Assembly: GCA_963708075.1 (NCBI GenBank)
Contig: OY970194.1
Span: 4,736,001 to 4,800,000, forward strand
DNA from: Sedimentisphaerales bacterium
Lineage (GTDB): Bacteria > Planctomycetota > Phycisphaerae > Sedimentisphaerales > Anaerobacaceae
Direction of reading: 5' to 3'
DNA length: 64,000 nt
Made by a program: the position numbers and the translations under genes. Positions within the stretch are counted from its first letter, which is position 1, and the number at the start of each line of letters is the position of its first letter. The notes below the pieces were generated by a model. The model was given only the letters and a program-made list of their open reading frames with translations. It did not search any database and was not told the DNA's origin. This document shows, one piece after another, positions 1 through 64,000 of this stretch.

Positions 1-864
1 CCACTTGCCGGCATCATCGGCAGCCGGCTTGGTCGTGCCGACCACGTTGAAGTTTGCCACGTGGATATCGGCTGATGAGCCGTTGAACACGAAGGCGTCC
101 TTCTCACTTCCCCCGCCTGTGCCGTTGCCGTTGGAATTGATCTGGATATCGCCGACCATGTCGCCGGGACCGCGAAGATCAATGATCGAGCCACCTCCGG
201 CGACCATGCCGGTTTCCTTATAGGTCCATTGCTCACTCGCGGGGCCGCTGCTAAAGTCGAGTTCCGGATCATGCGAGAGCACGAGGATGCCTGCGCCGCG
301 TTGTCCGGTAGATATCGCGATGGCATGGCGCCACATCTTCACGTTGGGGGCGTTGAACGCCTGGCCGAACAGCAGCGCCACGGGAGGGGCACTGTCGTTG
401 AGGCCCATTCGATTGCCCACCACCTTGACGGCGTTGGGCGCGATGGTCGTCGGGTAGAATTGCCGCTCCTGACGGACCCAGCGTCCGACAACGACCTCGC
501 CGTTCGGATCATTCGACGTATTCGGCGCCACTGTGATCGGCAACTGCGCGGCGTTGTTGCGATGGGCGATGGCGATCGCGTCGTTCATGGCCCGAGGCCA
601 GTCCACCTTGACGTTCAGAGCCCCCGCCAGGGCCCCGGCATCGGCGCCATTGTGCAACTGGTGAGCCGACAGGGCCCCCAGGGCGTAGTCCAGGCTCAGT
701 CCCACGATTCCAACGATAACCAGGATCGTGACGGCCACCCAAACGAGAACCATGCCGCGGCATCGTCGAGCTTGTGACAGCGCATCACATACCCCGCGCG
801 TGACTGAACCAGACGCGGACCGGTGCGCACTCTTATGCACTCCTAGAATACGGCATGTATGCAT
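1..864 (-). CDS. tadG: TadG/Tad-domain pilus assembly protein (3' end runs off the window)
   Basis: Hand-translated, not in the ORF track: MHTCRILG...RRCRGMVLVWVAVTILVIVGIVGLSLDYALGALSAHQLHNGADAGALAGA. This is a pseudopilin-type N-terminus plus the Tad 'LQxAADAAALAGA'-like motif. GGAGGT RBS upstream; frame open to position 1. Confidence 0.85.
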   Translation of the reverse strand, partial: MHTCRILGVHKSAHRSASGSVTRGVCDALSQARRCRGMVLVWVAVTILVIVGIVGLSLDYALGALSAHQLHNGADAGALAGALNVKVDWPRAMNDAIAIAHRNNAAQLPITVAPNTSNDPNGEVVVGRWVRQERQFYPTTIAPNAVKVVGNRMGLNDSAPPVALLFGQAFNAPNVKMWRHAIAISTGQRGAGILVLSHDPELDFSSGPASEQWTYKETGMVAGGGSIIDLRGPGDMVGDIQINSNGNGTGGGSEKDAFVFNGSSADIHVANFNVVGTTKPAADDAGKW

Positions 865-977
865 ACCCCACCTCCATAGTGTCGGGTTGGCCCGATGTTC
901 CGTGTTTGCGATGGCGTTTTCCATACCAATAGAAAGGATAGAGCGACCACGTAGTCAAGACATCAGGACAGGATACC

Positions 978-1007
978 AGTCTACCCCCGGCGGCGTCCCA
1001 ATGTCAA
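978..1007 (-). promoter_or_regulatory. Putative sigma70 promoter for tadG
   Basis: Minus strand TTGACA-18nt-TAGACT. Confidence 0.4.
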
Positions 1008-1136
1008 GTCTTTCTACGGCCCGAGGACTGAAAATGTGCGGGGCGCGACGCAGAGTCACTTACCGGACCACAGGTTATGTCATTGCGAGTCCCTGCGCCG
1101 CTGGGTGGCTGGTGTCGGGAAGAGACTGGATGGTTT

Positions 1137-1381
1137 GGGTGGCATGCTTACGCTCGCGTAAGCATGCCTGGCCCATCGAGTGGAACATGTCCACGCAAGC
1201 GTAGGTACATGTTTAGCCTGGACGCGCCCAGTCCTGGGTGGCACGGGCAAACTTGTTTGCCCGTGGGGTTCTCGATTGACCAGACTCGGTCGAATGAGCA
1301 CCGTCAAACGAGTTTGGCGGTGCCACCCGGCGAACGGCGGGCTTCACGCTAAACACGTCCAAGCGTGGACATGGGACCCGG
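1137..1381. repeat. REP-like palindrome cluster (GGGTGGCA...TGCCACCC family)
   Basis: GGCATGCTTACG-CTCG-CGTAAGCATGCC hairpin plus a GGGTGGCACGGGCAAAC..GTTTGCCCGTG...GGTGCCACCC unit; related copies at 32120, 41855 and 42717. Confidence 0.8.
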
Positions 1382-1519
1382 CGAGGGCCGGCATCGCCCA
1401 CAGGCGAGCGAAGGCCTCCAGGCCGTCAGAAATCGTCCCTTGGGACCGATAACCTGCGGCTCCGCACTGCTGGGACAGGGAACCATCGAAGAAATGCCCT
1501 TAAAGAGACGGAAAAGTTC

Positions 1520-1548
1520 TTGACAAATCGTGCCCGTCAGGGTAGTAT
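1520..1548 (+). promoter_or_regulatory. sigma70 promoter of the flp/tad operon
   Basis: TTGACA (1520-1525)-17nt-TAGTAT (1543-1548). Confidence 0.65.
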
Positions 1549-1799
1549 TGAAACCCTAGGGATGGACTCCCTGGAAATTCAATTCTGATTCGCTGCAACG
1601 GAAGCAGGATCGTCAGAACCGGATATTCTACTCGGCGTAAAGGGGTGTGAGCAGGAGCCCCTGCTGAGAGATGTCAAAGTCAATGGTGGCTGTCAGTATC
1701 TGTATGTACACACTCGCCAATGCCGGGAGCGGTGTCGCTATCGGTACAGTGACCTTCGGCGCAGTGAGAAATAGAACTCTTGAGATTTGGAGGACGCAA

Positions 1800-1969
1800 A
1801 TGAACACATTAAGGAGATTTTTCAGGGACGAGCGCGGATCGAGCTCTCAGAGTACGTCGTGGCGCTGGGGTTGATCCTGGTGGTCGCGTTCGTCGTGATC
1901 ACGGCACTCGGCAACCAGATCGTACGCATCTTCAACTTGGTGGTGACCAAGCTCACAAGCGTTTCGTAG
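1800..1969 (+). CDS. flp: Flp family type IVb pilin (apparent 1-nt frameshift near 1838)
   Basis: GGAGGA RBS, then MNTLRRFFRDERG in one frame and IELSEYVVALGLILVVAFVVITALG... in another. Joining them gives the classic Flp G/xxxxEY motif and hydrophobic helix. Confidence 0.85.
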
Positions 1970-1972
1970 CAG

Positions 1973-2569
1973 GTGAGCGCGAACCTGTTGGAAATAGTCT
2001 CGGCTTGCTCAAGAGAAGTCACCTTGTTGCAGTGGAGCGTGGTAATCGGCGCTTCACTGACAGGTGCGGTTTGGGACGTAAGGAGCGGCCGAATCCCGAA
2101 TTGGCTGACGCTGCCCGCGGCCGGCCTGGGTCTGGCTTATATGGCCTGGCACCACGGGTTGCACGGTCTCGGTGAGAGTGCCGTGGGATGGGCCGCGTTG
2201 GCCCTGCCGTATATCGTGCTCTTTATCATGGCTCGCGGGGGCGCCGGCGATGCCAAGATGATGGGCGCGGCAGGAGCGTGGTTGGGCATCCAGCCGGGCT
2301 TGGTAGTACTGGTGTGTGTAGGCGCCGCCGGCGCGGTTTTCGGGCTGGCACGGATGCTCGCGCACGGGCGACGCAGGATGCTGTTTGGAAACATGTGGGC
2401 ATCGCTGTATGTGTTCATGGGCGCCCTGTGCGGCGGGCCAGAGGGATGGAACTCGGTAAACGATAAGCCTGGCGAGGCTCCGCCCGCGCAGGCAACAGAT
2501 GGAACGGTTCCATATGGCGTCCCCATATTCCTGGGGGTGTGCGTGGGGGCGTTTCTGGTGCACGTATGA
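1973..2569 (+). CDS. cpaA: Prepilin peptidase, A24 family (CpaA/TadV)
   Basis: WDVRSGRIPNWLT, GGAGDAKMM and VPYGVPI motifs; directly after flp. Start codon uncertain. Confidence 0.88.
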   Translation: MSANLLEIVSACSREVTLLQWSVVIGASLTGAVWDVRSGRIPNWLTLPAAGLGLAYMAWHHGLHGLGESAVGWAALALPYIVLFIMARGGAGDAKMMGAAGAWLGIQPGLVVLVCVGAAGAVFGLARMLAHGRRRMLFGNMWASLYVFMGALCGGPEGWNSVNDKPGEAPPAQATDGTVPYGVPIFLGVCVGAFLVHV

Positions 2570-2985
2570 TCAGGATGATTAAGAAGAAACGAGCGTGGGC
2601 TCGCGGCGCGACCCTGGTGGAAATGGCCGTCGTGTTTCCGTTGCTGCTCATGGTGACGCTGGGGGCCATCAAGTACGGCTGGCTTTTTCTGAAGGCCCAG
2701 CAGATGACGAATGCGGCACGAACGGCGGCGCGCCTGGCCATCCTTCCCGATGCGGACGCAGGGGAAGTGAGCACGGCCATCACAAACCTGTTAGCTGGTG
2801 CAGGCATTACGACATACACGTTGGACCCCACCCTGTCGGTGGCCGGTCCAATCGTGACTGTAGGCATTCGAGTCGATCCCACCACAGTGGATCTGATTCC
2901 CGGTTACTTGCCGAACCCGTCGAGTCTCTATGTCCGCGTCACGATGGCCAAAGAAGGTATGCCCACAGGGCCGTTCACGCCTTAA
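2566..2985 (+). CDS. tadE: TadE-like pseudopilin
   Basis: RGATLVEMAVVFPLLL...NAARTAARLA motif; ATGA overlap with the cpaA stop. Confidence 0.88.
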   Translation: MIRMIKKKRAWARGATLVEMAVVFPLLLMVTLGAIKYGWLFLKAQQMTNAARTAARLAILPDADAGEVSTAITNLLAGAGITTYTLDPTLSVAGPIVTVGIRVDPTTVDLIPGYLPNPSSLYVRVTMAKEGMPTGPFTP

Positions 2986-3010
2986 GTTCAAGAACAGAAG
3001 AGAGGATCAA

Positions 3011-4042
3011 ATGAAACTGGCAGCGGTGGTATTGGTTATGCTGGGGCTCGTGGCGGCCGGCGCGGTGGTTGTCCTTGTGCAAATGACGGTGCTCAACCGT
3101 GGCGGGGTCAAAGAGGCGCCGACGATCGAGGTACTCGTGGCGCTGGCGGACCTGCCGGCCCGGACACAGATCACAGGCGACCACGTGGCGGTCAAGCGGA
3201 TGCCCAAGACAGGACTGCCGGAGGGGTATTTCGTTAATCCGTCCCAGGCCATCGGCAAGATTCTGAAACTGGCCGTGGCCAAAGACCAGCCTCTGGCCGG
3301 ATCGCATTTCGTGATGAAGACCGGCGTTGACGACCTGCTGCGGCCAGGCATGCTCGCGTTTCAGATCCCCCTGTCCCGCGGCGCGACCCCGGTGGACCTG
3401 CTCTACCCCGGCTGCTTCGTGGACGTGTTTGCGACGTTCCCCCTGTACGACCGGCAGAAGGGCGAGGCGGTGGTGACACCCCTGCTGCAGAACATCCGCG
3501 TGCTGGGTGTCCGGGATGAAACGGTGGTCACACCCACGGACGCGAAAAGCGGAGGGGCCATAGGCAGTCCCCGTGGCGCCGGAGATTGCACGGTGACGCT
3601 TGAGGTCAATTCGCGGCAGGTGGCAGCCCTTCAACTGGCCCTGCTGCGCGGCACCATGGGGCTGGCCATGCGAAACGCGCTGGATAAGGACTGGAACCCG
3701 ATGGAGCCGATGGTAGTGAAGGAAGGCCAGTTGACCGCGGCCAGCGAGGCCCTTGATCCGGCGACCCTGGCCCTGTTCGGCCGAATCCAGCAGATGCTGA
3801 CCGGGACCGACCCGACGGCGAGCGCCAGTGCCGAGCCGAAGTTGGCGGCCGATCCGAACGCAGTCGCCAAACCTGCTCCGGCAGGACCGCCGGTCCCCGA
3901 GTATTTCGCAGCCGCCCAGCAGCAAAAGCATGCCTGGCCCATGACCATCATTCGAGGCCAGAAAGTCGAAGAGACAGAACTTAACCTGGACGACAAGGAT
4001 CCAAACAAGGAAGGTGCTGAAACGCAAGGAGAGCGTAAATAA
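3011..4042 (+). CDS. cpaB: Flp pilus assembly protein CpaB/RcpC
   Basis: N-terminal TM segment, SAF-like region, LYPGCFVDV and LLQNIRVLG motifs; GAGGA RBS. Confidence 0.9.
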   Translation: MKLAAVVLVMLGLVAAGAVVVLVQMTVLNRGGVKEAPTIEVLVALADLPARTQITGDHVAVKRMPKTGLPEGYFVNPSQAIGKILKLAVAKDQPLAGSHFVMKTGVDDLLRPGMLAFQIPLSRGATPVDLLYPGCFVDVFATFPLYDRQKGEAVVTPLLQNIRVLGVRDETVVTPTDAKSGGAIGSPRGAGDCTVTLEVNSRQVAALQLALLRGTMGLAMRNALDKDWNPMEPMVVKEGQLTAASEALDPATLALFGRIQQMLTGTDPTASASAEPKLAADPNAVAKPAPAGPPVPEYFAAAQQQKHAWPMTIIRGQKVEETELNLDDKDPNKEGAETQGERK

Positions 4043-4106
4043 AGGACTGAGCCGGCAGTGGCAGGCTCGTACAATCAATCCGTGTTCCGTTAGCAGAGGT
4101 GGCTTT

Positions 4107-5672
4107 ATGCGTGGTGCGGGAAGAAAAGTGCCTGTGACAGCCCATTCCATCCTGTGGCTGGTGACCGTGGTTACTATTCTGGGATCCTTCGGAACCGCCA
4201 TGGCGGCGTCGGACCCGAGCGGCGAAGAAATCGTCCTCATCGTCGGCCGCTCCGTGGTCATCCGCACGCCCTGGCCCACCGTCCGGGTCGCCGTGACCGA
4301 TCCCAAGATCGCCAACGTCGAGGCGCTCACCCCCGAGCAGGTGCTCGTACAGGGATTGAGTGTCGGCACCACCGACCTGATCCTCTGGGCCGAGGGCGAG
4401 CAGCAGAGCCGCCAGCAGCGCGTCGTCGTGAAGATGGATCTCGAGGCCATCCGCCTGCGGCTGGAAAAGCTCTTTCCCACCGCCCAACTGCAACTGACCG
4501 ACGCAGGCGAGGTGCTTGTCCTTCAGGGCCTGCTGCGAAGCGCGGATGACGCCGAGCAGCTCAGCCGCTACCTGGAGACCGCCAAGCTCACCTACGTGAA
4601 CATGACCAGCGTCGCCGGCGTGCAGCAGGTGGAGCTGCAGGTCCGCGTGGCGGAAGTCAGCCGGGCGGCATTGCGCAGCTTGGGCATGAACTGGTTTGCC
4701 ACAGGCAATGATGGCTTCTTCGGCCAGCGCGTCGGCGCCAGCGGCGCCGGCTCGCTCGTTCCGGGCATGGACATTGGAGTCCCGGCGGAGACCCCGGCGA
4801 CCGGCGACCTGCCTTTCCAGTTCCTCTCCGACACCTCCGTGACTCCCGGCGTGAGCATGTTCGCGGGCTTTCCCCGCGCCAACCTTGAGGTCTTTATCCA
4901 GGCGTTGGCCGAGAACCAGTACCTGCGAATCCTGGCGAACCCAACCCTGGTGGCCCTGAGCGGCGAGCAGGCCGACTTCCTGGCCGGCGGGGAATTCCCC
5001 ATTCCCGTTGTCCAGAGCGGAGCCGCCAGCAATGCGATCACCATCGAGTATAAGGAATTCGGCGTGCGGCTGAGCTTCCGTCCCGTGGTCCTGGGCGACG
5101 GCGCCATCCGGTTGCGTGCGATGCAGGAAGTGAGCCAGTTGACCGACGTCGGCGCCGTAGTGGTCCAAGGGTTCCAGGTTCCCGCGCTGGTGACGCGACG
5201 GGCGGAAGCGACCCTGGAGCTGCAAAGCGGTCAGTCCTTCGCGATGGCCGGTTTGCTGCAGCGCACCGACAACGCGGTGGTTTCCCGCATCCCCGGCCTG
5301 GGCGATCTGCCCGTGCTGGGCCCGCTGTTCCGCTCCGTGCGATATCGCCAGGAGGAAACCGAGCTGGTGATCCTGGTCACCGCATCGCTGGTGGAACCCC
5401 TGTCGCTGGCCCAGACGCCGCCGTTGCCCGGAGTGACCCATACGGCCCCGGATGACTGGGAGCTCTATCTTGAAGGCCGCATCCATGGCAGGCAGCCGGC
5501 GAAACTCGACCCGGCCAGCACCCAGTGGCTCAAGGACATGGGACTCGATCAACTCGTCGGGCCCGGAGCCTGGGCCACCTACGGCGAATCCTGCCCGGCG
5601 ACGGAATCGGCATGCCCGGCCAGTGCTCCGGCAGAGTCTGAAGCAGGCGGCAAAACCGAAGAGCAGAAGTAA
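4107..5672 (+). CDS. cpaC: Flp pilus secretin CpaC/RcpA
   Basis: QVELQVRVAEVSR, FLAGGEFPIP, EYKEFGVRLSF and IPGLGDLPVLGPLFRS secretin motifs. Confidence 0.92.
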   Translation: MRGAGRKVPVTAHSILWLVTVVTILGSFGTAMAASDPSGEEIVLIVGRSVVIRTPWPTVRVAVTDPKIANVEALTPEQVLVQGLSVGTTDLILWAEGEQQSRQQRVVVKMDLEAIRLRLEKLFPTAQLQLTDAGEVLVLQGLLRSADDAEQLSRYLETAKLTYVNMTSVAGVQQVELQVRVAEVSRAALRSLGMNWFATGNDGFFGQRVGASGAGSLVPGMDIGVPAETPATGDLPFQFLSDTSVTPGVSMFAGFPRANLEVFIQALAENQYLRILANPTLVALSGEQADFLAGGEFPIPVVQSGAASNAITIEYKEFGVRLSFRPVVLGDGAIRLRAMQEVSQLTDVGAVVVQGFQVPALVTRRAEATLELQSGQSFAMAGLLQRTDNAVVSRIPGLGDLPVLGPLFRSVRYRQEETELVILVTASLVEPLSLAQTPPLPGVTHTAPDDWELYLEGRIHGRQPAKLDPASTQWLKDMGLDQLVGPGAWATYGESCPATESACPASAPAESEAGGKTEEQK

Positions 5673-5741
5673 AGAAGTTCCGGTCCTTGAGGCGACGCTG
5701 ATGCGGCCTCCGGGACCCAGTATTGGGGGGGTATCGTTCGT

Positions 5742-6905
5742 ATGAGAAAAGTCGATGTATTGCTGCTGACAAAGGACAAAGGAACGGCCACGGCGACGCA
5801 GTCGGCCCTGGGCGCCGGTGCGCTCGGCGCATCGACGAGCGTCTGTGAAGACATCATCGAGCTGCGGAGCCAACTGTCGAAGCCGCCAGGCAAAGTGCCG
5901 TTTGACATCGCGGTCGTCGATATCGACGCCAACCCCGAGCACGTCCTGTTCGAGCTTGGCAAGGTGGTCACCGGCAATCCGCAGACGCGGTTCGTCGTGC
6001 TGTCCAGGAACTTCGATGAGAAGCTCGTGCTCCAGGCCATGCAGGTGGGGGCTAGGCACTTCCTGAGGAAGAGCTCCATCGAGTCGGAGCTGGACAAAGT
6101 CATCGAGAGCCTGATCGTCCAGGAAGATCGGCCCTCCACACACCTGGCCGATGTCATCTCCGTGCTCTCGTGCAGCGGCGGCAGCGGCGCGACCACCGTG
6201 GCGGTGAACCTGGCTACCGAACTGCAGATCGCCACGTCGAAATCGGTGCTGGTTGCCGATCTGGACCCTCACTATGGCTCGGTGGCCTCCTATCTCGGCA
6301 TAAAAGGCAACTACGGCATCGCGCACATCCTGAACCGGGAGGGGCCGATCGACAGGCACGTGATCGAGTCCACCATGCTCACGTACATGGAGGGTTTCGA
6401 CGTGCTGCTGAGTCCCGCCTCGGCCGAGGCGGACAAGGGGCAGCCGATGAATTACGACAACCTGCCCAAGGCCCTGGCGGCCTGCAGGGAATCCTACCGC
6501 TACGTCGTTCTGGATGCGCCGCGTCTGCCCGCCCAGACGGTCGCCGACCTGGCGTCCGTGAGCCGGGTGGCCGTGATCGTGTTTCAGTTGACCGTGCGGG
6601 ACGTGACTTTTGCCGGCTCCCTGATCAAGTCCCTGATGGAGAACGGCATGGCGAAAGAGCAGATTGTGCCGCTGGCCAACCGGGTCAGGCGCCGCGGTCC
6701 GCTGCTCAGACTCGCCGACAGTGAACGAGCCATCGGGTCCAGTTCCCTGATGAGCATCCGCAGCGACTGGGTCAAGGCCATGAAGAGCATCAATCATGGG
6801 CAGCCGCTGGCCAAGATGGCGCGGCGGTCCCGGCTGCGACGCGATTTTCGCAAGCTGGCGGACAGGGTCCAGCAACTGACGGCCAATGGCGACTCACAAG
6901 GTTAA
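5742..6905 (+). CDS. cpaE: CpaE/TadZ: receiver-like domain plus MinD/ParA-like ATPase
   Basis: AMQVGARHFL, degenerate Walker A SGGSGATT, VLVADLD; tad context. Confidence 0.88.
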   Translation: MRKVDVLLLTKDKGTATATQSALGAGALGASTSVCEDIIELRSQLSKPPGKVPFDIAVVDIDANPEHVLFELGKVVTGNPQTRFVVLSRNFDEKLVLQAMQVGARHFLRKSSIESELDKVIESLIVQEDRPSTHLADVISVLSCSGGSGATTVAVNLATELQIATSKSVLVADLDPHYGSVASYLGIKGNYGIAHILNREGPIDRHVIESTMLTYMEGFDVLLSPASAEADKGQPMNYDNLPKALAACRESYRYVVLDAPRLPAQTVADLASVSRVAVIVFQLTVRDVTFAGSLIKSLMENGMAKEQIVPLANRVRRRGPLLRLADSERAIGSSSLMSIRSDWVKAMKSINHGQPLAKMARRSRLRRDFRKLADRVQQLTANGDSQG

Positions 6906-6918
6906 GGAGACAGTAGGC

Positions 6919-8256
6919 ATGTTTGAAAAAGTCCCCGAACGGACGGACGGCGCCGAGGCACTGCGGATGAAAGCGCGGGTGCACCGCAAGCTTCTGCAGG
7001 TCATCGATCTCACCGAGGCGCGCCGCGTGCCTATCGAGCAGTTGCATCGCCAGTGTGCCGACCGTGTCGATATCCTTCTGCGCGATGAGAAGATTCCCCT
7101 GTCGGGCCCCGAGAAGCAGCAGCTCATCCGCGACGTGATGGATGAAGTGTTCGGATACGGCCCCCTCGACGCCTTCCTGCGGGACCCCTTCATCAGCGAT
7201 ATTCTGGTCAATGGCCCGCATAAAATCTATATCGAGAAGCAAGGAAGGCTGGAGGCGACGGACGCCGCATTCCTTGACAACGACCACCTGCTCCGCGTGA
7301 TTCGCCGCATTGCCGACAGCGTCGGCCGGAGAATCGATGAGAGCGCGCCGATGCTCGATGCGCGGCTGCCGGACGGCTCCCGCGTCAACGCGGTCATCCC
7401 CCCCCTGGCGCTCGATGGACCGGCCCTGAGTATCCGCCGCTTCGGCACCAAGCCTCTGGACATGGAGAGGCTCCTCGAGGTGGACGCCTTGCGGGAGGAG
7501 ATGGCCCACTTCATCGAAGCGTGCGTGCGATGCAAGCTGAACATCCTGATCTCGGGCGGCACCGGAACGGGAAAGACCACGCTGCTCAACGCTCTGTCCC
7601 GGTGGGTTCCGGAGGGTGAGCGTCTGGTGACCATCGAGGACGCCGCCGAGCTGCAGCTCCAGCGGGAGCACGTGGTGCGTCTGGAGACCAGACCCGCGAA
7701 CATTGAAGGCAAGGGCGCGGTGACGCAGCGCGACCTGCTCCGCAACACCCTGCGTATGCGTCCCGACCGGATCATCATCGGCGAAGTCCGCGGCAGCGAA
7801 ACGCTGGACATGTTACAGGCCATGAACACCGGCCACGAGGGCTCCATGACCACCGTCCACGCCAACAACCCAAGAGACGCGTTGCGCCGGCTCGAGAACA
7901 TGGTGAGCATGGCGGGGATCAACTACCCGATCCACGCGATCCGGGAGCAGATTGGCTCGGCGTTGAACATCATGATCCATCTGGCCCGCATGGCAGGCGG
8001 CCAGAGGAAGATCGTTCAGATCGAGGAGATCACGGGCCTGGAGGGCGACACCATCTGCCTCCACGACATCTTCCGCTTCAATCAGCAGGGAGTGGATGAC
8101 AAGGGGAACGCCTACGGTGAGTTCGAGGTCTGCGGCGTGCGCCCGCACGTCCTGGGCAAGCTCAGGGCCTTTGGCGTAGAGATGCCGCCGGACATGTTCC
8201 AGCGCCGCATCCTTCCCAAGAGGGCCCCACGCCGACCGGCCCCGGCACGCGTTTAG
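6919..8256 (+). CDS. cpaF: CpaF/TadA pilus assembly ATPase
   Basis: [57 protein letters not shown]. Confidence 0.95.
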
Positions 8257-8367
8257 AGTGGAGGCCCGACAGCACAGGGAATTCCGGGGTTTGACCGTCT
8301 CGGTCGAATCCCGTGGGAACAATGAAACAGACGGGACAAGGTAAGTGTTACAGGGATTGAGATAGAC

Positions 8368-9345
8368 GTGATTGCACAGGACTTGATCCACACAATTCTG
8401 CTGGTGTCGCTTTTCGTGCTGGTGTTCTGCGGCTGGAGCATCTGCGTCATCCTGTGGATGGTTCAGTATGTCAGGCGTCGAAGGCAGGTCCAGAAGCGGA
8501 TCGGCCTCGGGGATCGCGACGTCGAACGCTCCCAGGTGCTGCAATTGTGGCGGGACGAGCATTGGGCCAAGCAGGAGCACGTGGAAAAAAAGCGAGAGGC
8601 CTGGGGAGAGCGTCTGGAGCGACTGCGGGCCAATGCAGGATGGAAGACTTCCGCCCAGGTCGTGCTTCTGATCGTGGTCGGAATAGCCGCCCTGGCGTTT
8701 GCGGTCGTCACCGTGCTCGGGTACGGAACGTGGCTGGGCATAACGGCCTCGCTGGTCATCCTCCTGGGGTTCAGGACCCTCACCCGAAAGCGGATCGCGA
8801 GCCGGCTCGCCCTGTTCGACAGGCAGTTCGTGGATTCCCTGCGGATCGCGGCCCGGGCCCTTCGCGCCGGCCACCCGCTGGTGGGCGCCTTTCAGTCGAT
8901 CTCTGAGGAGATCAGCGAGCCCATCGGCCCGATCTTCGGGGAGATCTGCCAGGAGCAGGCCCTGGGGCTCGATATCCAGGAATCCATGCGACGAATGGCG
9001 GATACGACGCGCAACGCCGATCTGAAACTGTTCGCCACGGCTGTGAATATCCAGATGACCACCGGCGGCAACCTGGCGGAGCTCATGGACAGTCTGGCCG
9101 CCGTGATGCGGTCGCGCATGCGGCTGAACCGCAAGGTCCGCGTCTTGACTGCCTCCACGCAATTGAACAAGCAAACGTTGATCGCAATCCCCATATTCCT
9201 GTTCGTGCTCCTGAATGTTATGTCGCCGGATTACATGGAGGTGTTCTACGTCACCTGGGCCGGCAGATTCATGCTGGTGGCGACTGGCATCAGCGTCCTG
9301 CTCGGGGCCTGGGTGATGGAGAAACTCGCAGTGTTACGGTATTAG
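8368..9345 (+). CDS. tadB: TadB, T2SS-F family membrane protein
   Basis: ARALRAGH and QMTTGGNLAE motifs; TM helices. Confidence 0.9.
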   Translation: MIAQDLIHTILLVSLFVLVFCGWSICVILWMVQYVRRRRQVQKRIGLGDRDVERSQVLQLWRDEHWAKQEHVEKKREAWGERLERLRANAGWKTSAQVVLLIVVGIAALAFAVVTVLGYGTWLGITASLVILLGFRTLTRKRIASRLALFDRQFVDSLRIAARALRAGHPLVGAFQSISEEISEPIGPIFGEICQEQALGLDIQESMRRMADTTRNADLKLFATAVNIQMTTGGNLAELMDSLAAVMRSRMRLNRKVRVLTASTQLNKQTLIAIPIFLFVLLNVMSPDYMEVFYVTWAGRFMLVATGISVLLGAWVMEKLAVLRY

Positions 9346-9360
9346 GGTCCGTGTTGTCCT

Positions 9361-10307
9361 ATGTTCACACGATTCATCGAAGATTACGTTATGAAGGTAA
9401 CCGCGTCGCAGGCGCTGCTGGCCGTCCTGGCGTTCGCCTCTGTCATATTCATCGGGGCCAGCATCATGTTCCTGCGCGAGCAGCATCAGCGGGCCGTGCG
9501 CAAGAGATTGGCGATGGCCGGTTCGCTGGACGTCCCGGTGACGAGCACCCGGGAATCCCGGTTCCTGCGATTCGTCGAGCAGATCGGCAATTTCATCTCC
9601 CACGGCCACGCCAGTACGAGTCTGTGGGAGCAGATGATCCGGGCCGGCTACATGAGCCGGGCGCACCGGCGATCTACACAGGGGTCAAGATGCTCTTTTT
9701 TGCCATCGGCCTGGCGCTCACGGCCTTTTTCGTCCTCCCCGGTGAGCAGAGCACCGTGCAGAAAACCGTGTGGATTTCCCTCGGCGGATTGATCCCGTTC
9801 TTCGTGCCCAACTTCGCCGTCCTGATTCGCGAGAGGAAACGACGGGAGGAAATCCGACAGCATCTGCCCGATGCGATCGACCTGCTGGAGATCTGCGTGT
9901 CGGCGGGAATCGGGTTGGACATGGCCTGGAACCTGGTGGCTGACGAAATCCGCCATGTCAGTTCCGTGCTGGGCAGCGCCATGGACCTGAGCAACTTCGA
10001 GATGCACCTGGGGGCGAGCCGGACGGAGGCCATGCGGAATATGGCGACCCGCACCGGCGCCGAACAGCTTACCTCCCTGGCCGCGATCCTCGTGCAAAGC
10101 GAGCGGTTCGGAACCAGTGTGGCCGACACCCTGCGGGAATTCGCCACGTGGATGCGGGAGGAACGCCATTTGACCGCAGAAGAACGAGCCGAGAAGATGC
10201 CCGTAAAGATGCTCTTCCCGATGGCCCTGTTCATTTTCCCTGCCATCATGGTCATTGCGATAGGACCGGCCATGATCCATATAACGCGTACACTGGCAAC
10301 ACAATAG
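9361..10307 (+). CDS. tadC: TadC, T2SS-F family protein (apparent 1-nt frameshift near 9660)
   Basis: The N-terminal frame (9361; ...EQMIRAGYMSR) joins the C-terminal frame (GAPAIYTG...LPDAIDLL...QSERFGTSVADTLR...AEERAEKMPVKMLFP). Confidence 0.88.
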
Positions 10308-10360
10308 TCAAGAAGACCTCCGATCGTCGGAGGCCTGTGAGAGAACAAGGAGAATGTCGT

Positions 10361-10849
10361 ATGAGATTGTGCTGGACCCTGGTGGTCTGTTTGCTCTGCA
10401 GTATGCTGCTCGGCTGTGAGAAAAGCGTGACCGAGCCGGACAAGAATATCGACGCCGAACTGGTCAAGACCCTGAACAACATCGCCGTGGAGAATGCGAT
10501 CATCACGCAGCATACGATATACCCCTACCACTTTGTCACCGATGGCGACCAATTGAACGAGCTGGGACAGCGTGACCTGGCCGTGTTGGCCGGACATTTC
10601 GCCGAGAACGCGGGGACTCTGAACGTCCGGAGAGGCCAGACGCCGGCCGCCCTTTACGAGGCCCGCGTCGCCCACGTGACCGAGAGTCTCAAGCAGGCCG
10701 GGGTTGATACGGCGCGTCTGAGCGTCTCCGATGAAATGCCCGGCGGGACCGGCATCTCTTCAGAGCGGGTGGTCACCATTCTCAGACAGCCCCCTCAGGG
10801 TCTCACGATCACCACGCCCAGCCGGTCGACGGGGACATCTCGACGATGA
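10361..10849 (+). CDS. Tad-associated lipoprotein (CpaD-like position)
   Basis: AAGGAG RBS; signal peptide with LLGC lipobox; lies between tadC and the TPR gene. Confidence 0.7.
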   Translation: MRLCWTLVVCLLCSMLLGCEKSVTEPDKNIDAELVKTLNNIAVENAIITQHTIYPYHFVTDGDQLNELGQRDLAVLAGHFAENAGTLNVRRGQTPAALYEARVAHVTESLKQAGVDTARLSVSDEMPGGTGISSERVVTILRQPPQGLTITTPSRSTGTSRR

Positions 10850-11532
10850 CAGGACAACATCATTCGCCTCTTCTGCATTGGTTATGCGCCCTTGCCGGCG
10901 CTGCGTGCATGGGCATGCTTCTGAGCGGCTGTTCGTCGCCGAAGCGGGCCGACTTCAAGGAAGGGAACCGGTTCGGCCAGTCATCGGAGGCCTTCGAGGC
11001 CCAGCGGGACCTGCCGCCGAGCACCACGACGCTGTACACGATGGCGGATGCTCTCGCCGCCCAGGGCAAGGACCGTGACGCCGAATTCACGCTCAAGAGG
11101 TGTATCCAGCAGGAACCGAAATTCACACCGGCTCACAACAAGCTGGCGGAGCTGCTGATGCGGCAAGGCCGGGTCCACGAGGCTACCAGCGTGCTGTCCC
11201 AGGCGCTGCGCATCAATAGCGCCGACCCGATCCTGTTGAACAACCTGGGCATGTGCTGGCTCGTGCAACGGGATTATGACCGGGCCATGGAATGCTTCAT
11301 CAAAGCGGCCGGCCGGGTCCCTGAGAGTGCGAAGTTTCGCGCCAATCTGGCCACGGCGCTGGCACTGCTAGGCCGCTATGAGGAGTCAGGAGCCCTGCTC
11401 CAACAGGTCCTGCCCGACGAGCAAGCGAAGCACAATGCGGAGGTCTTGCGCAAAGCCCATGAAAAGACAATGGGCAGAAGACCGACCAGCATCCAGGATC
11501 GATGGCCCCACGCAGCTCTTCTGCCGGGGTAA
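10846..11532 (+). CDS. tadD: TPR lipoprotein, TadD-like
   Basis: LSGC lipobox; TPR repeats (AHNKLAELL, LLNNLGMC, FRANLATAL). Confidence 0.8.
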   Translation: MTGQHHSPLLHWLCALAGAACMGMLLSGCSSPKRADFKEGNRFGQSSEAFEAQRDLPPSTTTLYTMADALAAQGKDRDAEFTLKRCIQQEPKFTPAHNKLAELLMRQGRVHEATSVLSQALRINSADPILLNNLGMCWLVQRDYDRAMECFIKAAGRVPESAKFRANLATALALLGRYEESGALLQQVLPDEQAKHNAEVLRKAHEKTMGRRPTSIQDRWPHAALLPG

Positions 11533-11657
11533 ATCGAAGGAGTCATCCAGGCAATCTCATTCCTGCTGTGCGGTGTGCTCGTTCAGACCCGGGGCCACAC
11601 AATGCTGGGTATCTGAGCCCATACGCCCTGAGCGAAGGACAGGCAAAGGAGTCGCCT

Positions 11658-12422
11658 ATGTCGAGAGCATCTTGGAAGATGCCGGCTGGCAAGGAGTCGC
11701 GGTGGGAGGTGGGAGATATGGCAATCCTGCCGGAGATGTTGGCACATGGCCGCATGAGACAGCGGATCGTGGCCATCAGCCGCACTCGGGCAAGTCGCAG
11801 GCGCATTGCCAGGGACAAATACCTCCGCAGCCTCGTGCACAGCGGTGCAATCACGTCAAACGATCTGGACAGCGCCATCGACGCTTGCGGCAACGCCCTT
11901 TCGGAATTCACATGGTTGACTAAGGTGGATGATGCGGTGCTCGGGCGGGCCGACCGTGTGTTCCTGGTCAGAAACGGCCGATTCCCTGTGGACAATAGCG
12001 ATTTCCGGCTGAATGGAGATTATTACAGGATCTGCCGCAGCCTTCAGTTCGATCCGCATTATTACGATTCGCAGTTGGAGCAGTTGCCGCAGGCCCTGGA
12101 GGCCCAGCGAACGGCCTCCCAGGTGGGCGATCCCGATCTTTGCATTCGCCCCGGTACTCCTGAGGCGGCCTTCACCTCACTATCGACCCTTGACGCGGCC
12201 CACATGAAGCCGTCGGCGACTGCACGCGTGGCCGTAAAGCGTGGGAACGCTTGGGCGTTTGTCGGGGTTCTGGCCATTGGCCTTGTAACCGCTCCGATTC
12301 TCGTAACGATCCTCCTGCGGTACTTCCCGCAAGGTACGATGACTGCGGCCCTGTCGATTGGCGGCGCCTGGCTCGCTCTGCTGGTGGGCGCTCTGGCCCT
12401 GACCCTGCCGCGACGAGGGTGA
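11658..12422 (+). CDS. Hypothetical protein with two C-terminal TM helices
   Basis: Long ORF with RBS-preceded starts at 11658 and 11718; hydrophobic C-terminus. Confidence 0.55.
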   Translation: MSRASWKMPAGKESRWEVGDMAILPEMLAHGRMRQRIVAISRTRASRRRIARDKYLRSLVHSGAITSNDLDSAIDACGNALSEFTWLTKVDDAVLGRADRVFLVRNGRFPVDNSDFRLNGDYYRICRSLQFDPHYYDSQLEQLPQALEAQRTASQVGDPDLCIRPGTPEAAFTSLSTLDAAHMKPSATARVAVKRGNAWAFVGVLAIGLVTAPILVTILLRYFPQGTMTAALSIGGAWLALLVGALALTLPRRG

Positions 12423-12424
12423 GC

Positions 12425-12976
12425 CTACCTGCCGGCGGCCGAGAAGCTGGCTTCGATCTCCGCGTACATGTCCCATTCGGCCGGCATCCAGGAAGCGATC
12501 GTGCCGCGGCCGGTGATTCCCCTGAAGCGGCCGGTGCCCGCCACGAATGTGATCGTGCCGGTCTGCTTGCCGTGCTGGTCGCCCGACACGTCCACTTTGG
12601 CCAGGATGCTCGAACCGTCAGGGAAATCGTACATGGCGAATCCCTGGTAGAACGCCTTGCCTTCCGGGGAATTCGTATGGACCATTGAACTCGACAGTTG
12701 TGCGAATCCTCCGTCGCCGAGAACAATGTACCCAGCGCGATCGATCGCATGGAGCCCGGCCATCTTGCCGCCGAGCTGGCTGGTCCGCTTACTGGATGAG
12801 AACTCGCGCCAGCGAGTGACCTCCATGGCCGTTTGTGCGGGGCTGAAGCGGGTCGTAAAACTCAAGGCCACCAGGATGCCCGCGCCCATGAGCATGCCAA
12901 GGCGTTTCGCGCCGGCCGCGTGATATTGACCGCTGCTATTCATGCCGGCATTCGTTCTATCATCGCTTGCCATCAT
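12425..12976 (-). CDS. Hypothetical exported beta-rich protein
   Basis: GGAG RBS; hydrophobic leader; GTITFVAGTGRFRGITGRGT motif typical of small dirigent/AOC-like beta-barrels. Confidence 0.6.
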   Translation of the reverse strand: MMASDDRTNAGMNSSGQYHAAGAKRLGMLMGAGILVALSFTTRFSPAQTAMEVTRWREFSSSKRTSQLGGKMAGLHAIDRAGYIVLGDGGFAQLSSSMVHTNSPEGKAFYQGFAMYDFPDGSSILAKVDVSGDQHGKQTGTITFVAGTGRFRGITGRGTIASWMPAEWDMYAEIEASFSAAGR

Positions 12977-13148
12977 AGCCTGTCATCTCCACGCAACAGC
13001 CCTCTCGGCCCGATCCCTGCGAGTGCAGACGAAGTTCCGGCCGCGACGATTTATCGGCAATTCACCGTCCCGGCATAACTACAACCTCTGCGCAGGGACA
13101 TCTTGGTCCGAGAATACAGGCTTGCGCGGGAACAGGCAGGATGCTTGT

Positions 13149-13439
13149 TCACTTCGGCTCAAAGGTCAGGCAATCCGGCTCGCCCTGCTGGTATCCAATC
13201 AGGATGCTGTCGGCGATACATTCGAGATTCTCATTGTATTCGCAGACGCTTACCTTGCAGGCGCCGACATTGCCCGTAGCCGCTCGATCACCGCATTGAC
13301 CGGGTGCCTGCCCCGCGTAGGTATCACATATCGGATGTGTGGCGGCATCGCCTACCTGAATCGCAAGAGCATGGCATTGCTCGTCCATGTTGTAGCAGCA
13401 ATCCGTGACCTGACAACCTTTTACCGGCGGCATTTCCAT
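13149..13439 (-). CDS. DUF1540 domain protein (two Cys-rich repeats)
   Basis: CQVTDCCYN..CHA..I.VG...CDTY and CKVSVCEYN..C.A..I.IG...CLTF; AAAGGGA RBS. Confidence 0.8.
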   Translation of the reverse strand: MEMPPVKGCQVTDCCYNMDEQCHALAIQVGDAATHPICDTYAGQAPGQCGDRAATGNVGACKVSVCEYNENLECIADSILIGYQQGEPDCLTFEPK

Positions 13440-14210
13440 AGTCGTCCCTTTCCTTTGCCTGTAGCCATGATGCAGGTCCACTCACATCCTGCCAACATAG
13501 CAGTCCATCCGCTAGGACCGTGTAGGGAACTGCCCCAATATGCTTTGATGGATTGCCTAATCGGGGTACATCGGGGGAAGACCGGTTCGGAAGGCTCGCT
13601 CGTGGGACTCACGCGGCCGCTGCCGGGGTGTGCCGTCGCGGGGAAGAAAATCGGTCGGCGTCGTGGAAGTGTTCAGCAGGACCTGTTTCTTGGCCGTTGG
13701 ACTCCTGGTGGCTAGTGTGCCCGTGGTGCGCGTGGTGCGCGTGTTCGCCATGGGGCATGAAGAAATGAAGGTGGCCAGTGGTGAAACGTATCGAGCCAAA
13801 CGCCACGACGCCGACACCGATTATTGCGCTTCCTTCGTTCGTTGAAAGGCCTTTCCGCATGGCCGTTCTTTCATCGTTCCGGATTATGAAACCGGGGGGA
13901 TGCATGTCGATGGCTTCGACAAGCACCGGCCGTTTCTCAACAGTTGTATGGCTTGTGACAGGCAAACTGCTCCACTCCTTTGCTGAGCATTCGGGATACA
14001 GGATCATCTTTGACGATCCGAACCCTTCACATCCATGCCACGCTGTTCAGAAGACCGCAAATCCGCAGGCACAGCAATAAGCCAATTCCTTAATTCGATA
14101 TGCTCCGAATGCTTAAAAATGAGCGCAACTTGAACTTGTGATGGATGAATTGCGTCCCAAATCAGTCGAAAAGGCAGACTTTCCGGACATGGACGGACCT
14201 GTCGAACACC

Positions 14211-14792
14211 TCATTGATTTAGCTCACCGGAGGGGCGGTTCCGTTCCGCATCATCACCGCCTGCGGGTTGCCCGTGTGCCCTATACTGCTCCGGCGTCAC
14301 TTCGGGCAGCGATTTCACAAAGGCTGCCAGATTCCAGACCTCGCTCTCGGAATGAGAGGGCCCCGCGGCGGGCATACCCGTCATTTTGATGCCGTTGTTG
14401 ATGATCCAGAAGACCTCCGCCGGCGTCCAGTCATTGGCCGTGCTGGTCAAATCCGGAGGATAGGGCTGCAGACCCTGCCCCATCCATTCGGACTCCACGC
14501 CCGGGGCTCCATGACAGGGCACGCACATGCGGCTGTAGTGGTCCTGGCCGGCTTGGACGTCCAGGTTGTTGTAGTCAGCCGGGACGATCACATCGCGGGC
14601 ATGCACCTTCACCGAGTTTTCCATGGTGGTATTGAGCGCCCAGGCAACGACAGGCCAGTCCGGCGTTGTCGCCGCCACACTGATCGCACCTGAAAACATG
14701 ATCGCAACACCGAGGATGACGGCAATACAGGCGATCACGAGCACGGTCACAATGATAGTGAGAATGGTCCTACTACCTCTGCTTCGCTTCAT
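14211..14792 (-). CDS. Membrane-anchored monohaem cytochrome c
   Basis: CVPCH haem motif, PPDL, FWIINNGIKMTGMPA; N-terminal TM segment. Confidence 0.88.
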   Translation of the reverse strand: MKRSRGSRTILTIIVTVLVIACIAVILGVAIMFSGAISVAATTPDWPVVAWALNTTMENSVKVHARDVIVPADYNNLDVQAGQDHYSRMCVPCHGAPGVESEWMGQGLQPYPPDLTSTANDWTPAEVFWIINNGIKMTGMPAAGPSHSESEVWNLAAFVKSLPEVTPEQYRAHGQPAGGDDAERNRPSGELNQ

Positions 14793-14946
14793 AGTCGCCG
14801 CCCTTTCATTTCAGCGGAAGCATCGGCTCTCCCGCTGATCATACAACGTCAGCATAGCAGGGACGGCAGATTTCCTGGATAAGGGAATGTCCCAAATTGG
14901 CTCAACAGACTCCTGATGTCGGCATGAACGACCGGCTGCTGGTGAC

Positions 14947-16449
14947 TCACAGTTGCTCGTGCAGGTGCTTCAAAGTGGGATATAACCGGGTGTAGGTTTC
15001 GAATCGCTTCTCATAGGTTGCGGCGCTCTGCTCGTCGGGGGTGATCCGGCGACTCGAATGAACGGTCCGGCTGACTGCTGTCTCTATGTCGGGGTAAATG
15101 CCACAGGCCACCCCGGCAAGCAGCGCGGCACCAAGGCAGGCCGCCTCGGTTACCTGAGGCACGCGAAGCGGGATCCGACAGATATCGGCCTTGAGCTGCA
15201 TCCACAGCGGGCTGCGAGCACCGCCGCCGACGGCACGTAACTCATGGATGGAAATGCCCGACTGACGCAGCAAATCGAGGTTGATCCTCAACTCAAAGAC
15301 AAGGCCCTCCAGGATTGCCTTGGCCAGCGAGGCCCGGTCGGTGGCAAAGGTCAGGCCGAGGATCGCCCCTTTCGAAGAGGTGTCGAGCGTGGGCGTTCCG
15401 CTTCCGGAGAAGTGAGGCAGGACCATGAGGCTGGTCGGCCCACTCGGGGCACCTGCCAGTATGAGGTCGTAGGCGTCCTTGCCGGCCTGGCGGGCCTGCT
15501 CGAGTTCCGACTTACAGCAGGTGTCGCGGAACCAGCGAAGGAGCAGGCCGCCGCTGTGGTTGAGCGTCATGGCCAGATACAGGCCGGGGACGACGTGCCG
15601 GTACACGGAGATGCCGCCGTCACGCAATCTGTCCGCCAGGATGGGACGTCGCATGGCGACTTCCACGACCTCGGCCGTGCCCGTGGACACCATGGCCAAG
15701 CCTTCGGAAATGATCCCGCTGCCCAATGCCGCACAAGCCTGATCGTGCCCGCCGGCAGCCAGAGGCAATTCCTCTTTCAAGCCAAGCTCAGCCGCCAAGT
15801 CCCTGCGGAGAACGCCGATCGTGCCTTGTTCCGCCAACCGGGCCAACCGGCCAGGATCGATCCGGCATTTATCAAGGATATCGCTCGCCCAGGCGCCGGC
15901 GGCCAAATCGTACATCTGCGTCCGCGAGGCCAGGCAATGGCTGATCGTCGCCTGCCCGCTGAGTCGGCGGAGAAAGAAATCCTCATACAGCAGGAATTGG
16001 TGCGCCCGGCTCCAAAGCTGCGGCTCATGCTTCTGGAGCCAGAGGAGCTTAGGCAGCGTGTTGATCGTATGGACGGGCATGCCGGTATGCGCGAAGAGCA
16101 TGTCCGCCCCGAATTGCTCCGTGAGCCACCTGTTCTCATCGCCGGTGCGGGTGTCCATGCCGAGGATGGCATGGCGAAGCGCATGGCCGGCATGGTCAAC
16201 GGGGATCACCGCCTCACCCTGTACGGATAGCGCCATCGCCCGTGGCGGCTGGCCGGGATTCTTGGAGACGGCCTCCTTCAGGGCCCCCCAGGCAAGATTC
16301 CACACATGCTCGGCATCCTGCTCCGCCCAGTTCGGCCGGGGTGTCAGGATGGGGTACTCCCTGGCTGCCTGAGATAGAATCCGACCCTCCTCGTCGAAGA
16401 GGATGGCCTTGCAGCCCGTGGTCCCTATGTCCAAGCCGATCAGTGACAT
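14947..16449 (-). CDS. FGGY-family carbohydrate kinase (xylulokinase-like)
   Basis: [34 protein letters not shown]. Confidence 0.92.
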
Positions 16450-16460
16450 GCGTTCTTCAG

Positions 16461-17885
16461 TTACCAGTAGGTCTCATGGTGGTACACGTCAAATCCGAAG
16501 TAGGTCTCGAAGGCCTCCGCGAGAATGGCGGCGGTGTGACCCTTGCCGACCGCGACGTGATGCTCGAAACCATTCTTGCAGACGTAGCGCATGAGCGTCT
16601 GCAGGTCCGGGATCTCCGCCACGGCCCGGCTGCCGAACGTCCTGAGAGGATCGTCCGTGAACATGCCGTCACCGACGTAAGCCAGGATGTCGCCGCTCAC
16701 GTCGTCGGTCGATATCCGCGCGAAGGTGAACGGCCCCCTCGGGACCCGCCCGGTGACGGCGCCGCAGGTGTTCTCCTGGCCGAGGGTCGTGCCGAGAATC
16801 TCCGCCGCGGTCATCTTGAAATCGTCGGTCCGGAAGAAGCTCTTGGCCCAGTTGCCGCAGTGGAACAGCACGCACTTGTCCGGATCGTCGGCATAGTTGT
16901 TGTTCCAATCCACCAGGGCGCTGGGCGTGCCGCTGGCCAACTGCAGGGCATACATCGAAGCGACGCCGGTGATATCGACTTCGCAGGCGCTGGGCATCAG
17001 CCGCTCGCTCATCATACTCATCAGCGTGCACGCGTTGACGCCGTAATTCTGCTGAATAGAGGTCCAGCATTGAACCGCTGTTGCTTGGAGGTCGTTCGCG
17101 GCCATCCAGTCGTCGACGACGATGGCGAGTTTTGCCATCTTCGTGAGGGCCTCATGCGGGATGCCCTCCGTCTTGACGTAGCCTCGGATCAGCGTCACGC
17201 GCTGCTTGACCTTCGAGTCATTGTCGGCGAGCTTGTTGGCCGCGCCGAAAAGCTCGGACAGGTCGATCGTGCTGACGCTGATCCCGCACGACTGCAGCAG
17301 CTTCTCGCTGTAGCGGACGGTATTGAACGCGTTCGGCCGGGCGCCGATCGCGCCCAGTCGCGCGCGGCGCAGCCCCTTGACCACCCGGCAGACGCCGACG
17401 AACCGCTGCAGGTCCGTCCGGAATTGGTCGCTATCCGGATGAATCGTGTGGTCCGTCGTCAGCGAGAACGGATAGCCGTACTGCCGCAGGTTGTTGCAGA
17501 CGGAGATCTTGCCACACCAGGAATCCCGCCGACGCTCCACGGTGAAGCTGTCCAGGTCGTCGGGATAGGCCTGCACGAGAACAGGGACATTCAGGCCCGA
17601 CAGCTTGACCGTCTCGGCGATGCCCTTCTCGTCCCCGAAGTTGGGCAACGTCACGAGGACGCCGTCGATCCTGTCGGCGTGGGCTTTGAACAGCTCCGCA
17701 CACTTCTTCGCGTCCTGCCAGGTCTCAACGCCGCCAAGGTTCGTATCCTTTTCGCCGAGGATGACCGGCTCGATGTTCATCTCCTTGAGAAGGGCGAGGA
17801 TATCCTGCCGGCCCTCGGTAACGAGCCGATCCGGGAAGAAGTCCCGATTGCCAACGATCACTGCCAGTACTGTCTGTGACATCAT
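16461..17885 (-). CDS. L-fucose/L-arabinose isomerase family protein
   Basis: [33 protein letters not shown] motifs; AAGGAGG RBS. Confidence 0.88.
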
Positions 17886-17945
17886 GTACCTCCTTTGACG
17901 AACGTCCTGCACTTCACCCTTACAGGGCAGCCAGGCGACAATCTA

Positions 17946-19295
17946 CTACTCGATGGCCATCGCGTCCAGTGACGCGGCCAATGCGTTTTCATTGACACGG
18001 CCGGCCATCCAGGCATCCTGCAAGCGGCGCAGGCTCAGGATCGTGGACGGCTCATGAAGCTCGACGTGCCCGTACGTGATGGGCTGGTCCTGCTCCACCG
18101 CCTTGATCATCCGTGCCCCCTTGGCCAGTCCGACCGGCAGCAAGTCCTCGCGCTGCGCGACGTCATACGTGTCGATCAGGCTGTAGAAGGTGGAGCCGCC
18201 GATGCCGTCCAGGGTGTCACCGGGCCTGAGCGGGCACTTGGCCACGGCGAAGACCTCCGACACCAGCCGATCCAGTGGAGCCATGTTCGACTTCTTGCGA
18301 ATGACCAGCATGGCGCACGTCAGCGGCACCTCAATGCTGCACAGGTGGTATGGGCGAAAGAGCGTGTAGTAAGGCCCGTTGCCCATGTCGCGGTAGACCA
18401 GGGCCTGCCGAAGCCTCGGATGGTCGGTGGTGACAACCAGAAAGACACCGGGGTGAATGCCGCCGATGCCATAATCGACGACTCCGGCCCGGTTCAGTAC
18501 GCCGCCATGCTCTTTGAGGGCGAAGACTTCATTCAGCTTGTCGCGCGTGGTCTTCGGGCCGTGCATGCCTCGCACGTCAGGAACCAGCCCCGTGGCGTTG
18601 GAGACCGCTGCCATCTCGATCATCGTCTTGCTGCCATCGACGAACTCGATCAGCATATTCGGATTGAGCCCGCGCCGCTGGGCTTCCTTCGCCCATTTCT
18701 CATCCATCGGCGTGGCATGCCGGTCGAGCGGGTTGTTCTTGCCCTTGCCCGCCGCCACGATGGTAAAGCCGAGCGAGTCGGCAAAATCGTACAGTTCTTT
18801 ACACGCCGCGGGCTCGTCGCCGGCCGCCAGAGCGTAAAGTACGCCCTTTCTCTCGGCATACCACCGAAGCAGCGGCCCGACCGTGACGTCGGTCTCCACG
18901 TTCATCATCGCCAACTGCTGCCCGCTCCGCGATGAACGCAGCGCTGCCCGGGCCCCGACCTCCGGAACGCCTGTGGCTTCCAGCATCACGTCCACCTGCT
19001 TCATGTCCGTGACGATGCGATAATCGCTGGTGAATACCCGCTTTCGCTGTGACACCGCCTTGTCCGCCTCGGCTACCGAACGGGCCTCCACCACGTCGCC
19101 TTCGAGCATCGCGATCTTATACGCTTCCTGTGCTCGCTTCTTATCGATATCGGCAATGATGGCGATATCGATGCCTTTCATCATTTTGATCTGGGCAACG
19201 ACATCGACGCCCATCTGCCCGGCCCCGATCATGCCAATCCGCACGGGATTTCCCGCCGCATGCCGTGCCGCCAATTCCTCGTTCAAACCAATCAC
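17946..19295 (-). CDS. NAD(P)-dependent oxidoreductase, homoserine dehydrogenase-like with C-terminal SAF domain (COG4091-type)
   Basis: GAGQMG, NVETDVTVG, GDEP, GKGKNNP, FVDGSKTMIEM, RPYHL, LDGIGG. Confidence 0.88.
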   Translation of the reverse strand: MIGLNEELAARHAAGNPVRIGMIGAGQMGVDVVAQIKMMKGIDIAIIADIDKKRAQEAYKIAMLEGDVVEARSVAEADKAVSQRKRVFTSDYRIVTDMKQVDVMLEATGVPEVGARAALRSSRSGQQLAMMNVETDVTVGPLLRWYAERKGVLYALAAGDEPAACKELYDFADSLGFTIVAAGKGKNNPLDRHATPMDEKWAKEAQRRGLNPNMLIEFVDGSKTMIEMAAVSNATGLVPDVRGMHGPKTTRDKLNEVFALKEHGGVLNRAGVVDYGIGGIHPGVFLVVTTDHPRLRQALVYRDMGNGPYYTLFRPYHLCSIEVPLTCAMLVIRKKSNMAPLDRLVSEVFAVAKCPLRPGDTLDGIGGSTFYSLIDTYDVAQREDLLPVGLAKGARMIKAVEQDQPITYGHVELHEPSTILSLRRLQDAWMAGRVNENALAASLDAMAIE

Positions 19296-19310
19296 AGTGT
19301 CTACATCCTC

Positions 19311-20349
19311 CTATGTTGTGACGACCACTTTGAGGGCCTCGCCCGCCGCGGCCGCCTCGAATGCTCTATCGATTTTGTCTAAGTGAAACCTATGGGTCAC
19401 CAACAAATCCGCCGGGATTACCTTGCGATGAATCAGATCCAGTGCCAGCTCGTGCATCGTCGGATGATACGAGAACGCGCCGAAGACCTCGATTTCGCCG
19501 TAGTGAATCCGGTTGCTGTCGAGGGTCACCATGGGGTTGGCCTTGGGCAGACCGCCGAACAGAACGACCTTGCCGCGTTTACGCACGATTTCCACCGCCT
19601 GGGTCTGGGTTTGCGCGACGGGGTTGGCACAGATCACGATGTCCGCTCCGACGCCGCCGGTCATCTCCCGCACGCGTGCCGCCAGGTCCTCGCTGGTTGG
19701 GTCCACGATAGCCTGCGGCGCAAAACGTTCTGCGAGTTTGCGCCGAGTCCCGCTCGGCTCGGAGACGATCACCGAGGCCCCCTGGGACTTGGCGACCACG
19801 ATGTGCAGGCAGCCAATCGGCCCGGCTCCCATGACCACGACCGTGTCCCTCAATCCCGTGCCGGCCCGATGATGACACGCCAGAACCGAGCAGCTCGGCT
19901 CAGCCAAGCTACCCTCGACAAACGACATTCCCTGGGGCATCGGGTGCACGATTCCATTGACCAGCACTTCCTCTGTGAGGACGAGCTTCTCGGCCAGCGC
20001 CGGGCAACTCGGGCGTGACGCCCACGAACCGCAACTCGTTGCAGAGATTGTAGAGTCCCCGCTTGCAGTAGTAACACCGGCCGCAATGGACATCGGGAGC
20101 GATGGCCAGATAATCGCCTGGTGCATATTGGGTGACGCCTTTGCCGGCCTCAAGAACGACGCCGGCCGCCTCATGCCCCGGGACTACGCCCTCGACCCCT
20201 TTGGGCGGACCTTCCTTCCAGCGTCGCAGGTCCGACCCGCAAATTCCGCAGGCCTTCACGTCCAGCACAATGCCACCGGGGGGCGCATGCGGCTCAGACA
20301 CATCCCGCAATTCGATTCTCTTCGGCCCTGTCAGATATGCGGTTCTCAT
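19311..20349 (-). CDS. Zn-dependent polyol/alcohol dehydrogenase (apparent frameshift near 20000)
   Basis: N-terminal part: CGICGSD, GHE, CGRCYYCKRGLYNLC. C-terminal part: LAEP, GAGPIG. Split across two frames. Confidence 0.85.
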
Positions 20350-20362
20350 TCGAAACCTCTCA

Positions 20363-20971
20363 TCATTTGCCCTCGGCTATTTTCTTGCCTACAGCGCCTT
20401 CGGGATGCGTGACGCTGAACTGCTCCTTGGAGTAGCCTCTCAACTCCAGCAGCAGAATGCACAGCACGTCGCACGCGGCCCCGTTCACCAGCGAGCTGCC
20501 GGTGGCGATCATGCCGTAGGGGTCCACATCTTCCGGGGCCTTGATCCTGTAGATCGCGTCACTCATCTTGCCCAGCGGCGAATCCGGGTTCTCCGTGTGA
20601 GCGATGATCCGGGCGCCTTTCTGCTTTGCGATCTCGACGAGGCCGTTGATCTCCCGGCTGTTTCCGCCCTTGGAGATCACGTACAGGATATCGCGATCCG
20701 TGATCGCGCCCGCCCCGCCGTGCAGGCAGTCGGCAGCGTTCAAAGGCAGGGCCGAGGTCCCGCAGCACGACAGCAGGTGCGCGAACCGATGTGCAATCGC
20801 ACGGGACGTGCCGGCGCCGGTCACCAGGACGTGCCCCTTGCAGCCCAGCATCAGCCTGGCAACCTCGACCACCGATTCATCGATCTGCTCACTCAATATG
20901 TTCACGGCGGCCGCCTCCCGTCCAATGACCTCTCGGGCACGTGCCACCAACTTCTTTGCCGATTCTGCCAT
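20363..20971 (-). CDS. SIS-domain sugar-phosphate isomerase (KpsF/GutQ-like, no CBS domains)
   Basis: VTGAGTS, ISKGGNSREI, HPEGAVG. Confidence 0.85.
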   Translation of the reverse strand: MAESAKKLVARAREVIGREAAAVNILSEQIDESVVEVARLMLGCKGHVLVTGAGTSRAIAHRFAHLLSCCGTSALPLNAADCLHGGAGAITDRDILYVISKGGNSREINGLVEIAKQKGARIIAHTENPDSPLGKMSDAIYRIKAPEDVDPYGMIATGSSLVNGAACDVLCILLLELRGYSKEQFSVTHPEGAVGKKIAEGK

Positions 20972-21000
20972 TGCTCTTATCTACCTCCAACCCAACTGCC

Positions 21001-22035
21001 TTACTCTTTATCAAGCATGGGGACTATGCCGGCGTCCCCGGACGATGTCAACTCCTCCACCCGTATGTGGCGCCGGCTGAGTTTGGCAAGCTGCCGGGTC
21101 CGCAGGCTGTCCAACAGAACGGCCACAAAGATGATGGCCGCCGCTACGAGCGGTTGAAGATACAGGTCCACCTGGGCCGAGACAAGGCCGATAGTCACCA
21201 TCTGGATCAGGATGGCTCCGAGGACCGTGCCCGGAAAGACGCTGCCGATGCCGCCGAAAAGGCTCGTGCCGCCCAGGATGGCCGCCGCGATCGCGTCGAA
21301 CTCGCGGTCCTTGCCAAAGCCCGCGTTGACAATGCCCAATTGAGAGACTGAGATGAAACCGCCCAGCGCGGCCAGAAGACCGCAGATGATGAACGCCGTG
21401 GCCCGCACCCGGGCCGTATTGATGCCGGCCTTCTTGGCAGCCGCGAGATCATTGCCCACGGCATAAACCTGGCGGCCCAACGCCGTCCAACGCAACAACA
21501 CGAAAGCACACAGCACCACTAAGGCGAAGATCACGACAGGAAGCGGGACCCCCAGCAATCGCTGCGCGCCGATCCGCGTGATGGTTTCCGGGAATTCGAC
21601 CGGCGTGGACTTCGTGAGCCACAGGCCCAAGCCCCGGCCAATCCAGAGCGTCCCCAGCGTCGCCACGAACGGGATGATTTTCAGTCGCGTGACGACCAGG
21701 GCGTTGACCGCGCCGAACAGCAGCCCTACCGCCAGGCAAATAACGAGGGCCAACGGCGCGGGCAGGCCGTAGTTCCTGATCAACAAGCCGGCGACTATCG
21801 CCGACAGGTACATGTTCGAGCCGATGGACAAGTCGATGCCGGCGGTCAGCAGAACGAAGGTCATCCCGACGGCCGCGATGCCGATGTACGAGGCCTGCTT
21901 CACCACGTTCTCAAAGCTCTGGTAGCTCAGGAACCGCGGGGACAGCAAGCCAAAGAAAAGGAAGATGACGACAAAGAGTATCAGCGGCGTGTGTCGCAGG
22001 AGTATCACAAGCATTGTGTCATGGGTCTTGCGCAT
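21001..22035 (-). CDS. Sugar ABC transporter permease (RbsC-like)
   Basis: GIDLSIG, AVGN, IAAAILGGTSLFGG. Confidence 0.92.
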   Translation of the reverse strand: MRKTHDTMLVILLRHTPLILFVVIFLFFGLLSPRFLSYQSFENVVKQASYIGIAAVGMTFVLLTAGIDLSIGSNMYLSAIVAGLLIRNYGLPAPLALVICLAVGLLFGAVNALVVTRLKIIPFVATLGTLWIGRGLGLWLTKSTPVEFPETITRIGAQRLLGVPLPVVIFALVVLCAFVLLRWTALGRQVYAVGNDLAAAKKAGINTARVRATAFIICGLLAALGGFISVSQLGIVNAGFGKDREFDAIAAAILGGTSLFGGIGSVFPGTVLGAILIQMVTIGLVSAQVDLYLQPLVAAAIIFVAVLLDSLRTRQLAKLSRRHIRVEELTSSGDAGIVPMLDKE

Positions 22036-22041
22036 CTGCGT

Positions 22042-23562
22042 TTACCTTCGCCCTCGATGGCCCTTGAAGGCTGCGTGAAGGATCGGCTCCTGTGCGAACT
22101 CCGCACGACCGAAACCGCCCGTGATCTCGCCCTTGCTCATCACGACAATGCGGTCGCACAGGCCCATGAGCTCCTCCAACTCCGAGGAGATCAGCAGGAT
22201 ACCGGCACCTTGTGCCGCCAGGCCGCTGATGATGCTGTACACTTCGTACTTGGCCCCGACGTCAATGCCGCGTGTCGGCTCATCCATGATGAAGATGGCC
22301 GGGCGAGACATGAGCCACTTGCCGATGACCACCTTTTGCTGGTTGCCGCCGCTGAGGTTCTTGGCGAGCGTGCGATTCACGGGGCCGCTCTTGATCCGCA
22401 TGGATTCGGCGATCCGCGTGACGGCGTCACTGAGCCGCCGATGCCATAGCAGGCGAGGGAACCACGCCGACGCAAAGTCCGCCAAGGCTACGAGCCCGAC
22501 GTTGTCCACGACGGTCGCCTCCATGAGCAGCCCTTCCTCCCGGCGATTCTCCGTCACGAAGGCCATGCCCCGGCGGATGCAGTCGCCGGCGCAGGTACGG
22601 CCACAGGGGACGCCGTCTACATATATCTCACCACCCTCAAATGGCTCGAGCCCGAAGAGCATGCGGGCCAGCTCGGTCCGGCCCGAGCCCATCAGGCCGA
22701 ACAAGCCCAGCACCTCCGCCTTGTGCAGAACCAGATCGATATCCTTGACAATGCCCGTCTGGGAGAGGCCCTTTACCTCCAGGACGATCTCCTGCGACGG
22801 TCTCGATTCGCGCGTGGGGAACATCTGATCGATGGCCCGGCCGACCATCCGCGAGATCATCCTGTCGATGGTGAAGTCCCGCCCCGGCCCCGTATTCACC
22901 ACCCGCCCGTCGCGCAGCACGACCACGTCATCGGCGAGTTCCAGTACGTTGCCAAGGTTGTGCGAGATGTAGATCATGGATTTGCCCTGCTCCCGCAGGC
23001 GCCGGATGATGTCGAAGAGCCGCTGTGTCTCGGCGGCCGTCAGGGAAGTCGTCGGCTCGTCGAAGATGATGATCTCGGCCCCGGTACGGAGGGCCTTGGC
23101 GATCTCGACCAACTGGCGTTCTCCCGGCGTCAGGCGGTCAACTAGAGTCTCCGGCGAAAGAGGCAAGTTCAGCGATTCCAGCAGTCTCGCCGTCTGCTTT
23201 CTCGTCGCCGCCTTGTCGATGAACGGCAATTTGCCCAGCCGGGGAAAACAGTCGATGAAGAGATTGTCTGCGATGCTGAGATTCGTGAAAAGGTTCAGCT
23301 CCTGGTGGATGAACGCGATGCCGGCTGCCGTCGCATCGGCCGGCCGGCGCGGGGTGTAGTCCGCCGCCCGGAGTTTCATCGTGCCGCTGTCCGGAGCAAG
23401 CACGCCTCCGAGGATGTTCATGAGCGTCGTTTTGCCCGCGCCGTTCTCACCAATAAGGCCCAGCAGATGACCCTTAGGTAACGCGAGACTCACATCCTCA
23501 AGCGCACGAATGCCGAAGAAGCTCTTGGAGATGCCGTCGAATTGGAGGGTGCTCTCGGGCAT
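22042..23562 (-). CDS. Sugar ABC transporter ATP-binding protein (RbsA-like)
   Basis: GENGAGKTT, DEPT, LSGGNQQKV, DEPTRGIDVGAK. Confidence 0.95.
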   Translation of the reverse strand: MPESTLQFDGISKSFFGIRALEDVSLALPKGHLLGLIGENGAGKTTLMNILGGVLAPDSGTMKLRAADYTPRRPADATAAGIAFIHQELNLFTNLSIADNLFIDCFPRLGKLPFIDKAATRKQTARLLESLNLPLSPETLVDRLTPGERQLVEIAKALRTGAEIIIFDEPTTSLTAAETQRLFDIIRRLREQGKSMIYISHNLGNVLELADDVVVLRDGRVVNTGPGRDFTIDRMISRMVGRAIDQMFPTRESRPSQEIVLEVKGLSQTGIVKDIDLVLHKAEVLGLFGLMGSGRTELARMLFGLEPFEGGEIYVDGVPCGRTCAGDCIRRGMAFVTENRREEGLLMEATVVDNVGLVALADFASAWFPRLLWHRRLSDAVTRIAESMRIKSGPVNRTLAKNLSGGNQQKVVIGKWLMSRPAIFIMDEPTRGIDVGAKYEVYSIISGLAAQGAGILLISSELEELMGLCDRIVVMSKGEITGGFGRAEFAQEPILHAAFKGHRGRR

Positions 23563-24650
23563 CAGGCGACGACCTCCCGCGCCAGCAGCCGCGTGCGAGT
23601 GACATCCAGCAGGGCCGCCAGCAGGATCACCGATCCCTTAATGACCGGCTCCGCATAGAACGGCAGTGCGAGCATGCTCAGCGCGTTAGAGAGCAGGACG
23701 AAGAACAGCACCCCGAACAGGGCCCAGAGCACCTTGCCTTTACCGCCGAAGAGACTGATGCCGCCGATGACGGCCGCCCCGATGACATCGAGCAGGAGGT
23801 TCTGCCCCAGCGTCGGCCGGCCGCCTTCCAGTCGGGCCGAGTACAGGATGGATGCGACCGCCGCACAGAAGCCGCTGAGTGCGTAGCCGACGACGATCAC
23901 CCGCTCCGTCGGCACGCCGGAGACAATGGAGGTCCGGACACTCTTGCCGACCGCGAAAAACCAGCGGCCGAGAACGGTATGCCGGAGCACGACATGCGCC
24001 GCAACCGCCAGAACAAGCACGACGAAGAACGACCAGGGGACCGGCCCGATTCCGCCCGAGCCGAGCCTCGTGTAGCCTTCCGGCAGGTACATGATGTTCT
24101 CGGATTTCGTCAGGTAGATCGCCAGTCCGCTGAAGAACATCATCGAGACCAGCGTCACCATGAAGGCCGGCATGCGGAACTTCGCCACGGCCAGGCCGTT
24201 CAGCGAGCCCACGAGTGTCCCGACGACAAGCATCGCTGCGATGCCCACCGGGACAGCGAATGCCGTACCGCTGATCGGGCTTCCATCGGCGGACAGCAGC
24301 AGGCCCCAGAGAGGACTCTTTGCGAACAGAGCCGGATCGAGCCTTGTCGTCATGAGCATCCCGCCGATGACGCTGGTCAGCGCCATGATCGACGTCTGCG
24401 ACAGGTCGATGCCTCCAAGGATCAGGACAAACATCTGGCCAAGCACCAGGGCCAGCAGCGGCCACATGTTCGAAGAGATATTCGCCAGGTTGCGCTCGCC
24501 GGCGATGTACGGCATGAACAGGTACAGCCCGGCGAAAAAAACGATGCTCAGGTACAGAACGAAGTTCTCGGAAAGCAGGATGCGCCGGGCAACACCAAGG
24601 GCTTTGCCCCGCCCGAAAGCCAAGACCAAATGGGCCCGTGTAGCAGCCAT
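23562..24650 (-). CDS. Sugar ABC transporter permease
   Basis: GGIDLS, IGAAVIGGISLFGGKG; multiple TM helices. Confidence 0.92.
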   Translation of the reverse strand: MAATRAHLVLAFGRGKALGVARRILLSENFVLYLSIVFFAGLYLFMPYIAGERNLANISSNMWPLLALVLGQMFVLILGGIDLSQTSIMALTSVIGGMLMTTRLDPALFAKSPLWGLLLSADGSPISGTAFAVPVGIAAMLVVGTLVGSLNGLAVAKFRMPAFMVTLVSMMFFSGLAIYLTKSENIMYLPEGYTRLGSGGIGPVPWSFFVVLVLAVAAHVVLRHTVLGRWFFAVGKSVRTSIVSGVPTERVIVVGYALSGFCAAVASILYSARLEGGRPTLGQNLLLDVIGAAVIGGISLFGGKGKVLWALFGVLFFVLLSNALSMLALPFYAEPVIKGSVILLAALLDVTRTRLLAREVVA

Positions 24651-25676
24651 TTATTGAGCGTCCGCCGGCTCTTGCTCGGCCAGCAACTTGAAGCCCCACA
24701 TGTCGTTCGCCCGCTCGGCCATGTTCGCCTGGGTCAGTGCGAACCCCGGGTCCTCCATCCATTGCTCGGGCGTCTTCCGGCCACTCTTCATCGCTTCGAG
24801 CAGGGCCTTGAGCAGCTCGTCGGCCTCGACGAACAGGTCCTGCACGCCGGTGGCGTCCACGTAGCCCTCCTTCATCCAGCGGGCGGCGCGCATGTCTCCG
24901 TCCACGCCGCCGAGGATCACGTGTCCCGGCTCGCCGATCTTCTTCCACTTGCCCAGAGGCTCCAGCACGGCTCGCACCTGGGGATACATGAAATCGGACG
25001 AGGTAAAAACGAGATCGACGTCGGGATTCCTTTGCAGCGCGGCCTCCAGGTTTGCCTGGGCTGTCACGGCATCCCACTTGGTGGGCACCTCGATCACCTC
25101 GTTGAACAAGTCGGGGTTCTTCCGGATGACATTCATGAACCCTTGTCGCCGGGCAACGGCGTTGCTGTCGCCGAGATCGCCGACGAGAATGAGGGGAGTG
25201 ACCTTGCGGCCGAGCTTCCTGGCCTCTTCGGCCATGTGAGCCACGGTCTCTTCCGAGATCCGCCGGTTGTCTGCCACGATGACGAGAGCAGGTTTGCTGC
25301 GGTTGGCCGGCGGCCGGTTGAACACACCGATGGGCACGCCCGCCTTGTTCGCCTCGCCCACAATCGTCACGGCACTCTCCCCGTCCTGGGGGATGATGAT
25401 GATGCCATCCACGCCGCGGGCGATGGCCGCTCGGATCTGCTCGAGCTGCCGGTTCGCATCCTCATTGGCGTTGCGCTCGATGACCAGAATGCCCTTGCTC
25501 TTGAGCGTCTCGGTGATGGCCTTGTGGGCCGCTACCCAGAACTCCGTCTCCAGATCCTGAAACGCGAAACAGACGGTGACCTGATCGTCGCTATCACCGC
25601 GGCGAGAGCACGACAGACCACCAAGAACAAGAGCCGTCGTGACAAGCAGTGTGCAGATCCATTTCATAGCGTTCAT
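24651..25676 (-). CDS. Sugar ABC transporter substrate-binding lipoprotein
   Basis: GLSC lipobox; RbsB-like VDGIIIIP, AGVPIGVFNR and GVDG motifs. Confidence 0.9.
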   Translation of the reverse strand: MNAMKWICTLLVTTALVLGGLSCSRRGDSDDQVTVCFAFQDLETEFWVAAHKAITETLKSKGILVIERNANEDANRQLEQIRAAIARGVDGIIIIPQDGESAVTIVGEANKAGVPIGVFNRPPANRSKPALVIVADNRRISEETVAHMAEEARKLGRKVTPLILVGDLGDSNAVARRQGFMNVIRKNPDLFNEVIEVPTKWDAVTAQANLEAALQRNPDVDLVFTSSDFMYPQVRAVLEPLGKWKKIGEPGHVILGGVDGDMRAARWMKEGYVDATGVQDLFVEADELLKALLEAMKSGRKTPEQWMEDPGFALTQANMAERANDMWGFKLLAEQEPADAQ

Positions 25677-25706
25677 AGGGACCCTTTCGAGGCTCCGGGG
25701 CGATAC

Positions 25707-25849
25707 GTTACACTTGTTCACTGCTGAACGTATGAACACCTTAGGGCTTTCGTCACTCGCTGTCAAACACAAACCGCGTTTTCAGGCTTGACAAGCGTCA
25801 TCCGCCCAGTGACAATGCGAAAAAATGAACACTCGTGAACACATGTTCA
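25707..25849. promoter_or_regulatory. Back-to-back sigma70 promoters with TGAACA-N2-TGTTCA operator-like sites
   Basis: Plus strand TTGACA (25788)-17-GACAAT. Minus strand TTGACA (25766)-17-TAAGGT. Perfect palindrome TGAACACATGTTCA at 25836-25849, with variants at 25707-25720 and 25725-25738. Confidence 0.65.
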
Positions 25850-26823
25850 GGCCTGCTATGGCAAACGATCCCGAATTCAAGCGGCTGCTCTTCAAGATCG
25901 CCAAGGCGTACTATGACGACGGCTTGACACAGCAGCAGATCAGTGAGAGGCTCGGCCTGTCCCGGGTCAGGGTCTCACGGCTGCTCCGGGCTGCACGCGA
26001 CGAGCGGATCGTGCAAATCACGATTGTCCCCTTGCAGGAGTCGAATACCGAGGTCGAGAGGCGGCTCGAAGAGAGCTACGGCTTGAAGGAAGCCCTCGTC
26101 GTGACGTGCTCCGGCCATGATACAACGACCGTCATCAACCAGTTGGGTCCTGTTGCGGCCGCCTGCCTGACCCGCTGTCTGCAAGGCAGTGAGGTTGTAG
26201 CCCTGAGCTGGGGAACTGCCGTACTGTCCGTCGTCAATGCCCTGCCGCCCATGGACTTGCCCAGCGTGCGGGTCGTCCAGTTCCTCGGCGGCCTGGGGGA
26301 GTTGGAGGCGGAGACGCATGGGGCCGAGCTGGCCCGGCGGATGGCCCAGGCCCTTGGCGCGAAGCCCCGGCTGATTCACGCACCGGGCATTGTGAAAGAC
26401 AGGATCGTCCGGGATGCTCTTGTGACGGACCCGCAGGTGGCCGATACGCTGGAGCTGGCCGGGCGAGCCGATGTGGCGCTCGTGGGTATCGGCGTCTTCG
26501 AGCCGGGCTCCACGCTCCTGACCGGCAGCACGCTGACTCAGGAGGAAGTCAGCGATCTGAAGGCCCACGGTGTCGCGGGCGACATCGCTCTCCAATTCTT
26601 TGATGGCCACGGCAACAGAGTGGATCACCCCATCAACAACCGAATCGTCGGAACAGACATCGAGAAAATCAAAGCCATTCCGCGCGTCATCGGCGTCGCC
26701 GGCGGGCCGGAGAAACTGACGGCCATTCAGGCGGCTCTGCACGGTGGCTTGATCAACGTGCTTGTGACCGACGACCAGACCGCCGCACGGCTTCTCGATC
26801 AGGCCATCCTATCCGTACGCTGA
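25825..26823 (+). CDS. SorC/DeoR(Bacillus)-family sugar-binding transcriptional regulator
   Basis: AKAYYDDGLTQQQISERLGLSRVRVSRLL HTH; SWGT, ALVGIG, LVTD sugar-binding domain. The start may be 25858. Confidence 0.92.
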   Translation: MNTREHMFRPAMANDPEFKRLLFKIAKAYYDDGLTQQQISERLGLSRVRVSRLLRAARDERIVQITIVPLQESNTEVERRLEESYGLKEALVVTCSGHDTTTVINQLGPVAAACLTRCLQGSEVVALSWGTAVLSVVNALPPMDLPSVRVVQFLGGLGELEAETHGAELARRMAQALGAKPRLIHAPGIVKDRIVRDALVTDPQVADTLELAGRADVALVGIGVFEPGSTLLTGSTLTQEEVSDLKAHGVAGDIALQFFDGHGNRVDHPINNRIVGTDIEKIKAIPRVIGVAGGPEKLTAIQAALHGGLINVLVTDDQTAARLLDQAILSVR

Positions 26824-26958
26824 CCGTGGATCGTCATCCGCGTTACCCCCATCCGCGATTTCCCAACTCCTTAGAACCGGCCTTCCATCCCTGCGTACCA
26901 ACAATCAAGCACCAGCTATCCGTGTTCGGAACATGGCTGGCGAGCAAAGGAGACGATT

Positions 26959-27420
26959 ATGGCAAAGCTGAATGTTGGCGACAGGGCGCCCGATTTCTCC
27001 CTGCAGGACCAGAACCACCAGACAGTCTCACTGTCTGATTTCGAGGGCCGGAAACTGCTGCTGTACTTCTATCCGAAGGCGGAAACCCCGGGCTGTACGC
27101 GACAGGCGATCAGCATCCGCGATGCGGCGGAAGAGCTGAGCAGCGCCGGCGTGGCCTTCATCGGCATCAGTCCGGATACCCCGGAAGAACAGAAAGCCTT
27201 CGACGAGAAACACAACCTGGGCTTCCCGCTGCTGTCCGACCCTGACCACGAGGTCGCGGAAGCGTATGGGGCCTGGGGCACGAAATCCGTTCAGGGCCAA
27301 ATGAAGGAAGGGATCATCCGCTCGTCCTTCCTGATCGACGAGCACGGCACGATTCTTCAGGCCACTTATAACGTCAAGCCTGAGGAGACCGTGCCCAAGG
27401 CGCAGGAAGTCCTCGCCTGA
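26959..27420 (+). CDS. bcp: Peroxiredoxin BCP/PrxQ
   Basis: YFYPKAETPGCT, FPLLSD, RSSFLID. Confidence 0.92.
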   Translation: MAKLNVGDRAPDFSLQDQNHQTVSLSDFEGRKLLLYFYPKAETPGCTRQAISIRDAAEELSSAGVAFIGISPDTPEEQKAFDEKHNLGFPLLSDPDHEVAEAYGAWGTKSVQGQMKEGIIRSSFLIDEHGTILQATYNVKPEETVPKAQEVLA

Positions 27421-27449
27421 AGCATGAGGCGGCCGTTCAAATCAGGAAC

Positions 27450-29786
27450 TCAACGAGAAGAGCCACCAGTAGCGGAGGTGTTCTCCCAGAACTCGACGGG
27501 CTGGTAGGGGCCGCTCCAGTTGGCGCCGACGAGGTCCAGGTCGCCGTCGGAGCCAATGTCACCGGCACGGATGGAGTGCGAGCCTTTCGTGGCGAGGACC
27601 TGCTTTTGCCAATGGGCCCCCGCCTGTCGGTTGATGAAGATAACAACCTCATCGGGGTCCTGACCCTGGTGCATCTCGGATATTGCCACATCCACGGCCC
27701 CATCGCCGTTGAAATCCCCCGTCGCCAAGCCATGAATGACGCACTCAATCGGATCGGCGATGACATGCTCGGTCCAATCTCTCTGCTGGGGGGCAGCCGG
27801 GGCTTCAAACCAGGAAAGCCGATACGAGTTGCCCGCTAATTCAGACGGGGACAAGACCGCATCCGGCCGGCCATCGCCATTGATGTCCGCCACCTGCACA
27901 GTCGCGCTCGGGTGCCAGTCGCAGAACTTGTGCGGCTGCCACGCGCTGTCCAGGATGCTCCCGGGGTTCTCAAACCAGAGGCCCCCAATGACCACGTCCT
28001 GATCACCGTCGCGGTCGATATCGCCCAGAGCCAGTCCCTCGCCGTGTGGGCACTCGATGATCCTGTGCGCCCACGTGTCGCCCTTATCCTGGCGCCATAA
28101 GTACACCTTGTCGCCCGCCTTCGCGCCGAAATCCGACTGGTCGCGCGTGACGATGTCCGGGTCGCCATCCTTATCCAGGTCGGCCAGTTCCAGATCATGC
28201 GTGCCGTGGTCGGCCACACGATGCGCCTTCCAAGGTCCTTTGGCGGGGTCCGTTTGCGGACGCGGATTTTCGTACCAGATCAGGCCGCCCATGACAATGT
28301 CGAGATCGCCGTCGCCGGCCATGTCGCCGGCCTCGCCGTCCACAGTCTTGTAGCCGCCCTCCGCAATGACGGCTTTCGTCCAGTTCGGATAGCGGTACCA
28401 AACCAGCGGCCCCGCCTGGCCTCCAATGACAATATCCAGGAATCCGTCGCCGTCGATGTCTGCAACGATCTTTGCCCAAGGGTCCTTCACGCTGTCATCG
28501 ATCATCGCATGTCTGAATGGCACGTTGCCGGCGTACTGGATCAGGACCATGATCCCGGGCCAGTTCACTTCCATCCCGTGCACCATCTGCCCGTCGATCA
28601 ACGGCGTTTTGCCCGTCGTCAAGGTGTTCACGCCGGGCTTGAATGCGGCCATCTGATGAATGGGCATGCGGTGAAAGTAGTACTGGTACTTGGGCCCCTC
28701 GGAGTCAAACGCATTCGTGCCGTTGATCGATATCCCGCGCATGTAGCCGGGACTCCAGCTCGACCAGACGAGCTGCGCGGCGACCGCCCTGCTCAGATCG
28801 CCGGCCACATTGAAATGCTCCTCATGCTCGCCACTTCGCGTGACCCACTTCCTGGGAATGTCGTAGGGTTTGCACAACTCGACCGAGAGGCCCGCACGAT
28901 GCAAAGTCAGGTCCGTTACGGCCGGTGTGACGCAGGTCATCCCCGTGCTGTCGGTGATGCGAGCAGCAATCGCCATCGGCTCTCTTTGATCGGGTACCCA
29001 TGATGTGTCCCACATCACGCGATAGGGAGACTCGGTAGCCGTGCCGATGTGATTCATGATCCTGCCGTGGAAGAAGTGATAATGCCACTGCGTGTACAGT
29101 CCATCGCCCTCGTAGTTGACGTCCTCGTACCGGCCGATGCAGTCCACTTGCCTGATAGCTCCGGCAGGACTGGATGCCTCGACCTCCAGCCGGACGCTCC
29201 GTCCGAGCTTTGCCCCGGGCGAGAGTGATGTGATCTTGCCCGCAGGGTGCGGCTTCTTCGCAGGATCGTAGTAGATGCGGAAATGCACGCCGTAGATGAG
29301 GTTCTGCGGCCATTTCCACGGGTGCTCCGGGTCCACGCGGAGCCGGAACTGGTTGCCCTTGCCGCTCTTCAGATAGGTGAGCGGAACCGGCACGATGGGA
29401 TAGATGTGGTGCTGGTACTCCCATTGTGGCGACGGGATCGCCTCGGCCTCAGGGATCTTGATCCAGGGATTTCCATTGATCTCAATCGCCAAGCCCTTCG
29501 TGGAGTCGTGGCAGAGGATCTTCTCGACGACTACTTCCGCGGCCGTAGCATGCTCCAAGTCGAAATCGTGGCCGAGAATCACGGGGCTGTTGATGTAATC
29601 CTGCGCCCAGCCTCTATCCGAGTCCTTCTGGCCGTGCTTGCCTCCGACGCGAATCGACCCGCCCGCGTCGCCCTTTTCGTTCCACCACATGTACTCGCGA
29701 AATACATCCCCCGGGACCGGCTCAGCGAAGCTCACTCCCGCAAGATGGATCAGGATTGACACCACCGCCGCAGCCGTCTTTCTCAT
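27450..29786 (-). CDS. Secreted protein with C-terminal FG-GAP/VCBS repeats
   Basis: Signal peptide MRKTAAAVVSILIHLAGVSFA; repeated DxDGDGxxDxV motifs; ATGA overlap with the HAD stop. Confidence 0.85.
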   Translation of the reverse strand: MRKTAAAVVSILIHLAGVSFAEPVPGDVFREYMWWNEKGDAGGSIRVGGKHGQKDSDRGWAQDYINSPVILGHDFDLEHATAAEVVVEKILCHDSTKGLAIEINGNPWIKIPEAEAIPSPQWEYQHHIYPIVPVPLTYLKSGKGNQFRLRVDPEHPWKWPQNLIYGVHFRIYYDPAKKPHPAGKITSLSPGAKLGRSVRLEVEASSPAGAIRQVDCIGRYEDVNYEGDGLYTQWHYHFFHGRIMNHIGTATESPYRVMWDTSWVPDQREPMAIAARITDSTGMTCVTPAVTDLTLHRAGLSVELCKPYDIPRKWVTRSGEHEEHFNVAGDLSRAVAAQLVWSSWSPGYMRGISINGTNAFDSEGPKYQYYFHRMPIHQMAAFKPGVNTLTTGKTPLIDGQMVHGMEVNWPGIMVLIQYAGNVPFRHAMIDDSVKDPWAKIVADIDGDGFLDIVIGGQAGPLVWYRYPNWTKAVIAEGGYKTVDGEAGDMAGDGDLDIVMGGLIWYENPRPQTDPAKGPWKAHRVADHGTHDLELADLDKDGDPDIVTRDQSDFGAKAGDKVYLWRQDKGDTWAHRIIECPHGEGLALGDIDRDGDQDVVIGGLWFENPGSILDSAWQPHKFCDWHPSATVQVADINGDGRPDAVLSPSELAGNSYRLSWFEAPAAPQQRDWTEHVIADPIECVIHGLATGDFNGDGAVDVAISEMHQGQDPDEVVIFINRQAGAHWQKQVLATKGSHSIRAGDIGSDGDLDLVGANWSGPYQPVEFWENTSATGGSSR

Positions 29787-30527
29787 GGGTGTCTGCCGCC
29801 TCCTTTTTCCACGATGCGCCGGATCGTCGCCAGGTCCACCTGCACATTCGGCGGGTCGCCAAGCTCCGAAACCACCAGATCGGCCTCCGTGAAATCCTCG
29901 TCCTCCGTGTACACGTTCGTCGTCACGATGCAATACACACCCGCGCCCTTGGCCGCAAGCAACCCATTGCGGTTGTCCTCCACGACGACGCATTCGGCGG
30001 GTTCTCAGTTGCAGCCGGTCCAGGACAAGAGTGTATATCTCCGGATCGGGCTTTTTCTTTGAGACGACATCGCCCGCGAGAATCACGTCGAACTCCGCCT
30101 TGCGTTGTGGGCCGAGCAGTTTTTCAACGACGGCGTTCACCGACCGCTCGTTGGAGGTCGAGCAGACGGCGAGTCTGACGCCCGCGGCGATGGCCTCGTC
30201 CACGAGCCGGGCGACTCCGGGACGCAGGGGCAACTGGCCCGACTCGATAATCTGCATGTAAAAGACGGTCTTACGTTCGTGAAGCTCTTTGATCAGAGCG
30301 TCCCTGTCGCCGGTCACGCATGGCCAGGAAGTCCGCTCGAAGAAGTGCCTCATCCGCTCCTTGCCGCCGCCGATCTTGAGAAGCTCCTTGTACAGGGCCA
30401 CGTCCCACTCGAAGCCGTAGCCCTTCTCCGCAAATGCCTGATTGAACGCAATACGATGCCCGTCGCGCTCCGTCTCCGCGAGCACCCCGTCACAATCGAA
30501 AATCAGCGCCTTCAACCTGTCGGCCAT
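29783..30527 (-). CDS. CbbY-like HAD-IA phosphatase (apparent frameshift near 30003)
   Basis: FDCDGVLAETERDGHR, IGGGKERM, KKPDPEIY, then VVEDNRNGLLAA in the shifted frame. Confidence 0.85.
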
Positions 30528-30555
30528 ACAGTACGACTCTCAGGGCGTACAGGAT

Positions 30556-30846
30556 CTATCGATCCTTCCAGTAGTCAGGATGACGAGCCAAATGCATAAT
30601 GGCGACGACGATGATGTGGTCATCGAGAAGCCTGAATAGAACGCCAAACGGGAATACTTTGGTCAGACAGCGCCTGACGTCAAGATCTACAACAGGATAG
30701 AGACGAGGGTTAATAGTGATGCTGTTGATGGCGTCCTGAACGGAGGCAAGGAATCTCTTGCCGAGATTCTCCTGTTGACTCTCATAGTACGCCGCCGCCG
30801 CAACCATCTCCGCCTCGGCCAGGGGATGAAATCTGACCTTTGTCAT
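30556..30846 (-). CDS. RelE/ParE-family type II toxin
   Basis: FHPLAEAEM..A..YY...LG..F, RRC..FPF, VAIMHLARHPDYW. Confidence 0.88.
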   Translation of the reverse strand: MTKVRFHPLAEAEMVAAAAYYESQQENLGKRFLASVQDAINSITINPRLYPVVDLDVRRCLTKVFPFGVLFRLLDDHIIVVAIMHLARHPDYWKDR

Positions 30847-31073
30847 GTCAGTTTCGAATAAGCTCTGGCGAAGACCTCATCCGCTTCCGCCAAATGAACC
30901 GTCCCTTCATCAATTTCCCGGCACCTTCTGCGAATCTCCTCTTTCCACTCCGGCGACAATTCACGAGCACCATTGACGTCAAGGCTCTCCAGGAGCTTGG
31001 CGGCAATAAACGCCCTCAAAGGAGAAGGAAGGTCCAGTGCTTCGGCAATGATCTTGTCGATTCTCGTAGTCAT
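30843..31073 (-). CDS. Putative addiction-module antitoxin (TIGR02574-like)
   Basis: ALDLP..LRA..A.KLLESL..WKEEIRRR...ID.G; overlaps the toxin start. Confidence 0.85.
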   Translation of the reverse strand: MTTRIDKIIAEALDLPSPLRAFIAAKLLESLDVNGARELSPEWKEEIRRRCREIDEGTVHLAEADEVFARAYSKLT

Positions 31074-31079
31074 AGTTGT

Positions 31080-31108
31080 AGTATAGCGGAACGAGCATGT
31101 AAGGTCAA
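31080..31108 (-). promoter_or_regulatory. sigma70 promoter giving a leaderless TA transcript
   Basis: TTGACC-17-TATACT, followed 6 nt later by the antitoxin ATG; no SD sequence. Confidence 0.7.
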
Positions 31109-31148
31109 CTCTCCGCTCCATGGCATGGGCACTTCGTTCCGTCGGCTT

Positions 31149-32003
31149 TCACGCTTTCCCTGCGCCGCCGAATAGTTGGATGTTGGCGGCGATGCCCTTC
31201 TTCATCTCATCGAACTGGGCTTTGATGACTTTGAGGGGATCGTACTGGGTGTTGTGCGCGTTGTGGTAAGCGATGAAGCCGTCGATGAAGGCGTACTTGA
31301 TCTGGGTGGAGATGTTGACCTTCGCGCAGCCCAAGGCGATGCACCTTCTGAAGACCTCATCGGACAAGCCCGTGCCACCGTGCAGGGCGATGGGCACGCG
31401 CGTGCTCACAGCCACCTTCTCAAGGATATGGTAGGCGATCTTCGGCTCGCCCTTGTAGATGCCGTGCGCGGTGCCGATGGCGGGGGCGAAGCAGTCCGGC
31501 CGGACCTTCGCACAAAACTCGGTCGCCTGCGCGGGATCGGCCAGGTGCGAATCCTGCTCCTTGACGTGGATATCGTCCTCGACGCCGACGATCGCGCCGA
31601 GTTCCGCCTCGACGGTGACATCCCTCGGCCGAGCCATCTCCACGACCTGTCGGCTCAGAGAAAGGTTCTCCTCGAATGGCCTGGCCGAGGCGTCGATCAT
31701 GACGGAGGTCCAGCCGGCCTCGATGCACTCTTTGATGAGGGCCAGGTCCTTGCAGTGGTCCAGATGCACGGCAACCGGCACACTTGTGCTCCCGGCCAAC
31801 TCTCGCATCCAGCCCATCAACGTCCGGCTGCCCCAGAATGTGACCGTCTTGGCCGACGTCTGAATGATAACCGGGGCCTGCAGCTCTTCTGCGGCCTGCA
31901 CCACTGCCCTGGCGGAGTTGTAGTCGAGGACGTTGAACGCTCCCACGGCGTACTTTCCCGCCGCGGCCTTCGACAGAATCGCTTTCATATTTTCAAGCGG
32001 CAT
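31149..32003 (-). CDS. fba: Class II fructose/tagatose-bisphosphate aldolase
   Basis: VHLDH, SVMIDAS, VEAELG, AIGTAHG, ALHGGTG, KVNIST. Confidence 0.92.
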   Translation of the reverse strand: MPLENMKAILSKAAAGKYAVGAFNVLDYNSARAVVQAAEELQAPVIIQTSAKTVTFWGSRTLMGWMRELAGSTSVPVAVHLDHCKDLALIKECIEAGWTSVMIDASARPFEENLSLSRQVVEMARPRDVTVEAELGAIVGVEDDIHVKEQDSHLADPAQATEFCAKVRPDCFAPAIGTAHGIYKGEPKIAYHILEKVAVSTRVPIALHGGTGLSDEVFRRCIALGCAKVNISTQIKYAFIDGFIAYHNAHNTQYDPLKVIKAQFDEMKKGIAANIQLFGGAGKA

Positions 32004-32119
32004 ACATTGCCTTTCCAGTTCGACCATGAGCCTGTTGCACCAAGATAGCCTGTCGGGTCGAGCCTCGCAATGCATTCTCCAGCGGAACCGATCCAGCCAG
32101 CCATAGCACATGTGGGAAG

Positions 32120-32376
32120 GGGTGGCACGGGCAAACTGGCTTTGCCCGTGGGGGCTTCAGATGCGCCTGTTCCATCGAGACAGCACCGTCAAACGAGTTG
32201 GGTTCGTCCCAAATCCTTGAGATCGAGCCTGTGCAAGCTGCGCAGTCGGGTGGCAGCGTCAAGGCCGAAGGCCTTGGCGATGGCGAATGGGCAAGACCAT
32301 CGCCAAGCTGCGCTTGACGCTGCCACCCAAAACTCAACAACTTGGGACGAACCCAACGAGTTTGGCGGTGCCACCC
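32120..32376. repeat. Composite REP-like cluster
   Basis: Several GGGTGGCA/TGCCACCC-bounded palindromes, including the 81-bp unit at 32248-32328 that is homologous to 50530-50619 and 57005-57093. Confidence 0.85.
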
Positions 32377-32640
32377 GAGAAGGAGTTCGCTTGTGTCACT
32401 CTACCCGCCCGGGTCCTGTATCTGTCTTCCTCCTAGTGCGGCGAATTGAGTAGAGCGGACGCCATGTCGCAAACGTGCGGGCGTGTCCCTGTCCCCTCAG
32501 GAGATACCTGATACGAGGGTCATGTTTCCCCTTAAGCGCATTCCTTACTTGCAAAGACCCGTGCGTCACGTACATACTGGAAGACGGGTGACGCGAGAAG
32601 GTCTCGCGGCCGGATTTTTGGCGCCCGCTGGGAAAAGTGT

Positions 32641-32669
32641 TTGCTTGCCGTGGTGCACGGCACTACAAT
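32641..32669 (+). promoter_or_regulatory. Putative promoter with palindromic spacer
   Basis: TTGCTT-17-TACAAT; TGCCGTG-GTG-CACGGCA lies within it. Confidence 0.5.
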
Positions 32670-32719
32670 TTTCTCAGGGACGGTTTGAATTTGTAGTGAG
32701 AGACAAGAAAGGATTCGAG

Positions 32720-32920
32720 ATGGCCAGAAAAGATAGAGACATGACAAAGGGGTCCTGGTCGAAGGACGATCTGAAGGAGCTCAAGAGATTGTTCCCCAAT
32801 CGCCCGACCGCGGAAGTTGCCGCGGAGCTCGGACGTCCCACGGAGGCCGTGAAGAAGAAGGCGTCCCGAATGGGACTGAAGAAGTCTCCCAGGTACATGA
32901 AGTCCCTCGGAAGAATGTAA
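32720..32920 (+). CDS. Small basic HTH/Myb-SANT-like protein (66 aa)
   Basis: AAAGGA RBS; WSKDDLKELKRLF..AEVAAELGRPTEAVKKKASRMGL. Confidence 0.75.
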   Translation: MARKDRDMTKGSWSKDDLKELKRLFPNRPTAEVAAELGRPTEAVKKKASRMGLKKSPRYMKSLGRM

Positions 32921-33123
32921 TCGAAAGAGGTTTCCTGCCCCGCGCTGTCGCATGTTGAACGATGCGCAACGCGGGGCGTGGACAACCTGGCGTCATTCGA
33001 TCTTCACGACATGGGAGGGTATCAGGTTCGGCCGCGCAGGGCCTTCCCTGAGCACGAGCCACCCGGGCGACTGGCCATCACGCTTTCGAATCCGCGATCT
33101 GTGTATCTTTTCGGAATTGGAGT

Positions 33124-34332
33124 ATGACTTCACGAGAGCGTGTGTTGGCAGCGCTGGCGCATCAGCAGTCTGCGCGTGTTCCGGTCGATTTCTCAGGCCA
33201 CCGATCCTCCGGGATCGCCGCTATGGCGTATCCGAAGCTGCGGCAGATCCTCGGCCTGCCCCCGAAGCCCGTCCGCGTGTACGATGTCGTCCAACAGATG
33301 GCTATCGTGGACGAGGATGTGCTCGACCGCTTCGGTGTCGATACCATTGAACTGGGCCGGGGATTTGCGCGGGGGGAGACGGATTGGGTTCCCTGGACGC
33401 TGCCTGACGGTACGGATTGCCTGGTACCCGCCTGGACGCGCATCGAGCGGCAGGAGCGCCGCTGGGTGATCCGGTCCGGCAACGGTACGATCCTTGCCCA
33501 CATGCCCGACGGGGCCTTGTACTTCGAGCAGACCTACTTCCCCATGGCCGCCACAGACGGCCCCAGGACCGTTCGCGAGGCCCTCGACCAAACGATGTGG
33601 ACCGCTATCGCCAGCCCGCCCGGCCCGATTGACATGAAGGCCCTTCACAAGGGCGCGAGGCAACTGCGGGCCAAAACCGACCGGGCGATCATCGGGCTGT
33701 TCGGCGGCAATCTCTTCGAGATCGGCCAGTTCTGCCATCGCAACGACCTGTTCATGATGATGCTCGCCGCCGAGCCTGCGAAGGCCCACGCGTTCCTCGA
33801 TGAGCTCATGGCTATTCACCTGGAACGGCTGGAGCGATTCCTCGCGGCGGTTGGCCGGTACATCGACATCATTCTGTTCGGCGACGACCTGGGCATGCAA
33901 ACCGGCCCGATGATGTCGCCGCGGATGTACTGTGAGTTCTTCAAGCCCCGCCATAAGCTTCTCTGGACCCGCGCCAAAGAGCTGGCCGACGTCAAGGTCA
34001 TGCTCCACTGCTGCGGAGGCGTCCGCGAGCTGATGCCCCACTTGATCGAGGCCGGTCTCGACGCCATCAACCCGGTCCAGATCAGTTGCCGAGGCATGGA
34101 TGCACGCGAGCTCAAGGCCGAATTCGGCAAGGATATCACCTTCTGGGGCGGCGGCTGCGACACGCGCGATATCCTCTCCAGCGCCACGCCCAGGCAGGTG
34201 GCCGAGCACGTCAAGCGGCAGGTCGAGATCCTCCACCCCGGCGGCGGATTCGTCTTCCAGCAGGTGCACAACATCTTAGCCAATGTCCCGCCCGAGAACA
34301 TCGTAGCCATGTTCGACGCGGTGAACGCTTGA
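33124..34332 (+). CDS. Uroporphyrinogen decarboxylase/MtaA-CmuA-like family protein
   Basis: MTSRERV, GDDLG.Q, HCCGG, NPVQ, FWGGG, HNI...VPPEN. Confidence 0.88.
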   Translation: MTSRERVLAALAHQQSARVPVDFSGHRSSGIAAMAYPKLRQILGLPPKPVRVYDVVQQMAIVDEDVLDRFGVDTIELGRGFARGETDWVPWTLPDGTDCLVPAWTRIERQERRWVIRSGNGTILAHMPDGALYFEQTYFPMAATDGPRTVREALDQTMWTAIASPPGPIDMKALHKGARQLRAKTDRAIIGLFGGNLFEIGQFCHRNDLFMMMLAAEPAKAHAFLDELMAIHLERLERFLAAVGRYIDIILFGDDLGMQTGPMMSPRMYCEFFKPRHKLLWTRAKELADVKVMLHCCGGVRELMPHLIEAGLDAINPVQISCRGMDARELKAEFGKDITFWGGGCDTRDILSSATPRQVAEHVKRQVEILHPGGGFVFQQVHNILANVPPENIVAMFDAVNA

Positions 34333-34357
34333 CTTTTGTGCCTGTTCCCGGTATTCT
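34329..34357 (+). promoter_or_regulatory. sigma70 promoter for the trpS operon
   Basis: TTGACT-17-TATTCT. Confidence 0.55.
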
Positions 34358-34417
34358 CGCGCTTTTGTAACTTGCCTAAGTTGTTTTGGACTCTGGTTTT
34401 ACTTCCTGGAGGCAGCG

Positions 34418-35389
34418 TTGAGAGTATTGTCGGGCATCCAGCCGTCAGGCCGATTGCATATCGGCAACTATTTCGGGGCCATCCGCCAGCACATGCGAAT
34501 GCAGGCGGAGCATGAATGCTACTACTTCATCGCCGATTACCACGCTCTAACCAGCAATCCGTCGCCCAAGGTGGTGCAGGAATATACGCTTGGCGTGGCG
34601 ATGGACTACATGGCCCTCGGACTCGACACGGAAAAGACCGTGTTCTGGCGACAGTCGGACGTGCCTGAGGTAACGGAACTGACCTGGCTGCTGTCCTGCA
34701 TCACGCCCATGGGCCTGTTGCAGCGATGCGTCAGCTACAAGGATAAGGTAGCGCAGGGGCTCAGCCCCAATCACGGCCTGTTCGCTTATCCTGTCCTGCA
34801 GGCGGCGGACATCCTGATCGTCAAGTCCGACCTCGTGCCCGTCGGGGCAGACCAGAAACAGCATATCGAGGTGACCCGCGACATCGCCATGCGGTTCAAC
34901 AACGCCTACGGCGAGATCTTCAAGATTCCCGCGGACTACATCATCGAGTCGGTGGCCGTGGTGCCGGGCACCGATGGCCGCAAGATGAGCAAGAGCTATG
35001 GCAATACCATCGAGATCTTCGAGCCCGAAAAGAGCGTAAAGAGTAAGGTAATGAAGATCGTGACCGATTCCACGCCGGTCGAGGCGCCCAAGGACCCGGC
35101 CAAGTGCAACGTGTTCGCCCTTCTGCGGCTGTTCGCCTCGCCGGAGGAGTTGGCCGAGTGGGATCGCCGCTACCGCAGCGGCGGCATGGGCTACGGCGAG
35201 GCCAAGAAACGTCTGGCCGAATTGATCGTCGAGTATTTCAAGCCCTATCGGCAGAAGCGTGCCGAGCTTGAGAAGAACCCGGACGCCGTCGATGCCATGC
35301 TCAAGAAAGGGGCCGAGCGGGCCAGAGCCGTGGCTGCGCCGACCCTCTTGGAGGCTCGAAAGGCCATAGGCTTGGGAGAGCGAAGATGA
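34418..35389 (+). CDS. trpS: Tryptophan--tRNA ligase
   Basis: SGIQPSG.LHIGN, YPVLQAADIL, KMSKS. Confidence 0.97.
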   Translation: MRVLSGIQPSGRLHIGNYFGAIRQHMRMQAEHECYYFIADYHALTSNPSPKVVQEYTLGVAMDYMALGLDTEKTVFWRQSDVPEVTELTWLLSCITPMGLLQRCVSYKDKVAQGLSPNHGLFAYPVLQAADILIVKSDLVPVGADQKQHIEVTRDIAMRFNNAYGEIFKIPADYIIESVAVVPGTDGRKMSKSYGNTIEIFEPEKSVKSKVMKIVTDSTPVEAPKDPAKCNVFALLRLFASPEELAEWDRRYRSGGMGYGEAKKRLAELIVEYFKPYRQKRAELEKNPDAVDAMLKKGAERARAVAAPTLLEARKAIGLGERR

Positions 35390-35700
35390 ACGAGAAACTC
35401 GTTACCGTAGCGCGTTTCAGCGATTACATGCAGGCGGAGTTGGCCCGGCAACTGCTCGATAGCCAGGGCATCACGGCGTTCGTCATGGGCCAGAACGTCG
35501 CCTCCGTCTATGGAGGCGTTCCGGCGGCCGTCGATGTCCAGCTTCAGACGCCCGAGAGCCAGGCCGACGAGGCCAAAGAGATCCTCGAAGCCAGCAGGCA
35601 GCAAGGGGAGGAATCGGAGCAGGAGACGGAGGAGGACATGGAACAGGGCTGGGATGGGGGCCTCGAAGACGAGCAGGATGAGGAGCCGGAACAGGAGTAG
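35386..35700 (+). CDS. DUF2007-type putative signal-transducing protein with acidic tail
   Basis: LVTVARF..AELARQLLDSQGI..V..; overlaps the trpS stop. Confidence 0.75.
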   Translation: MNEKLVTVARFSDYMQAELARQLLDSQGITAFVMGQNVASVYGGVPAAVDVQLQTPESQADEAKEILEASRQQGEESEQETEEDMEQGWDGGLEDEQDEEPEQE

Positions 35701-35703
35701 CCA

Positions 35704-36684
35704 GTGGCTGATTACCGCGTCAACCTCGACATATTCGCCGGGCCGTTAGACCTGTTGCTGTACCTCGTCCGCAAGGAAGAGGTGGATATCTACGATATCC
35801 CACTCGCCAAGATCACCGACCAGTATCTGCAATACCTCGAACTGCTCAAGCAGCTCGATATCGACCTGGCGGGCGACTTCCTGGTCATGGCCGCCACGTT
35901 GATGGAGATCAAGTCGGCGATGCTCCTGCCGAGGGCCGATCCGGAGCAGGCGGGCGAGGCGGAAGTGAACGATCCGCGGGCCGAGCTGATCCGCCAGCTC
36001 CTCGAATACAAGAGATTCAAGGACGCCGCGAATCTGCTCGACGCCGCCGCCGAACGGCATCAGGAGCGGCAGGGCCGGCCCACCAACCTCATCGACAAAC
36101 TCGTCCCCGACGCCGAGCCTGAGATCGACATGGATCAGGTCAGCATCTGGGACCTGCTAGAAGCCTTTGACGCGATCTGCAAGGCGACCGGCACGAGCAC
36201 GTACACCGGCCATATCCGGGATGATACCCCCATCGATCTGTACCAGATCGAAGTGCTGCATCGCCTCCAGACGGAAGGCCCGTTGACTTTCGAGCGCATT
36301 TTCGACGCCAAGCCGAATCGCCTGGTGATGGTCGGAGTCTTCCTGGGGATTCTGGAGTTGATTCGCGGCAAGCTCATCTGGGCCGAGCAGGGCGAGAACA
36401 CCTCCCAGATCTACCTGCGGTCCCTGACCGAGGAGCCGGCGGAACAGGCCGTGCAAAGGGCCATCATGGCCGTCGGCGATGTGGAGGCGGAAGCGCCGGC
36501 CCAGGCCGAGACCGCCCAGACGCCTCCCATCCCCATCGTGGAGCTGCCGGCCAAGTCACAGGCAGAGGCTGATGAACAAGAGGACGACGAGGAGATTACA
36601 CAAGAGGAGGACTTCGATACCGAGGAGGCGGCCGGCACAGCCGACGATGATTTGGTGCTTGACGAACCCTTGGGGGAAGGATGA
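35704..36684 (+). CDS. scpA: Segregation and condensation protein A
   Basis: FAGPLDLLLYLV, FLVMAATL.EIKS.MLLP, DPRAEL...LLEYK. Confidence 0.93.
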   Translation: MADYRVNLDIFAGPLDLLLYLVRKEEVDIYDIPLAKITDQYLQYLELLKQLDIDLAGDFLVMAATLMEIKSAMLLPRADPEQAGEAEVNDPRAELIRQLLEYKRFKDAANLLDAAAERHQERQGRPTNLIDKLVPDAEPEIDMDQVSIWDLLEAFDAICKATGTSTYTGHIRDDTPIDLYQIEVLHRLQTEGPLTFERIFDAKPNRLVMVGVFLGILELIRGKLIWAEQGENTSQIYLRSLTEEPAEQAVQRAIMAVGDVEAEAPAQAETAQTPPIPIVELPAKSQAEADEQEDDEEITQEEDFDTEEAAGTADDDLVLDEPLGEG

Positions 36685-36764
36685 TGGATAATTGATAATG
36701 GATGATTGAAGAAGGGGTCAGCTCCTTGACCCGAATTATCAATCATCAATTATCAATAATCAAT
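36680..36764. repeat. Inverted heptamer-repeat hairpin (TGATAAT/ATTATCA type)
   Basis: (GATGATT/GATAATT)n ... (AATCATC/AATTATC)n between scpA and trxA. Confidence 0.75.
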
Positions 36765-36781
36765 TTCGAAAGGACAATGCC

Positions 36782-37108
36782 ATGTCAGGCAATGTGATTG
36801 AGCTGACGGACGCCGATTTCGATGAGACGGTGCAGAACTCGGAAGTGCCGGTGCTCGTGGATTTCTGGGCCCCGTGGTGCGGCCCGTGCAGGATGATGAC
36901 CCCGATCATCGAGCAGATCGCGACCGAGTACGCGGAGAAGGCGAAGATCTGCAAGGTCAACACGGATGAAAGCCGCAACACCGCCGTGAAGTTCGGCATC
37001 AACGCGATCCCGACGCTCATCCTGTTCAAGGGCGGGCAGGTGCAGAAGAAGTGGGTCGGCGTGACCAGTAAGAAGGACATCAGCGACACGATTAACGGGC
37101 TCCTTTGA
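36782..37108 (+). CDS. trxA: Thioredoxin
   Basis: DFWAPWCGPC. Confidence 0.97.
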   Translation: MSGNVIELTDADFDETVQNSEVPVLVDFWAPWCGPCRMMTPIIEQIATEYAEKAKICKVNTDESRNTAVKFGINAIPTLILFKGGQVQKKWVGVTSKKDISDTINGLL

Positions 37109-37109
37109 A

Positions 37110-37965
37110 ATGTCCCACAGAATCACAGGTAAACGTCAAATCGGAGAAGACGTCTTCTGGGCGGAGGTCGAGGCCCCGCTGATTGCGGCGGCTCGCAAGC
37201 CCGGCCAGTTCGTTCTTGTCTGTATCGATAGCAATTATTCCGAGCGCATCCCGCTGACGATCGCCGAGGTGAATCGCGAGAAGGGCACGATCGAGTTGAT
37301 CTGGCAGCGGGTGGGTAAGACCACGACCGAGATGGCGGACATGAAGGAAGGTGATGTGATTGGGAATATCGCCGGGCCCCTCGGCACGCCCACGCACATC
37401 ACGCGTTACGGCACGGTCGTCTGCGTTGGAGGCGGCATCGGCAACGCCCCGCTGCTGCCCATCGCCACCGCGCTCAAGCACGCGGGCAACCGAGTCATCA
37501 GCATCCTCGGGGCCAGGGACAAGACCCGGCTGATTCTCGAAGACCGCTTCGCAAAAGTCAGTGACGAGATGATCGTCTGCACCGACGACGGCTCCTACGC
37601 TCGCAAAGCCCTGGTGACGGAGCCGCTCAAAGAGGTCTGCGGACGCAATCCCAAGCCCGATCATGCGTTCATCATCGGCCCGACGCCGATGATGAAGTTT
37701 TGTTGCGAGGTGACGCGGCAGTTCAGCGTACCGACCGAGGTTCTCGCTGAACACGATCATGGTCGATGGCACGGGCATGTGCGGCGGCTGCCGCGTCGAG
37801 GTGGACGGCAAAGCCAAATTCGTCTGCGTGGACGGCCCCGAATTCGACGGACACAAGGTCAACTTCGACCTCATGATCAAACGGTTGAACGCCTACAAAG
37901 CCCAGGAGCGACAGGCCCACGAGAACTATAAGCAGCACCGCTGCAAATTGGGCCCCGAAAATTGA
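37110..37965 (+). CDS. nfnA: NfnA/SudB-type ferredoxin:NADP+ oxidoreductase small subunit (apparent frameshift near 37742)
   Basis: PGQFV, ERIPLTI, GPLG, GGGIG, then SLNTIMVDGTGMCGGCRV..CVDGPEF in the shifted frame. Confidence 0.9.
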
Positions 37966-38048
37966 TGAAGGATGATGGATGATTGATTATTGAGAGAGCG
38001 AGAGCGAATTCCTCTGCAATCATCAATAATCAATCATCGATAATCAAT
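37961..38048. repeat. Inverted heptamer-repeat hairpin
   Basis: GATGATG/GATGATT/GATTATT ... AATCATC/AATAATC units spanning the nfnA stop to the nfnB start. Confidence 0.75.
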
Positions 38049-39540
38049 GACTATGACCAATGACGAGAGAAAGAAATTGCTGGGTGACCTGCTGGCAAAG
38101 AAGGACGCCGGCGTGTTGAAAGTCAAGGACCGCATGGCGATCCCGGCGCAGGCGATGCCTGAGCAGGACGCCCAGGCCCGCCGCCGCAACGTGAACGAGG
38201 TGGCTCAGGGCTATACCGAAGAGCAGGCCCGGATCGAGGCGCTGCGATGCCTCCAATGCAAGAATACCCCGTGCATCGAGGGCTGCCCGGTCCGCATCCG
38301 CATCCGCGATTTTGTCGGCGCGATCGCCGAGGGCGACTATCGCAGGGCGCTGCAGATCATCAAGGAGAACTCCCTGCTTCCGGCGGTCTGCGGCCGGGTC
38401 TGTCCCCAGGAGGTTCAGTGCCAGGAGAAATGCACGGTTGGTCTGAGCCTCAAGGACGTGTCCAAGGCCGTTTCCATCGGCCGGCTGGAGCGATTCGTCG
38501 CCGATCTCACTCATGACGGGGATTCCGCGATTCCGCAGGTGGCGCCGCCAACCGGCATGAAAGTAGCGATCATCGGCTCGGGTCCCGGCGGGATTGTCGC
38601 CGCCGCCGACGCGAGAAGAGCCGGGCACGACGTCACCGTCTTCGAGGCCTTCCACAAGCCGGGCGGAGTCATGGTCTACGGCATCCCCGAGTTCCGGCTG
38701 CCCAAGGCCATCGTGCAAAAGGAGATCGAGACCCTTAAGCAGATGGGCATCAAGATCGTCACGAACTTCATCGTCGGCCGAACGAAGACCATCGAGCAAC
38801 TGATGAAAGAGGACGGCTTCGATGCCGTCTATATCGGCGTGGGGGCGGGCCTGCCCAGCTTCATGGACATCGACGGTGAGTCGCTCGTCGGCGTCTATAG
38901 CGCCAACGAATATCTCACCCGGGCCAACCTGATGAAGGCCTATGAATTCGGCGCGGGGGCGGATACGCCCATCGCGATGTCGAAGAGGGTCGCCGTCATC
39001 GGCGGCGGAAATGTCGCCATGGACTCGGCCCGCACCGCCGTGCGACTCGGCGCCGAAAAAGTCTATCTCATCTACCGCCGGACAGAGAAAGAAATGCCCG
39101 CACGCGTGGAGGAAGTCCATCACGCCCAGCAGGAAGGCGTGGAGTTCCACCTGCTGCAAAACCCCAAACGGATCATCGGCGACGACAAGGGCATCGTCAC
39201 GGGGATCGAATGCCTTCGCTACGAGCTTGGCGAACCCGACGCCTCCGGCCGCCGCCGCCCCGTCGCGATCCCCGGCTCGGAGTTCCGGATCGACGTCGAT
39301 ACCGTCATCGTCGCCATCGGCAACCTGGCCAACCCCTTGATCCGCCAGACCACCCCGGGCCTGGAGTTCAACAAGTGGGGCAATATCGTGGTCGATGAGA
39401 ACTGCCGGACCTCGATGGAGGGCATCTTCGCCGGCGGAGACATCGTCCTCGGCGCCGCCACGGTCATCCTCGCCATGGGCCAGGGCCGAATCGCCGCCGC
39501 CGCCATCAACAAGTACCTGGCCGAGAAGAAGAGCAAATAG
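38047..39540 (+). CDS. nfnB: NfnB/GltD-like large subunit
   Basis: RCLQC, CPV, CGRVCPQE.QC, GSGPGG, GGGNVAMD, GGDIV.GAATVI; paired with nfnA. Confidence 0.92.
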   Translation: MTMTNDERKKLLGDLLAKKDAGVLKVKDRMAIPAQAMPEQDAQARRRNVNEVAQGYTEEQARIEALRCLQCKNTPCIEGCPVRIRIRDFVGAIAEGDYRRALQIIKENSLLPAVCGRVCPQEVQCQEKCTVGLSLKDVSKAVSIGRLERFVADLTHDGDSAIPQVAPPTGMKVAIIGSGPGGIVAAADARRAGHDVTVFEAFHKPGGVMVYGIPEFRLPKAIVQKEIETLKQMGIKIVTNFIVGRTKTIEQLMKEDGFDAVYIGVGAGLPSFMDIDGESLVGVYSANEYLTRANLMKAYEFGAGADTPIAMSKRVAVIGGGNVAMDSARTAVRLGAEKVYLIYRRTEKEMPARVEEVHHAQQEGVEFHLLQNPKRIIGDDKGIVTGIECLRYELGEPDASGRRRPVAIPGSEFRIDVDTVIVAIGNLANPLIRQTTPGLEFNKWGNIVVDENCRTSMEGIFAGGDIVLGAATVILAMGQGRIAAAAINKYLAEKKSK

Positions 39541-39571
39541 CGCTGCCCCCGTGCCGCGGCTGAAAGTGACT

Positions 39572-40135
39572 CTAACTAAGCTCAATCTCAAACTCACAAC
39601 TATCTGCCCCTTGGATGATTGACTGCTTCAGTTTCACCTCTACCGGCTTATCGAACGCGGCTTCGAAGAGGGACTTATACCATCCCGCGGAGCAATGGCA
39701 ATAGGTATCGGTCGGGAACGGTTGCTGGGTCTGCTTCACCCGTCCGCAGTAACACCAGTCGTAGCCGCCCACGATCGTGTTGGGGTTTTTCAGTTTCAGC
39801 CTTCCTCCGCCGATGCCTCTTTCATTCAGCCTGGCGAGCAGTTCCTTGACCGATTTCGATTCCTTCATGAACTGCCTGGCGCGTTTCTGCTGTGTAGGAC
39901 CGCAGCATTTCATTCCGCAGGCCTGCATTACCTTTCTCGCCGTGGGTCTACCCGCTTCCTTCTCAAGACGCCGGACAGCATTCTTTATCCATTCGGCTTT
40001 CTGTGCGTAGTCCGATGTCGCATCAAATCGCTCAGTTTCGATGATGACCTTCTCAGATACCGCTGCGCCGGCTTCAGCGTCGATGCAGCGCTTGAACCTG
40101 GTCATCCACCCGCCGAGTCTTTGGGCCTTTGCCAT
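39572..40135 (-). CDS. Cys-rich hypothetical protein (DUF6144-like)
   Basis: CGMKC, CYC, YCHCSAGW, SI..G...CEF; AGGAGG RBS. Confidence 0.7.
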   Translation of the reverse strand: MAKAQRLGGWMTRFKRCIDAEAGAAVSEKVIIETERFDATSDYAQKAEWIKNAVRRLEKEAGRPTARKVMQACGMKCCGPTQQKRARQFMKESKSVKELLARLNERGIGGGRLKLKNPNTIVGGYDWCYCGRVKQTQQPFPTDTYCHCSAGWYKSLFEAAFDKPVEVKLKQSIIQGADSCEFEIELS

Positions 40136-40180
40136 TTACTGTGCCTCCTTCTGAAGACCCACGTATCGATTTGCCACGAA

Positions 40181-41602
40181 CTACTTGGGAAATCCAGGTT
40201 TAATGTAGCGGTCGGCCCAGGCCAGGAAGGTGGGCCAGTTGGGGCCGGTGGTGTGGCCGCCGGCGTGCTGGCGCCAGGCGAGCTCGCCATCCATCAAGCC
40301 GGTCTCCACGGGCGGGAACTCGGTGGCGCCCAGGTCCTTCTTTCCGAGGAGTCTGTATACCGGTCCGGCGGCGACGGCGGCCATGAAGCTGCCCTTCTGG
40401 TCCACCCAGGTGCCTTCCGCGCCCGGACCCGACGACGCGCCGTAGCTGATGAACGTCGGGCGAGGGGCGCACAGGGCGATCAGCTCGTGCGCGTCCACGG
40501 GCAAGTCGCCTGCGTTTTGCGGTCCGCCATACTTGAGCAAGTTGCCGGCCATCCAATGGTACTCCCCGCTTCCTGTGAGATTTTCCACCAGTTCGCCGAA
40601 ATTCCGGCGGTGAAGCTTGGCGCCACCTTCGCCGGAGGAGCCGATGAAACCGATGGCGAAACGCTGGTCATAAGCCATCGCGACAAGCGCGGCCTTGCCG
40701 TAACGGGAGAGACCCTCGATGCCGACCTGCTTGGCGTCCACAGCCTTATCCGTTTCGAGATAATCCAAGGCCCGGCTGGCGCCCCACGCCCAGGCGCGCA
40801 ACGCGCCCCAATCCTCCGGCTTTCGGGGCCGGCCTTTGTTGCACAGGCCGATGATGCCCTGAGTCAGGCCGGCGCCGCTATCCGCTTGAATGCTGTTCGG
40901 GACGATGATGGCATAGCCCCAGCCTTTGGCCAGAACCTGCCGCTGCCAACCTCCGCCGAACCCGCCGGGACCGCCCTTCCGCGCGCCGCCGAAGCCGCCG
41001 GGCCCAAATGAAAAGCCGAACTCCATCATTACGGGGACGGGACCGGTCGCGTTGGCCGGCGTGGTCAGCGTCAGCCGGATGTCCACGGTGATCGCAGGAC
41101 ACGAGGAATTGTCGACGTGGCCCACGAGCTGCTTCGTGATGACCGGCACATTACTGTCGGTTTCTTTGGTCGTCTCAGTCACTTCCCATGTCACCTTCGG
41201 CGTGTCCCCGGGCACTCGGCCATAGACCTCGCGGTCGAAGTCCTCCACGATTTCCGGCCGGCGCCGGTCCCACCACATCTGGGCCGTCGTCACCTTCTGC
41301 CCATTCTTGAGCGTCAGCGGGTCCGGCAGGTTCGGGTAAGGATTGGCCTTGGACTCATCGGTGTTCTGGTAATAGGGCGACTGGCGGTTCATGCCGTCGG
41401 CGCCCCGCCTCAGCGTCTTGATGCCCAATTGATCCATCATGTTCTGATGGTCCTCCTGGGCGGTCATCTTCACAGAACCCGGCGGAGTCCCGCTCTCCGG
41501 CGGTTTCGCCGACTCAGCCCCCCGTGCCGGCGGGCCGGCAACCAGCAGCAGTAGAGCCAATTCAAACGACCAGCGAACCGATCTCATCGCCGTGGTAGAC
41601 AT
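40181..41602 (-). CDS. CE15 glucuronoyl-esterase-like secreted esterase
   Basis: Signal peptide; LRAWAWG, GLSRYGK nucleophile motif, SGEGG, HELIALCAPRP. Confidence 0.88.
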   Translation of the reverse strand: MSTTAMRSVRWSFELALLLLVAGPPARGAESAKPPESGTPPGSVKMTAQEDHQNMMDQLGIKTLRRGADGMNRQSPYYQNTDESKANPYPNLPDPLTLKNGQKVTTAQMWWDRRRPEIVEDFDREVYGRVPGDTPKVTWEVTETTKETDSNVPVITKQLVGHVDNSSCPAITVDIRLTLTTPANATGPVPVMMEFGFSFGPGGFGGARKGGPGGFGGGWQRQVLAKGWGYAIIVPNSIQADSGAGLTQGIIGLCNKGRPRKPEDWGALRAWAWGASRALDYLETDKAVDAKQVGIEGLSRYGKAALVAMAYDQRFAIGFIGSSGEGGAKLHRRNFGELVENLTGSGEYHWMAGNLLKYGGPQNAGDLPVDAHELIALCAPRPTFISYGASSGPGAEGTWVDQKGSFMAAVAAGPVYRLLGKKDLGATEFPPVETGLMDGELAWRQHAGGHTTGPNWPTFLAWADRYIKPGFPK

Positions 41603-41726
41603 AGGGTTCTCCTCGAAATCTGCGCAACGCCGCACCCATTCCGTGCCTCGTCGCTGTCGGCAACAGTATAGCCGCAATCCCAGCAGCGATCAAAGGCCAA
41701 ACCCCTGAAGATAGGTGACGTCGCAT

Positions 41727-41933
41727 GTAGGGTGGGTTCTTAACCCACGCGTCAAGCAACGCCTCGATCAGGCAACTGCGTAGGTCAAGGACCCATCCCA
41801 CGAGCCCCCTCTTGTGTAGGTCGTGCGTCCCCGCACGACAGGAGGGCGAGCGCCGGGTGCAGTGTCTACGCTTGCGCAGACATGTTCCGTGCGATAGGCA
41901 GGGCATGCTTACGCGAGCGTAAGCATGGCACCC
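41727..41933. repeat. REP-like cluster (GTAG-type plus GCATGCTTACGC type)
   Basis: GTAGGGTGGG..., GTAGGTCGTGCG..CGCACGAC, and an inverted copy of the 1137 element at about 41855-41933. Confidence 0.8.
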
Positions 41934-43087
41934 AGCAAAAAAGCCGGGCTGTAAGTCCCTGGGCCACAGGGGGTTACAAGTCTTGTCGTTATCTAACATA
42001 TATTCCTGTAACATTCTGCCCTCCGGGAGCGTCTATTCTGTATGGTCTTACGACCATCGTTCGCCCGGCGAGGCTGTGTGCAGGCAGGCCTGCGGCAGGG
42101 CTCAATCGTAAATCAAAACTCGTAAATCGTAAATCCTAAGTTCCTGGAGGGCTTCCCATGGGTAGCCAAGCACGAGTCGCCGCCAACCGTCGTAACGCCG
42201 CCAAATCCACCGGACCCCGCACGGTGGAGGGCAAAGCCGTCGTGGCCCGGAACGCCGTCAAGCACGGCCTGTGGGCCCGCCAGGCCGTGCTCAGGAACGA
42301 AGATCCGCAGGAATTCGAGCTGCACCGCAGTCGGATGCTCCGGAAGCTGGCTCCGGATGGGCCGGAGGAAGAGGCGATGGCGGAACGCATCGTCGGTTCT
42401 CTGGTGGCGGCTCAAACGGGCCGAACGCATGCAGGATGAGGCCCTCGATTATCTGATCGAGGCGGATCGCGGCAGCGACTGGGTCAAGTGCCGCCGTGAG
42501 AACCGCGATCCATCGGCCAGGGCCGAGCTGAGCTTCGGGCGGGCGGTCGCGCGGGACTTCGCCGAGACAAGGACCCTCGACCGGCTGACAATGCACGAAC
42601 GGCGGATCGAGAGCAGCCTGTACCGGACGATGAAGGAGCTGCGGCAGCTCCGGCGAGAGGAAAAAGGCCAAGACGGGCACAGGGCATCGAGTTCGCACAA
42701 TTTGAGGGATCACGACGGGTGGCAGCGGCAAGCGCAGCCTGCGGAGCTTGCCGATGGTGTTGGGCTGCATCCTGACGCCATCGGCAAGCTGCCGCTTGCC
42801 GCTGCCACCCAGAACTCAACAACCTGGGACAGACCCAACTCGTTTGACGGTGCGGATTCGAAGAGTTCCGGCCATCCGAAAGTCCACGGGCAAACGAGTT
42901 TGCCCGTGCCACCCGGAGGGAGCGATTCCGCGAAACAAAGCCAATTCGGGGAGCCTCAAGGCGACCATCGCCAAGCTGCGCTTGACGCTGCCACCCATAC
43001 CGTCGTAAGCGACTGTGCGAAACAAAGCCAATCGGCGGAAGTCCCAAGTCTGACGTGTGAAGTGTCAAGTGAGGCTGGCCCGGCGGC

Positions 43088-44310
43088 CAGGGCTATCGCA
43101 TCTAAATGCCAAGGACCTTAAGCAGGTAGTCTCGGTCCCAGCCGGCTCGGAGGCGTTTGGCGGCGATGCCGCCCTTGGCCGTCTTCTCCTGCTTGAGCAG
43201 CATCAGGGCGATTCGACGCAATCGCGAGAAGTTCTCGGCGGCGTTGGCCACTCGGACTCGACTGGCGTCCTCATGGAAACTCACGTCCAGCGACCAGTGC
43301 AACTGGACCTCCACGGACCAGTGATGGCGAATCAATGTCCCCAGACGCTGGGCACAGTGTCCCGGATGGGAGCTGATGAAGTAGTGTCGCTTTCGTTCGC
43401 ACTGGCCGTTGACCTGACGCTCTCGCTCGATGGCCGTGAGGCTGCCCAGACCCGGCCAGTCGTGACGCCCTTGCAGCCATCCCACATCGCTGGTAGTCCA
43501 CACCCGCCGGGTTTCCAGTCGTCCATGGCCTTTTTCCACGGTTTCCCAGAAGTCCTGCTCGCCGGCAAACCCGTGGGCGATGCCGTCCTCCATGTACATC
43601 CGGGCATCCTCGTACAGAGTCCCTTGGTTAGCCTTGAGGGCCAGCACATAGTCGCCGCCCTGATCGACGATCTGCTCGGCGATCTCCTTTTGACAACCCA
43701 TGGCGTCAATCGTGATGGTTGCCTCCTCCACGTCGAGCAGCTTGAGCAACTCCGGGATCGCGGTGATCTCATTGCTCTTGGCATCGACCGCCCGTTGGCC
43801 GAAAGCCACGCAGTTCTCGTGGACCCAGGCACTGACCATGTGCAACGGGCCTTTGGCACGGACCCGATCAAAGCTGTTTCGCAGGGTCTTGCCGTCGATG
43901 GCGATGTGCTTGCCCCGGCTGCTGCCGGCCAGATCCGCCACAAACGCCTGCATGACCGCTTCAAACGCATCCGGGTCCAGGGCGGCAAAGACCCGACCAA
44001 AGGTATCATGCGATGGAATGCCATTGGGCAGGTCCAGAAACGTGCCAAACCATTCCTCGTTGACGTTGCCGAACATCTCTACGTCCGTCCAGTGCTCAGC
44101 CCCGCAGATCACGGCACAGACGCCAATGACCAGAATATCCTGTAATTCATGCCGTTTCGTCCGCTCCACGCGAGGATCAGGAACCGCGGCAAAATGATCC
44201 CAAATCGATTTCTTCATCAAAAACGTATTCCTCTCTACTTGAAGTGTCTTGCTTCTGAGAAGAATACGAAACCATGCCTGCAAAGGCTCAATTTAGATGC
44301 GATAGCCCTA
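43088..44310 (-). mobile_element. ISAs1-family insertion sequence (1223 bp)
   Basis: IRs (C/T)AGGGCTATCGCATCTAAAT at 43088-43107 and 44291-44310; 10-bp TSD GCCCGGCGGC at 43078-43087 and 44311-44320. Confidence 0.95.
43102..44217 (-). CDS. ISAs1-family DDE transposase
   Basis: [58 protein letters not shown]. Confidence 0.96.
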
Positions 44311-44572
44311 GCCCGGCGGCCGAGGACAAACCAACGTGCGAAACAAAGCCAATGGAGACGCCTGGGGCCGAGTGTGCGAGACAAAGCCAATCTGTGACGG
44401 CGGAAGGTGGGCACTGCCCACCCTACAAAACGGATCGTGCGAAACAAAGCCAATGCCGCAAGCCGGCCGCGGGCGCTGGGGCCATGCTGCGGCCACGGCC
44501 GCGGGTCGCATACCACTGCCACGACATCGCCCGCTCGTACTGATCGACGGGAAAGACCGGCAACGCGGCTCG

Positions 44573-44947
44573 AATCCGCCACCGAAGGCCAACCCCACCC
44601 CATTCCCCGGGTATGGTCGGAATTCGGTGGCGGCGTGTAGCCGCCGTGTGCGGACTGCGCCTCTTTCGTCCCTTACGGGACTGGCTTTTGTCCTCGGCCC
44701 CGGTTCCCCAGCGATCAATCGCTGGGCTATTCTCTGTCGCCCTCCGGGCTTGGACTTGGCTCCAGTCCTCTTGCGTCGGCCCGTCCGCCCCACGGGGGCG
44801 ATCGACACTAGCCCACCGTTTCAACGGTGGGTACGATAGTCAATCCTATCTCAAAGCCCCGTAGGGGCGAAAGAAGACTGGGCTGCGCTCTTGTGTCGGG
44901 TGGAATCCAAATCCGCCACCGAAGGCCGACCTCACCCTGTTCCCCGG
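44573..44947. repeat. REP-like cluster bracketed by ~38-bp imperfect direct repeats
   Basis: AATCCGCCACCGAAGGCC..CACCC..TTCCCCGG at 44573-44610 and 44910-44947; internal palindromes CCCAGCGAT.AATCGCTGGG and CCCACCGTT..AACGGTGGG. Confidence 0.75.
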
Positions 44948-44964
44948 CGGGCGGGGGTTCTTTC

Positions 44965-44993
44965 TTGACAAAGGGGTCCTGGTTGGCTATTAT
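44965..44993 (+). promoter_or_regulatory. sigma70 promoter
   Basis: TTGACA-17-TATTAT. Confidence 0.7.
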
Positions 44994-45149
44994 CCCGCCA
45001 TTCACGAACCTGGTGAATTGCAGGAGCGTCCTGCGAACCCCAAGGCTGGTGGCAGAGTTCTGTCCGGACGGGTGTCCACGGCATCCGCAGAATCACCTGT
45101 CGGTTCAGGGGAAATCCGTGCCGGGTGAAGGACCGCGAAGACTGTGATA

Positions 45150-46454
45150 ATGGAAGTGAAACCCTTCAAGGCGTTCCGATACAACCCGCAGGTCGTCGGG
45201 GACGTGGGCCGGTGCATCGCGCCGCCTTACGACGTCATCAGCGACGACGAGCAGGAGCGGCTCCACAATCGGAGCAAGTACAACGTCGCCTACATCACGA
45301 GGGGCAAGACCAGCCCCGCCGACAACGGCCGGCACAACGTCTATACTCGGGCCGCGGAATACCTCCAGAAGTGGATCTCCGAGGGTGCCCTGAAACAGGA
45401 CGACAAGGACACGATCTACGGCTATGTCCAGGACTTCGAGCTCAACGGCATGGCTTTTCAGCGGCTGACCTTTATCGCGTTGGGCAAGCTCGAAGACTTC
45501 GGCAAGACAGTCCGGCCGCACGAGCAGGTGTTCGAAAAACCCATGCTCGACAGACTGAACCTGGAACGAGCGACGGACGCCAAGTTCGGCCTGGTCTTCA
45601 TGCTGTACGAGGACCCGCAAGGCGTCGCCGACAGGATCATCGAGAAGGCCGCCACGCAAAAGCCGCTCGTGGATTTCGTGGACGATCAGGTGAGGCACCG
45701 GCTCTTCGCCATCACCGCCACCAGGGAGGTCGAAGCCGTCACGAAGATGATGGCCGAGAAAAGCTGCATCATCGCCGACGGCCACCATCGCTACACCACC
45801 GGCCTCAAGTACATGCGGGAGTCGGGCAACCCCGCTGCCAGGTACCAGATGCTGGCCTTCACGAACACCCGGCAGAAAGGCCTCGTGGTCCTGGCCACTC
45901 ACCGCCTCGTCGGGGGAATCGCAGAGTTCAAACCGCCCGAGTTCCTCGCACGGCTGCAGGACAACTTCCGGCTGATACGGTTCGAGTTCTCCAGCGACAC
46001 GAAGGAACAGGCCAAGCAGGACATGCTGGCCCGGATGCGGAGCCTGCACGAGCAGGACAAGACCGCGTTCGGGATTTACATGGGCGACAAGGCCTTCTAC
46101 GTGGCGACCCTGAAGGATAGAACCGCCATGGACGCGGTCGCCCCGAATATGAGCGAGGCATGGCGGGCCCTCGATGTCTCCGTGCTCCAGAAGCTTGTCC
46201 TGGAGGGATTGCTGGGCCTCGATGAGCAGAAGATGGGCAACCCTGAGCACGTGGAATACGTGAAGGACATCCCCAACGCCGTCGATGAGTTGATCGCCCG
46301 GATCGACGCCGGCCGCAAGCAGATCGCCTTCTTCACCAACCCGGTGAAGATGCAGCAATTGTCGAAGGTCACGGACGCGGGAGAACGTATGCCTCACAAA
46401 TCGACATACTTTTTTCCGAAGATGTATACAGGACTCACGATTCAGAAGCTCTAA
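45150..46454 (+). CDS. DUF1015 family protein
   Basis: PPYDVI, PHE, IADGHHRY, HRL, MPHKSTYFFPK. Confidence 0.92.
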   Translation: MEVKPFKAFRYNPQVVGDVGRCIAPPYDVISDDEQERLHNRSKYNVAYITRGKTSPADNGRHNVYTRAAEYLQKWISEGALKQDDKDTIYGYVQDFELNGMAFQRLTFIALGKLEDFGKTVRPHEQVFEKPMLDRLNLERATDAKFGLVFMLYEDPQGVADRIIEKAATQKPLVDFVDDQVRHRLFAITATREVEAVTKMMAEKSCIIADGHHRYTTGLKYMRESGNPAARYQMLAFTNTRQKGLVVLATHRLVGGIAEFKPPEFLARLQDNFRLIRFEFSSDTKEQAKQDMLARMRSLHEQDKTAFGIYMGDKAFYVATLKDRTAMDAVAPNMSEAWRALDVSVLQKLVLEGLLGLDEQKMGNPEHVEYVKDIPNAVDELIARIDAGRKQIAFFTNPVKMQQLSKVTDAGERMPHKSTYFFPKMYTGLTIQKL

Positions 46455-46475
46455 CCGCATTATCGGAGTGCACAA

Positions 46476-47564
46476 ATGGCAGATTGGAGAAACCCGCCCC
46501 GGCTGTTTATCCCCGGGCCCATCCAGGTCAAAGACGACGTGCTGAAGGAGTTGGCCCGGCCGACGCTCGGGCATCGTGACAAGGAGTACGCACAACTGCA
46601 CGGTGAAGTCGTCGATATGCTCAAGAAGCTGCTCTTCACCGATCAGTATATCTTCCTCTCCACTTCCAGCGGCTCGGGACTGTGGGAGGCCTCCGTCCGC
46701 AACTGCGTCGCTCCCAGTGAGCTGGTCCTGGCCACGTGCTGCGGTGCGTTCAGTGATAAGTGGGCGGACGTGGTGAAGGACTGCGGCCGCAACGTCGAGA
46801 CGCTCAAGGTCGAGTGGGGCCAGGCTACCACGCCGGAACTGATCGACGCCAAGCTCGCCGGCGGCAAGTACGCGGCGATCACGCTGATCTACAACGAGAC
46901 GAGCACGGGCCTGATGAACCCGATCTACGACATCAGCAAGATGATGAAGGCCAAGTACCCGGATGTGCTGGTCTTCGTGGACGCCGTCAGCGGCATGATC
47001 GGCCAGCCGATCCACTTCGACGAACTCGGCTGGGACGTCGTGTTCGCCTCCGTGCAGAAGGCGTTCGGCCTGCCGCCGGGATTCACCGTCGCCGCCGTCA
47101 GCAAGCGGGCCGTCGAGAAGGCCAAGAGCGTGCCCGCCAAGGGCTACTACTTCAATTTCATCGAGTGGGCCAAGGCCGCCGAGAAGAGCCAGACCCTCGT
47201 GACGCCCAGCATCCCGCACATCATGGGCCTGCACTACCAATGCACGAAGTTCGTCAATGAGGGCATCGAGAACGTCTGGGCGCGTCATAAGAAGATGGGC
47301 GATTTCTGCCGCGGCTGGGCCAAGCAGAAGTTCGACCTGTTCTGCGAAGAGCGATACGCGTCCAACACGCTCACGACGATCAAGAACACCCGCGGCATCA
47401 ACGTCGGCGAGGTAATCGCGGCCGTCAAGAAGAAGCACAACACGATCTTCAGCGCCGGCTACGGCCAGCTCAAGGACAAGACGTTCCGCATCGCGCACAT
47501 GGGCGACATCACGCTCGACGAGGTGCGCGAGCTGTGCGGCTGGATCGACGAGGAAATCGGCTGA
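46476..47564 (+). CDS. Class V PLP aminotransferase (alanine/serine-glyoxylate-like)
   Basis: FIPGP, NETSTG, VDAVS, SVQKAFGLPPG, FRIAHMG. Confidence 0.92.
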   Translation: MADWRNPPRLFIPGPIQVKDDVLKELARPTLGHRDKEYAQLHGEVVDMLKKLLFTDQYIFLSTSSGSGLWEASVRNCVAPSELVLATCCGAFSDKWADVVKDCGRNVETLKVEWGQATTPELIDAKLAGGKYAAITLIYNETSTGLMNPIYDISKMMKAKYPDVLVFVDAVSGMIGQPIHFDELGWDVVFASVQKAFGLPPGFTVAAVSKRAVEKAKSVPAKGYYFNFIEWAKAAEKSQTLVTPSIPHIMGLHYQCTKFVNEGIENVWARHKKMGDFCRGWAKQKFDLFCEERYASNTLTTIKNTRGINVGEVIAAVKKKHNTIFSAGYGQLKDKTFRIAHMGDITLDEVRELCGWIDEEIG

Positions 47565-47726
47565 GCCGTCTTTTCCCGACAATTGAATGTGTCAAGCGAC
47601 CCCACTGGCCATCCAACGGGGTCGCTTTCTTTGAGGCGTCGTGCGTCGCCGCTCATCCGGCCATTGCCCCCAACCGCATAAGCCGTATAATGAGAGCCGG
47701 CTGTCTGATTCTTGTGGAAAGGCAAC

Positions 47727-48461
47727 ATGGACTTATCGATCGTTATACCAGCCTTCGAAGAGTGCCGGAAGATCGCGCGGGATGTAGAAGCCGCCGCGGC
47801 GTTCCTGCAGACCAACAGGCTGGCGGGCGAGGTCGTGGTCGTGGACGATGGGAGCTGCGACGGCACGGCGGAGGCGGCGCGGGCCGTCCGCGTTCCACCG
47901 GCCGTCAGGCTCAACGTGATCCACTACGACCAGCACCGGGGCAAGGGCTGCGCCGTCCGGACCGGCATGAACGCCGCCGGCGGCAAGTACGCCATGTTCG
48001 CCGATTGCGGCCTGTGCATTCCGTACAACAACGCCCTCAAGGGGCTGGAGATGCTCAAGAACGGTGCCTGCGACATCGCCCACGGCTCCAGGCGGCACAT
48101 CGCCAGCGATATTCACAGGGCCCAGCCCTGGCATCGGCGCGTCCTGTCACAGGCGTTCAAGTCCACCGTTCGGACGCTTCTGAGAGTCCCCCCGGAACTC
48201 GCCGACACTCAGTGCGGGTTCAAAATGTACAAGGGCGACGTCGCGAGAGAGCTTTACAGGCAATGCACCACTGATGGGTTCATGTTCGACATCGAGATCA
48301 TTCTGCGGGCCATGAAGAGGGGTTATCGCATCGCGGAATTCCCCGTCGAGTGGACCTGCGACCCCGACAGCCGGCTCTCCGTCGCCCGCACGCCCTGGCC
48401 CGTGCTCTCCGAGCTGCGAAGAATCCGACGAGCCATGTCCAACAACAGAAGTGAGATGTAA
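47727..48461 (+). CDS. GT2 dolichyl/polyprenyl-phosphate glycosyltransferase-like
   Basis: LSIVIPA, VVDDGS.DGT, GKG.AVRTG, DTQCGFK, FDIE. Confidence 0.9.
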   Translation: MDLSIVIPAFEECRKIARDVEAAAAFLQTNRLAGEVVVVDDGSCDGTAEAARAVRVPPAVRLNVIHYDQHRGKGCAVRTGMNAAGGKYAMFADCGLCIPYNNALKGLEMLKNGACDIAHGSRRHIASDIHRAQPWHRRVLSQAFKSTVRTLLRVPPELADTQCGFKMYKGDVARELYRQCTTDGFMFDIEIILRAMKRGYRIAEFPVEWTCDPDSRLSVARTPWPVLSELRRIRRAMSNNRSEM

Positions 48462-48532
48462 GATGTTTGATGGTTGATGTAAAGAGTGCTCGCGCCCAAA
48501 TCAAACATCACACTTCACACATCAAACATCAC
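48451..48532. repeat. Inverted heptamer-repeat hairpin between convergent genes
   Basis: (GATGTAA/GATGTTT/GATGGTT)n ... (CAAACAT/CACACTT/CACACAT)n. Confidence 0.7.
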
Positions 48533-49518
48533 ACTTCCAGCTCACCTTGTCTCCAGGCGCCGGAGGAGAGGATTCGCTCGGGCAAGCCAGCCTGGGGATC
48601 GGCCGGTACGATGAGAAGGCTGCGCACGGCGGGGTGATCGATACAGTACGCCTCGACCTCCTCCGGCGTCATCACCATGAAGGCGGTCGAGAGACAATCG
48701 GCACGAGCGGCGTCGGGTGCAATGGACCACGTGGCGATCTTGCGTTCCACAGGCCGGCCGCTGCGGGGATCGATGATATGCGGGCCCTTCTCCAGGCCTG
48801 AGCCGCTCACCGCGATGCGCTCCAGTTGCAGACGGGCGAGCGAGCGGCTGCGATTGCCCGGGTAGCTCAATGTCACCGGCCAGCCGGCAGAACCTTCCGG
48901 GGCATCGAGGGCCAGGACAGAGCTGAAGCCCCCGTGAATCAGCGCCCGGTCGATGCTCCACTCGCGCAGCATCTCGGCCATGCGATCTACGCCGTAACCC
49001 TTACCCACCCCGCCCAGATCGACACGGACGGGACTGCGCGTCAGGGCCACCGCGTGGGTTGGCTCATCGAAAAGGATCAGGTGCATGCCGGTATGTTCGC
49101 GGGCAAACTGCAGCTCCTGCGGCGTGGGCGTGCGCGGGTTCTTCTCCTCATCCCGCCAGCAGTCCACGAGGAATCCCACTGTGACATCGAATGCGCCCCT
49201 GGTTTGGGCCCAGACCTCGGCACTGATTTCCAGGCACTGGAAGGTTTCCAGGCCGAGCGGCAAGGGGTGGCCCGCCGGCAGATTGTTGATTCTCGCAATG
49301 TCGCTGTTCTCAATGAAGCGGCTCAACTCCCCTTCAATCCGGTCGAGCTCATCGAACACCGCATTCGCCGCCTGTTGCGCGTAGAGCTTGTCCTCGTGCT
49401 GGATGATGATCTCGAACGTGGTCGCCATCGCCCGGTGCGGGAAACGATGGATGTTCCGCACGGCGGCCCAATCGGCAACCACCAACGGTTCCTCCGGCTC
49501 TTTCGGTCTACCTGCCAT
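48529..49518 (-). CDS. apbE: FAD:protein FMN transferase (ApbE family), no obvious signal peptide
   Basis: AMAT, LSRF..SDI, GAFDVTVG, DLGGVGKGY.VD, HIIDPRSG, ADCLSTA. Confidence 0.92.
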   Translation of the reverse strand: MAGRPKEPEEPLVVADWAAVRNIHRFPHRAMATTFEIIIQHEDKLYAQQAANAVFDELDRIEGELSRFIENSDIARINNLPAGHPLPLGLETFQCLEISAEVWAQTRGAFDVTVGFLVDCWRDEEKNPRTPTPQELQFAREHTGMHLILFDEPTHAVALTRSPVRVDLGGVGKGYGVDRMAEMLREWSIDRALIHGGFSSVLALDAPEGSAGWPVTLSYPGNRSRSLARLQLERIAVSGSGLEKGPHIIDPRSGRPVERKIATWSIAPDAARADCLSTAFMVMTPEEVEAYCIDHPAVRSLLIVPADPQAGLPERILSSGAWRQGELEV

Positions 49519-51244
49519 ACTTGCCCCCCAGCAACTCGGATGGATTGGACTGCCGGTAGTTGTGCTGCTCCCAGAGGTCCTTTCGCACGAATCCCATGAG
49601 CTTCACCTGGGGCCTGGCCCAGACGTAGTACGGCGGATCGAACAGGTACATGTACATCTGTCGCTTCTCCGACGGCATCTCATCGTAGAGCCTGCGGGCG
49701 AGGGTCCCTTCCAACTTGTCGGAAATGAGGATCAGCGGCCCGAGTTCGCCCGGCTCCGGCACATCAGGGTAATAGCCGACGTGCAAGTCGCGCAGATACC
49801 AGGGCAGCGGCCAGTAGTCCCCGCCCGGCACGATCACCTGGATCGGCAGATCGTCGGAACGCCCCACCCCATCCAGGTCGGCGTACTCCCGGACCTTCTC
49901 GATGGCCAGGAAGATCTCGGACGTCGGATGGGCGTAGACGTACGGGTTACGGCTGTCGGCGTAATAGACAAAGTTCGCCCGATAGGTCTCGAAGCCAAGG
50001 TGCCCCACGGCGACGATCAGCAGCACGGCGGCTGCAAGCTGCATCGCGGGCCTTCGCAGCCATGACAGCAGCGTCACAGCGCCGACACCAGCCAGGAGAA
50101 TCATGCCGTGCAAAAAGCTGAGGGCACACCACGGCGTCTTGTACGGAACGGCCGAGTACGCAACCGTCAACGCGATGGTATAAACGGCGAGGAAGCGCGT
50201 AAGCTTAGGATCGATCGGGCCGACCCGCGAGCCTTTGACCGCCGCTGCAATGCCGACAAGGGCCAGAAGGACAATCCAGCCTTCCGTCCAGATCGGGCCC
50301 TGGTCGTACCGCGAGAGCAGGAGCATCTGCAGGTAGTAGTACCAGGGGTGAACGTGCACCGTGTCGTGCCCGGCGCCACGGCCGAAGTAGGTCGCATAAG
50401 CCAGGTAGGAATCCAGCACTCCCCTCGGATGGCGGAAAAAGGCGGAGTAGAAGAGAGCCGAGACAATCACCGCCGCCGCGACGCCGAGAACCAGATGTGA
50501 CAGCCTGATTCCGGCCGGTGCCTGCCACGGGGTGGCAGCGTCAAGCGCAGCTTGGCGATGGCTGTCCTCGGATACAGGGGGAACCATCGCCAAGGCCTTC
50601 GGCCTTGACGCTGCCACCCGACCGCGTTGCATCAGAAGAACCAGCACGAGGGCCAGACCCATGGCGCCGAAAGCGATGATAGCCGTCTCCTTGGTGGCGT
50701 GCATCAGGCCGGCGAAGACGCCGGTCAGCATCGCCCAAGGCAATCGTCTGGTGCGAGCGTACCGATAGCCGCACGCGATGACGCCAAACGTGAAGCAAAC
50801 GAGCAGCATTTCCTGGATGTAATAGCGGCTGTAGAAGACCATCGCAGGCGACAGCGCAGCCAGCACGGCCGCCACCACCGCCGCCAAGCCCAGGCCATCG
50901 ACGAGCAACACCGCCAGCAGAATCACGATCGCGCCGAACACCACGGGCACGATGCGCACGGTGGATTCGGTGATCTCATTGTATGTGCTCGCAGAACTCA
51001 GCCAGGCGGAGGGCAATGTGAAGTAGTTGAGGGTCGGGCCGTGATATTCCTCGGGGTCGTACGTGTAGATGCCGTTCTCAAGGAGCCCGCGGAAGTTGTA
51101 GGCGTGCACCGCCTCATCCGTATGCATCGGCCGCATACGCAAGCGTGGCGCTCGGAGTCCAAAGGCCCCGAGCGCCACGAGAAAGATCATCAACCAGAAT
51201 AGCCTGAACCTCTTATCGGAGGAGGCCCAATCCAGCCATCTCAT
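49508..51244 (-). CDS. GT-C membrane glycosyltransferase (TIGR03663/Agl23-like)
   Basis: MHTDEAVH, YDP..YHGP, SRYYIQE, ATKET, YKTPW, YVYAH, YWPLPWYLR. Confidence 0.88.
   Translation of the reverse strand: MRWLDWASSDKRFRLFWLMIFLVALGAFGLRAPRLRMRPMHTDEAVHAYNFRGLLENGIYTYDPEEYHGPTLNYFTLPSAWLSSASTYNEITESTVRIVPVVFGAIVILLAVLLVDGLGLAAVVAAVLAALSPAMVFYSRYYIQEMLLVCFTFGVIACGYRYARTRRLPWAMLTGVFAGLMHATKETAIIAFGAMGLALVLVLLMQRGRVAASRPKALAMVPPVSEDSHRQAALDAATPWQAPAGIRLSHLVLGVAAAVIVSALFYSAFFRHPRGVLDSYLAYATYFGRGAGHDTVHVHPWYYYLQMLLLSRYDQGPIWTEGWIVLLALVGIAAAVKGSRVGPIDPKLTRFLAVYTIALTVAYSAVPYKTPWCALSFLHGMILLAGVGAVTLLSWLRRPAMQLAAAVLLIVAVGHLGFETYRANFVYYADSRNPYVYAHPTSEIFLAIEKVREYADLDGVGRSDDLPIQVIVPGGDYWPLPWYLRDLHVGYYPDVPEPGELGPLILISDKLEGTLARRLYDEMPSEKRQMYMYLFDPPYYVWARPQVKLMGFVRKDLWEQHNYRQSNPSELLGGKYGR
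50530..50619. repeat. 90-bp REP-like palindrome inserted in frame in a CDS
   Basis: GGGTGGCAGCGTCAAG...CTTGACGCTGCCACCC; homologous to intergenic copies at 32248 and 57005. Confidence 0.9.
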
Positions 51245-52095
51245 TGAACCGGCTTGCCGTAAACTTCAACCTCGATGTAGTGATTCAGGTCGTTGCTGGT
51301 GTTGCCGTTGCTGTACAGGCGGACGTACCGGGCCTTCGGGCTGCCCTGCGACAAGAGATCGATGAGCCTGCCCTCAGAGGTCTCGACATAGTGCATGTTC
51401 GTGCCGATGCCCAGGCCGGCGGAGTTGTCGAGGTCATTGTTGAAGACGGTCTTGACGTCCGTGACAAAATCCTTGTCGTTCGCGAGCTGCACGACCACGT
51501 CATTGTATACGCGAGGCTGTTTGTGATAGTGCCAGACAACGATGACGTAGATCTCGCACTGCTTCTCCAGATCGACCGTGACGTGCTGCACGAGCGGGGC
51601 CAGCTCGACATAGCTGCCGTCGGCGGCTTCCTTATCCCCATCGGTGATGTAATCGATGTCGCCAATGATCGGCTCCTCATCGCTGGCCGAGACGGGCTTG
51701 CCTCGGGACAGAAGGACCGTGCCCTCGGGGGCCAGGAACGGCGGACGGGGCTTGCCCAGCGGCTTTTCAAGATTCTCCACCTTGATATCCTGCGGCGTAC
51801 CGACAAACATCGGCTTGGGCAGCTCGATGTTGAGCGGCACCATCTTGGCGCCGGAGGCTGCTGCTGTCGCGGCAGGCGCGGGGGCCGGCGCGACAGGCTT
51901 CGGGGCCTCTTTCGGCTGCTCCGGTGTCGCCGCAACCGGCTGGATGGCAGGCACTGCCTCTTTCTGGGGTGCAGGGGGTGTCGGCTGCTTGGTCGTCGGG
52001 GGAGTCTCTGATTTCTTGCACGAAGCGCTCATACAAAGCGCCGCCGCCAAAGCCGCCAGGAGAACGATTCTTGTCATCTGCCAGTTCTTTCTCAT
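51241..52095 (-). CDS. Lipoprotein with Pro/Ala linker and discoidin/F5-8C-like domain
   Basis: SASC lipobox; GKPVSAS..ITDGD..VTVDLEK..ARYVRLY..EVEVYG. Confidence 0.82.
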   Translation of the reverse strand: MRKNWQMTRIVLLAALAAALCMSASCKKSETPPTTKQPTPPAPQKEAVPAIQPVAATPEQPKEAPKPVAPAPAPAATAAASGAKMVPLNIELPKPMFVGTPQDIKVENLEKPLGKPRPPFLAPEGTVLLSRGKPVSASDEEPIIGDIDYITDGDKEAADGSYVELAPLVQHVTVDLEKQCEIYVIVVWHYHKQPRVYNDVVVQLANDKDFVTDVKTVFNNDLDNSAGLGIGTNMHYVETSEGRLIDLLSQGSPKARYVRLYSNGNTSNDLNHYIEVEVYGKPVQ

Positions 52096-52193
52096 CGTCG
52101 TCAACCTTTTCAACGTGAACCTAATATATCCCAGTGTACCGCGACGGTTTCAGCCCTCGAAACCGCTGCCGGTCCCGGCCGGCCAAAGCGGGT

Positions 52194-52222
52194 ATGCTAC
52201 CGGCGCCCGGTCCCATTGTCAA
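52194..52222 (-). promoter_or_regulatory. sigma70 promoter
   Basis: Minus strand TTGACA-17-TAGCAT. Confidence 0.6.
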
Positions 52223-52280
52223 GTTGCGCCACCGGACATTTCGTTACAGTATCTGTGCAGGTTTTTTGGGGTACCGTACC

Positions 52281-52373
52281 GGGTGGCAGCGGCAAGCGCC
52301 GGCTTGCCAATGGCTCCTTAGCTGCCTGACACCATCGGCAAGCTCCGAAGGCTCCGCTTGCCGCTGGCCACCC
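52281..52373. repeat. REP-like palindrome
   Basis: GGGTGGCAGCGGCAAGCG...CGCTTGCCGCTGGCCACCC; related to the 42717 copy. Confidence 0.8.
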
Positions 52374-52395
52374 ACGAACCATGTCTGTTCCGGCG

Positions 52396-52435
52396 AAAAA
52401 GAAAAGCAGGGACCCGGCATTTGCCAGGTCCCTGT
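52396..52435 (-). terminator. Rho-independent terminator
   Basis: Minus strand CAGGGACCTGGCA-AA-TGCCGGGTCCCTG followed by CTTTTCTTTTT. Confidence 0.75.
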
Positions 52436-52578
52436 CTATCCATCATGACTTTCAGAGTGCTTGGGTGCTTCGCACCCGCGTACCACCAGGCTGGCGGCGT
52501 CGGCGACTTCTCGCCACCAAGGACATGGTCGGCGGATTCGGCGTCCGGGGCTGCAGGTCCCGGACCCGGCTCACCCAC

Positions 52579-53967
52579 TCACTTGGGCGAGACACCCGGC
52601 ATTGCCACCGCCCGCGGCTGCAGCCCGGCCTTGGCCAGGATGAAGTACAGCACTGCACCAACGATGAACGCCACCAGAGGCGCTGCCGGAACATTCGCGA
52701 TCCCGACGAGTGGCGCTATACCCACGATAAATCCGACGGCCCAGGAGATCCACCCCGCCAGGTTCCAGCCGAGACGCGGGCCCGCCCAAGTCTTTCCGGA
52801 CAGGAAGTAGTCCACGAGCATCGCACCGCAGACCGGTCCAAAGGAAGCGCCGATAACCGTAAATACAGCGCCCGCCCTGCCCGCCCAGCCAGTCACGGCC
52901 AGGATGATACTGACCGCCGCGCCAACCCCTACGGAGATGAACGGATTGACCTTCGGCAACACGGTCTTGAAGCTGTTGGCTGCAATAAATGAGGAGAAGC
53001 AGGCAGACGGGAAAGCGGAAATCGCCAACAGCAATCCCATGATCTTGCCTGCACCCTCGGAGCCCATGATGCGGCCCATGAAACTGGGGGATGCGGTATT
53101 CAGGTCGGCTTGGCCGGTAAGCCCGAAGGCCCCTGCGGCGATCAGCAGAGAGGCCCCGCCCGCAACGATAATCGCCACCGCGATACCGACGATGCCACCC
53201 ATCTGAACGTCTTTTTCGTCCCGGCTGCTCATCCCGAAATCAACCCCGGCGGCACCCGCTGTCGCGAAGAATCCGACAACGAACGCTATCGAAAGCGCGA
53301 TTACGCCAAAGACGCTCAGGCCCGCCGCTGCACCTGCGACGGGGACTGCACCACTGGCGGCCACCAGCTTTGCAGGGTCGAAGTCGCCAAGGCCTCCAAG
53401 GGTCTTTACCAGCAGGACGAGGAGGATAATCACTGGGATCAAGGGAAGGTAGGTTGCCACCTTTGCCACATACTGAATTCCCTTCAGCCCGACGAACGCC
53501 GCGAGTGCGGCCCATAGGACCGCGATAATCTTCACGGCTACGACGTTGTTGCCTACCAGAGGCGCAAGCGCCTGCGAGGAGAAGTATGCGTTGACACCGA
53601 GCCAGCCAAATTGCAGGGCGCCCATGAGGAACCCGGGCATCAGGAACCCGCCCTGCGTGCCGTACTGGGCGCTGCCAACGACATACAGGGGCAGGCCCGT
53701 CTTCATCCCGAACATGCCCGGCACATAGTAGAACAGGACGTGGCACAGCAGTGCTGCGATGACCAGCCCCAGAAGGGCAACCCCCACGCCCTGTGACAAC
53801 GTGCCGCCGGCAATCCCCGTTCCGCCGCTCGGTGCCTGGCTCCAGAAGACGAACCACAGGAAAATGCCCGCGTATGTGGGGGCCGTGTTTTTGTACCACG
53901 GCGCCCGGTTGGCCGGCGGGTTCGGCTTGGCCATGCTCAAATAATTTGGCAACGTTCCGTTACTCAT
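52579..53967 (-). CDS. Cytosine/purine permease-like (NCS1) transporter
   Basis: About 12 TM helices; WYKNTAPTYAGIFLW, GMKTGLP, QFGW.GVN; AAGGAG RBS. Confidence 0.8.
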   Translation of the reverse strand: MSNGTLPNYLSMAKPNPPANRAPWYKNTAPTYAGIFLWFVFWSQAPSGGTGIAGGTLSQGVGVALLGLVIAALLCHVLFYYVPGMFGMKTGLPLYVVGSAQYGTQGGFLMPGFLMGALQFGWLGVNAYFSSQALAPLVGNNVVAVKIIAVLWAALAAFVGLKGIQYVAKVATYLPLIPVIILLVLLVKTLGGLGDFDPAKLVAASGAVPVAGAAAGLSVFGVIALSIAFVVGFFATAGAAGVDFGMSSRDEKDVQMGGIVGIAVAIIVAGGASLLIAAGAFGLTGQADLNTASPSFMGRIMGSEGAGKIMGLLLAISAFPSACFSSFIAANSFKTVLPKVNPFISVGVGAAVSIILAVTGWAGRAGAVFTVIGASFGPVCGAMLVDYFLSGKTWAGPRLGWNLAGWISWAVGFIVGIAPLVGIANVPAAPLVAFIVGAVLYFILAKAGLQPRAVAMPGVSPK

Positions 53968-54235
53968 GATCGGCTCTCCTTAAATCGTTTCTACCCATGC
54001 CCGCGTGCGGCGGGTGACTTATCGGATCGGCAGACCGCCGGTCTCAGCGAAGGGAAGAACTGGTGTGCAGATCATGACTACGGAGATGGTACGATGCATG
54101 CCTTTCTCCCCGTCACGTTGGCCGGCCGTGCCGATCCTCGGCACAGGCGCCGTTGCACCCATATGGCCGATGCTCCGGCCCCGGGCCCGCGATCCGGACC
54201 CGGCTTCTACCCACAACAGTAAGGCGGATGGTCGC

Positions 54236-54895
54236 CTAGATCGCGTTGGCCATCCGCAGTCGCACTGCCAAGTATGTATGGATGATCGCTACGATAACGA
54301 ACACCATGCCGACCCATCGGTGCAGGGACAGCGTGGTGCGTTGCCAATCCGTTCCGAGGATATGAAACATGCTGATGACGATGGACACAACCAGCGGCAG
54401 CGTCAGGAACAGCAGGGCCCAAAAAGCCGCTTTGTAGAGCATCAGAGAGCATCGCCACGGCCTGTCGTCCGCAGCGACCTGTAGCCGGGTCACTCGACGC
54501 AGCAGCCGCGACATCCACGGACAATCCTCCGCCGCGAAGCGGTTAGCGCCCGCCCAGGTGATCGCCAGGATCGCCATGCACAGGGCGAAGACCGGTGCGA
54601 ACGTGGCGTGGATCATCATCCCGAAGCCCGAGATGTGCTCGCCTTTGACCAGGACCGGGTAGAACCCTGTGATCGCCAGAACCAGGAAGCAGACTGCCGC
54701 CACGAGGTAACAGAGCTTCTTGAGAGCCCCCAGGAGGCTTGACCTTTGCTCGATGAGCAGCAGACTCAGCGTGTGCACCCCACCCTGGACCACATTGCGC
54801 GAACCACCGGCCGGGGTGGCGACCCAGTGCACCGCGATACCGACAAATGTCGCCAGGAACGCAAAAATCGAGACAGTCTCAAACATCCGGATCAC
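54236..54895 (-). CDS. Cytochrome b-type membrane protein (FdnI/HydC-like)
   Basis: About 5 TM helices with His residues in TM segments (MIHAT, SLHRW, IIHTY) and an LAITG motif; downstream of the multihaem cytochrome. Confidence 0.7.
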   Translation of the reverse strand: MIRMFETVSIFAFLATFVGIAVHWVATPAGGSRNVVQGGVHTLSLLLIEQRSSLLGALKKLCYLVAAVCFLVLAITGFYPVLVKGEHISGFGMMIHATFAPVFALCMAILAITWAGANRFAAEDCPWMSRLLRRVTRLQVAADDRPWRCSLMLYKAAFWALLFLTLPLVVSIVISMFHILGTDWQRTTLSLHRWVGMVFVIVAIIHTYLAVRLRMANAI

Positions 54896-54896
54896 C

Positions 54897-54981
54897 TAAT
54901 CATTGATGACGGATAATTGATTATTGATGATTTGTGGCTGCCAACCCTCAATCATCAATCATCCATCATCCATTATCAATT
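54897..54981. repeat. Inverted heptamer-repeat hairpin
   Basis: TGATGAC/GGATAAT/TGATTAT ... ATCATCA/ATCATCC/ATTATCA. Confidence 0.75.
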
Positions 54982-56895
54982 ACTCTGCTTTTGTTCAGCC
55001 AGTACTCTTGCGACGGCGCCGAGGGCCTTGAGGGCGTACAGCAACAGGACAATGCCTATGACCGCGACGGAGCCAATCGCCACGACCTTGAACCACGGCC
55101 GGAAAACGAACGACCAGGCGAACGCCCACGTGCGGCTGTGAGGCGCCCCCTGGAACTGATACTGCTTCATTCCGCTGCCGATGAGGGTGGCAACCGGCGA
55201 ATCCGCCGCCACGTTTCCAAAGAAGAACGCGGAGTTCGTCGAGTGGCAGACGGTGCATTTGCCGACGCCAAGAGACTGTGCGGCGGGACGCACATTGTGC
55301 GCGATCGGCCACATGTAAGGAGCGGCCGCAACATGCTTTTGCGGCGGCAGGAGCTTGCCGTCATCGCCGAGGCGGTACAGAACGCCGCCGGTGACGTACA
55401 CGGGCTTCTGCTCGGCCGAGCCGCCCAGCGCCGTAAGGGCCTGAGCGATTTGCTCTTCCTTCAACGGAGCCCAGTCGCCCGTGCGTGGGACTGTGACACC
55501 CTTCAATGCCGCGCCGACGTCTTTCGTCACAGTCGCCAGATCGACCGGCTGAACCTTATCGTCCTTACCCAACATGCCCCAGTAGGCAGGCCAGATCAGC
55601 TTATTCGGCGTGATCTTGCTGACCTTGCCGGTCGCCTTCGCAAAGACCGGGTACTGAATATGCGGCAAGGCATTGGGTACCTTATTGGAGCCGTGCGTGC
55701 CCAACGCATGGGCCTGCGAAGTCTTGCATCGATCGGCCTCGCTCTCGGGCCAGGGCCCGGAGTGGCACGCCGTGCAGCTTAACCTCTCGAAGTGGACGGC
55801 GGGAATGCCCTTATGCTCGGGAACAGGCGCCCCGAGCCGTCCGCCTTCCGGCCGGCCGCTCTCGTCACCCAGATGGCACCCTCGGCAAGTGCTCCGGGCA
55901 GCCATAACATTGGCATTGTTCTCGCCCTCGTAGCCGCGAATCGTGTTGTGTTCCAGGCCCTCCCGGTGGCAATCCACGCAGGTCATCCCGGAAGTCATGT
56001 GCACGTCCTCGTCCGCCTGCCATTTCTGCGTTCCGTGCTTGTCCACGTTGATATCGGAATGGCAGAAATAGCACCGCTCCGCGGAGATGCGGTTGCTGAC
56101 ATCGAAGAACACGTTGTCCTTGTGATCGAACGTGTTCGCACGGTAAGTTACGGTCGGGACCTGCGGGAGCAGTTCAGGACTCGTCACCGTATCCGGCATC
56201 CGGTAGTCGAACGTCTCATCCATCTTCTCGGCCGAGCCGGTCACCGCCGCGAATCCGGCCGACGCCGTGGCCGCCCAGCGGAAGTTCTGCTTCTCGACAT
56301 TGGCAGCGTATTCCGCCTGGTCGTGGGCAGCGTCCGCATCATGGCAGCTCAGGCAGTTGATCTCCACCTTGCCCGAGACCATCTGCCGGGTGATCTCGGC
56401 ATCGTTGGTCGTATCCATCTCACCGGGTCCGCCGCCCGGCATCTGCCGGCCGAACAGATCGGTGAACTGGAATGGGCTTATCCCCACCTGATCGGGTCTG
56501 AACGTCCCGGGCCAAGCACGATAGGAAAGCGGGATCTGGGTCCCCGTGGCGGCATCGACGTGGATCCAGGGCTGTCCCGGGCGGCCCGCCGGAACATTCG
56601 GCTCGCCCGCGTTGAAATGCCAGCCTTTTCGGATCACGTCATACGTATGCTCATACACGTGGCACTCGCTGCATGTGCCTCGCATCGAGAAGGGCAGAGC
56701 CGGACTCGTTTCCGCGGTGATCTTCTCCCGCTTCTCTCCGGCTTCCGCCTCCGTATAGAGCGGAATCCTGTGAATCGCGAGGGCGCGCGTTCCGTCGCCC
56801 CGGTTCAGGACGACTGTCTCCGCTGACGTTGCCGCCGCCGTCGGCCGAATGAACACCGACAGCAGGCACAAACCTGCAAAGATCGCCTTTCTCAA
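54976..56895 (-). CDS. Multihaem cytochrome c (7 CxxCH) with signal peptide and C-terminal TM anchor
   Basis: CSECH, CLSCH, CYFCH, CVDCH, CRGCH, CTACH, CTVCH. TTG start inferred from the GAAGGA RBS. Confidence 0.88.
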   Translation of the reverse strand: MRKAIFAGLCLLSVFIRPTAAATSAETVVLNRGDGTRALAIHRIPLYTEAEAGEKREKITAETSPALPFSMRGTCSECHVYEHTYDVIRKGWHFNAGEPNVPAGRPGQPWIHVDAATGTQIPLSYRAWPGTFRPDQVGISPFQFTDLFGRQMPGGGPGEMDTTNDAEITRQMVSGKVEINCLSCHDADAAHDQAEYAANVEKQNFRWAATASAGFAAVTGSAEKMDETFDYRMPDTVTSPELLPQVPTVTYRANTFDHKDNVFFDVSNRISAERCYFCHSDINVDKHGTQKWQADEDVHMTSGMTCVDCHREGLEHNTIRGYEGENNANVMAARSTCRGCHLGDESGRPEGGRLGAPVPEHKGIPAVHFERLSCTACHSGPWPESEADRCKTSQAHALGTHGSNKVPNALPHIQYPVFAKATGKVSKITPNKLIWPAYWGMLGKDDKVQPVDLATVTKDVGAALKGVTVPRTGDWAPLKEEQIAQALTALGGSAEQKPVYVTGGVLYRLGDDGKLLPPQKHVAAAPYMWPIAHNVRPAAQSLGVGKCTVCHSTNSAFFFGNVAADSPVATLIGSGMKQYQFQGAPHSRTWAFAWSFVFRPWFKVVAIGSVAVIGIVLLLYALKALGAVARVLAEQKQSN

Positions 56896-56930
56896 GGTAC
56901 CTGTATCCTTCAAATGTACCGACAATCGGT

Positions 56931-57093
56931 TGGTGTGCGGTGCACACCCTACATGACGCCTTATGCCGCAACATCCCACTATATGTCATTCCTGCAAAGA
57001 TGCCGGGTGGCATCGTCAAGCGCAGCTTGGCGATGGTCTTCCACGCTCACGAAAGAGCCATCGCCAAGACCTTCGGTCTTGACGCTGCCACCC
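56931..57093. repeat. REP-like elements (GTAG-type half plus 89-bp GGGTGGCA unit)
   Basis: GGTGTGCGGTGCACACCCTAC at 56932-56952; palindrome at 57005-57093. Confidence 0.8.
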
Positions 57094-57151
57094 GGAGCAT
57101 AATCTCGTGCCTCAGAGGCCATCTGCGAAACACCCCTAGTGAGACAGGCTC

Positions 57152-58507
57152 TTAGACTTTGAACTCGTCCGGCTTGAATTCGAGCCTTTTGGCGGCTTCG
57201 ACGGCCTCATTGACCTTCAGGACCATGACGGCCGTCTCGTACCCGACTTCGGCCGGGCAGTTCAGCTTCGCCTTGCCGCGCATCGCATCGAAGAAGTTCT
57301 CCAAGTGCGGCTGATGATACGGCTTGTTGTCCATCGTGACGGGGATCTCGTAGGCCGCAGGCGCCAGCGTCTCACGCACATCGAGGGCGGCGTCGCCTTC
57401 CTTCTTCGGAGCTTCCTTCGCCTTCGGATCGTTCAGGAAGCCGAGCTTGACCCACTTGTCCCATTCCACCTGGGCGCTTGCCTCGCGGTAGACCGCTCCA
57501 CGGCTGGCCGATTCGGAGATGGACAGCGTCCCCTGGTCGCCCATGAAGACTTCATAGTAGCCCTGGTTGCTGTTGGTCGTGAGCACCTGATAGAAGCCCC
57601 GGACCAAGCCTTCCTTCGTCTCGAAGTCATAGATAGCCATGACTGTGTCGTACCACTCATGGGTTTTCTTGTCGTAGTAATCGGTACCGCCACTGGCGAT
57701 GACGCCCTTGGGGGTGGTGCCGAGGAACCAGCTATAAATGTCGATCTGGTGCGAGCCGAGGTCCACAATGGGCCCGCCGCCGAGTTTCTTGTACCATCGC
57801 CAGTTGCGGAACTGCTCCATATTGGTGAAGCCGTACTTGCCGAGGGTGGCGTCGTCGATGACCGCGGTCTTGGGCCAGCCGAGAGGCTCCTGGGCCCCAC
57901 GGTTCCACTGGCCGTTGATTGTCGTGATCCGGCCGAGAATCTTGGCTTCCTTGATCAATTTATCGTAGCAGTGGAGGTAGCGAGGGTTGCTGCGGCGCTG
58001 ATGGCCGATCTGCAGGAGCTTGCCCGTCTTCTTCTGGGCTTCGACCATCTGCCTGGCCTTGGCCAGATCGTTGGACATCTCCTTCTCGCAGTAGACGTCA
58101 AGGCCGGCCTCCATGCAGGCGATGGCGTGCTCGGCATGCCAGAAATCGGGCGTCGCGATGATCACCGCGTCGATCTTGCCCTTCTCCTTATCGAGCATCT
58201 CCTTGTAATCGGTGTAGGCGTTGCACTCGTACTTATAGGCCTTCAACAGCCTGGCCATGTTCCTCTGATTCCACGCCTCCCAGATATCGCAGACGGCCTT
58301 GAACTGGACGCCCGGGATCTTCCGGCAGGCCTGCATCAGGATCTGCCCCTCGGCGCCGGCGCCCAGCAGGGCGACATTGATATCCTTTGCTCCGCCGGAG
58401 GCTGCGGCAAACATCCTCGGTGAAAAGGCCAGACCCGCACCGACCGCCGCGGTCGTGCGCAGGAAGTTGCGTCTGTTCATCCCTTGCTGTACTTTCTGCT
58501 CGCTCAT
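57152..58507 (-). CDS. Tat-exported Gfo/Idh/MocA oxidoreductase
   Basis: NRRNFL Tat motif; ATPDFWH, YCEK, GHQRRS, WRWY, DLGSHQID. Confidence 0.92.
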   Translation of the reverse strand: MSEQKVQQGMNRRNFLRTTAAVGAGLAFSPRMFAAASGGAKDINVALLGAGAEGQILMQACRKIPGVQFKAVCDIWEAWNQRNMARLLKAYKYECNAYTDYKEMLDKEKGKIDAVIIATPDFWHAEHAIACMEAGLDVYCEKEMSNDLAKARQMVEAQKKTGKLLQIGHQRRSNPRYLHCYDKLIKEAKILGRITTINGQWNRGAQEPLGWPKTAVIDDATLGKYGFTNMEQFRNWRWYKKLGGGPIVDLGSHQIDIYSWFLGTTPKGVIASGGTDYYDKKTHEWYDTVMAIYDFETKEGLVRGFYQVLTTNSNQGYYEVFMGDQGTLSISESASRGAVYREASAQVEWDKWVKLGFLNDPKAKEAPKKEGDAALDVRETLAPAAYEIPVTMDNKPYHQPHLENFFDAMRGKAKLNCPAEVGYETAVMVLKVNEAVEAAKRLEFKPDEFKV

Positions 58508-58574
58508 CGTATTTCTACCTGTTCCCAAAATTGAACTTTACAGTTCACAACCCGTACTTCGAGTTTAGCCGGTC

Positions 58575-58603
58575 ATTATCCCGACGACCCGGATGGCTGT
58601 CAA
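58575..58603 (-). promoter_or_regulatory. Internal sigma70 promoter upstream of the Gfo-cytochrome c-cytochrome b unit
   Basis: Minus strand TTGACA-17-GATAAT. Confidence 0.6.
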
Positions 58604-58679
58604 GGACAGTCGCCCCGTTTTTTCGTGTCGTCCGATAATGCCGGCACGCCAATACTTCACGCTGCGCAGCGCGAGACAC

Positions 58680-60068
58680 TCATTTCACCAATGGTGTTAC
58701 AACGATGTTACGATAGGCCACGGGCCCGTGGTTGCCCTGGAACATCAGCGGCCCCTCGGGCGCCTCTTTGCCCGTCACCCCGCCGGGGGTCTTGTCGGGC
58801 ATCACCAGGTTCTTGTGCAGGACCTGGCCATTGAGCTCGACCTTCACGAACTCGGCATTCTTGACCTTCTTGCCACCGGCGTCGAACTTCGGGGCACGCC
58901 ATTCGATCACGTACTGCTGCCACTCGCCGGGCTTCTTGGAGGCGTTGACAGCGGGTGCAAAACCGCCATAGATGGCGCCCATGTCCCCACTGCCCATCTT
59001 CTCGCGGCCATAGCTGTCGAGCACCTGGACCTCGTACTCGCCCATCACGTAGATGCCCGAATTCGAGCCCTGCGGCACCGTCACTTCCAGCTCGATCCGG
59101 CAATCACCGAACTTCGCCTTGGAGTAGATGTCCTGGCTGGCGCCGTGCTCGGGGCTCACATTGATCATCTCGCCGGTCCCCTGAGCGGCTTCCAACTGTT
59201 TCGGATCGCTCGCGGAGATTTTGGCCTTGCCAACCTTCCACAGATTCGCCTTGCCGGAGCCGGCGTTGGCGGTCCACTCGTCGAGGTTCTGGCCGTTGAA
59301 GGCAAGGACTGCGTCGCCATAGCCCGGCGGCGTCTTCTTGACCAGTATATCCTTGAACTCCACAAGCATCGGCGGTCCGGCATGGATCTGCAAAGCCAGC
59401 AGGCCCTTGCGGGAAGCCCCCTTGCGGTCCTTCGGATCATCCGGGCTGGTCAAGCGGTCGTTGTCGATCAGCTCGATGGTCTTGTAACCATTGAGATATT
59501 GAATGATGTGGTTGCCCTGAGCGATGATGAGGTACTCGTTCCAGTCCTTGTCCTTGTAGTAGCCGGCATCGATGAGCGCCTGGCGGTCGTTGACGTTACC
59601 GGCCACCTTCTTGTTGCCCTGGCCATCGATGATGACGAACTCGCCGACGTTGGCCAGATACGCCCGCCCGGCCTCGTGATAGAGGAACCCGACCTTGCCC
59701 GGGGTGCCTTCCACCTCGGCCTGGTAGCCGGTGATCCGCCACTTATCGAATTCCTTGCTGCGGTACTGAATGCCCGAGTTGCCGTTGCGGATGCGGAACT
59801 TGATTTTCAGCTCGAAGTCGCCCATCTCGCCGCCGCGATAGACCAGGAAGGTATTACCCTTCGTGGGGTTTTCCGGGGTCGTCTCGCCGCGGATGACGCC
59901 GTCTTTGGCCGACCAGAGGCGTGTGTCGCCCTCCCAGCCGGTGAGGTCCTTGCCGTTGAACAGCGGGACCCACCCATCGGACGCGTTTGCATTACCCGCC
60001 AGTGCCTCCTGCTGAACGCCGGCCACAAGCACCACAAACAAGCTCAGAACTACTATCTTCTTCATCAC
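58680..60068 (-). CDS. Tandem DUF1080 (3-keto-glycoside hydrolase/hydratase family) secreted protein
   Basis: LFNGKDLTGW, NSGI (twice), LQIH, FQGNHGPVAYRNI. Confidence 0.9.
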   Translation of the reverse strand: MMKKIVVLSLFVVLVAGVQQEALAGNANASDGWVPLFNGKDLTGWEGDTRLWSAKDGVIRGETTPENPTKGNTFLVYRGGEMGDFELKIKFRIRNGNSGIQYRSKEFDKWRITGYQAEVEGTPGKVGFLYHEAGRAYLANVGEFVIIDGQGNKKVAGNVNDRQALIDAGYYKDKDWNEYLIIAQGNHIIQYLNGYKTIELIDNDRLTSPDDPKDRKGASRKGLLALQIHAGPPMLVEFKDILVKKTPPGYGDAVLAFNGQNLDEWTANAGSGKANLWKVGKAKISASDPKQLEAAQGTGEMINVSPEHGASQDIYSKAKFGDCRIELEVTVPQGSNSGIYVMGEYEVQVLDSYGREKMGSGDMGAIYGGFAPAVNASKKPGEWQQYVIEWRAPKFDAGGKKVKNAEFVKVELNGQVLHKNLVMPDKTPGGVTGKEAPEGPLMFQGNHGPVAYRNIVVTPLVK

Positions 60069-60076
60069 AGTCCACC

Positions 60077-61498
60077 TTAATCATAAGACTTGATCTTGAG
60101 GTTCTTGAACCAGACGGGGTTGCCGTGGTACTGGAAGCCCAGGTGTCCCTCACGGGGCATGTCCTTGTACGCTGTCGTGAACTTGTTCTTGGTGCCATCG
60201 GGGTTCTTGCGGGCCTCAGGCCACTGGTTCAGGTCCATGTCGATGATGTCTGCGCCGTTGAGATTCACATAGATCTTGTTGTCCAGGCAGGTGATGACGT
60301 AGTGGTTCCATTCACCCGGCTTCTTCTGGGCAGCCTTTGACGGGGAAAGGCAGTCGTAGATCGCGCCACACTGACCCTTCGGCGTCCCGTCGGTGGTCTC
60401 ATGAATCTGCACTTCGATAGCCGTGTTGATCCAGTTATCAATACTGCCGGTGCGGATAAAGACACCGCTATTGCCCTTCTCAGGAATTTTGTAATCGAGC
60501 TCGAGCGTGAAGTTGCCGTAGCGCTCCTTGGTCCAGATGTCGCCATGGCCGGCCGATCCGGGCGTCAAGACACCGTCGGCATCGAAGGCCCAGCCATGGG
60601 GCGGCATGACGGCATTGGACAGGTCCTTCTGGAACACGTCCCTGGCCTGGACGCCGCTCAGCTCGGCCGCGGTCTTCTTGAACCACTCGACGCACTTGGC
60701 GATCTCCGGCACGCTGTTGTCCCAGTTGTACTCGTACTCGATGGAGAAGGTCCCCTCGAAACCCATTCTGGCCAGTTCCGTGAGGATCTCTCTGGGCTTG
60801 CTGACGCCGGTGCCCCAGGGGACATCGTGTGCATCGCCGCCGAACTTGTTGAGGTCCTTGAAGTGGAAGCTGCGAATCTTGCCGGCCTTGCCCAGCATCT
60901 GGACGGCCTTCAGCGGGTCCAGGTTCGAGCGGGTCCAGTGCCCGGTATCAGCGCAGGCCCCGATCCATTTGCTCCGGCCCTGGCAGACCTTCATCACCGT
61001 ATTGGGGTCCCAGTAATGGGAGGGCTTCGGGTGATTGTGAATCGCCACGCCGACCTTGTACTCGTTGCAAAGCTTGTCGATCATCTCGAAGGCATCCTCC
61101 GGCGGCTCCGAGACGATGTTCTCAAGGCCCATGTCCTTCGCAAAATCGAACACCTTGCGGCACTCGGCCTCGTTATTGGGCAGAGACACCACGCCGTAGT
61201 TGACCAGCGTGAGCCCTTCCTTCTTGAGAAGCTGCTTGAGTTCCTGCCTCTGCTCGGCGGTCATGTTGTGATCGACCTTGACATCTGGCTTTTCAGCACT
61301 GAAACGCTGGCCCGGATAGGCCTCGATGTACTTCAGGCCCACCGATTTCGTCTTGGCCACCGCCTCGACAAACGTGAACCGATTGAAGCTGTACGCCTGC
61401 GTCCCCAGACGCCACTTTTCCTTCGTCGCCGCGCCGGCAATACCGACGCAGGCTCCAACAACCAACAGAACCGTGCCTACCTTCATCCACTTGCTCAT
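60077..61498 (-). CDS. Secreted TIM-barrel sugar isomerase/eliminase (AP_endonuc_2) fused to DUF1080
   Basis: QAYSF, AIHNH, CADTGHW, HFKD, SIEYE, then GNSGVF, GEWN, GFQYHG..VWFKNLKI. Confidence 0.88.
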   Translation of the reverse strand: MSKWMKVGTVLLVVGACVGIAGAATKEKWRLGTQAYSFNRFTFVEAVAKTKSVGLKYIEAYPGQRFSAEKPDVKVDHNMTAEQRQELKQLLKKEGLTLVNYGVVSLPNNEAECRKVFDFAKDMGLENIVSEPPEDAFEMIDKLCNEYKVGVAIHNHPKPSHYWDPNTVMKVCQGRSKWIGACADTGHWTRSNLDPLKAVQMLGKAGKIRSFHFKDLNKFGGDAHDVPWGTGVSKPREILTELARMGFEGTFSIEYEYNWDNSVPEIAKCVEWFKKTAAELSGVQARDVFQKDLSNAVMPPHGWAFDADGVLTPGSAGHGDIWTKERYGNFTLELDYKIPEKGNSGVFIRTGSIDNWINTAIEVQIHETTDGTPKGQCGAIYDCLSPSKAAQKKPGEWNHYVITCLDNKIYVNLNGADIIDMDLNQWPEARKNPDGTKNKFTTAYKDMPREGHLGFQYHGNPVWFKNLKIKSYD

Positions 61499-61521
61499 TT
61501 CATGTTCTCCAGTTCCACCCA

Positions 61522-61553
61522 CAATCGAAAATCATAAATCATAAATCGTAAAT
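61522..61553. repeat. Heptamer tandem (AATCRTA type)
   Basis: AATCGAA AATCATA AATCATA AATCGTA; similar array at 42104-42135. Confidence 0.7.
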
Positions 61554-61555
61554 CC

Positions 61556-62869
61556 CTACAGTCTCCAGCCTTCGCGGTACTTGCGGCTCAGGAGCTTATT
61601 GGCCTCGGGCAGGTTCTTCACCTTCATGCCGGGGCCGTCCCATTCGAGTTTCTGACCCGCCAGAGCGGCGATATTGCCCAGCAGGATCGTCTCCGTCAGC
61701 GGGCCCGCATAATCGAAATTCGACAGCGGCTTGGGTCCGCCCTTGCAGGCCCGAATCCACTCCTGGTAGTGATCGACGTCCCGCGGCAGGGATTGCTCCG
61801 GGGCCTTGAAGCCCTTCATTTTGGATTCCGGGATCAGCCGGGGATTGCCGCCGTGCGGCAGGAGGATCGTGCCCTTGTCACCGTAGTAGAGCCCGCCCTG
61901 GTCCGGGAGCTTGCGCTCCGCTTCCAGCTCCTTGGGCCGCGGCGGCGGGTTCTTGCCGTCCCGCCATGTCACCGTTACGGCCGGCAGGTCCCCGCGGGCG
62001 GGGAACTCCCACGTGATCACCGTATGCTCCGGGTACGTCTCCTTGTTGAACGGTCCCGGCTTCGCCTCCACGCTCGTCGGGTACTGCGGGCCCAGGACCC
62101 ACCAGGCGGGATCGATGATGTGGCAGCCCATGTCGCCGAGCGTGCCTGTGCCGAAATCCCACCAGCGCCGCCACTCACCGGGCAGATACCGGGGATGATA
62201 GGGCCGGTACGGAGCGGGACCCAGCCACAGGTCCCAGTCGAGCGTCGCGGGCACCGGGGGCGTATCTGTCGGCCGCTCGCCGCCGCCCCAGTTCTTGCCG
62301 CTCCAGAGGTCCACCCGGTTGATCTTGCCGATGACGCCGGCCTTGACCCACTCGACGAATGTCTTCATTTCGCCGGTCGCGTGGAGCTGCGTGCCCATCT
62401 GCGTCATGAGGCCGCGCTTGCGGGCTTCTTCGGTCAGTTGCCGGACTTCGTAGATGTCATGGCACAGCGGCTTTTCACAGTACACATGCTTGTCTCTCTT
62501 CAGCGCCGCCATAGCCGCCACGGCGTGGATGTTGTCCGGCGTCGCCACCGTCACCGCATCGATGTTCTTGTCCTCGGCGTCGAGCATCTTGCGGAAGTCC
62601 TTGTACTTCCTGGCATTGGGGAACTTCTCGAAGGTCTTGGCGGTATGCGGGCCCCAATCAACGTCGCACAGCGCGACGATATTCTCGCTGCTGACCGACT
62701 GGATATCGCTGGCGCCCTGGCCGCCGATGCCGATGCACGCGATATTGAGCTTCTCGCTCGGCGGCACCGTCCGGGGACCGCCCAGGACGTGCCGGGGCAC
62801 AATCGTAAACGCAGCCACGCCAGCCACGCTGCCCAAAAACTGCCGTCTGTTGATTTGTCTGGTTCTCAC
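61556..62869 (-). CDS. Tat-exported Gfo/Idh/MocA oxidoreductase
   Basis: NRRQFL; GIGGQG, ATPDNIH, YCEKP, WRRWWDFGTGTLGDMGCH. Confidence 0.93.
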   Translation of the reverse strand: MRTRQINRRQFLGSVAGVAAFTIVPRHVLGGPRTVPPSEKLNIACIGIGGQGASDIQSVSSENIVALCDVDWGPHTAKTFEKFPNARKYKDFRKMLDAEDKNIDAVTVATPDNIHAVAAMAALKRDKHVYCEKPLCHDIYEVRQLTEEARKRGLMTQMGTQLHATGEMKTFVEWVKAGVIGKINRVDLWSGKNWGGGERPTDTPPVPATLDWDLWLGPAPYRPYHPRYLPGEWRRWWDFGTGTLGDMGCHIIDPAWWVLGPQYPTSVEAKPGPFNKETYPEHTVITWEFPARGDLPAVTVTWRDGKNPPPRPKELEAERKLPDQGGLYYGDKGTILLPHGGNPRLIPESKMKGFKAPEQSLPRDVDHYQEWIRACKGGPKPLSNFDYAGPLTETILLGNIAALAGQKLEWDGPGMKVKNLPEANKLLSRKYREGWRL

Positions 62870-62979
62870 TGTGTCATCCCTCTCAATCTGGCTTGAACGC
62901 GTGGGTTGAGAACCCACCCTACTGCTCGTACGTCACCTTCGGCACCCACAATAATCAATCACCAATCATCCCTTATCAA

Positions 62980-64000
62980 TCAAAGGGTCCAGCCCTCACG
63001 AAAGAGCGGCTTGACATACTTGTTCGCTTCATCCACGTTCGTGACTCTGAGATTCTTCGAGTCCCATTCGAGCGGCGTGTCTTTCATCCGCATAGCCAGC
63101 ACGCCCAGCAGGACCGCTTCGGTGAGCGGACCGCCGTAGTCGAAGGTCGAGCTGGCGGGCTTGCCGTCTTTGCAGGCGCGGACCCAATCCTGCTCATGGC
63201 CGCTGGCGCCGCGATTGACACGCGGGATTGTCTTTTCCGGCCGCTTGTAGGCCTTCATCTTCTCTTCCGGCACGATCCGCAAACCACCCGCGCCGTGCGA
63301 GCCATGCATGATCGTGCCCTTGTCGCCGAGGAAGATCGCCCCGTTGCCTTCGAGTCGCCGGGCGGGCTCCAGGTCCTTCGGTCGCGGCGGCATCAGCCGG
63401 CCATCCAGCCACGTCAGCTTCACCGGCGGCATATCACCACGCGCGGGGAACTCATACCGGACAATCGAGGCCCGCGGATACGTCTCGGAAGCCACCTCAG
63501 GCTGGTAGTGCGTCGTCGTGGCTTCGACCCGCGTCGGGGCGCCGAGCTTCAACGCCCAGAAGGCCGGGTCGATGATGTGACAACCCATATCGCCGAGCGC
63601 GCCGGTGCCGAAATCCCACCAGCCTCGCCACTGCATCGGGCAATAGATCGGATGATAGGGCCGATACTGGGCCGGGCCCAGCCACAGGTCCCAGTCGAGC
63701 GTCTTGGGCACTTCCGGCGTTTCCTTCGGCCGCGCCATGATCGGAAAGTCCGACCACGGGTCGCCGCCCACCGGCCGGTCGCTCCAGGTGTACACCTCGC
63801 GGATCGGACCGATGGCGCCATCCGCGATCCATTCGCACAGCATGCGAATCTCTTCGGAGGAGTGGCCCTGGTTGCCCATCTGCGTCTGGACCTTGGCTGC
63901 GCGAGCCGCCTCGGTCAACTTCCGCACCTCACCAATCGAATGGGCCAGCGGTTTCTGAAGGTAGATGTGTTTACCGTGTTTGAGGCAAGCCATCGCGATC
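62980..64000 (-). CDS. Gfo/Idh/MocA oxidoreductase (5' end off the window)
   Basis: YLQKPL, QMGNQG, WRGWWDFGTGALGDMGCH; paralogue of the adjacent gene. Confidence 0.92.
   Translation of the reverse strand, partial: IAMACLKHGKHIYLQKPLAHSIGEVRKLTEAARAAKVQTQMGNQGHSSEEIRMLCEWIADGAIGPIREVYTWSDRPVGGDPWSDFPIMARPKETPEVPKTLDWDLWLGPAQYRPYHPIYCPMQWRGWWDFGTGALGDMGCHIIDPAFWALKLGAPTRVEATTTHYQPEVASETYPRASIVRYEFPARGDMPPVKLTWLDGRLMPPRPKDLEPARRLEGNGAIFLGDKGTIMHGSHGAGGLRIVPEEKMKAYKRPEKTIPRVNRGASGHEQDWVRACKDGKPASSTFDYGGPLTEAVLLGVLAMRMKDTPLEWDSKNLRVTNVDEANKYVKPLFREGWTL

Follow-up and report, generated by a model that had tools for sequence, protein, structure and literature searches.

The locus studied here raises the question of what kind of element joins a gene to a tail of short repeats and variable spacers. 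It lies in a 64,000-nt stretch of DNA from a Sedimentisphaerales bacterium (the window), in which the first-pass annotation had described an STGPRT-family gene ending in a repeat-spacer array and had proposed a non-Cas system that captures or diversifies segments of the genome's own repeat families. We compared the locus with its source genome (G000; 7.5 Mb, one contig, 92.8% complete), with members of the same genus and with other phyla. Judged by these sequences, the module is likely a DNA-binding-site system that swaps units by recombination, not one of CRISPR-like DNA capture.

Anatomy of the window locus

The module starts at 41935, the 5' limit of homology between paralogues, with a conserved leader (41935-42157, plus strand) delimited by alignment of nine paralogue leaders. 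Within the leader lie, at about 41950-41978, a box forming an imperfect palindrome and, ahead of the start codon, a run of heptamers; a scan of it gave no sigma-70 consensus. Codons 1-80 of the STGPRT-family gene follow (42158-42397, plus strand), matching eight intact paralogues at 61-96% identity by tblastn and profile search. The gene had been read as one open frame from 42158 to 44543. Relative to the paralogues it is split: the first frame stops at 42439, and the profile match breaks into residues 1-80 and 80-188 at a putative frameshift, one extra base at 42394-42397 (plus strand). The remainder of the conserved helical domain lies in a second frame (42398-42716, plus strand), as identified by tblastn and profile matches and by the structure model of an intact paralogue, and without the insertion sequence described below that frame runs 303 codons uninterrupted, up to the usual end of the gene. 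The extra base is absent from contigs of X1, X3 and X4, which diverge at many other positions and probably represent paralogues of the window gene; among the contigs of X1-X4, none spans the array or the frameshift of this locus. The window gene appears to be a broken copy of a dispersed module made of leader, all-helical gene and motif tail, its frameshift being either a true lesion or an assembly error.

The array is preceded by two nested hairpin repeats of dispersed families (42717-42915, found as inverted repeats); the composite REP previously noted there corresponds to two hairpins, 42717-42810 and 42837-42915. The 16-nt motif was recovered at all five of its reported positions, each time on the plus strand (42930-42945, 43017-43032, 44338-44353, 44376-44391 and 44439-44454), against a chance expectation of 0.03 per window and with none of 100 shuffles reaching five. 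Four are in the QSQ frame and the third is in the TKP frame, again as reported. The spacers, also on the plus strand, reproduce the lengths of 71, 72, 22 and 47 nt. Spacer 1 (42946-43016, class C4) carries the 3' half of an abundant hairpin repeat. Its 34-bp match (42963-42996 to 32295-32328) is exact, but 29 exact copies exist genome-wide and the match names no source. Spacer 2 measures 72 nt without the insertion sequence and one target duplication. Its left part (43033-43087) holds a heptamer run resembling, by eye, that at 48451-48532, and terminates in the target duplication 43078-43087; its right part follows the second target duplication (44311-44320) within 44311-44337. Spacer 3 (44354-44375) is unclassified. 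Spacer 4 (44392-44438), described as holding a REP half, does fall in class C3, a short hairpin repeat piece, but has no match of at least 36 bits outside arrays. The conserved 3' tail (44455-44600, plus strand) encodes a C-terminal peptide with its stop at 44543, and homology to the paralogues ceases near 44600. Rfam gave no match over the array.

The insertion sequence in spacer 2 belongs to the ISAs1 family (43088-44310, minus strand; transposase at 43102-44217, NF033564 match) and is flanked by a 10-bp target duplication. Its 13 genome copies are 99-100% identical, have unrelated flanks and 8-10-bp target duplications, and reflect a recent expansion. Within spacer 2 it is an unrelated passenger. 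After the module, two opposed matches to the Rfam family Acido-Lenti-1 (44707-44750, plus, and 44786-44831, minus; 43 and 36.4 bits, cut-off 37) sit within a larger composite hairpin repeat, and Acido-Lenti-1 behaves here as a dispersed repeat. The approximately 95-bp hairpin family represented at 42717-42810 is abundant in G000 and patchy across the genus, with high numbers in about ten members and zero or one match in seven. The two genes flanking the module in the window are not adjacent to each other in the listed genus genomes.

A motif that accompanies one protein family

Forty-one arrays with at least two motif copies each were found in G000, totalling 287 copies (292 by weight matrix). 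The motif is non-palindromic, and in every array all copies lie on one strand. Arrays end all nine copies of the STGPRT-family gene; the other 32 are gene-less. The gene's leader, detected by profile, stands directly before 13 of the 32, which are therefore deletion derivatives of the module, and one more has a leader 1.5 kb upstream. Only 20 motif-like sites occur outside arrays in 7.5 Mb. Across the 287 copies the motif core is nearly invariant while the spacers diverge, and the array strand is 38% G compared with 25% C. At G000:C1:650826-650930 a single motif-box-motif unit, both of whose motif copies are variants, escaped the strict array call, and at G000:C1:6490051-6492610 two short arrays face each other across a Ser/Thr kinase gene.

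In G000 the downstream gene is co-oriented with 32 of the 41 arrays, and a sigma-70-like site lies within 130 nt on the same strand at 12 of the 32 gene-less arrays (opposite strand, 0), compared with 141 of 3000 random intergenic stretches (4.7%); the two facts overlap. In other phyla, co-orientation with the next gene (16/26) was not significant, and the 32 proteins scanned downstream of arrays are mixed housekeeping functions with no common pathway.

The first-pass annotation had asked whether the motif recurs 3' of homologues, and in most loci it does. Of 46 loci from 29 genomes, 34 (in 23 genomes) have a degenerate form of the motif downstream at a distance of up to 1.8 kb, and 2 have it upstream, so that its tie to this gene family holds across the Alphaproteobacteria, Acidobacteriota, Planctomycetota and Verrucomicrobiota; these loci are non-independent (10 come from one genome), include two weak matches, and were searched with degenerate positions that were partly assumed. 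Most of them carry one copy, and three alphaproteobacterial loci have reverse copies only. Within the genus the motif is present in 40 of 40 loci retrieved from eight members. One of these (G013) has direct arrays. In the other seven, 23 of 29 loci contain an inverted pair at a strict threshold, in which a forward copy comes 118-401 nt after a reverse one, and at three loci of one member (G001) the reverse copy falls within the conserved coding domain. The paired copies do not covary, the degenerate position matching in 12 of 23 (permutation p 0.38), which fits independent DNA sites and not an RNA stem. Collectively, the motif seems best described as a double-stranded DNA site.

Of 18 genus members, 17 carry the gene itself, with 1-24 matches each, as do 3 of 12 other genomes of the order; its nearest relatives come from Sedimentisphaerales and Planctomycetota. 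One relative, G006 (92% complete, 1450 contigs), has many arrays around the C5 unit introduced below; a gene match was seen at none of the 18 loci retrieved, with one weak match genome-wide, so the arrays may not need the protein. In a BLAST comparison covering five genomes, G011 and G025, where the gene is absent, have only one or two weak single motif matches among the matches listed.

A profile built from the eight paralogues identified 33,826 clusters at 50% identity. Pfam gave no match for the window ORFs, NCBIfam no usable match to the family, and PHROGs only two weak single-member matches, of no use. The structure model of an intact paralogue (pLDDT 89) is all-helical, a long helical hairpin preceded by a basic arm at the N-terminus. 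Foldseek returned no match at E 0.001, the best fold-search score (Z 8.7) belonged to generic helical hairpins, and these searches of the modelled paralogue revealed no nuclease, integrase or other catalytic fold. The proposed likeness to HGGxSTG proteins was supported for the arm, 32 residues of which align with the second half of one such protein at 41% identity (P 79.5). Unlike in that protein, the Cys/His part before the arm is absent and a long helical hairpin follows; the HGGxSTG model NF041373 matched none of the nine genes. The basic arm is predicted to bind DNA. A candidate catalytic tyrosine at the YER position was dropped, that position being His in the six most recently expanded or related paralogues. 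In the Atlas, unnamed clusters lie at 0.96-0.97; acidobacterial look-alike clusters with a SEC-C motif, at 0.80-0.82, are a lead to a possible fused nucleic-acid-binding part. A literature search outside subscription journals and supplements found nothing on this family or motif, nor did the available part of PMC3174227.

Values of dN/dS from 0.14 to 0.55 (95 codons, 36 pairs) indicate that the family is under purifying selection. Of the 45 motif copies in the eight intact paralogues, 35 lie in one frame and 10 in another, with none in the third. Their reading frames stay open to or near the last motif copy, and seven share a related C-terminal peptide; any open frame exists in only 4 of 27 gene-less arrays of at least five copies. 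Frame use, open frames and the shared peptide thus point to constraint at the peptide level as well. The suggestion that conservation is nucleotide-level was right in that copies occur in three frames, on both strands and in non-coding DNA; it was incomplete in that intact genes keep a frame open through the array.

Spacers as recurring unit classes

Spacers in G000 range from 17 to 250 nt. Their content differs between arrays, as had been anticipated, and for 184 of 250 a homologue sits in another array; they fall into eight main classes. Whole-spacer homologues are 75-89% identical, and spacer homology is overwhelmingly on the same strand (1225 pairs versus 105). For 61 whole-spacer pairs involving a gene-less array (gene-gene pairs left out), none of 87 comparisons revealed a shared neighbour, and the order of shared classes was concordant in 30 cases and discordant in 33. 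Loss from one ancestral order cannot explain this pattern. Their sequences mark the spacers as about eight inherited unit classes that appear to have been reshuffled between arrays.

The spacers are indeed enriched for repeat pieces, which are present in 87 of 250 compared with a mean of about 23 (maximum 33) in 60 control sets. Multi-copy 16-mers make up 18% of spacer bases but 8-9% of intergenic DNA. With two long spacers left out, 115 of 244 spacers had a match of at least 36 bits outside arrays, versus 180/732 intergenic, 30/244 coding and 4/244 shuffled controls; in a search of the genome itself none of the 115 was matched over 90% of its length. The repeat pieces begin a median of 18 nt inside the spacer and never less than 4 nt from its edge. 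De novo repeat families are represented no more broadly in spacers (17 of 54) than in an equal amount of random intergenic DNA (16.5 +/- 3), and the same is true of the top 20 families (11 versus 10.8). More spacers with repeats but no more families means that the excess derives from a few repeat-bearing classes multiplied many times. The idea that the array samples the genome's repeats is not supported by these data: the pieces are internal to spacers, no piece has a unique source, most spacers recur between arrays and family breadth equals that of random intergenic DNA. Capture of repeat pieces is unlikely.

The heptamer class C2 lies near the leader and precedes C5 by 13 to 1. Class C5 contains a box of 29 nt, an imperfect palindrome, which can also be found at dozens of intergenic places outside arrays, compared with 3 matches on one strand of the reversed genome. 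The box is probably a host protein site and may resemble an IHF-type site. Motif-box-motif units of fixed spacing (50 units in four species) have 16-22 nt before the box and 25-26 or 16-17 nt after it. At threshold the box profile found only one leader; the likeness between leader box and C5 box is by eye. Intergenic C5-box sites in G000 include C1:272569, 4008386, 4011269, 5611178 and 5968568.

The paralogues are mosaics: two of them have leaders 73% identical and first 170 coding bases 100% identical. Among three metagenome contigs, one array is common to two (L109 and L110), and the third (L111) shares spacers 1-3 and switches inside spacer 4; this crossover falls inside a repeat piece, not at the motif. 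Module copies occupy shared sites across six relatives (G004, G008, G010, G014, G015 and G016), with none nearby in G000, and one G000 site is common to another organism. Flanks were collinear in only 3 of 20 relatives' loci; two of the three are motif-free in G000 but have other length differences, and in the third gap G013 has the gene, G000 a gene-less array that faces the other way. The shared sites and the shared gap indicate that gain and loss are slow. Comparison of relatives' loci with G000 found no clean empty site of the module. No terminal inverted repeats or target duplications were seen by eye at the module ends (41935 and 44600 sides), and the copies may be too old to retain them.

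Competing readings and known systems

The reading we favour, at a probability of about 0.45, is that the family's own protein recognises the motif as a DNA site and that host recombination carries motif-bounded units from locus to locus, the repeat pieces travelling along as passengers. The 13-16-nt motif would be a double-stranded site to which the module's protein is predicted to bind, and the units it bounds would be duplicated, deleted and swapped among the 41 loci by recombination, possibly gene conversion. As no catalytic fold was found, host recombination functions would perform strand exchange. Ordinary repeat insertion may have brought the repeat pieces into a few founder units; multiplication would have followed, and new loci would arise slowly, mostly just upstream of host promoters. 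Several facts weigh against this reading: the one visible crossover falls in a repeat piece and not at the motif, G006 has many arrays but only one weak gene match, the module showed no terminal inverted repeats, target duplications or clean empty sites, its copies occupy sites shared by several species, the arrays of G000 are one-directional, G-rich on their own strand and often behind the leader, which suits a role in RNA, and spacer homologues only 75-89% identical are old enough for many ordinary deletions to have intervened. A bolder version is doubtful: one of the largest unnamed bacterial protein families would form a self-recognising element of a new kind, its protein binding the motif on DNA and bringing distant copies together, with the result that dozens of loci exchange motif-bounded cassettes and that new modules settle just upstream of host promoters with no transposase or integrase of their own.

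The motif could instead act in RNA, the protein binding or processing its own mRNA tail and gene-less arrays serving as multi-site decoy or regulatory RNAs with hairpin fillers. We consider this somewhat unlikely. The single orientation of the arrays, the position of 13 of the 32 gene-less ones behind the gene's leader, the G over C bias and the same-strand spacer homology all suit it, and CcaF1-CcsR of Rhodobacter offers a precedent: a small conserved protein gene has repeated motif units in its 3' part, and processing of the 3' UTR releases the CcsR units as sRNAs (PMC8034643). Unlike in that system, the units here form part of the coding frame, motif copies can lie on either strand, and the gene product, which has no Pfam match, does not belong to DUF1127. 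The three loci with reverse copies only, the inverted pairs lacking covariation, the lack of an Rfam match over the array and the fixed-geometry unit around a palindromic box that also sits at dozens of intergenic sites are all difficult to reconcile with an RNA element. Slightly less probable still is that the motif is a host-factor site and the arrays a largely neutral, NIME-like mosaic grown by slippage and recombination, with the gene only its ancestral carrier. The arrays of G006, the random breadth of repeat families, the crossover within a repeat piece and the arrays ending beside host promoters (32/41 co-oriented; a sigma-70-like site no more than 130 nt away at 12/32, against 4.7% of random stretches) agree with it. 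It fits poorly with a motif that follows the gene in four phyla and is scarce elsewhere in G000, with the one or two weak single matches listed for the gene-less G011 and G025, and with a core nearly invariant over 287 copies whose spacers diverge. The original proposal, acquisition of the genome's repeat-family pieces between motif copies as guides or a catalogue, is improbable. It draws on the excess of repeat pieces (87/250 spacers; 18% of bases), on the leader-proximal C2 class and on similar pieces in relatives' tails. The unexceptional family breadth (17/54 and 11 of the top 20), pieces that never abut the motif, cover a whole spacer or name a unique source, lengths of 17-250 nt, and the failure to find Cas1 in G000 or a nuclease or integrase fold in the modelled protein all speak against it.

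CRISPR arrays consist of a leader followed by direct repeats with variable spacers, and so does the module. Unlike CRISPR, spacer lengths here span a more than tenfold range with no near-constant value, spacers recur as classes (184/250 with a homologue in another array), there are 41 loci, and arrays are translated inside intact genes; no PF01867 (Cas1) match exists in the 92.8% complete single contig of G000, and no spacer of the 115 with a match has a protospacer-like match over 90% of its length in its own genome. NIME arrays, in the part of PMC1797815 available, are many dispersed arrays of one short conserved repeat between filler families of about 20-200 bp, dynamic in number, invaded by IS elements and proposed as recombination substrates. 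A single repeat separated by filler families is shared, here with eight main classes in scrambled order. In the same partial source the NIME repeat dRS3 is a 20-bp inverted repeat, and NIME is reported only from Neisseria and without a cognate gene. The motif here is non-palindromic, one-directional in G000 and often translated, and it accompanies a protein family through several phyla. REP/REPIN-RAYT systems, as covered by the part of PMC3116915 available, likewise pair a gene with its own short DNA repeat, include derivatives that do not code and show long vertical persistence; differing from these, the motif is not a hairpin, the gene is multi-copy and the REP-like pieces are passengers inside spacers. 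No HUH/Y1 transposase was found by Pfam in the window ORFs or among the 25 NCBIfam families listed for 100 members. As in IS/MITE pairs, gene-less derivatives keep an end, the leader being retained by 13 of 32. For an integron or shufflon, no tyrosine recombinase is adjacent: the nearest of four PF00589 matches in G000 lies about 37 kb from an array. The module of gene and motif appears to be of an undescribed kind.

For a family of 33,826 clusters lacking a Pfam match any handle is valuable, and a conserved cis motif offers a direct and cheap one, an assay of protein with 16-mer. Should the protein bind and pair its sites, planctomycetes, acidobacteria and alphaproteobacteria would have a new route to genome plasticity, and many 'hypothetical proteins' would owe their odd repeated peptide tails to a DNA signal translated in different frames. 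There is a lesson in the negative result as well: repeat-filled spacers can mimic an acquisition system yet be inherited, reshuffled units. The family extends to longer proteins as well: one Planctomycetaceae genome (L018, L022, L025-L032) has at least 10 such members, about 500 residues long in L018, and eight of them have the motif 1.2-1.6 kb from the start.
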